Shown here one piece after another: positions 1 through 25,256 of a stretch of DNA of 25,256 nt. Both the position numbers and the translations under genes were made by a program. Every line of letters begins with the position of its first letter. The first letter of the stretch is position 1. This stretch comes from Candidatus Woesearchaeota archaeon (GTDB lineage: Archaea; Nanobdellota; Nanobdellia; SCGC-AAA011-G17; PNOQ01). Under the pieces are notes generated by a model. The model worked only from the letters and a program-made list of their open reading frames with translations. It did not search any database and was not told the origin of the DNA. The stretch spans positions 1 through 25,256 of the forward strand of contig JBDRML010000038.1 in NCBI GenBank assembly GCA_043812195.1. Reading direction: 5' to 3'.

Positions 1-1302
1 ACTTCCAGCATAATCCCAATAAAAAGAAATATTAGAAAGCTGGATATCATCACTAGCATTACATTCAAAATCCACATTTTTAATATCTGTAATACTTCCA
101 TTTTCAGGATTTAATAAAGTAGTTGTTGGAGAATTATCAGGGAGAGCATGCATAGTGTAATCTATACTAACATTATAAAGTTCAGGACTATATAATAAAT
201 TTTCAGTATTAAAATCATAGTTATATTGGAAATATTGATTATCGTCTAAACTAAGACTTTGAGAAGAATTATCATTAATATCAATCCAACTTTCACCATT
301 ACAAGCATCATCATCACAACTTCTTACTGTTAAATTCAGTCTTAATGAACCTCTCTTATAATGATCAAAAACTTCTGTAGAAGACAAAGCACGATTAAAA
401 ATAGAGACTTCATCTGCAATCATATCAAAAGGATAGTCTAGAGTACTAACAAACAGATTATAACTTCCTTGTTGAATAGCACTATCAAAAACATTATTTC
501 CAGAATTATCCTCTGCTCCATCAAGATAAATATAACCATTACTACCATCTTTAACAACAGTTATATGATACCAGTTATCAACATTTAACCCAGAAACACT
601 GCTAAAAGAATCACCATTGATAACAAAAACAACAGTACCATCACTATCAACCCAAATAGAATAAGCTTGATTGTAACTACCTTTAGTGATTAAATCAGGT
701 TGATTAGAAAAATCCCTAGGATAAATCCACGCTTCAATGGTAATATCTCCAGTTATATCTAAACTAGAATCATCACTTATCTGTATCCAATCATTACTTC
801 CATCAAAACTCAATCCATCATTAAATTTACCATCAACACCATAACTAATCCCTCCCCTATTTAACCCATCATTGCCATACCCAGAATAATCAATTATATC
901 TCCAGAAACTTCATTCATATGCATTAACAAAACATTTCCAGACATATTAGCTCCACCAATATCAATTTCTACAGCACCTGCATTGGGTAACTCTTCTTGA
1001 TAAGGAGCGCCTTTAATCCAACTAATATTATTCCAAATAGCAGTATTATTAACATCAAAAACTTCAGAAGTATAAGTACCTTCAGTATTTCCACTACTTA
1101 ATTGAACATGATCAACACTCCATTCTGTATTATTATAAGTTCCTTGATCAAACTCTCCCTGACTTCCAACATTAAAAACAGCCGCACCAACAAAACCGAT
1201 ATTTAAAACAATTAAATAAGTCATAAATGACAATAAAATAAATGATAAAAAATAAGATACATGAACAATATCGACCCTCTTTTTTCTAGACAGTTTCTTC
1301 AT
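1..1302 (-). CDS. Secreted/surface protein with LamG (concanavalin A-like) domain and Ig-like segment; runs off the window edge
   Basis: Absent from ORF track. Manual translation from ATG at 1302 is open to base 1: MKKLSRKKRVDIVHVSYFLSFILLSFMTYLIVLNIGFVGAAVFN..., LamG-type motifs GLSFDGSNDWIQI, ITIEAWIYP, WYHITVV, IYLDG, FNRALSSTEV; ends ...TTTLLNPENG...FECNASDDIQLSNISFYW. Confidence 0.85.
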   Translation of the reverse strand, partial: MKKLSRKKRVDIVHVSYFLSFILLSFMTYLIVLNIGFVGAAVFNVGSQGEFDQGTYNNTEWSVDHVQLSSGNTEGTYTSEVFDVNNTAIWNNISWIKGAPYQEELPNAGAVEIDIGGANMSGNVLLMHMNEVSGDIIDYSGYGNDGLNRGGISYGVDGKFNDGLSFDGSNDWIQISDDSSLDITGDITIEAWIYPRDFSNQPDLITKGSYNQAYSIWVDSDGTVVFVINGDSFSSVSGLNVDNWYHITVVKDGSNGYIYLDGAEDNSGNNVFDSAIQQGSYNLFVSTLDYPFDMIADEVSIFNRALSSTEVFDHYKRGSLRLNLTVRSCDDDACNGESWIDINDNSSQSLSLDDNQYFQYNYDFNTENLLYSPELYNVSIDYTMHALPDNSPTTTLLNPENGSITDIKNVDFECNASDDIQLSNISFYWDYAGS

Positions 1303-1343
1303 TAATTCTATTAAAGAAATCAATAATATTTAAATGTTTAGTT

Positions 1344-2681
1344 TTATTTATTCTCTAAATCTTCCAGATCTTTATATAGTTTACTAGCCTCATCAGAATT
1401 CTTTTTAACCTTATTTATAGATTTATTTCTATTTTTAGTTATTTTCTTCTTTTTATTTTGGTTTTTGTTAGATTTTGAAAATAATTTACTAAAAAAGCTT
1501 ATTTTTTGCTTTTTAACTGGTTTTATTTTATTATTTTTAAATTTTTTTAATGTAGTTTGGGGTTTTTTATTCTTCTCATACAAAAGACCTTCTTTTTCAA
1601 CTGCCCTAATACAAACAAAACCAATAATAAGCCCAAGCATTAAAACAGGAAATAAATTATCAACAGTGAAATCTCCAAATTTAGTACCTAAAGAAGCAAA
1701 CCCAGTAAAAAACCCACTCAAAAAATCTCCCTCACTGTTTTGTGTTTCAAAAGTAGGCAAAGTTTCCTGTGTTTCAGTCTCATTGTCTTCTGTTTCATTT
1801 ACATCCAAATCATCATCTTCAACAGAACTAGTTTGCTGTGTATTTCTATTTGCGCCTATTGTTGTAGTAGAACTTCCACTATCATCATCGTCCTCCTCCT
1901 CATCAACTTCATATGCAACTTCAAAATCTCTTGTCTCTGAAGCATTAGCAAAATTATCAACATCAGTACAATTTACAGACCATGTATAATTATTATTACC
2001 CATACCAGTCTCATTAAATGTATGTGTACTACCAACACCCACATTAGTAACAGTAGTATCAATAGCATTATCTAAAATAAAACTACAATTAGAAACAGAC
2101 AAAACACTTGCAACACTATAAGAAAAAGTAACATTATTAGTACTTGTATAACTCGTATCATTAATTGGAGAATTCAAACTTACATTCAAAGAAGAAGAAA
2201 GAATCTCAGCACCAATACTAACATTATATAATAACGGGCTCATATTAGAATCATTAGTCTCAAAATGAAACTTATACTGGAAATATCTACCAGTTAAACT
2301 AAAATTCTTCAGAACACTCCCATTATAATAATAACTAGAATTAGTACCATCACTACCAATATAGTCTCCCAAACTAGAATTATCATCACTAGCCCTCATT
2401 TGAAGACTTAAATTAGTTATAGTTTCATTAATATTTGCCTCAATCCAACTTATATTATTCCATACAGCATAAAATCCAGCATCAAAAATCTTAGAAGTAT
2501 AAGTTCCATTATTATAAGTTAAATTTAATTGAACATAAGATGAATTATAATAAGTTTTATCATAAGTTCCTTCATCAAAATCACCCTCAATTTCAGTATT
2601 AAAAACAGCCGCATATCCTAAGCTAAATAATGATAGAACAATGCCTACTAAAAAAATAGATATATACACCTCTTTATTCAT
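1344..2681 (-). CDS. Membrane-anchored surface glycoprotein, paralogue of the adjacent 1-1302 protein without LamG
   Basis: Signal peptide, many N-x-S/T sequons, Ig-like segment (VSLNSP...YTWSVNCTD), acidic linker, TM helix (LFPVLMLGLIIGFVCI), Lys-rich tail. Confidence 0.8.
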   Translation of the reverse strand: MNKEVYISIFLVGIVLSLFSLGYAAVFNTEIEGDFDEGTYDKTYYNSSYVQLNLTYNNGTYTSKIFDAGFYAVWNNISWIEANINETITNLSLQMRASDDNSSLGDYIGSDGTNSSYYYNGSVLKNFSLTGRYFQYKFHFETNDSNMSPLLYNVSIGAEILSSSLNVSLNSPINDTSYTSTNNVTFSYSVASVLSVSNCSFILDNAIDTTVTNVGVGSTHTFNETGMGNNNYTWSVNCTDVDNFANASETRDFEVAYEVDEEEDDDDSGSSTTTIGANRNTQQTSSVEDDDLDVNETEDNETETQETLPTFETQNSEGDFLSGFFTGFASLGTKFGDFTVDNLFPVLMLGLIIGFVCIRAVEKEGLLYEKNKKPQTTLKKFKNNKIKPVKKQKISFFSKLFSKSNKNQNKKKKITKNRNKSINKVKKNSDEASKLYKDLEDLENK

Positions 2682-2722
2682 ATAATTAATAAAAAGTAAA
2701 TATTATTTAAATCTTTCGGGAA

Positions 2723-2811
2723 AGCTCCAGCCGAGAATCGAACTCGGGACCTCTGCCTCTTTGTTGTTTTCAATACCAAGGCAACGCTCTAACCGACTGA
2801 GCTACTGGAGC
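2723..2811 (-). tRNA. tRNA-Thr(GGT) with 15-nt intron (2759-2773) at 37/38
   Basis: GCTCCAG/CTGGAGC acceptor stem, GCTC/GAGC D stem, TTGCC/GGCAG anticodon stem with TT-GGT-A, CCGAG-TTCGATT-CTCGG T arm. Confidence 0.93.
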
Positions 2812-2822
2812 AATTAAAATAA

Positions 2823-2949
2823 TGCAGGGGAAGGGATTTGAACCCTCGAACCCACTAAGAGACAGGATATCATAAAGATTTATTATGAATTATTAATTCA
2901 TATGTCCCACTTAAGTCCTGCGCATTTGACCAGACTTTGCTACCCCTGC
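2823..2949 (-). tRNA. tRNA-Leu(TAA) with 41-nt intron (2869-2909) at 37/38
   Basis: GCAGGGG/CCCCTGC acceptor stem, CAGGA/TCCTG anticodon stem with CT-TAA-G, long variable region, GAGGG-TTCAAAT-CCCTT T arm. Confidence 0.93.
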
Positions 2950-2984
2950 ATCAAGTTTTTGAGAAGTATTTTTCTTTATAAAAC

Positions 2985-5156
2985 TTACCACTCGTCATAT
3001 CTTACAAACAATTTCCTAGATATTATCCAAACAACAAAACCAATCATTATAACTGCTAAAGCACCCAAAGCATAAACAGCAACACCACCATCTCCTATTA
3101 TATTATTATTTTCTAAAACACATCCAGCATTATCATCACAAACATAATCATTAGGACAATTAATCTCACCAGTCCATGTTAAACAATTATTAGCTAAATA
3201 TCCACATCTTGAAAATGAAGTATCAGTAAGACAAGTAAATCCACCAGCATCACAATTATTAGTACATCCAATAGGTGGAGAAATAGGATCACTTTCATTA
3301 TTATCACTAAACCAAACACAACCAGAATCTAAAGGATAATCAACAAAACCATCATTATCATTATCTATATCATCATTACATTGATATACAACATTACAAA
3401 TTCCACAATCTTGCTCGCATGTTTCACAAGATTCACTATTATCGCAATTCCCATCTCCACAAGTTCCAGGACATGCTCCACAGTCTAAAGGACAAGTTAA
3501 ACAAGTTTCATCTCCATTACATTCATCATCTCCACAATAAGGAATTTCATCCCCACAAAAATCACCATCATTCAATATAACTCCATCACACCCACAAGTG
3601 CCAATTACTTCACCTTCAGAACAAGCATTTAATAATAAAGCACCTTCATTAGTACGTAAAACAACACTATTAACAGGCCCAGAAATACTTCCATCAGCCT
3701 GTATAAAATAATAAGAACCATCCAAGTCATAATTTATAGGATCAACATAAGAATTACATTCTGGCCCAGAACTACTACATCTATTCCCTTTCCATCTAGC
3801 AATAACCAATCCATTATCATAATAGCGAGCAACAACAACATTAGCCAAATTATAAGAACTACAATCTAATCTAATATTTTTATTATTCCAATCAAAAAAT
3901 CTATTAGTATTACTTGAACCATAAAAATCAACAATACCAGAAGGATTAACATGAGGCATACCTAAATTAACTTCAGCCATTTTATTCCATTCACTACCAA
4001 CTAAATTCTCTCCACCACCATTGTCACTATAACCATAATATAAATAAGAATTCTTAACTAAATAATATTTGGCAATTGAAAATATCTTAGTTCTCTCATC
4101 AGGATAAGATCCTTCAAATGGAAAATTATAAGTCATAACAAAAAAATGATTTCGACCATTATTGCTATATTCCCAAGCTTCTCTCATATCATAACATTCA
4201 TAATCCCAAGAAGGCATATTCTGTTCTCCTCTTGATATTGGTGAAACCCAGCTTTCAGGAGTATAATAATTAAGATTATTCAAAACCCAAGTTGTATAAG
4301 GTCCGATTCCAGGATAACTTCTTATCCAATACATTCCATTAACATTTCCCATCCAAATCAATGGTTTATTTAATTCATTTTCAACTTCTTGTTTAACAGA
4401 TAAAAAATAATTATTATAATCTCTATTTCTTTGATGCTCTTGTCCCCATATATCTTGCTGCCCCCAATATTCAATAGTTTTATCTATTGAACTAGATCCT
4501 AAATACAAAATATTATCCCAAAAAATGCCATCTGGTGCAGCTAATGGATTATAATAATTAAATATTTTTTTAATTCGCCAAACCCCATAATCTTTATACA
4601 CATCATTATAATTTGGCATAAGCCATCCACTTGCCCTATAAGTTGGATCAGGATCAGGAACACGAGATTCATAAAGCCAAGAAGCAGAAGAAGAAGTACA
4701 TCCTTGCGCAGAAGTTCCTGTACATCTTCCTGTTTCAGCATTTTCTAAATTGCATCCTTTATACAATGTAGAACCAATAGGAACATCACACTTGTAATGT
4801 AAATAAATACTCTCTTTCTCACTCGTAGTGTATTGAGTATTTAGATTAAAAAATTCAGGTATATTTAATTGCTCTGAAGTACTTATATAAGCCAAGCCTG
4901 TAAAAGGTAAAATATCTATATTGGGATTTCTTTGTTTTATAATCTGACTTTTATCTTGTAAATGTGCAACTGCAATATCATAATGATCAGCAACAAAATT
5001 AGCCTCTGCAACACTATAACTTCCAGGCTGTTTAATATTTTCATATAAGCCAGTATTTATCCAAGGATAATTATCAGCAGCAAAAACTATAGGAATACCT
5101 AACAAAAAAATAACTAACAAAAAACAACCTATTATTCCCTCTTTTTTAAAATCCAT
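2985..5156 (-). CDS. Membrane-anchored extracellular protein: putative glycoside-hydrolase-like barrel plus Cys-rich repeats and C-terminal TM
   Basis: Signal peptide; PDGIFWDN and YTPESW motifs reminiscent of putative TIM-barrel glycosidases; CGDxxCxxxExCxTCxxDCG repeats; QCNDDIDNDNDGFVDYPLDSGC Ca-binding-like repeat; TM VAVYALGALAVIMIGFVVWII. Confidence 0.65.
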   Translation of the reverse strand: MDFKKEGIIGCFLLVIFLLGIPIVFAADNYPWINTGLYENIKQPGSYSVAEANFVADHYDIAVAHLQDKSQIIKQRNPNIDILPFTGLAYISTSEQLNIPEFFNLNTQYTTSEKESIYLHYKCDVPIGSTLYKGCNLENAETGRCTGTSAQGCTSSSASWLYESRVPDPDPTYRASGWLMPNYNDVYKDYGVWRIKKIFNYYNPLAAPDGIFWDNILYLGSSSIDKTIEYWGQQDIWGQEHQRNRDYNNYFLSVKQEVENELNKPLIWMGNVNGMYWIRSYPGIGPYTTWVLNNLNYYTPESWVSPISRGEQNMPSWDYECYDMREAWEYSNNGRNHFFVMTYNFPFEGSYPDERTKIFSIAKYYLVKNSYLYYGYSDNGGGENLVGSEWNKMAEVNLGMPHVNPSGIVDFYGSSNTNRFFDWNNKNIRLDCSSYNLANVVVARYYDNGLVIARWKGNRCSSSGPECNSYVDPINYDLDGSYYFIQADGSISGPVNSVVLRTNEGALLLNACSEGEVIGTCGCDGVILNDGDFCGDEIPYCGDDECNGDETCLTCPLDCGACPGTCGDGNCDNSESCETCEQDCGICNVVYQCNDDIDNDNDGFVDYPLDSGCVWFSDNNESDPISPPIGCTNNCDAGGFTCLTDTSFSRCGYLANNCLTWTGEINCPNDYVCDDNAGCVLENNNIIGDGGVAVYALGALAVIMIGFVVWIISRKLFVRYDEW

Positions 5157-5271
5157 AATTAATCTAAAATTTATTTCTTTATATTATAAATTTAACTAAT
5201 AATTGAACTGTTTATCAAATCATAAAAAAGTATCTTTCATTAAAAAATAAGCTAAAAAAAATTTATCCTTG

Positions 5272-6804
5272 TTAATAATGTTGATAGGGCTTAGTTTTTT
5301 TTGATACTTGATCACATGGAATAATTGTAGCACCTTGCCAGTTTCCTCCACCCTGGATAGGAGTAGATTTAAACTCTCCAACAACAGTACCACCATTTAC
5401 AAAAATATTGTATCCATCGTTATAACAAACAGTACCACTTCCTTCAAGCATACTAGATTCTCCTTGTCCCAAATCAGAACCAACATAAATTCCATTTCCA
5501 TTTCCATTACTACTAAGAGAATAAGATACTCCTCCTGCAACAGAATTATCAGTTAAAGAGACTCCATAATCATCATTACCAGTTGTCTCAACACCCCAAA
5601 CAAAAGAGTTATCAAAGGCACTCACTCCCGATGCACCGTTGTTTCTTGTTTTTAGATTATAGCCATCGCTATTCCAAAACATAAGTGCACCATCATAACC
5701 ATTATTATATGTCTTAATATCAGAAAAATAACCATTATAAAAAACAAATCCATAATTTTCATTATCATATGAATCACACCCTTCAACATAACCGCCTTCA
5801 TAGACAAAAAACCCTATATAATCGTTTCCCCAAGATATACAATCTAAAGCATGGCCACCCTCTAATCCAAATCCGTAAAACTGATTGTCATAAGCAGTAC
5901 TAGTGTAAATTTCAACATTGTTACTAAAAACATAATATCCACAATAGTTTCCGTTTGAACGGCTTCCAATAATAACACTATTATCATGCACACTGAATCC
6001 ATCATAATAGTTATTTGAAGCAATACAATTATATACCTCTGCATCCCCAGAAAGGTAAAATCCGACGAAATTATCAATTGACTCACTATTTCTCAAAGTT
6101 CCAGAATCCATGACAAAAAATCCTTCCTCTTCATTATTTATAGCAAGATTATCACTATTCCCTTCATTGGGAGAATGTATACTAAAACCATAATAGCCCG
6201 AGTCTGCAACAGACGAACTCACTTTTCCATTATCGTAAACAACAAATCCATATAACTTTCCATAAACTCTACAGTTCTTAGCATGATGATTATCATATAC
6301 ATATATTCCATAACCATCTTCTCCAGCACTTGTCTTAGGATAAATCGTATAATCATTACAAGTAAAGTAACCATTATCATCCCCACCTTGCAAAACAATT
6401 GTATAATCAAACTCAACATTCTCAGTTATTTCATAACACCCGCTATCAAAATTTAAATATAAATCGCCATAAAGACTATCAAGAAATCCTTGTGTAATGA
6501 CAGCACAATCTTTTCCACCACCTGGCTCACCTAAAATTGCAGCAGGATTTCCTGATAACTCAAAAGAAGGTCTTTGTCTTTCAATATCAATATCATTCTT
6601 GAGTCTTTCAGAAATTTTCTGGTCAACATTCTCTCTAAGTTCTTCCAATCTCATCTCTTCATTATTATTAGAAACAACAGGATTAATTTTTCCAAGTCTA
6701 GGAGCATTAATAATTTCAAATATTAAAACACTTCCCACAATTAAAACCACAATACCCAAAACAATAAATTTTTTATTAATACTTTTTGACTTTTTTTTGA
6801 CCAT
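5272..6804 (-). CDS. Right-handed parallel beta-helix (pectin lyase-like/NosD-like) surface protein
   Basis: N-terminal basic stretch plus TM anchor; ~21-aa repeats of type N.YGF.V.... (NYYDGFSVHDNS, NQFYGFGLEGG, NENYGFVFYNG). Confidence 0.8.
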   Translation of the reverse strand: MVKKKSKSINKKFIVLGIVVLIVGSVLIFEIINAPRLGKINPVVSNNNEEMRLEELRENVDQKISERLKNDIDIERQRPSFELSGNPAAILGEPGGGKDCAVITQGFLDSLYGDLYLNFDSGCYEITENVEFDYTIVLQGGDDNGYFTCNDYTIYPKTSAGEDGYGIYVYDNHHAKNCRVYGKLYGFVVYDNGKVSSSVADSGYYGFSIHSPNEGNSDNLAINNEEEGFFVMDSGTLRNSESIDNFVGFYLSGDAEVYNCIASNNYYDGFSVHDNSVIIGSRSNGNYCGYYVFSNNVEIYTSTAYDNQFYGFGLEGGHALDCISWGNDYIGFFVYEGGYVEGCDSYDNENYGFVFYNGYFSDIKTYNNGYDGALMFWNSDGYNLKTRNNGASGVSAFDNSFVWGVETTGNDDYGVSLTDNSVAGGVSYSLSSNGNGNGIYVGSDLGQGESSMLEGSGTVCYNDGYNIFVNGGTVVGEFKSTPIQGGGNWQGATIIPCDQVSKKTKPYQHY

Positions 6805-6859
6805 AAAATCACCTTTTGTTTTACCTATAATAATTATTCTTTATAAATTTAACTAATAA

Positions 6860-7129
6860 TTAATGTTTTAATCTAAAATCCTCAAATCTTTTTTCAATCT
6901 CAATAACTTCCACATTAACAGTTTTAACCATAGCTGTAGGATGCTTAGTCCTAATAATCCTAATAACATCATCTATATTTTCTCTACTGCCATCAAAAAC
7001 TGCCTCAACACCACCATTTAAATTCCTAACATAACCCTTTAGTCCTAACTTAATCGCATTATCATAAACAAAGTATCTAAACCCAACACCCTGTACTTTT
7101 CCCATGATTAAAGCCTTGATTTGGACCAT
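6860..7129 (-). CDS. acyP: Acylphosphatase
   Basis: GKVQGVGFR and GYVRN signature motifs, 89 aa. Confidence 0.95.
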   Translation of the reverse strand: MVQIKALIMGKVQGVGFRYFVYDNAIKLGLKGYVRNLNGGVEAVFDGSRENIDDVIRIIRTKHPTAMVKTVNVEVIEIEKRFEDFRLKH

Positions 7130-7186
7130 AAATATGTATAAACATACTAATATTTAAATTATTAGAAAGTCCCAATTTATAGAAAA

Positions 7187-7360
7187 ATGGATAAAAAAAT
7201 AAGATTTTGTGATTATAGTTGTCCGTATATTAAATTTAATGAAAAACCAGCACCATGTCGCACTTTTGATGTAATTTATTGTACAAAATATAAAGTAGAA
7301 AGAGACAAAGGAGCAATATGTTTAGATCATGTAAGAAATAGGTTAGAAGATAAAGTATAA
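7187..7360 (+). CDS. Small Cys-rich hypothetical protein (57 aa), possible metal-binding
   Basis: Absent from ORF track. MDKKIRFCDYSCPYIKFNEKPAPCRTFDVIYCTKYKVERDKGAICLDHVRNRLEDKV*; divergent from acyP with TTTAAA box upstream. Confidence 0.7.
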   Translation: MDKKIRFCDYSCPYIKFNEKPAPCRTFDVIYCTKYKVERDKGAICLDHVRNRLEDKV

Positions 7361-7371
7361 AGCCTCAGGAG
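7359..7371 (-). repeat. Copy A of tRNA-Thr(TGT) 3' end (att-like), distal island boundary
   Basis: AAAGCCTCAGGAG identical (13 bp) to 10293-10305. Confidence 0.8.
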
Positions 7372-7509
7372 AGTCTTCAACATAGAAGTTCAAGTTCTAA
7401 GGGTAAAAAAGCGTTAGAGTTTATAAAGACTACTATTTTATTAGAATTCTCCCAATGTTTGATTATGTATCACACTTAAAGAGCAATCTATTAATTATTT
7501 TATCTGCCA

Positions 7510-7989
7510 TTATCTTTTCCTCTTTCCTGTTAATCTATGGAGCTCCCAAGAAATTAATCCTCCAATAACAACAATTGCTATTATTAGTATTATAAGATAT
7601 ATTTTTATCTGGGCCATCTCAGAACTTTTAACATTAAAATTCGCACTAACTTCTTCTTTTTCATTTACTATTACTCCTATTGTATATATTCCTGCAGGAG
7701 TTTCTTCAGGAACTTTAATTGAGGATAAAAAAGAGGCTTGAGTTTCAACAGCTTTTAACTCTCTTCTAGAATTAAGTATTATACTTCCTTTTTTAAGTTG
7801 ATAATCTAATTGAATGTCATGTCTTCCAGCTTTTTCAATGTTTTTAATTGCGATTTGAAATTGTAGTGTTTCTCCTGCTTGTATTTCTTGATATTTATCT
7901 GGGATTGTCACAGAGAGTTCAAATGCAGAGATAAGTTGTGAAATTAAAAGAATTACAATGAAGACAGAAAATATAATTTTTCTCTTCAT
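7510..7989 (-). CDS. Small membrane-anchored protein with Ig-like domain
   Basis: Signal peptide, beta-rich domain (IKVPEETPAGIYTIGV), C-terminal TM; GGAG SD upstream. Confidence 0.8.
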   Translation of the reverse strand: MKRKIIFSVFIVILLISQLISAFELSVTIPDKYQEIQAGETLQFQIAIKNIEKAGRHDIQLDYQLKKGSIILNSRRELKAVETQASFLSSIKVPEETPAGIYTIGVIVNEKEEVSANFNVKSSEMAQIKIYLIILIIAIVVIGGLISWELHRLTGKRKR

Positions 7990-8197
7990 TTTTTACTCCT
8001 TTCCCCAGAATTTTTACTTAAAACTCTGAGTTTTTTAGAAATTAAAATAAAGAAAATAACAAAAGATAATCCTACGATAAACATTGTAGAAAGAACAATC
8101 AATAAAAACTCACTCTCTAACTTATCTGAGGGGGAAAACACCTCTTCTTTTGATTTAATACTTACTAAGACCCAAAAATTATTTTCCTCTTTATCAT
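7986..8197 (-). pseudogene. Frameshifted/internally deleted membrane-protein gene
   Basis: ATG at 8197 after GAGG reads MIKRKIIFGS*; one extra T in the T5 run gives MIKRKIIFWVLVSIKSKEEVFSPSDKLESEFLLIVLSTMFIVGLSFVIFFILISKKLRVLSKNSGERSKK*, whose stop overlaps the next ATG (ATGA). Confidence 0.55.
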
Positions 8198-8308
8198 TAT
8201 TAACCTCAAGATAAAATTTATATTGATAATATTTAAATCTTTTTAATTGTTGCCTGCTGATTACAAATCATTTAAAGAATATTATGGAAAGTAGACCAAA
8301 AAATAGAT

Positions 8309-8346
8309 TTACCCTTTAATACATCGCTTATATAAATAAAGGGTAA
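8309..8346. repeat. 38-bp palindromic site left of fic
   Basis: TTACCCTTTA-N18-TAAAGGGTAA, perfect 10-bp arms, immediately upstream of TTTATAAA TATA box (8349-8356). Confidence 0.85.
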
Positions 8347-8377
8347 AGTTTATAAATAAGTAAAACATCTAAATAAT

Positions 8378-9385
8378 ATGGCATACATTTACAAAAAAAC
8401 TATTAATAATAAATCATATTATTACTTAAGAATCTCAAAAACCATTAAAGATAAAACTATCGTAAAAGATATAGCTTATTTAGGCAATGATCCAAAACAA
8501 ATCGAACCAAAACTAGAAAAGTTGTCATCTATTTATAAAAATGAAATAAAAAAATCATATAAAAATATAAATAAATTTATACAAGGAGAATATTATCTTA
8601 AAAAAATTAAAGGAAAAAAATTAAAGAAAGACCCTTATTTTGATAAAGAAATTTTAGAACAAATAGAAGCCATAAAATTACATTATAACAATCATTTTCT
8701 AAAACAAAACCAAATAACAATAAAAGAAGTATATAAACAATTTTTAATAGATTTTGCCTATAACACAACCTCTCTTGAAGGAAATACGATAACGTTACAA
8801 GAAGTCAATAAATTGTTAAGTGAAAATCTTACTCCAAAAAATAGAACGTTAAGAGAGATCTACGACTTAAAAAACACAGAAAAAGTTTTTTTTAATTTGT
8901 TAGACAAAAGAAATGCAATAAATCATGAGCTAATTAAAGAGATTCACAAAAATTTAATAGAAAACATTGATAACAGAACAGATTATAGAACTTTTGATTT
9001 GCATGTCTTTAAATCAAAATTTAAATCTTCTCCATTTCAATATATTAAAACAGACATAGATTTATTGTTAAAACTATACAAAAAATACGAGAAAAGATTA
9101 CACCCATTAGTTCTAGCAGCTATATTTCATCATAAATTTGAAGAGATACATCCTTTCGCCGATGGTAACGGTAGAACTGGAAGGATATTGATGAATTACA
9201 TTCTAATTAAAAATAGTTATCCCCCAATAATAATTAAAAAAATTAAAAGAGGAAAATATTTGGATTCACTAGGAAAAGCAGATAAATCAGGATTGGGCAA
9301 AATAGATTCTAATTCTTACAAAGAACTAGTTTCATACTTAAGTTCTGAAATGTTAGATAGCTACTGGAATTTATTCAACATATAA
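8378..9385 (+). CDS. fic: Fic-family protein (class II, AMP transferase) with N-terminal extension
   Basis: Catalytic motif HPFADGNGRTGR; inhibitory motif TTSLEGN upstream of the core. Confidence 0.93.
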   Translation: MAYIYKKTINNKSYYYLRISKTIKDKTIVKDIAYLGNDPKQIEPKLEKLSSIYKNEIKKSYKNINKFIQGEYYLKKIKGKKLKKDPYFDKEILEQIEAIKLHYNNHFLKQNQITIKEVYKQFLIDFAYNTTSLEGNTITLQEVNKLLSENLTPKNRTLREIYDLKNTEKVFFNLLDKRNAINHELIKEIHKNLIENIDNRTDYRTFDLHVFKSKFKSSPFQYIKTDIDLLLKLYKKYEKRLHPLVLAAIFHHKFEEIHPFADGNGRTGRILMNYILIKNSYPPIIIKKIKRGKYLDSLGKADKSGLGKIDSNSYKELVSYLSSEMLDSYWNLFNI

Positions 9386-9423
9386 TTACCCCTTAGATTT
9401 ATTTTATCAAGATTAAAGGGTAA
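9386..9423. repeat. 38-bp palindromic site right of fic
   Basis: TTACCCCTTA-N18-TAAAGGGTAA beginning at the base after the fic stop codon. Confidence 0.85.
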
Positions 9424-9467
9424 GCCTCAGGAGGGAGTTATCTCAAAGATATTATAGTGGAGGCTTA
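9421..9467 (-). repeat. Copy B of tRNA-Thr 3' end within a hairpin-capable site
   Basis: AAGCCTCAGGAGGGA (9422-9436) identical to 10294-10308; TAAGCCTC...GAGGCTTA 8-bp inverted repeat. Confidence 0.85.
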
Positions 9468-9516
9468 ATTAAAATTTATTTTGGTTAGAAAAAATAAAAG
9501 GATAAAATAAATTTAT

Positions 9517-9831
9517 TCAAAAATTCCAATAACCTTTTTGTCTAAGTTTTTCCATTTGTTCATCACTTAAAGGAACTCTTCCTCGGTATGCTGCTACGAC
9601 TTCATCGTTCTGATAAATTACGTCTCCTGAATCCCTTACCCTTATTTCTTCAATTCCACTAAAACTACCAACAAATGGTTCACTTGCAATATTTTTTAAA
9701 TTAATATATTTTTCAGGTTCAAAAGAATCAACCAAACCCTTTTCAGTGTATCTCTCTAAAACACCGCCTTTTTTTCTAGTAACGTCTACTTCAACTTCAA
9801 CGCCCAAAATATCTTTCGCATTTTTTGCCAT
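9517..9831 (-). CDS. Hypothetical protein (104 aa), cassette cargo
   Basis: ORF with GGGGG SD, BRE-TATA (GAAAGATTTATAAA) upstream and T-rich tract downstream. Confidence 0.8.
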   Translation of the reverse strand: MAKNAKDILGVEVEVDVTRKKGGVLERYTEKGLVDSFEPEKYINLKNIASEPFVGSFSGIEEIRVRDSGDVIYQNDEVVAAYRGRVPLSDEQMEKLRQKGYWNF

Positions 9832-9926
9832 TTTTCCCCCTTTAATACATAAATATGATACATTTATAGAGCATCTTTCCTTTATAAATCTTTCTATTCG
9901 TAACTACTTATAAGAAGTAAAAAATC

Positions 9927-9967
9927 AGCCTCGGGAGGAACTTATCAATTAATGGACATATGGGGCT
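9927..9967 (-). repeat. Copy C of tRNA-Thr 3' end within a related hairpin-capable site
   Basis: AGCCTCGGGAGG 11/12 to tRNA end; first 20 nt 17/20 identical to copy B including non-tRNA TTATC; ends in GGGGCT. Confidence 0.75.
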
Positions 9968-10013
9968 ATAGAAATGGGTGTGGGATTGACAAAAAAAGAA
10001 AAGAATTAATTAT

Positions 10014-10235
10014 TTAAAGTTTACGTTCGAGAGGGGAAATACGAACTTCATGAAATACAGATCTTTTATCAGCATTGATTATTAATCTATGTCTAACTTC
10101 GCTAACACGAAAACCTTGCAGTTCTTTGTCTTGTTGATCTACTTCATAAATATCTCCCTTTCTCGGGAGAACATCATCTTGAACATTTAAGATTATTCTT
10201 CCATTATTTGTATAAATCAAATCATATTCTATCAT
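10014..10235 (-). CDS. Hypothetical protein (~73 aa), cassette cargo
   Basis: ORF; ATG at 10235 preferred over TTG at 10247 because it follows a GGAGG SD; T-rich tract downstream. Confidence 0.75.
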   Translation of the reverse strand: MIEYDLIYTNNGRIILNVQDDVLPRKGDIYEVDQQDKELQGFRVSEVRHRLIINADKRSVFHEVRISPLERKL

Positions 10236-10294
10236 TTTATCCTCCAACCACCCAAATTAAGTATATACCAAAAACTTAAAAAGTTTACTAAAAA

Positions 10295-10379
10295 AGCCTC
10301 AGGAGGGATTCGAACCCCCGACCTGCTGATATCTTGAATTTTTTACAAGTCAGCTGCTCTACCGCTGAGCCACTGAGGC
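10295..10379 (-). tRNA. tRNA-Thr(TGT) with 13-nt intron at 37/38
   Basis: GCCTCAG/CTGAGGC acceptor stem, GCTGA/TCAGC anticodon stem, CT-TGT-A, intron AAAAATTCAAGAT with perfect CTTG/CAAG central helix, GGGGG-TTCGAAT-CCCTC T arm. Confidence 0.95.
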
Positions 10380-10420
10380 CTAACACAAAAATACAGTCAA
10401 AAACATACTTAAAAACTTTT

Positions 10421-10990
10421 CTACTTTCTATAAAACATTCTAATTTCAAATGATTGCAAAGGATAAATTTTACTTAAAGCACCCTTAAGAGACTTCTGTA
10501 AAGTATATCCAATGATAGAATCATACATCTCACTAACAGTTTTTTTCTTAAATTCACCTTCAACTAATTTTTTCAATTCTGCTTTCATACCCTTAGATAA
10601 TTGACCTTGAACTTTAGATTTAGTAACAAAAAATACTTTAAAAACACAATCAACACCATCTTTAGATTTTAATTTATAACTAATATCTAACTTACTTTTA
10701 CCCTTTCTTACCAATCTTTTTAAATAAGAACTTAAAACATAATAACCAATAGGTTCAGCTATTGCCTTGCCTTCTACAACTTTCTTTACTTCAAAAACCA
10801 ATCTAACATTAGGATTTCTACTCTTAGATACAATCATCATATCAACATTCAACCTTTTACCAATCAAATTACTTTCTTCAGAAACATAACTCTCTCCAAC
10901 TTGAGAGCCCCCAAACTCTTTAGATACATAAATTTCATACCATTTCTTTTTCTTCTTAGTTAATTGAACTCTTTTCCTTTGACTAGCCAT
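10421..10990 (-). CDS. rps3ae: 30S ribosomal protein S3Ae (eS1)
   Basis: KKKWYEIY...FG...VGE, LKRLVRKGKSKLD, SKIYPL...EIR motifs; operon context. Confidence 0.92.
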   Translation of the reverse strand: MASQRKRVQLTKKKKKWYEIYVSKEFGGSQVGESYVSEESNLIGKRLNVDMMIVSKSRNPNVRLVFEVKKVVEGKAIAEPIGYYVLSSYLKRLVRKGKSKLDISYKLKSKDGVDCVFKVFFVTKSKVQGQLSKGMKAELKKLVEGEFKKKTVSEMYDSIIGYTLQKSLKGALSKIYPLQSFEIRMFYRK

Positions 10991-11026
10991 ATCAGTTTTG
11001 AGAACTAGGTTTATTTTTAAAGCTTT

Positions 11027-12412
11027 CTATCTTGTAATTTTATCTAAAATCTTCTTAGCACTCTCAACAAATCTATTTAATTCTTCCTGTGGCAAAATTG
11101 CACCAGCAGCAAATGCATGTCCACCAACTTCACTAGGAATTCCTTTAGCAATCTTATCCAATACAGATTTTAAATCCAAACCATTATTATACCCACTAGC
11201 TCTAATGCTAATTTTTATTGTATCATCTATACAATTGGCAATTGACAATAAAATAGTCCCATCTTTATACAAATTAGATCTAGAAATAATAGAAGCTATA
11301 GTTCCAATTAAAGTATCTCTAATATTCTCCTCAGAATTAATAATCACATAACCATCTTTTTCATAAATAAGTTCACTCTCTCTATTAGCATAAAACCAAT
11401 TCAATGAATTTATTATCTCTCTCTTATAATCACTCAACAAATTTAAGGCCAACTCTTTACTTTTTTCATCTCCTAAACAAACTCCAATACCCAAACTAGG
11501 TTTTCCCAATCTACCACAAGCATTCAACAAAGTAGAAAATTCTCTCAAATCCCTAGTTGAACTACCATCATCCTCCCCTTTTAATAGATAAATATCACCA
11601 ATCACATCCTGTTCAGGATTTTTCTCTGCTCCCATTCTTCTCAAAATTATAGCAGTAGTCAATCTCTTAATTTCTTCAGTAGTCAAATGTATTAATTTCT
11701 TAGGACCTTCAAAACCCTTTAAAGAAATCCCTATATCTCTCAAAAAACCAATAGATGCCCCTTCATCACCAGTAACTCCTGGAATAAAAGGATCAGTACT
11801 ATACTGTAATATTTTATGAATGGGTCTAGTCTGAGCACCAAACATTCTCAACCCTTTTTTAACATCAAGATTCTCTTTAGCATCTTCAAGTATTTCAGCA
11901 TTCAATCCCTTAAATCCATTAACAGCTTGTATATCTCCAATAGCACCAAGTAAAGCTAAATGTGCACTTTTAATATTTCTCTCATTTAAGAACTTAGAAA
12001 ATAAATAAGAAACTCCTGCACCAGATATTTCATTCTCATCCTTTTTATATACAAGAGGATTTATAAAATGAATATTATCATTAAGTTCCACATCAGCAAA
12101 TAAATGATGATCTAAAATAAAAACCTCTTTACCTTTTAATAAGTCATTAATACTTTTCAAACCACCAGAACCTAAATCACTAAAAATAACAGTTTTATAA
12201 TTCTCAGATGCAACCTCTTTAATAACATCTTCAGTCAAAGATCTAACTATACTTAAATTAAAAGGTCTATCCTCATTATACATTGCTCTAGTTAAAATAG
12301 CAGCAGAACTCAATCCATCACAATCGAGATGAGAGATAATTCTAACAGGACCTTCAGTTCCCTTAAAATATTCAACCCCCTTCTTTATAGCCGAGATGAA
12401 ATCCATTATCAT
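11027..12412 (-). CDS. DHH-family phosphoesterase, archaeal RecJ/Cdc45-like (GAN-type) nuclease
   Basis: SHLDCDG, SDLGS, LDHH, EISGAG, GAIGD and GGHAFAAG (DHHA1) motifs; lies between rps15 and rps3ae. Confidence 0.9.
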   Translation of the reverse strand: MIMDFISAIKKGVEYFKGTEGPVRIISHLDCDGLSSAAILTRAMYNEDRPFNLSIVRSLTEDVIKEVASENYKTVIFSDLGSGGLKSINDLLKGKEVFILDHHLFADVELNDNIHFINPLVYKKDENEISGAGVSYLFSKFLNERNIKSAHLALLGAIGDIQAVNGFKGLNAEILEDAKENLDVKKGLRMFGAQTRPIHKILQYSTDPFIPGVTGDEGASIGFLRDIGISLKGFEGPKKLIHLTTEEIKRLTTAIILRRMGAEKNPEQDVIGDIYLLKGEDDGSSTRDLREFSTLLNACGRLGKPSLGIGVCLGDEKSKELALNLLSDYKREIINSLNWFYANRESELIYEKDGYVIINSEENIRDTLIGTIASIISRSNLYKDGTILLSIANCIDDTIKISIRASGYNNGLDLKSVLDKIAKGIPSEVGGHAFAAGAILPQEELNRFVESAKKILDKITR

Positions 12413-12864
12413 CCAGTTAATAATTTAGCTTTTTCAGCATCATACTTCCAATCTTTAGAAAGCTTTCCATTAGATTTATAATATTTAACAAGCCTATTAA
12501 TTTTGCTTTCAGTTAACATCAACCCTCTTTTAGCAACAACATCTTTATGATTATCATTCAAATGTTTATCCACTTGAATTTGTCTTTTGATTAAATTTGA
12601 TAAATCTTCAGGCAATTCATGCTCAATTTTATTCTTCTCTAACATTTTAGTTATTCTTTCATTTGTTACAATCTTAACATCAGGAATACCATAAGAATCT
12701 CTCAATATTAAACCTATTTCACTAGCCCTCTTTCCAGCCTTGCCTAATTTTACTATTAAGCTCTCTATCTCCTTAACACCATATCTAACCCAGGCTTTCT
12801 TCTTAACCATTTCATATCTTTCACTTCCACTTTTTCCTTTCTTTCTTGAATGCATTCGTGCCAT
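12409..12864 (-). CDS. rps15: 30S ribosomal protein S15 (uS15)
   Basis: MARMHSRKKGKSGS, IGLILRDSYGIPDVK, LPEDL, ESKINRLVKYYK. Confidence 0.97.
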   Translation of the reverse strand: MARMHSRKKGKSGSERYEMVKKKAWVRYGVKEIESLIVKLGKAGKRASEIGLILRDSYGIPDVKIVTNERITKMLEKNKIEHELPEDLSNLIKRQIQVDKHLNDNHKDVVAKRGLMLTESKINRLVKYYKSNGKLSKDWKYDAEKAKLLTG

Positions 12865-12873
12865 TTTTATGTG

Positions 12874-12925
12874 TACAGAAATAGGTTAATCTATTTCTGG
12901 TATAAGCAAGCTTTCACTAACTTAT
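12874..12925 (-). promoter_or_regulatory. Two-hairpin structured element upstream of rps15 (candidate ribosomal leader)
   Basis: mRNA sense: AUAAGU-U-AGU-GAAA-GCU-U-GCUUAU then CAGAAAUAG-AUUAAC-CUAUUUCUG ending 11 nt before AUG. Confidence 0.55.
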
Positions 12926-12952
12926 CCTTCAAAAAAAGAATAAAATATTCAT

Positions 12953-13210
12953 TTATAAAGCTTTGTATACTTTATCACCTGGTCTTACCTTATTTTTAAC
13001 ATACACACCAACAGATTTTCCAGCAGGAACTTCATCAACTTCCTTACCATCTATTTGCATAGACTCAATCTCCTGCTCAAAATCAGTATTCTGTCCTTTT
13101 ATATGAATTGTGTCCTCAACCATTAGACAATCACTAGTAACCTCTATAGCAGCAACACATATCTTGTCAAAATATTTGAAAATATTTTCAACTTCTTTTT
13201 CAGATATCAT
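12953..13210 (-). CDS. Small translation-factor domain II-like beta-barrel protein
   Basis: KYFDKICVAAIE, DTIHIKG..TDFEQEIESMQID, GKSVGV...KVRPGDKVYK pattern (EF-Tu domain 2/U32 C-terminal-like). Confidence 0.75.
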   Translation of the reverse strand: MISEKEVENIFKYFDKICVAAIEVTSDCLMVEDTIHIKGQNTDFEQEIESMQIDGKEVDEVPAGKSVGVYVKNKVRPGDKVYKAL

Positions 13211-13290
13211 ATTACTATAAATTTAGTATAAGAAATATTTAAACATTATGAAACAACACACGCGAAATAGATAAAACAAAATATTTATAT

Positions 13291-13316
13291 ACTATAGCCA
13301 CTATAGTAACTATAAC
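13291..13316 (+). promoter_or_regulatory. Candidate operator of toxin-antitoxin operon
   Basis: ACTATAG-CC-ACTATAG-TA-ACTATAAC, three 9-bp-period repeats between TTTATATA box and ATG. Confidence 0.6.
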
Positions 13317-13526
13317 ATGGCATCCACAATCCAATTAAGCAATGAGACAAAAAGCCTAATATGTACTTTCGGCACTAAAGAAGACACATATGAAGACATA
13401 ATCAAAAGGCTATACAAACTCGCAATAAAAGAACAATTAAGAGAATTCTTGATGTCTTCAAAGAATACTATTTCATTAGAAGAAGCAAGGCAAAAGCATA
13501 ACAAAAGATGGCAAAAGTCGAAATAG
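13317..13526 (+). CDS. Putative antitoxin (ribbon-helix-helix-like)
   Basis: STIQLSNETK...TYEDIIKRL beta-alpha-alpha pattern, C-terminal ISLEEA motif; overlaps downstream toxin-like gene. Confidence 0.7.
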   Translation: MASTIQLSNETKSLICTFGTKEDTYEDIIKRLYKLAIKEQLREFLMSSKNTISLEEARQKHNKRWQKSK

Positions 13527-13849
13527 TTGAAAGTCTATTTGAAGAAATTGAAAAAAGATTTAAGAAAAAAGCTACAGTAATATTTGATTTAATGGAGTCT
13601 CTAGAAAAAAATCCTAAGAAAGGAAAATCTATAGGAACTGTAGGAGGAATAATTATAAAAGAAATCAAATATGAAAATTTTAGATTCTATTTTATAGCAG
13701 ACGGTTTTAAGCTTAAATTTTTAAGAGAAGATGAACTCATAGATATTTTAATTAGATTTGTAAGAATGTCAGACAAAAAAAATCAGCAAGAAACAATAGA
13801 TGAAATAAAACACATTCTAAAAACAATCGGCCCGAGTGAATTTAAATAA
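13508..13849 (+). CDS. Putative RelE/ParE-like toxin
   Basis: 113 aa; LEKNPKKGK, KEIKYENFRFYFI pattern; second gene of small bicistron. Confidence 0.6.
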   Translation: MAKVEIVESLFEEIEKRFKKKATVIFDLMESLEKNPKKGKSIGTVGGIIIKEIKYENFRFYFIADGFKLKFLREDELIDILIRFVRMSDKKNQQETIDEIKHILKTIGPSEFK

Positions 13850-13922
13850 TAGCCCCGCCAGGATTCGAACCTGGGTCACTGCCTCCAAAGGGCAGTATGA
13901 TGGACCACTACACTACGGGGCT
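13850..13922 (-). tRNA. tRNA-Gln(TTG), no intron
   Basis: AGCCCCG/CGGGGCT acceptor stem (A1-U72 typical of archaeal tRNA-Gln), CTGCC-CT-TTG-GA-GGCAG, CCAGG-TTCGAAT-CCTGG. Confidence 0.96.
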
Positions 13923-14021
13923 AATAAGAATTAAGACAAATATAATACTTTTTAAAGTTTCTCCTTTGCAAACAAAGCTATACAAAAACTTTTTAAACAA
14001 TTTGTTATTAACCGCAACAAA

Positions 14022-15149
14022 ATGAAAACATTATTAATCATTCCTAATGACAGCATGCAACAATACATCGATAAAGGATATTCAGAAAGAGAAAGAACAA
14101 CATATTTTAATCCAGACTCTTTTTTTGATAAAGTAGATGTTCTGAGTTGGAAGGAAGATCAAGAATCAGAATATGCTGGCATAAAAATCCATCCTTTTTT
14201 AACTAAACATAGAGAAGCTATTTCAGATTCATTAAAAGACTCCAACTATTCCACCTTTTTGCACTTAATAGAAGATAATATTGATGAACTATCCAGAATA
14301 ATCCAAAGAACAAACCCAAACATCATAAGAGGATATAACGGAAACTGGGCAGCTTTCTTAAGCGGTTATATTGGAAGAAGATACTCTATTCCTTCATTAG
14401 CATCCGTACATGATCAATATTCAACTAGAATCGATTCACTAAAAGAAGTGGATTTAGTGCTATGTATATCAGATGTTGTCAAAGAAACATGTAGAGATAT
14501 AGGAATATTAGAAGATAAATTAGTAGTGGCTCAGGAAGGAATAGATTTAAATTTATTCTATAAAAGGGAAGGAAAAGAAGTAGATACCATATCATTAGAA
14601 TTTCCAGGAACTCACAAAATACTATCAGTAGGAAGATTATGCAAAGAAAAGAATCTTGAAAACTTACTCAGAGCAATAGCAATAGTCAACAAACATCTGC
14701 CAGGAGTTATCCATATTCACGCAGGAATTGGATATTTACAAGATAAAATACAACAGCAAATATTAGACTTAGGACTAAAAAACACAACTCACCTATTAGG
14801 CACAATACCTCAAGAAGAACTACCTGCTTACTATTCATGGGCAAAAGTTTTTATCCTATCATCAAAAACAGAAGGATTAGGTAATGTACTCATTGAAGCT
14901 CTAGCATGCGAAACACCTGTTATCACATCAAATATCCCACCAATGAACAATATAATAACAAACAAATTCAATGGATTAACAGTCAACCATACTGATCCTA
15001 ATGACATTGCCCAAAAAACCATAGAGTTACTTACAGATAATCATCTTTATTCTATAACTAAGTCAAACGCAAGAAAAAGTGTTCAAGACTATAGCAAAAT
15101 TAAAAGAGCTAAAGAAGAAGCTAAAATCTACGAGGAGATGTTAAAATGA
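14022..15149 (+). CDS. Glycosyltransferase family 4
   Basis: ILSVGRLCKEKN; EGLGNVLIEALACETPVI (Ex7E). Confidence 0.92.
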   Translation: MKTLLIIPNDSMQQYIDKGYSERERTTYFNPDSFFDKVDVLSWKEDQESEYAGIKIHPFLTKHREAISDSLKDSNYSTFLHLIEDNIDELSRIIQRTNPNIIRGYNGNWAAFLSGYIGRRYSIPSLASVHDQYSTRIDSLKEVDLVLCISDVVKETCRDIGILEDKLVVAQEGIDLNLFYKREGKEVDTISLEFPGTHKILSVGRLCKEKNLENLLRAIAIVNKHLPGVIHIHAGIGYLQDKIQQQILDLGLKNTTHLLGTIPQEELPAYYSWAKVFILSSKTEGLGNVLIEALACETPVITSNIPPMNNIITNKFNGLTVNHTDPNDIAQKTIELLTDNHLYSITKSNARKSVQDYSKIKRAKEEAKIYEEMLK

Positions 15150-15856
15150 AAGCTAGCATAATAATGCCAGCATATAATGTAGAAAGATTTATTGGTTATA
15201 ATCTAGAATCAATAAAAAATCAAGACTTCCCATTAAATGAACTAGAAATCATCATAGTAAACGATGGTTCAACAGATAAAACTGAAGAGGTTATAACAAG
15301 ATATATAAGAGAAAATGGTGTAGATATCAAATATTCAAAACAAAATAATTTAGGAATATCTGCAGCCAGAAATAAAGCAATGAGCATTGCTAGTGGCGAT
15401 GTTTTGTTCTTTGTAGACGCTGATGATTTTATACATCCTAGCTGTATTAGAGAATGCGTAGAAGCACTAGACAGACATCCTCAAATCGGGTTAGTTTATT
15501 CAGATCATGCTAAAATAAACGAAGAAGGTGAAATCATAGAGTACGAATTAAAACCAGATTGGAACTTTAAACATTTCTCAACTTTTAGATATAACTTCGT
15601 TGGTCACATTAAAGCAGCTAGAACAAATGCAGTCAAAGGAATTTTATTTGATCCAGATTGCCCTTACGCAGAAGACTTTGACTGGTTACTAAGAGTAGCT
15701 GAAAGCGGTGTAGAATTCCTACATCTGCCAAAAGTTTTATATTATTGGAGGAGATACCCTGAAAGTATTTCATTTAGAACTACAAAAGAGGTGAGGAATA
15801 ATCTAACGAAAAAAGTCAAAGAGGAATCTAAACGCAGAAGAAAAACAGGATCATGA
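15146..15856 (+). CDS. Glycosyltransferase family 2
   Basis: SIIMPAYN, VNDGSTD, GISAARN, FVDADD, EDFDW. Confidence 0.93.
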   Translation: MKASIIMPAYNVERFIGYNLESIKNQDFPLNELEIIIVNDGSTDKTEEVITRYIRENGVDIKYSKQNNLGISAARNKAMSIASGDVLFFVDADDFIHPSCIRECVEALDRHPQIGLVYSDHAKINEEGEIIEYELKPDWNFKHFSTFRYNFVGHIKAARTNAVKGILFDPDCPYAEDFDWLLRVAESGVEFLHLPKVLYYWRRYPESISFRTTKEVRNNLTKKVKEESKRRRKTGS

Positions 15857-17034
15857 ACAACAAAACAGAAAACAAAATCAGACTACTAAGAGTTATAAAC
15901 TCATATGATGCATTAGGCGGACTGCAAATATTTGTAAGAGCACTAGATCAACGAATGATAGATGATGGCAAAGTAGATGTACACGCAATATACTTCACAA
16001 ATGATAAAGAAGAAAAAAATAGGGTAGATAAAGTTGGTGTAAAACGTTACCCAATCTATAAAGAAGAAACCAAAGGCCACACCACCCCATTTAACAGTTG
16101 GTATTCATTCTTAAAAAAACTTAATAGGACAATAAAAGAAGAAGATATAGATATTGTTCAGGTAAACTATCCTTATTATGCAAGAGCAGCTTGGTCAAGT
16201 ATTTTAGTATCTAAACTATTTAATAGAAAACCAACTATACTAACACACCATGGAGATTTTATGAATCTAGGGAATCCAGTAAGAGAATATATACTAAGAT
16301 CAATATTCAACCTTGCTGATGCAAAAGTAGGTGTATGTAAAACATCAGCTATGGCAGCTGGGTCAGGAAGTAAAAAAAATAAGGACGCATTAGATATAAG
16401 TAGCTTTGTTGATTATGATTTCTTTGATCCAAAAAAAGGAAATGGCAATCCTTTAAAAGATAGTACAAATGGAGAACACCTATTTATCTATCCAGCAAGA
16501 ATAGTACCAGCAAAAGGTCAAGAAGACTTAGTCGATGCAGTTAGAATAGCACAAGAAAGGTATGGTAACAATTTCTCAGTAGTAATAGTAGGAAGTACAG
16601 AAGACAAAAAATTTGAACAATACTTAAAAGAAAAAATAAATAAGTTAGATCTAAAAGATAGAGTAACAATACATTCACCAGTATCACAAGAGAAATTAAG
16701 AGATATTTACAGTGAATCGACCCTAATCATACCAAGCCACAGAGAAGGACTACCACTAGTCTTATTAGAAGCTCTATCCATGGAGAGACCAGTTATCACC
16801 ACAAGAGTTGGGGGAGTAACCGAGGTTATAGAACATGGAGAAAATGGAGTGTTAGTAGAACCAAGAAATCCAGAATCACTTGCAGAAGGAATTGGATTTA
16901 TCTTACAACAAAATCCAGAAAAACTAAGAGACTTTGGTAGAAAGGGTAGAAAAATTGTAACACAAAGATACAGTTTAGATAAAGTAGTAGAAAATCATTA
17001 TAGATTATACGAGCAAGTATTAAGAAAAAATTAA
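15853..17034 (+). CDS. Glycosyltransferase family 4
   Basis: GGLQ, ARIVPAKGQ, EGLPLVLLEALSMERPVITTRVGG. Confidence 0.92.
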   Translation: MNNKTENKIRLLRVINSYDALGGLQIFVRALDQRMIDDGKVDVHAIYFTNDKEEKNRVDKVGVKRYPIYKEETKGHTTPFNSWYSFLKKLNRTIKEEDIDIVQVNYPYYARAAWSSILVSKLFNRKPTILTHHGDFMNLGNPVREYILRSIFNLADAKVGVCKTSAMAAGSGSKKNKDALDISSFVDYDFFDPKKGNGNPLKDSTNGEHLFIYPARIVPAKGQEDLVDAVRIAQERYGNNFSVVIVGSTEDKKFEQYLKEKINKLDLKDRVTIHSPVSQEKLRDIYSESTLIIPSHREGLPLVLLEALSMERPVITTRVGGVTEVIEHGENGVLVEPRNPESLAEGIGFILQQNPEKLRDFGRKGRKIVTQRYSLDKVVENHYRLYEQVLRKN

Positions 17035-17651
17035 TTGCTTTTCCTCTTATATCTTCCTCTCAATTCAACTTTCCCTAATCTTTCCATAGTCTCTTTATAC
17101 TTTTCACTCTTCTTATAACCTAATAAAAAATTCTTAAAACATTCTTCATAAAACATAAAATGTTTGCTTTCAAATGCCTGTCTCACTAAATGAATATCAA
17201 CAGCCTTATCTTCTATCTTCTCAGAAATATATCCAAGACCAAAATCAACGAAATAAACTTTTTCATCATTCCAAATCATATTAGAAGTAGTCAAATCCCC
17301 ATGAATAATATTCCTATCATGCATCAAAGCAACTTGCTTACCAATCTCAACACAAACTTTTTTCCTTTTGTTATCATCATAACTATCCAAACTACTTTTC
17401 AATAAATCTCCTTTAATAAATTCAATTCCAATTTTACATTCATCTTCATTAAACATTAAAACTTCAGGCACATTCACACCCACAGCTTTACATTTTTTCA
17501 ATAATTTATCTTCTCTCCTTGTAGGATATTTTCTCTTAACCAAATCAATCTCAGGCCTTCTATAACCTTTAGAAATCCTTTCCTTAACTAACATACTTCC
17601 AACTTTATACAAAACTGCTTCCGCTCCCCTATAAATGAATTTTTTGTTCAT
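17031..17651 (-). CDS. bud32: KEOPS complex kinase/ATPase Bud32
   Basis: GAEA, KERISKGYR, IIHGDLTTSN, VDFGLG, EDKAVD, RGRY; start at MNKKFIYRGAEA preferred to 17705 to limit overlap with tdk. Confidence 0.93.
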   Translation of the reverse strand: MNKKFIYRGAEAVLYKVGSMLVKERISKGYRRPEIDLVKRKYPTRREDKLLKKCKAVGVNVPEVLMFNEDECKIGIEFIKGDLLKSSLDSYDDNKRKKVCVEIGKQVALMHDRNIIHGDLTTSNMIWNDEKVYFVDFGLGYISEKIEDKAVDIHLVRQAFESKHFMFYEECFKNFLLGYKKSEKYKETMERLGKVELRGRYKRKSN

Positions 17652-18240
17652 GTTCAACAAAATGATGTTTAGAACATCTCGGTTCATATTTTTCTTTTCC
17701 ACCAACCAAAATCAAATCATTCCCTTTTACAATTCTCTGAGTTCTTGTTGCTACCACGCCACATCTTTCATTTCCACTAATTAAATAATCACATTCAGCA
17801 GTTAGTATAACAGGATCATCAGCTATAACTAATAAATCTCCAATATGTCTATCTGAATCTCTTAATTTAAATGGCTCGCCTTTATAATTTTGATTTAACC
17901 CAGCAACCACAATATTTTTACCTTCTGAATACAATTCAAAAATATCATCAAAAACCCTACCATCAAAAAACTGAAATTCGTCAAAGGCATAACCATGCAT
18001 ACCATAATTCAAAACTATTTTAAAATATTCATAATTCTCTACCAAAGTAGCTCTTAAAATACTTTTATCATGAGATACTATTTCAGCTTTTGCACCATGC
18101 CTTCCATCTATAGCAGGTTTTAAAACTTGTACATTTTTCCTAGCTTTTTCAGAACATCTTACTCTCCTAATCAACTCTTCAGTCTTACCAGAAAACATTG
18201 GTCCTGTTATAACTTCCAATCTTCCAGATCTTACATTCAT
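17629..18240 (-). CDS. tdk: Thymidine kinase (TK1-like)
   Basis: GPMFSGKTEELIRR, DEFQFF, VAGL...GEPF, ILVGGKEKYEPRC. Confidence 0.94.
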   Translation of the reverse strand: MNVRSGRLEVITGPMFSGKTEELIRRVRCSEKARKNVQVLKPAIDGRHGAKAEIVSHDKSILRATLVENYEYFKIVLNYGMHGYAFDEFQFFDGRVFDDIFELYSEGKNIVVAGLNQNYKGEPFKLRDSDRHIGDLLVIADDPVILTAECDYLISGNERCGVVATRTQRIVKGNDLILVGGKEKYEPRCSKHHFVEHEQKIHL

Positions 18241-19574
18241 TTTGGCATCCTTTTCTGAAATTTTTTCATCATCTTTTCAGGATCACCCTTCATCATCTTC
18301 ATTATTTTTTTACTCTGTCTATAATGCTTTAATAACTCTCTAACATCACCAGCAGTACATCCACTACCTTTAGCTATCCTTTCTATTCTAGTTCTACTAA
18401 AAACTTTATCTGGATCTTCTAACTCTTCTTTAGTCATTGATTGCATTATTACTTTCCATTTTTTCAATTTTCCTTCTTGAACATTCAAAACATCTTTAGG
18501 CAACTTCATTTGTCCCATTCCAGGTATCATATCCATAATCTTACTTAATGGACCCATCTTTTTCATTGCTTGCATCTGTTCGTACATATCTAAAAAATTA
18601 AAATCACCTTTCAAAAATTTCTTACCTAAATCTTCAGCTTGCTCAGCACTCATAGATTCCTTAGCTTTTTCTAATAAAGCCTCAATATCTCCCATTCCCA
18701 ACAAGCGACCAACAAAACCTTCAGGATTAAATTCTTCTAAATCATCAACACCTTCACCCACTCCAATAAATTTAATAGGAGCACCAGTCACAACAGTACC
18801 AGTTAACGCACCGCCACCACGAGCAGTACCATCTAACTTAGTAACCACCACACCAGTAATATCACAACTTTTATTGAACTGATCAGCTTGCTTTTCAGCA
18901 GCCTGTCCAATATCTGCACTCATAACTAATAATTTTTCATCAGGCTTAATTTTCTTATTCAAATTTTCAATCTCTTTAACTAAATCTTCAGATAAAGCAT
19001 CTCTTCCAGCAGTGTCAATAATCACAATATCAAATCCAGCTAAATCTTTTTCATACCTATTCCATATTTTTAAAGGATCTTTCTCTTGTTTATCAATAAA
19101 AAAAGGAGCATTAATCTTTTCAGCCATTTGTTTTATTTGATCCATAGCAGCAGGCCTATGCACATCCAAACCAATAAGAGCAATTTTATATCCTCTTTTC
19201 ATATAATACTTAGCAATCTTAGCAGCATTGGTTGTCTTTCCACTCGCAAACAAACCAACCATCATAATTTTAAACGGTTTTTTCTTAGAAATCTTAATAC
19301 CTTTTCTCTCTCCACCTAAAAATTTAACCAATTCATCATAAACAATCTTAACTAAATAATCTCTATAATTCATACCTTTAGGAATATCTTTCTCCAGAGC
19401 TTTTTTCTTAATTCCCTTGCTTAATTCAAAAACATGTTTAACATTAACATCAGAACTTAATAAAGCTCTTTGAATATCTTTAACTAGTTCATCAACTAAT
19501 CTTTCATCCACTAAACTAGCTCCAGCTATCTTTTTCAGGGTTTTCTTTAATGAATCACTAAATTTCTCTAACAT
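18237..19574 (-). CDS. srp54: Signal recognition particle protein SRP54
   Basis: DIQRALLSSDVNV, GLFASGKTT, DTAGR, TKLDG, RLLGMGD, Met-rich M domain with RIERIAKGSG. Confidence 0.97.
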   Translation of the reverse strand: MLEKFSDSLKKTLKKIAGASLVDERLVDELVKDIQRALLSSDVNVKHVFELSKGIKKKALEKDIPKGMNYRDYLVKIVYDELVKFLGGERKGIKISKKKPFKIMMVGLFASGKTTNAAKIAKYYMKRGYKIALIGLDVHRPAAMDQIKQMAEKINAPFFIDKQEKDPLKIWNRYEKDLAGFDIVIIDTAGRDALSEDLVKEIENLNKKIKPDEKLLVMSADIGQAAEKQADQFNKSCDITGVVVTKLDGTARGGGALTGTVVTGAPIKFIGVGEGVDDLEEFNPEGFVGRLLGMGDIEALLEKAKESMSAEQAEDLGKKFLKGDFNFLDMYEQMQAMKKMGPLSKIMDMIPGMGQMKLPKDVLNVQEGKLKKWKVIMQSMTKEELEDPDKVFSRTRIERIAKGSGCTAGDVRELLKHYRQSKKIMKMMKGDPEKMMKKFQKRMPK

Positions 19575-19758
19575 ATTAATAAAATTAAAACTTAAACAGA
19601 GTTTTTAAATGTTTTCTATATAAATTTATTCATCTATTTATTATTTTATTTATTTCCTTTTTTAAATGTAACCAGCCAACATTAAGAAAATTATCTCTTT
19701 TGCTATTGCTTCTCATCTTAACAAAAAAATTATACAATGCAGTTTTACAAAAAATATG

Positions 19759-20991
19759 CTACTCTAGGCGCTTAAGAAGAATTATATCACTGCCTTTTGT
19801 AATTGAATTTTCTAATAAAATAGAGTTTCCAGACTCCAAACTTCTTGTGCTATCATACATAGTTATTTTACCTAATTTAAATTCCGCAAATGTTGAATGA
19901 GAATATGACCAAAAAATCCTATTAATGATAAAACCGCCACCTTCTAACACCCCGGCTTCTTTAAGAGCTTCACCTATTGCCATATGTTCTTTAACATTAT
20001 AAGTTGTTCCTTTCAGACCGTTTTTTGCTAAAATACTAACCATCTCTTGTGTGGTTAACCCATTACAATAATTATTTAATCTTGTTCCAGCTTTCTGGGC
20101 TATAGTATAAACTGTCTCTTTTTTACCAAAAAATGAGTTAACAGCTGAACCAATTGCGCAATAACCGCAATCACCGGGAACTACGCTCGAAACAGTAATA
20201 GATTCAACTAAATTTTTCTGCTGTAGATTTAATCTTGTACTAAATTCCCCCCCATTCATCAAAAATTTAACCATGCCTCCAATTCCTCTTAAATAACGAG
20301 CCTGACGTAAAGCCTTAAACCATTGTCCTAAACTCCCAAACCGGGAAATTCCAACTGCAGGTGCCATCTCCATTTGAGCATTTTCATAACCCCCTAAAGG
20401 CCTAATAATACCTGGATATTCATAAGCACCATTTACATCCCCCAATAAATCATTTCCTGCTTCACTAAAAATATTTTCTTGCAAATTCTGATTCGACTCT
20501 CCTCCAGAATATAATTCTCTTATTCTACTCCAATCATCATTAGTACTTTCATCTTGTGATCCGCTTGGATCCACATATTTCAAAGGATTATTTCCAACAT
20601 AAGCATAAGGACTTACACTAGAACTAAATACTGGATCTACAGAAATAAATCTAGAAATAGAAGGATCATAATATCTAGCTCCATAATAATATAAATCTTC
20701 ATCTTCTTCCTGTCCTGTAAATTTATAATTATTACTTAATCCTTCTTTACTTCCTTTCTCATCAAAATCTTCTCCAAAAGGATATTGAACATTTTTAGAA
20801 ATAATTTCTCCATCTTCATTAGTTACTATTTTATTACTTCCTAAAAAATCTTGATTATAATAAGTAATATCATCTCCTTCCTTACTAGCAACTAATCCAT
20901 TAGCTCCATATACATATATCTTTTCTTCAGCAAGAACAGATATAGGCATAGCAATAACTAACAAAATTATAAAGATCACGCTCTTTTTCAT
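19759..20991 (-). CDS. Secreted RHS repeat-associated core protein with papain/C39-like C-terminal domain
   Basis: Signal peptide; YYNQDFLGS, YPFGE, YKFTGQEEDEDLYYYGARYYDPSISRFISVDP, YAYVGNNPLKYVDPSG; C-terminal GDCGYCA...HSTF...YDS. Confidence 0.85.
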   Translation of the reverse strand: MKKSVIFIILLVIAMPISVLAEEKIYVYGANGLVASKEGDDITYYNQDFLGSNKIVTNEDGEIISKNVQYPFGEDFDEKGSKEGLSNNYKFTGQEEDEDLYYYGARYYDPSISRFISVDPVFSSSVSPYAYVGNNPLKYVDPSGSQDESTNDDWSRIRELYSGGESNQNLQENIFSEAGNDLLGDVNGAYEYPGIIRPLGGYENAQMEMAPAVGISRFGSLGQWFKALRQARYLRGIGGMVKFLMNGGEFSTRLNLQQKNLVESITVSSVVPGDCGYCAIGSAVNSFFGKKETVYTIAQKAGTRLNNYCNGLTTQEMVSILAKNGLKGTTYNVKEHMAIGEALKEAGVLEGGGFIINRIFWSYSHSTFAEFKLGKITMYDSTRSLESGNSILLENSITKGSDIILLKRLE

Positions 20992-21064
20992 AATTAAATA
21001 TAAGAATTAAAGATATATAAAACTAACCAAAAACCTTATTAATCTAATTCACAATTTTCATTTA

Positions 21065-21565
21065 ATGTCAGATTCAATAACTATAGCCAGCAGATTAAAA
21101 GTATATGAAAGGGGTATTTTTAATTTAGATGAATTATACAAGGCCATAAAAGGTTGGTTGGTTTTTGAGGGTTTTGGAGATCATGAAAAAACATTCAGAG
21201 AAGAATCATACGTTGAAAGAATAAAAGGCGATGCAAAACAAATAGAAATCAAATGGAAAGCAGAAAAACTAATTAACGAATATATAAGCTATGTAATGAC
21301 AATAACATACAATATAAATGGATTAACAGAAATAGAAATAGAACAAGATGGAAGAAAAATAAAAATGAACAAAGGATTAGTAATTATATTCATAAGTTCT
21401 AAAATAATTTTAGACAGACAAGACAAATGGAAAAGCGATTTCTTCAGAAGTATATATGAAAATTTAATAATAAGAGAAAAAATAGAAGCACATAAAGAAG
21501 ATCTTTATAATAAAACGTACAAACTTCAAAACGAATTAAAAGCATTTTTTGATATGAATAGATAA
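21065..21565 (+). CDS. Hypothetical protein
   Basis: 166-aa ORF with host-like codon usage, same strand as the downstream ATPase. Confidence 0.75.
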   Translation: MSDSITIASRLKVYERGIFNLDELYKAIKGWLVFEGFGDHEKTFREESYVERIKGDAKQIEIKWKAEKLINEYISYVMTITYNINGLTEIEIEQDGRKIKMNKGLVIIFISSKIILDRQDKWKSDFFRSIYENLIIREKIEAHKEDLYNKTYKLQNELKAFFDMNR

Positions 21566-21597
21566 ATATTTAAACTAAACTCAAGAAATTATTAAAA

Positions 21598-23385
21598 ATG
21601 GCAAGTTATGTACCCGACACTTCTGTAATAATAGAAGGATTAGTATCTAAATTAATAGAAAAGAAAGAAATAACTGGAACAATCCTAATTCCAAATGCTG
21701 TAGTAGCAGAACTAGAATCTCAAGCAAATAAAAAAAGAGAAATTGGATTCTTAGGTTTAGATGAACTAAAAAAACTACAAAATTTAAAAAAAGAAAAAAT
21801 CATAGATTTAAGATTTGTAGGCTCAAGACCAACTAACGATCAAATTAAATTAGCAAAATCAGGAGAAATTGACGCACTAATAAGACAAATTGCTTATGAA
21901 GAAGACGCAACATTAATAACAGCAGATAGAGTACAATCACAATCAGCAGCAGTCTATGGATTAAAAGTAAAATTCATAGAACAAAAAACACCCCAAGTAA
22001 AACTAAAAATAGAAAAATTCTTTGATGAACATACAATGTCAGTTCATATTAAAGGAGGAACAATACCAACTGCAAAAAGAGGAAAACCAGGAAATTGGCA
22101 GCTAGTAAAACTAACAAAAAATCCATTATCTTACACAAAAGTAAATGAATTAGCAAAAGAAATAGTAGAAAAAGCAAAGATGGATCCAAAATCTTTCATA
22201 GAAATATCAAGAGCAGGTTCTTCAGTTATTCAATATAAAAATTATAGAGTAGTAATAGTAAGACAACCAGTTTCAGATAGTATAGAAATTACAGCAATTA
22301 GACCAATCACAAAATTAAATTTATCAGATTATAAAGTTCCAAAAGATATCTTAGAAAGAATAAAAACCAAAGCAAGAGGAATCTTAATAGCAGGAGAAGT
22401 TGGCTCTGGAAAAAGCACATTCGCACAAGCAATAGCAAATTATTATTCAAAAGATAATAAAATAGTTAAAACCGTAGAATCTCCAAGAGACTTACAAGTT
22501 TCAGATGACATAACTCAATATTCAAAAAGTTTCACAACGTCAGAAGAAATTCATGATATATTATTTTTATCAAGACCAGACAATATAATTTTTGATGAAA
22601 TAAGAGACACTCCAGACTTCAGATTATTTACAGATTTAAGATTAGGTGGCTCAAATTGTTTAGGTGTAATTCATTCTGCATCAGCTATAGACTCTATTCA
22701 AAGATTCATTGGAAGATTAGAAACAGGAGTTATACCATCAATTTTAGACACAATAATTTTCATGGAAAGCGGAGAAATTAATTCAGTTCTCTCTTTAAAA
22801 ATGACTGTAAAAGTTCCAACTGGAATGACAGAATCAGATTTAGCAAGGCCAATAATAGAAGTTTTTGATGTTATAGAAAATAAATTAGCATATGAAATAT
22901 ATAGTTATGGTGAAGAAACAGTAGTTATTCCAGTATCATCAGAAAAGTCTCCTACAATGGACTTAGCAGAAAAACAATTAGAAAGAGAAATCAAACAATA
23001 TTCAAACAAAGCAAAAGTAGAAATCATATCACCATCAAGAGCAATAATTTACGTCCCAGAAAATGAAATAGCATCAATAATAGGAACTAAAGGAAAAAGA
23101 ATAGAAAACATAGAAAATAATGTAGGAATTAAATTAACAGTAAAACCTTTAGAAGTTAAAAAAGAAACAACAAGTTTCAATGCAAACGAAACAAAGAAAT
23201 ATATTTTACTAGAATTCTCAAAAACTCAAGCTAAAAAACAAGCAGAATTTTCAATAGAAGACACATTCTTATTCTCAGCAATAGTTTCAAATGATGGAAA
23301 AATAAAAATCCATAAAAAATCTCAATTAGGAAGAACAATTCTAGACGCTATAAACACAAATAAAAAAATAGAAGCTAAAGTTTAA
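21598..23385 (+). CDS. PIN-domain/P-loop ATPase/KH protein (PINA family)
   Basis: PIN motifs VPDTS, AELE, EID, TAD; Walker A GEVGSGKS; FDEIRD; GVIHS; KH motif IIGTKGKRI. Confidence 0.92.
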   Translation: MASYVPDTSVIIEGLVSKLIEKKEITGTILIPNAVVAELESQANKKREIGFLGLDELKKLQNLKKEKIIDLRFVGSRPTNDQIKLAKSGEIDALIRQIAYEEDATLITADRVQSQSAAVYGLKVKFIEQKTPQVKLKIEKFFDEHTMSVHIKGGTIPTAKRGKPGNWQLVKLTKNPLSYTKVNELAKEIVEKAKMDPKSFIEISRAGSSVIQYKNYRVVIVRQPVSDSIEITAIRPITKLNLSDYKVPKDILERIKTKARGILIAGEVGSGKSTFAQAIANYYSKDNKIVKTVESPRDLQVSDDITQYSKSFTTSEEIHDILFLSRPDNIIFDEIRDTPDFRLFTDLRLGGSNCLGVIHSASAIDSIQRFIGRLETGVIPSILDTIIFMESGEINSVLSLKMTVKVPTGMTESDLARPIIEVFDVIENKLAYEIYSYGEETVVIPVSSEKSPTMDLAEKQLEREIKQYSNKAKVEIISPSRAIIYVPENEIASIIGTKGKRIENIENNVGIKLTVKPLEVKKETTSFNANETKKYILLEFSKTQAKKQAEFSIEDTFLFSAIVSNDGKIKIHKKSQLGRTILDAINTNKKIEAKV

Positions 23386-23393
23386 AATAAAAA

Positions 23394-23664
23394 GCAGGCG
23401 CGCTTAGAAATCGAAATAAAAATTAAGCATAAGTTTAATCCCAACCTTTCCTCCTCTCTGCTACTCACAAGCGCCAACATTAAAACTTAAAGCTGCTCCG
23501 TTCCCGGTCTGACTTGGTTCATTAAAACGCCAACCCTGTAAGACAAAGGATCAACGTACGAGTTAAGACTTACACTCAAAGTTTAAGCCTCACTCTAAGC
23601 TTCAACCCCATCATATAGCCCATTTATGGTTGCAGGTGAGGACTAACCACCCGGTCTAGCCTAC
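23394..23664 (-). ncRNA. ffs: Archaeal SRP (7S) RNA, ~270 nt
   Basis: Helix 8 motif GAACCAAGTCAGACCG-GGAA-CGGAGCAGC; terminal pairing GTAGGC/GCCTGC; Alu-like 5' region GGGTG..CACC-TGCAA-CCAT..ATGG. Confidence 0.9.
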
Positions 23665-23742
23665 ATAGAATTAGAGCTATTACCCTTTTTTAAACCTTTC
23701 TAAATAGAAAAACTTATAACCAAACTAGCATTTGACTAAAAT

Positions 23743-24015
23743 ATGGAACTAGGCGGAAGCATTACACTTGAAAATTTTGACAACATAGAACCTGCAAAAT
23801 TAATAGTAGTAAAAAAATTTGTAGGCACATATGCAAAAACACTTTCAGAAAAACAAACAGGGTTCAAAAAATTAGTTGTATCTCTAACACCAGATTCAGC
23901 ATACGAAATAAAAGCGATTTCACATGGTATTCAAGACCAAGGAATAATTGTATCTGGACCGAACCTCTTCTTTGTTCTAGATAAGGTATTATCAGAATTA
24001 GTCAAAAAAATATAA
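23743..24015 (+). CDS. Hypothetical protein
   Basis: 90-aa ORF upstream of rpl21e with TATA-like TTATAA. Confidence 0.75.
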   Translation: MELGGSITLENFDNIEPAKLIVVKKFVGTYAKTLSEKQTGFKKLVVSLTPDSAYEIKAISHGIQDQGIIVSGPNLFFVLDKVLSELVKKI

Positions 24016-24066
24016 TAAAAACCTTTATAAACAGATTAATTTTCATAAATTCAAGGTATATTAAAA

Positions 24067-24357
24067 ATGCAAAGAGTCGGTGGATTTAGAAGGAAAACAA
24101 GACAGAAATTAAGAAAAAATGTAAGAGACAAAGGCAAAATCAGCATTACAAATTACATTAAAAAACTGTCAGAAGGAGATAGTGTACAGCTAAAAGCAGA
24201 GCCAGCAGTACAAAAAGGCATGTATTTCCCAAGATTTCATGGAAAAACAGGGAAAGTTATAAAAAAACAAGGAACAAACTATTATGTTGAAGTAAAAGAT
24301 GGAAACAAGAAAAAATTAATACTTATTCATCCAGTTCACTTAAAAAAATGGAAATAA
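24067..24357 (+). CDS. rpl21e: 50S ribosomal protein L21e
   Basis: GFRRKTR, VQKGM..PRFHGKTG, HPVHLK. Confidence 0.96.
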   Translation: MQRVGGFRRKTRQKLRKNVRDKGKISITNYIKKLSEGDSVQLKAEPAVQKGMYFPRFHGKTGKVIKKQGTNYYVEVKDGNKKKLILIHPVHLKKWK

Positions 24358-24677
24358 TAAAAGAAACACCATTATGTTTACCAGAAATGAAAGAAAAGCT
24401 AGAAATTTTCAAAAAGAGAGATAAAGAGCTTAATTTCAGAGCAAAAAAAGTAGAAGGCTATCTAAATCATGCAACAAAAATCAAAGATTATAAAGAATTC
24501 AAAAAAGATTTAGAAAGTTTAGAACTATCAAGATTAAAAGAAAAACATACAGCACTAATAATCAACATTTGCCCAAAAGACGAAGACAGTCTAAAAACCA
24601 TACTTTCAAGTGAAAACCTAACACTTAAAAAGGAAGATATGACTAAAATATTAGAAGTAGTGAATAAATATGCATAA
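24348..24677 (+). CDS. rpoF: RNA polymerase subunit Rpo4 (RpoF)
   Basis: ELNFR, IINICPKDEDSLKTIL, ILEVVNKY; conserved rpl21e-rpoF-DUF655 order. Confidence 0.85.
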   Translation: MEIIKETPLCLPEMKEKLEIFKKRDKELNFRAKKVEGYLNHATKIKDYKEFKKDLESLELSRLKEKHTALIINICPKDEDSLKTILSSENLTLKKEDMTKILEVVNKYA

Positions 24678-24697
24678 CAACATAATACTAAAAGAAA

Positions 24698-25255
24698 ATG
24701 ATGAGAAATCAACAACGAGAGGAATTTGCAATTATATTGGATTTCCTACCCAATGGATATCCGTTCGATATAAGACCGCTTCACCAGAAGACACCTATAG
24801 CGCAAGCTCTCGGTAAGAATTATTTTACACTTTTAGAATTAATACCAAAAAAAGGCGAATTTTTAGAAATTCATGAAGAAGTATACATGGGAGAAGGCAA
24901 AAGAGACAAAATACACCACATAGCTGGAAGAGTCCTATTCTCAAAATTAACACAAACTGCAAAATCAGAATTAGAATTAGTAATAAGAGAACTAGTAAAA
25001 AAAGATGAAAAGAGATTTGTTGAGTTCTTTAACAAAGCAGGTCCAATAAATACAAGAATTCATCAAATGGAACTTTTGCCAGGAATTGGTAAAAAGCACA
25101 CCATGGAAATAATAGAATCAAGAGAAGAAAAGGAGTTCGAAAATTTTCAAGATATTAAAAATAGAGTAAAGTTAATACCAGATCCAGAGTCTGCTGTAAT
25201 TAAAAGAATATTCTTAGAGTTGGAAAACAAAGACAAACATAGATTATTCGTATAA
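24698..25255 (+). CDS. DUF655 putative RNA-binding protein with helix-hairpin-helix
   Basis: EEFAIILDFLP, FTLLEL, RFVEFFNKAGPI..RIHQMELLPGIGKK. Confidence 0.9.
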   Translation: MMRNQQREEFAIILDFLPNGYPFDIRPLHQKTPIAQALGKNYFTLLELIPKKGEFLEIHEEVYMGEGKRDKIHHIAGRVLFSKLTQTAKSELELVIRELVKKDEKRFVEFFNKAGPINTRIHQMELLPGIGKKHTMEIIESREEKEFENFQDIKNRVKLIPDPESAVIKRIFLELENKDKHRLFV

Positions 25256-25256
25256 A

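Follow-up and report, generated by a model that had tools for sequence, protein, structure and literature searches.

How does a row of small genes come to lie beside a tRNA gene of an archaeon, with pieces of the end of that tRNA gene set between them? The locus in question belongs to a Candidatus Woesearchaeota archaeon, a very small microbe of groundwater whose genome assembly is 90% complete, and was analysed within a stretch of 25,256 nt that we call the window (GCA_043812195.1, contig JBDRML010000038.1, positions 1–25,256, forward strand). The array is anchored at a tRNA-Thr gene, and the repeated segment consists of the last 15 nt of this gene (10294–10308), which on the plus strand read AAGCCTCAGGAGGGA. 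When up to three mismatches are allowed, this 15-mer has four matches in the window including the tRNA itself, all on the plus strand and in direct orientation, at 10294 (the tRNA, 0 mismatches), 9926 (3), 9422 (0) and 7360 (2). Only 0.29 matches would be expected by chance, and four or more were reached in none of 100 shuffles. A preliminary description of the locus, made from the sequence alone, had claimed that the tRNA end recurs three times downstream in direct orientation, at spacings of about 368, 504 and 2060 bp; these counts confirm the recurrence, and the start-to-start spacings measure 368, 504 and 2062 bp, giving three units, which we call A, B and C going outward from the tRNA (Table 1). 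The inserts are thus bounded by direct repeats of the 3′ part of the tRNA, while tRNA-Thr itself is intact. The array lies between two stable flanking genes, and rps3ae and tRNA-Thr are also neighbours at 19 of the 29 loci of relatives that were scanned.

Table 1. Features of the tRNA-Thr locus (coordinates are those of the window).
Feature	Coordinates	Strand	Basis
Acylphosphatase gene, distal stable flank	6860–7129	-	Pfam, 90.3 bits
Strain-variable block (51-aa and 159-aa ORFs, R3, Cys-rich ORF)	7173–8243		Strain alignment
Cys-rich 57-aa ORF	7187–7360	+	ORF list
R3, outermost copy, 13/15 (exact run 7359–7371)	7360–7374	-	15-mer match scan
Unit C, 2047 bp, composite	7375–9421	-	ORFs, Pfam
159-aa secreted/membrane ORF in unit C	7510–7989	-	ORF list
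51-aa membrane ORF in unit C	7986–8141	-	ORF list
Fic/DOC gene in unit C	8378–9385	+, antisense to tRNA	Pfam Fic, 73.6 bits
R2, perfect copy of tRNA 3′ end, 15/15; strain breakpoint	9422–9436	-	15-mer match scan
Unit B, 489 bp, one orphan ORF	9437–9925	-	ORF list
R1, degenerate copy of tRNA 3′ end, 12/15	9926–9940	-	15-mer match scan
Unit A, 353 bp, one orphan ORF	9941–10293	-	ORF list
tRNA-Thr(TGT), 13-nt intron	10294–10380	-	ARAGORN with introns; Rfam RF00005, 62.6 bits
Ribosomal protein S3Ae gene, proximal stable flank	10421–10990	-	Pfam, 109.5 bits

The two small units each hold one intact ORF on the strand of the tRNA, as had been described, at 10014–10247 in unit A (73 aa from the ATG at 10235) and at 9517–9831 in unit B (104 aa). 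They had also been credited with TATA boxes, ribosome binding sites and terminators of their own, of which we find a T-run after the stop codon in both, a GGAGG, the putative ribosome-binding site, ahead of the ATG in unit A (the two sit 46–58 nt past the tRNA) and, for the unit B gene, a candidate promoter that corresponds to the consensus box of the genome at 9879–9894. The unit A protein matches only itself among 5.8 billion clustered proteins, and its predicted fold, a small beta barrel (AF2 pLDDT 69.5), has no match in the PDB at E <= 0.001. A word search with the unit B protein also gives only a self match; when 1.84 billion representatives were scanned in full with HMMER, two more came up, a plausible relative over the full length (P0004, 113 aa, 40% identity, E 2.8e-4) and a weak, partial match. 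In Pfam, unit C yields the Fic domain, the 159-aa ORF has only matches below the threshold, the remaining ORFs of the window that were scanned have none, and the units of the window contain no PolB-type cargo.

Strain comparison shows that units A and B together (857 bp, two orphan ORFs) are not fixed at this site. They are absent from one JGI metagenome contig (L056), which matches at 99.56% identity on the side of rps3ae and in which the tRNA is joined directly to the sequence beyond R2, the two alignment blocks overlapping by exactly the 15 nt of R2. The same joint, from 9421 to 10294 with 15 letters common to both sides, is found in contigs of three of four public runs (X2, X3 and X4), which come from different studies. 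The sequence from 9421 downwards is therefore what adjoins the tRNA in strains lacking A and B, and the two forms are separated by one step of 872 bp. In the variant contig the Fic part abuts the tRNA at 97.7% identity, the acylphosphatase gene is 99.7% identical and the S3Ae protein 100% identical. This clean presence or absence of two one-gene inserts suggests that this archaeon acquires individual genes at its tRNA genes. The preliminary description had envisaged a sequential capture of single genes, and the block is indeed polymorphic and carries no enzyme, but A and B were seen only together, as 872 bp, and never singly.

Strain breakpoints had been expected at the repeats, which holds for A and B, exactly within the 15 nt of R2, but not for R3. 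Unit C is an older unit of the array, and R3, at its outer end, lies inside a block (7173–8243) that is replaced by a 46-nt perfect palindrome in run X3 as well as in the variant contig; runs X1, X2 and X4 have the block. Since one record of X2 (record 12) spans 6860–7674 and X2 also has the joint lacking A and B, the two strain differences are independent. Both this difference and another at 19619–21022 are without tRNA-end repeats, so gene-sized changes also arise by other routes. The stop codon of the Cys-rich ORF (7358–7360) does overlap the start of R3, as had been noticed; the proposal that this was a host gene that once abutted the tRNA does not survive the comparison, because the segment missing from the variant includes both R3 and the Cys-rich gene. 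Weak relatives of this ORF occur in 5 of 24 family genomes, none of them on a tRNA-Thr contig, and in two family genomes they start 10–12 nt past tRNA-Ser(GGA). R3 also has a 14-nt variant core in common with a site on contig C15 (19036–19050).

The pattern is not confined to tRNA-Thr. Counting exact copies of at least 11 nt within 5 kb of a tRNA, we find seven downstream direct copies of tRNA 3′ tails, at 4 of the 28 tRNAs of the genome, and none in each of three control layouts (upstream direct, downstream inverted and upstream inverted). The search for similar arrays elsewhere, which the preliminary description had proposed, thus found them at three other tRNAs of this genome; among relatives the pattern is rare at tRNA-Thr (1 of 18 loci). 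In all nine copies examined, one of them from a relative (G022), the duplicated segment, read by eye, starts at the first base of the 3′ strand of the T-stem. The copies run past the discriminator into 1–5 nt of the flank behind the tRNA and have no CCA, which places the event at the DNA level. The segment is 14–16 nt long (18 in one copy) and keeps the same frame at five different tRNA genes of unrelated sequence, and the four target tRNAs of this genome have no common core. Eight of nine units span 0.35–0.72 kb and are built alike, with a short upstream spacer or promoter, an ORF on the strand of the tRNA, 50–80 nt and then the repeat; their ORFs are intact, not pseudogenes, and the cargo at tRNA-Ser includes a ParE-like toxin.

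As two alleles do not reveal polarity, and as the short form is the one seen in three of the four runs and in the JGI contig, it is worth considering that the filled form is ancestral. The tRNA-end-like copies, each placed 50–80 nt past an ORF, would then be 3′ signals (mimics of terminators or processing sites), and the form lacking A and B would have arisen through slippage or short-homology recombination involving two of the 15-nt copies. This we judge very unlikely, since it leaves unexplained why each copy matches its own neighbouring tRNA (Thr, Glu or Ser), why the frame is constant and why part of the flank behind the tRNA is taken in, and since the copies would still need some duplication of the tRNA end. 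We infer that the polymorphism reflects insertion rather than deletion. The Logan contigs, which cannot show rare forms, contained neither a circular junction nor an excision product.

Profile searches found no recombinase gene or fragment in the window or its units, in agreement with what had been said of the window. Across the whole genome there are four matches to the tyrosine recombinase profile (PF00589) and one each to those for serine recombinases (PF00239), the Y1 transposase (PF01797) and TnpB (PF07282), all on other contigs. PF00589 has no match in the units, on the contig of the window or in the arrays on C4, C16 and C29, and with all four genome matches elsewhere no decayed integrase is visible. 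The preliminary description had called for a search for a stand-alone tyrosine recombinase, and these four are of that kind; they are Xer-like: on TIGR02249, where the cut-off is 265, they score 42–168 bits, and each of the four does better on the archaeal XerA model. Cas1 (PF01867) is absent from all 25 family genomes, this one included. A search of IMG/VR for an attP-like copy gave 20 matches to the 15-mer, none convincing, and hairpins at the repeats are not significant under a lenient control.

The same description had likened the array to an integron. Integrons and CALINs (attC clusters lacking an integrase) are reported from Archaea, including GTDB Nanoarchaeota (PMC9668308), and the layout here, with one gene to a unit and a site at its 3′ end, is in favour of the comparison. 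Against a true integron or CALIN, which we regard as extremely improbable, no tyrosine recombinase of the genome reaches the cut-off for the integron integrase IntI, a tyrosine recombinase with an insertion specific to integrons (best 168 against 265 bits), and none lies in the window. Sites of the attC kind are imperfect palindromes of at least 55 nt with conserved cores at the cassette boundaries. The boundaries here have neither GTTRRRY nor RYYYAAC cores (GTTRRRY was sought at 9422–9470, 9926–9975 and 7360–7410), and the sites are instead copies of the neighbouring tRNA end. Promoterless cassettes read from a common Pc are also not what we find, as unit B at least appears to have its own consensus promoter, and unit A has a GGAGG and an ATG of its own. 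Membership among the integrons was rejected on these three counts: no IntI, no attC and a probable promoter in at least one cassette.

A different route, a casposon-like target-site duplication, had been left out of account in the preliminary description. The constant frame and the length of 14–15 nt resemble such a duplication, and speak against reading the units as cassettes. Here a transposase acting in trans would make staggered cuts 14–15 nt apart beside the T-loop of tRNA genes and place short non-autonomous elements there, so that the repeats would be target-site duplications and not att sites. There is a precedent in the casposase of A. boonei (PMC5137440): the 15 bp that it duplicates overlap the tRNA-Pro 3′ end, the T-loop segment is required, and tandem arrays can form in which copies of the duplicated segment lie between the elements. 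Terminal inverted repeats, a transposon trait and again a point against cassettes, reach significance just inside the direct repeats in three of ten units, each belonging to one of the other tRNAs (Ser_1, 15/16 nt, 0/500 shuffles; C29_1, 10/10 nt, 3/500; Glu_3, 2/500). We nevertheless hold a casposon-like origin to be unlikely. Inverted ends are not significant in the units of the window itself (A 0.70, B 0.16, A+B 0.70, C 0.12), Cas1 has no match in the 25 genomes of the family, this one, nine-tenths complete, among them, and we know of no other transposase family that makes duplications of such length.

A further point against a pure target duplication comes from the 45 nt on the tRNA-proximal side of R1 (9941–9985), which are similar to a site elsewhere in the genome, on contig C1, with a local score of 28 against its upstream flank that none of 500 shuffles reaches. 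At the C1 site a tRNA-Thr-like core lies in another cassette, whose cargo differs, at a place without tRNA-Thr, and the combined pattern is found in 1 of 240 genomes of the order, namely this one. As the element-side arm of R1 has a relative beside the C1 core, the core can travel with the cassette arm, which a duplication of the target alone would not do. Contig C1 itself carries a 19-copy gene array delimited by hairpins, one unit of which ends in the tRNA-Thr-like site.

The units might also be what is left of larger elements, if integrase-bearing proviruses or tycheposon-like islands had integrated repeatedly and been whittled by deletion to att copies with a gene or two. The tRNA-anchored islands of Prochlorococcus have stacked elements with partial tRNAs between them, further scattered partial tRNAs and degenerated remnants (bioRxiv 10.1101/2020.12.28.424599), archaeal elements at tRNAs are usually 9–23 kb (PMC9897764), and a composite unit C with a degenerate R3 would fit such a history. 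We find this origin unlikely. The filled form is exactly 872 bp from the empty site with a flank 99.56% identical, which leaves little time for an integration and a clean internal deletion; nearly all units (8/9) are of 0.35–0.72 kb with intact ORFs; an integrase fragment is absent near all four arrays; and the tRNA-Thr loci of 18 relatives showed no large element, in a search that sought exact repeats of at least 11 nt.

The reading that we prefer, to which we give about an even chance, is that an enzyme supplied in trans inserts these units, as miniature non-autonomous cassettes, at the 3′ ends of tRNA genes. The region would be a small flexible island in which cassettes always enter the tRNA-Thr gene at the same point, each insertion leaving the tRNA intact and a second copy of the 14–15-nt segment, which reaches 1–3 nt beyond the discriminator, at the far end of the insert, so that older inserts would be pushed outward by newer ones. 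The latest step would have brought in A and B as one 872-bp block, in which R1, between the two genes, would be a junction of earlier date that has since diverged, and this form is still polymorphic among strains; with 3 of 15 mismatches in R1 and none in R2, R1 looks imported with a pre-made block rather than made at the locus. The enzyme would not be encoded by the cassettes and would most likely be one of the four Xer-like tyrosine recombinases, the site borne by the cassette would include the tRNA-end core, and a circular intermediate would presumably exist. The same process would have acted at the three other tRNAs of the genome. Repeats beyond chance, an exact empty-site breakpoint, recurrence across the genome, a fixed frame and compact units all favour the cassette reading, as does a cargo typical of mobile islets (Fic and the ParE-like toxin). 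Evidence of the opposite kind is that A and B were never seen singly, that R3 is no breakpoint, that other gene-sized strain differences have no tRNA-end repeats, that neither circles nor excision products turned up in the Logan contigs, that no attP-like copy was found and that the pattern is rare in relatives. Moreover, the four target tRNAs lack a common core, and one would not expect a single tyrosine recombinase with sequence specificity to act on all of them.

A bolder version, which we put forward as a rather improbable extension of the cassette reading, is a tRNA-anchored gene-capture system, integron-like in its working and built from different parts, that relies on a shape-reading host enzyme in trans. 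If true, single-gene modules of 0.35–0.9 kb would be inserted and removed at a point set by structure, the T-loop/T-stem junction, in several different tRNA genes, one host enzyme would read the shape of the tRNA gene end and not its sequence, and the hairpin-delimited array on C1 might be a further platform, either of this system or of one related to it.

How does this compare with known systems? As in a tyrosine-integrase element, tRNA repeats flank the units, but there is no integrase inside and the breakpoints lie at the repeats for A and B only. The tycheposon islands of Prochlorococcus (bioRxiv 10.1101/2020.12.28.424599) and archaeal integrated elements such as PYG1 (PMC9897764) similarly use the tRNA 3′ end as entry, with partial tRNAs between stacked units. 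Such tRNA-anchored islands also have newer units pushing older ones outward, a strain-variable content and remnants. Those islands are several to tens of kb, carry an integrase and have repeats of about 40–44 bp, whereas here eight of nine units are 0.35–0.72 kb with one intact gene, no integrase or piece of one, and a 14–15-nt repeat in a fixed frame at four tRNAs. Casposons and mini-casposons are similar in the 15-bp duplication by the T-loop at a tRNA 3′ end and in their tandem arrays (PMC5137440), and differ from our array, which has no Cas1 in the 25 family genomes, no PolB-type cargo and no significant inverted ends in the units of the window.

By analogy, the nearest known behaviours would be those of cis-mobilizable elements (CIMEs) and integron cassettes. 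CIMEs, which belong to bacteria, arise when ICEs (integrative conjugative elements) undergo deletion, and they stand in tandem with an ICE; they are att-flanked, have no recombination genes of their own and are thought to depend on the enzyme of another element. Our units are likewise att-flanked and without recombination genes, though no parent element stands next to the array and they are far smaller. IMEX elements, also lacking an integrase, exploit the host Xer recombinases at dif and are stacked in tandem, a likeness that extends to the Xer-like character of the four tyrosine recombinases in this genome, but their target is the dif site and not a tRNA 3′ end. Integron cassettes and CALINs (PMC9668308) are small and mostly single-gene like the units here, lie in one orientation with a 3′ site and a single entry point, and have their enzyme elsewhere; they differ in IntI, in the structure and cores of attC and in expression driven from Pc, whereas the array here is entered at a tRNA gene, whose end is reproduced in the sites.

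The window is the whole of contig C38 (25,256 bp) of a genome (G000) of 938 kb in 45 contigs, with 29% GC, archaeal markers and an estimated completeness of 90%, features that together with the groundwater runs are the basis for the term DPANN-like; G000 is the sole member of its genus among species representatives, and the closest S3Ae protein to its own is 49% identical. For the last 15 nt of the tRNA-Thr(TGT) gene the window has four matches, the gene itself included, where 0.29 would be expected; four or more occurred in none of 100 shuffles. The 3′-end copies R1, R2 and R3 (see table) follow at spacings of 368, 504 and 2,062 bp and mark off units A, B and C. Units A and B contain a single intact ORF apiece on the same strand as the tRNA (73–77 aa in A, 104 aa in B); the former has GGAGG before its ATG, the latter has the genome's consensus promoter box in front, and a T-run comes after each. 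Unit C carries a Fic gene on the opposite strand to the tRNA and a two-gene membrane/secreted pair. No recombinase gene lies in the window, while other contigs of the genome encode four tyrosine recombinases, one serine recombinase, one Y1 transposase and one TnpB. The repeats, spacings, one-ORF units and lack of a recombinase in the window are thus confirmed in every particular of the preliminary description, and the search it had suggested for a stand-alone tyrosine recombinase finds four Xer-like proteins, all on contigs outside the window. They are encoded on C36 (264 aa), C1 (208 aa), C15 (420 aa) and C45 (399 aa); none scores above any family cut-off, and the two of 420 and 399 aa have a C-terminal CxxC...CxxC tail.

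Location of the tRNA-Thr gene, its 3′-end copies and the further arrays in the same genome
Feature	Contig	Position	Orientation	Remark
tRNA-Thr(TGT)	window	10294-10380	minus	13-nt intron
tRNA 3′-end copy R1	window	9926	direct, downstream of tRNA-Thr	12/15
tRNA 3′-end copy R2	window	9422	direct, downstream of tRNA-Thr	15/15
tRNA 3′-end copy R3	window	7360	direct, downstream of tRNA-Thr	13/15
Array at tRNA-Glu(CTC)	C4	L057 = C4:8001-11000		three copies
Array at tRNA-Ser(TGA)	C16	L058 = C16:61001-63000		one copy
Array at tRNA C29:76165-76283	C29	L059 = C29:76001-78000		one copy

The cargo genes of A and B are both orphans. Word-index protein searches with the 104-aa and 73-aa ORFs returned self matches only; a full HMMER scan gave one plausible relative of the 104-aa ORF, and a scan of a genome-contig collection with the two-sequence alignment found none. 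When all unit ORFs were compared to their own genome by tblastn, Fic alone had paralogues. The 104-aa ORF has a poor predicted structure (pLDDT 43.5). The 73-aa ORF is predicted to form a small beta barrel, for which there was no significant PDB match and only unnamed clusters in the ESM Atlas. A conserved promoter architecture (TAAGTGGTTAC, about 5 nt, GAAAGATTTATAAAGG) occurs at 9878-9911 of the window and at nine other places in the genome, upstream of many ordinary genes and also of cassette genes, namely those in unit B and in the first tRNA-Glu unit. A conserved piece of about 40 nt beside R1, present at high depth in the sequencing runs, was considered as an element arm and rejected, since it is this general consensus for promoters, which occurs 10 times in the genome, mostly next to ordinary genes.

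Scanning metagenome contigs with the S3Ae protein gave a single contig, L056, whose rps3ae side matches the window at 99.56% identity for 9.3 kb. In this variant the tRNA is joined directly to the sequence that in the window comes after the 9422 copy; what the two alignment blocks have in common is precisely the 15-nt repeat, and the 857 bp of A+B are missing. The same joint (9421 to 10294, 872 skipped, 15 letters fitting both sides) is found in three of four groundwater runs, from different studies (Logan contigs of X2, X3 and X4); joints with 21-letter sides derived from other organisms and were left out. No contig in the four runs spans all of A+B, and X1 has only a low-depth piece within 9496-9679. 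Read from contigs and one close variant, which can show neither rare circles nor the direction of change, A+B is polymorphic among strains, with its breakpoint at the 15-nt repeat, because L056 and the three runs share the joint. The cassettes had been expected to be present in some strains and missing from others with breaks in the repeat, and this is what A+B shows. Deletion between functional look-alikes we regard as an improbable account of the locus.

L056 also lacks 7173-8243, which holds the membrane gene pair, R3 and a Cys-rich ORF, and here the breakpoints are away from any tRNA-end copy. The block is present in X2, which is missing A+B, so the two differences are independent. L056 has its Fic gene next to the tRNA and lacks tRNA-end repeats altogether. 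The array as originally drawn therefore stands at the boundary of A+B, which breaks in the repeat, and fails at R3, which sits inside a block missing from L056 with its breakpoints elsewhere. Nor does the Cys-rich ORF appear to be a host-like gene that once abutted the tRNA, as had been proposed: it is missing in L056, and although five of the 24 family genomes have weak relatives of it, none of these is on the tRNA-Thr contig. In two genomes a relative of this 57-aa ORF starts 10–12 nt past tRNA-Ser(GGA) and shares its strand (L085 1386-1620 of G024; L088 1391-1620 of G011), with no repeat of that tRNA's end within 1.6 kb. In L056 a 46-nt perfect palindrome (GTAACCGTTTAGCTGCTTAGG, 5-nt loop, complement) at 11875-11921 replaces the 7173-8243 block; related copies are found in G000 at C4:39917-39964 and C16:61901-61971, the latter inside the tRNA-Ser unit, 67 nt ahead of its distal repeat.

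A third difference is the absence from L056 of window positions 19619-21022, which have no flanking repeat and a junction overlap of 3 nt only. As neither this nor the 7173-8243 difference breaks at a tRNA-end repeat, gene-sized differences in this lineage arise by more than one route. The gene at 19619-21022 encodes a 410-aa secreted RHS-core-like protein, and, judged by eye, similar proteins with the same kind of start are encoded on C15 (L005 10782-12041, 419 aa) and C45 (L060 4854-6002, 382 aa).

Exact copies of at least 11 nt of each tRNA 3′ tail were counted genome-wide within 5 kb of the gene. Seven are downstream and direct, at 4 of 28 tRNAs, and the three control layouts (upstream-direct, downstream-inverted and upstream-inverted) gave none. 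Arrays at other tRNAs, for which a search had been proposed, thus exist at three more tRNAs of G000; their units measure 0.34–0.70 kb, and the cargo comprises ORFs of 66 and 72 aa, a Cys-rich ORF of 112 aa, a ParE-like toxin and an ORF resembling nucleotidyltransferases. Of the 18 relatives only G022 shows such a copy, 15 nt long and located 720 bp past its tRNA-Thr, with two small ORFs in between (L047 = G022 C19:10680-11908); the 263 kb of loci from relatives gave no other case. The tRNA-Thr(TGT) gene is followed in many family genomes, after 2 to about 2080 bp, by tRNA-Val(GAC) (loci L012-L034, L038-L055), and gaps of 0.4–2 kb hold small ORFs and no exact tRNA-end repeat; short blastn did not find tRNA-Val(GAC) in G000.

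The copies have a fixed frame. By eye, as ARAGORN ends are off by 1–3 nt for three tRNAs, all nine copies begin to match the tRNA at the base that opens the 3′ strand of the T-stem, with the loop base before it also identical in two, and the match stops 0–5 nt past the discriminator, within the gene flank and with no CCA. Beyond this frame, the cores of Thr, Glu and Ser share nothing. Judged from these alignments, the duplication is an event at the DNA level with a frame set by tRNA shape rather than by shared sequence. The idea that the repeat is the 3′ arm of a tRNA-like palindrome of about 45 nt was dropped as a general feature, because random genomic windows matched the observed hairpin stems in 9–99% of trials and an exact inverted arm of 7–8 nt was seen at only 2 of 10 sites. 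A virus bearing the attachment site was also sought: the 15-mer matched 20 IMG/VR contigs (GC 0.35–0.65, against 0.29 in G000), none of them in a tRNA or beside anything relevant.

The 45 nt on the element side of R1 have one significant relative, on contig C1, with a score reached by none of 500 shuffles. This relative adjoins a tRNA-Thr-like core where another unit, with other genes, ends; among 240 genomes of the order, G000 alone has matches to a pattern derived from both sites. This suggests that cassette arm and core form a portable site. Flank likeness between R1 and R2, and between R3 and a copy on C15, is no better than in shuffles, R1 and C1 being the only exception. The C15 copy (C15:19036-19050; L005 7037-7051) is an intergenic stand-alone tRNA-Thr end with no tRNA nearby and shares the C-to-T variant of R3 (14-nt exact CTCTCCTGAGGCTT).

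C1 and C34 also carry 19 copies of a hairpin module of about 24 nt (core AGCGAGA.GT.TCTCGCGCTCTC), at C1:26412-52193 (partly L006 = C1:31000-46000), C1:66918-69751 and C34:5194, directly after stop codons. Fifteen lie in the same orientation within 26 kb, 315–4959 bp apart, nearly all intervening genes are co-oriented, and no tyrosine recombinase lies inside the stretch, which has the look of a second cassette-type array of larger size; a canonical attC would be longer than this module. A helicase-like gene of 1061 aa, read by eye as intein-bearing, has its last 66 nt or so repeated downstream in at least five copies, with a module after every copy (C1 37361-37433, 38658-38730, about 43390, 45770-45841 and 51700-51765; the first two are L006 6361-6431 and 7658-7728), one of the copies being part of a 106-aa C-terminal fragment. 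The first unit between copies is 1.29 kb, has two membrane/secreted ORFs and ends in the R1-related tRNA-Thr-like site.

Units are regularly built (a short upstream spacer or promoter, an ORF, 50–80 nt and the repeat), eight of nine are below 1 kb, and no integrase fragments lie near the arrays. All three features argue for small modules inserted whole at tRNA ends and against eroded large elements, so that decay of ordinary islands, in which the units would be such remnants, is rather unlikely. R1 has 3 mismatches in 15 to tRNA-Thr, and R2 is perfect; in strains so close, R1 was hardly made from this tRNA, and it is more likely that A+B came in preassembled, as a single block of two genes. 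The putatively portable arm and core favor a recombinase that would be supplied in trans and act on the cassette-borne site and the tRNA end, with the four Xer-like enzymes as candidates, a mechanism to which we give about an even chance. Its main rival, casposon-like target-site duplication, is unlikely, though the fixed frame and length of the copies resemble such duplications. A close parallel is the casposase of A. boonei, which is reported to make a 15-bp duplication that overlaps the 3′ end of tRNA-Pro, to depend on the T-loop segment and to allow arrays in tandem with the duplicated segment between their members (PMC5137440); significant short inverted repeats also lie just inside the direct repeats of 3 of 10 units, at other tRNAs (Ser_1, 15/16 nt; C29_1, 10/10 nt; and Glu_3). 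However, inverted ends are not significant in the units of the window itself, the C1 core is away from any tRNA-Thr, and Cas1 was found in none of 25 family genomes, including G000 at its 90% completeness.

Few routes of gene uptake are known for archaea with genomes under 1 Mb. If an enzyme acting in trans does slot single genes in and out at tRNAs, this would explain strain-level variation in gene content in such archaea and would place a third platform for cassettes alongside integrons and arrays of the casposon/CRISPR type. The fixed frame of 14–15 nt beside the T-loop at unrelated tRNAs bears on how tRNA-targeting insertion enzymes recognise their target, and on the origin of repeat-insert-repeat arrays. 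The system is directly testable with an 85-bp tRNA gene, the proposed 872-bp circle and the four candidate tyrosine recombinases.

The use of tRNA genes as entry sites, with partial copies at the far end and stacking, is textbook knowledge (PMC9897764), and Prochlorococcus islands are described as made of stacked elements and remnants (bioRxiv 10.1101/2020.12.28.424599). Integrons and integrase-less attC clusters are reported from archaeal MAGs in a paper whose available part never mentions tRNA (PMC9668308). The label of integron analogue given in the preliminary description holds as an account of how the system may work and not as an identity; a true integron is highly improbable. Searches of the open-access literature gave no account of cassettes below 1 kb that lack an integrase and sit at tRNA genes of archaea. 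Compared to known elements at tRNA sites, the present units have no enzyme gene or fragment and are of single-gene scale (0.35–0.7 kb), with a fixed 14–15-nt frame common to unrelated tRNAs, and they recur at four tRNAs within a single tiny genome.

Follow-up and report, generated by a model that had tools for sequence, protein, structure and literature searches.

Modules B and C, two short repeat-bearing sites located downstream of the tRNA-Thr(UGU) gene of a DPANN-type archaeon, are probably att-like junctions (of the attR type, that is, an element arm followed by a core) of small tRNA-anchored cassettes that lack an integrase. The DNA analyzed here (the window, 25 256 nucleotides) is a contig of a groundwater assembly (contig C38 of G000), and the host genome is small (938 kb, 0.94 Mb), has a GC content of ∼30%, and is ∼90% complete in 45 contigs. 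In the initial annotation, modules B and C had been described as cassette boundary sites that share an extension beyond a tRNA match, and the letters and positions given for both of them were found to be exact when the window was re-read.

Organization of the tRNA-Thr locus

The features of the locus are listed in Table 1. Downstream of tRNA-Thr (leftward in the window), the order is ORF77, module C, ORF104, module B, the Fic-domain gene, two small membrane-type ORFs, copy D, a 57-aa ORF and acylphosphatase. An intact tRNA-Thr gene was identified beside the repeat by both ARAGORN and Rfam, and the two inserts behind it are 368 and 504 bp in size; the Fic gene occupies the cassette that extends from module B to position 8244. 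An archaeal SRP RNA was also detected in the window using Rfam.

Table 1 Features of the tRNA-Thr locus (window coordinates) and tRNA-tail copies on other contigs of the host genome
Feature	Position	Strand	Evidence or remarks
tRNA-Thr(UGU), 13-nt intron	10295-10380	minus	ARAGORN; Rfam 62.6 bits; anticodon read by eye
Copy A, proximal repeat AAGCCTCAGGAGGGA	10294-10308	plus-strand letters	tRNA-Thr last 15 nt plus 1
ORF77, proximal-cassette cargo	10014-10247	minus	73 aa from ATG
Module C	9927-9967	minus	41 nt
ORF104, distal-cassette cargo	9517-9831	minus	
Module B	9423-9465	minus	43 nt
Indel segment	9437-10308 (equivalently 9422-10293)		872 bp; holds ORF104, module C and ORF77; absent in related strains
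Fic-domain gene	8378-9385	plus	Pfam PF02661, E 2.5e-20
Copy D, partial tRNA-Thr 3' end	7361-7374	minus	
tRNA-Glu(CUC) tail copies	contig C4: 8735, 9315, 9869		spacings 348, 580 and 554 nt; small ORFs in each interval
tRNA-Tyr tail	contig C29		one copy
tRNA-Ser(UGA) tail	contig C16		one copy; bounds an apparent RelE-type toxin-antitoxin pair (by eye)

Module B reads AGCCTCAGGAGGGAGTTATC...GAGGCT and module C reads AGCCTCGGGAGGAACTTATC...GGGGCT. The 14-mer AGCCTCRGGAGGRA is present in three exact copies, the third of which is the 3' end of tRNA-Thr(UGU), and in one further copy with two mismatches (at 7361); the chance expectation was 0.10, and four copies were found in none of 100 shuffles. The core of B (9422-9436) is a 15-nt exact copy of the tRNA-Thr 3' end and forms a direct repeat with 10294-10308, and the core of C (9927-9940) is degenerate, with two mismatches to tRNA-Thr. 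Copy D reads CTCTCCTGAGGCT on the tRNA-sense strand, differs from the tRNA-Thr 3' end by one mismatch in 13 positions and has no fold-back arm. The reported similarity beyond the tRNA match was confirmed: TTATC occurs at the same offset in both modules (9438-9442 in B and 9942-9946 in C), for which the chance was estimated at ∼0.01. The two ends of the insert, inspected by eye, are not inverted repeats.

A perfect 12-bp inverted repeat (TTACCCTTTAAT), located at 8309-8320 and 9411-9422, brackets the Fic gene together with its promoter. An 11-mer of this repeat occurs genome-wide only at these two positions, and the right copy abuts the tRNA-tail core of module B.

Filled and empty alleles in natural strains

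Contigs of four groundwater runs (X1-X4) were compared with positions 6000-12500 of the window. In three of the four runs (X1, X3 and X4, from three studies), contigs join position 9421 directly to position 10294 and skip 872 bp. Fifteen letters fit both sides of this joint, which therefore lies inside the 15-nt repeat. The same arrangement was found in a JGI metagenome contig (L057) with 99.6% identity over 6.7 kb of conserved flank, in which S3Ae and tRNA-Thr are followed directly by the Fic cassette. This contig is collinear with 16990-10294 and then with 9436-8244 of the window, and the stretch covered by both alignments is precisely the 15-nt repeat. It should be noted that L057 and one of the runs possibly share a sample, which limits the independent observations to at most four, perhaps three.

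Because the joint falls at the repeat in natural strains, module B and the tRNA end bound a real insertion or deletion of ORF104, module C and ORF77. The view of these sites as cassette boundaries at which DNA has been gained or lost, as the initial annotation had it, is thus supported by the joint in three of the four runs and in L057. The limits of the 872-bp indel also imply that the non-tRNA part of module B, including its arm, belongs to the variable segment. Module C is only a candidate boundary, since none of the contigs compared showed either cassette without the other. All of the joints listed were skips, with no circular form or back-joining joint among them (only contigs were used, which drop rare forms), and no contig spanning the filled junctions in independent runs was present among the pieces listed.

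In run X2, contigs match 8619-9436 and 10352-12500 and then continue with 1860 and 990 nt, respectively, unlike the window; the breaks are located at the end of the B core and in the middle of the tRNA. These contigs may derive from a third allele in which this tRNA carries a larger insert.

L057 also lacks positions 7173-8243 of the window (1071 bp, containing the 57-aa ORF, copy D and the membrane ORFs) and has a 47-nt perfect palindrome there instead (L057 7875-7921; 21-bp stem and 5-nt loop). Full or single-arm palindromes of this type could be identified in the host genome at C4:39920, C4:42394, C16:61938, C16:31669/31796, C16:77997 and C41:31695, and one copy lies inside the tRNA-Ser cassette. 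The palindrome looks like a small mobile palindromic element.

Occurrence of tRNA-tail copies in the host genome

The 13-nt 3' core of each of the 27 tRNA genes was searched, with at most one mismatch, within 6 kb on both sides and on both strands. Seven tail copies were detected downstream on the same strand, and none was found upstream or on the opposite strand at either side. The hosts of these tails are tRNA-Thr (copies B and D; C was missed at this mismatch threshold), tRNA-Glu(CUC), tRNA-Tyr and tRNA-Ser(UGA), and the cassettes measure 350-580 bp. None of the four tail-bearing tRNAs was found beside a complete, integrase-carrying element.

On contig C4 (8237-9881), a tRNA-Gln(CUG)-tRNA-Glu(CUC) pair is followed by the three tRNA-Glu tails, which bound three small cassettes; the first of these tails is itself a tight palindrome (ATGCTC-GGCGG-GAGCAT). 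At C15:19036-19049, a tRNA-Thr-like tail (TCTCTCCTGAGGCT) that resembles copy D stands alone, without a neighbouring tRNA.

Recombinases

No recombinase gene could be identified by Pfam in or next to the cassettes. The genome contains four Xer-like tyrosine recombinase genes (PF00589; C36:7125-7919, C1:9418-10044, C15:3668-4930 and C45:52254-53453), all of them on other contigs and all below the curated cut-offs, and two of the four are located in what look like related elements. An integron integrase was not found: the four recombinases scored 42-168 bits against TIGR02249, for which the cut-off is 265, and the window contains neither IntI nor attI. One small serine recombinase is present in the genome, and no Cas1 was detected in it (∼90% complete).

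On the basis of these results, we propose that each cassette carried an attachment module of ∼42 nt. The core of this module would be a copy of the last 14-15 nt of tRNA-Thr, which would restore the tRNA after insertion, and the rest would be made up of a spacer rich in AT followed by a distal arm with the sequence of the 5' acceptor-stem strand. Cassettes would enter or leave by recombination inside the 15-nt core, for which one of the genomic Xer-like tyrosine recombinases, acting in trans, is the most likely catalyst; a short-homology mechanism is less likely. Common descent of the element arms would then account for the extension that B and C share. The scheme is inferential as regards the enzyme, the sense of the event (insertion or excision) and any function of the fold-back arm. 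Several observations speak against the att reading or limit it. There is no recombinase in or next to the cassettes, and a 15-nt repeat could also allow deletion without any recombinase. Moreover, a simple attR reading does not explain a further module on contig C1 (see below), which has no tRNA partner.

Fold-back arms and a third module

Both modules had been described as ending in an arm complementary to their start, a claim that is firm for module B alone. In B, the distal arm GAGGCT (9460-9465) pairs with 9423-9428 and, when two flanking bases are included, forms a perfect 8-bp inverted repeat (TAAGCCTC/GAGGCTTA, 9421-9428/9460-9467) that was equalled by only 1 of 5000 shuffles; for comparison, AGCCTC with at most one mismatch lies 15-60 nt upstream of 14 of the 140 GAGGCT sites in the genome. 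In C, whose distal arm is GGGGCT (9962-9967), only four contiguous bases are complementary, which is at chance level (3717 of 5000 shuffles equal). The predicted RNA fold of B on the tRNA-sense strand has -11.7 kcal/mol (z -3.87), with the 8-bp outer stem and an inner 5-bp hairpin in the spacer. In C, the transcribed strand has C x A at pair 5 and a fold z-score of +0.82, and the opposite strand has G.T at this pair and a z-score of -0.89.

A third module of 41 nt was first found as a one-mismatch match on contig C1 of the same genome (C1:38609-38649; locus L004 1474-1514). It is identical to module C at 29 of the 41 positions (our own count on the alignment), and TTTCTAT just upstream is common to both. 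The C1 module has the arms AGCCCT/GGGGCT and a 7-bp stem on the tRNA-sense strand (fold z -1.70; 12 of 200 shuffles equal). It is flanked by a 249-aa Cys-rich secreted ORF and a 146-aa ORF, does not adjoin a tRNA, and no tRNA in the assembly ends in CTGGGGCT. In its left half, C is similar to the C1 module, and its final six nucleotides (GAGGCT) agree with tRNA-Thr. Module C might thus be a hybrid of a C1-type arm and a tRNA-Thr-type end, as would follow from a crossover inside the core.

The three modules allowed a first, small covariance check of homologous sites. The arm-to-arm length is 41-43 nt in all of them and 17 of the 18 stem cells pair across B, C and C1; at pair 5, B has T-A, C1 has C-G and C has C x A. 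The stem is thus preserved in the C1 module through the change from T-A to C-G; on the other hand, TTATC is absent from it, and the covariation among the three sequences was not significant, as 331 of 500 shuffles did as well. Covariation no better than that of shuffles is not evidence of selection for pairing. The suggestion in the initial annotation that these sites form a defined family of structured recombination sites is supported as far as a small family with a non-tRNA part (B, C and C1) is concerned, and an attC-like mechanism that uses a folded single strand is hypothetical.

It is well known that integron attC sites have conserved complementary ends and variable centres and recombine as folded single strands. 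By analogy, a recombinase could recognize the acceptor-like stem of modules that fold from single-stranded DNA, as in integron attC or the attP of CTX phage. The outer stem and inner hairpin of B, the stem of C1, the change from T-A to C-G at pair 5, the constant arm-to-arm length and the integron-sized cassettes (350-580 bp) would all suit this explanation, which we nevertheless consider unlikely. Only three members are known and their covariation does not exceed that of shuffles, the stem of C is broken on the transcribed strand, and the fold-back arm is absent from the five other tRNA-tail copies in the genome. Moreover, no recombinase reached the integron integrase cut-off, no GTTRRRY-type core could be seen by eye, ORF104 is preceded by a promoter of its own and the Fic gene runs in the opposite direction. 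The complementarity itself could be explained by copying of both arms from one tRNA gene: the 5' arm region of C (TATAGCCCCAT on the tRNA-sense strand) is identical to the 5' end of the contig C4 tRNA-Gln(CUG) gene from -4 to +7, four flank bases included (0 of 2000 shuffles), and TTAAGCCTC in B resembles TTAGGCCTC at the 5' end of tRNA-Thr.

The preservation of both tRNA-gene ends with their flanks in B and C, and the lack of an integrase in the cassettes, would also be expected if no dedicated recombinase were involved, with the modules being internally deleted relics of tRNA genes and the cassettes being lost and regained by short-homology (Campbell-type) recombination at the 15-nt repeats. 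We regard this as an unlikely alternative. Fifteen nucleotides are very short for homologous recombination, and the strictly downstream, same-strand position of the tails at four tRNAs is the signature of site-specific integration. In addition, a duplication-prone locus might be expected to show extra tRNA-Thr tails, and none were found at the tRNA-Thr loci of 12 relatives (4-8 kb downstream).

Distribution in relatives and viruses

The gene order S3Ae-tRNA-Thr is kept in many relatives, and the region downstream of tRNA-Thr is variable. Homologues of the cassette genes were likewise absent from the 12 tRNA-Thr loci mentioned above. The extended pattern AGCCTCRGGAGGRANTTATC was absent from 40 relatives, from a set of 239 further genomes of the order and from viral contigs, and a covariance model searched in 149 of the 239 order genomes revealed no genuine site. 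Thus, the module was not found in the order genomes or viral contigs, and no donor element is known.

Several candidates were rejected. When one genome per GTDB species was searched, AGCCTCRGGAGGRANTTATC gave three matches, all of them unrelated and bacterial. The pattern AGTTCCTCCYGRGGCT gave 41 matches in viral contigs, which were unrelated, mostly in GC-rich contigs, and in no case accompanied by the module. The sole new match of the covariance model (G047, E 0.047) is located in a coding region and lacks the core.

Cassette genes, promoters and the question of an RNA role

Neither ORF104 nor ORF77 has a Pfam match. ORF104 is a near-orphan that matched only itself in one search and had two weak relatives among 1.8 billion representatives in another, and ORF77 is an orphan that matched only itself and has no named look-alike. 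A promoter for ORF104 that fits the genome consensus is located at ∼9879-9894, immediately after the core of C. This consensus (AGTAGTWACAAATA GAAAGATTTATAAAGG, window 9879-9908) occurs at 32 places in the genome with at most two mismatches, precedes many genes and is lineage-wide. The 36-nt stretch 9881-9916 was considered as a cassette-specific arm and rejected, as it corresponds to the generic promoter consensus; many high-depth contigs of other organisms match this stretch for the same reason.

Each stop codon is separated from the module that follows by oligo-T runs, which are typical archaeal termination signals (T4, T4 and T6 after ORF104; T4 and T7 after ORF77). Neither the Rfam tRNA models nor ARAGORN gave a match at B or C, whose folds lack a T-arm. 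Among the sequencing runs recorded as containing this DNA, none is an RNA run. The T runs, the separate promoter of ORF104 and the failure of tRNA models to detect B and C favour a role at the DNA level. The other possibility raised in the initial annotation, that the modules are tRNA-like processing signals of the cassette transcript, is accordingly very improbable, also in the form of processing or stabilizing elements at the 3' ends of cassette mRNAs that would be cut by RNase P or RNase Z: modules B, C and C1 each lie 30-51 nt downstream of an ORF in sense orientation, and the sense strand gives the better fold for B and C1, but T4-T7 runs separate the stop codons from B and C, and the DNA indel at the repeat would be left unexplained.

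Comparison with known integrative systems

Integration at tRNA genes is textbook knowledge. Casposons generate a 14-15 bp target duplication at tRNA 3' ends and have terminal inverted repeats and Cas1; the cassettes described here differ from them in that no Cas1 was detected in the ∼90% complete genome and the insert ends are not inverted repeats. Integron cassettes are mostly promoterless and co-oriented. Integrons have reportedly been described in archaea (Ghaly et al., 2022). The cassettes behind the tRNA genes resemble those of integrons in their size, in their orphan and toxin-type cargo and possibly in the conserved complementary ends that flank a variable centre in B and in C1. Unlike integrons, they come without IntI and attI, their conserved repeat is a tRNA tail rather than an R/L box pair, the stem has only 6-8 bp, and the cassettes have promoters and are not all co-oriented. 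It is conceivable, though improbable in our estimation, that tiny DPANN archaea possess a tRNA-anchored counterpart of the integron, in which integrase-less single-gene cassettes with their own promoters carry a ∼42-nt 'mini-tRNA' module (both acceptor strands) that is recognized as a folded strand by a chromosomal Xer-like recombinase and are shuffled behind several tRNA genes.

The preferred att reading is close to tRNA-directed integration systems. In Streptococcus, CIMEs (cis-mobilizable elements) are integrase-less units bounded by att sites. As in CIMEs and in the tycheposons of Prochlorococcus, older units are displaced outward by successive insertions at one tRNA, the joints carry partial tRNAs, integrase-less units lie between att sites, and strains differ by single units. 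In the tycheposon report, partial tRNAs separate tandem integrations in Prochlorococcus islands, and degenerate remnants are described as well (preprint 10.1101/2020.12.28.424599). The locus analyzed here differs in that the host is an archaeon of 0.94 Mb, each unit is one small ORF with a promoter of its own, and no complete integrase element was seen at the four tRNAs.

For the SNJ2 virus, a 14-bp core that matches the 3'-distal part of a tRNA-Met gene exactly has been described, together with conserved P arms (PMC5861418). The present sites share with SNJ2-type sites a core from the tRNA 3' end that is duplicated at the far end of the insert, a restored tRNA, a P-arm sequence common to related elements and an empty site in related strains. 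In contrast with SNJ2-type sites, the insert has no integrase or accessory genes, and at a distance of ∼30 nt from the core the arm contains a repeat of the 5' acceptor strand. Partial tRNA fragments also mark integration in archaea in the examples of another report, in which the inserts measure ∼9-23 kb compared with 368 and 504 bp here (PMC9897764).

No description of such a site was found in the literature collection searched, and supplementary tables might list comparable small elements. A term search in the available text of a review on archaeal tyrosine recombinases returned no mention of DPANN (PMC8371274). Two features are absent from the reports cited here: single-ORF units of 350-580 bp that lack a recombinase and are arrayed behind four tRNA genes, and an attachment module that copies both strands of the acceptor stem. 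If the units were mobile in trans, this would explain how accessory or defence-type genes (for example, Fic) are exchanged in genome-reduced symbionts without obvious mobile elements. The natural filled and empty alleles make the question directly testable.

A further tRNA arrangement was observed elsewhere in the window: a tRNA-Thr(GGU) gene (2723-2811) adjoins a second tRNA with a long insert (2823-2949; Rfam 46.9 bits), and both are intron-containing and on the minus strand.
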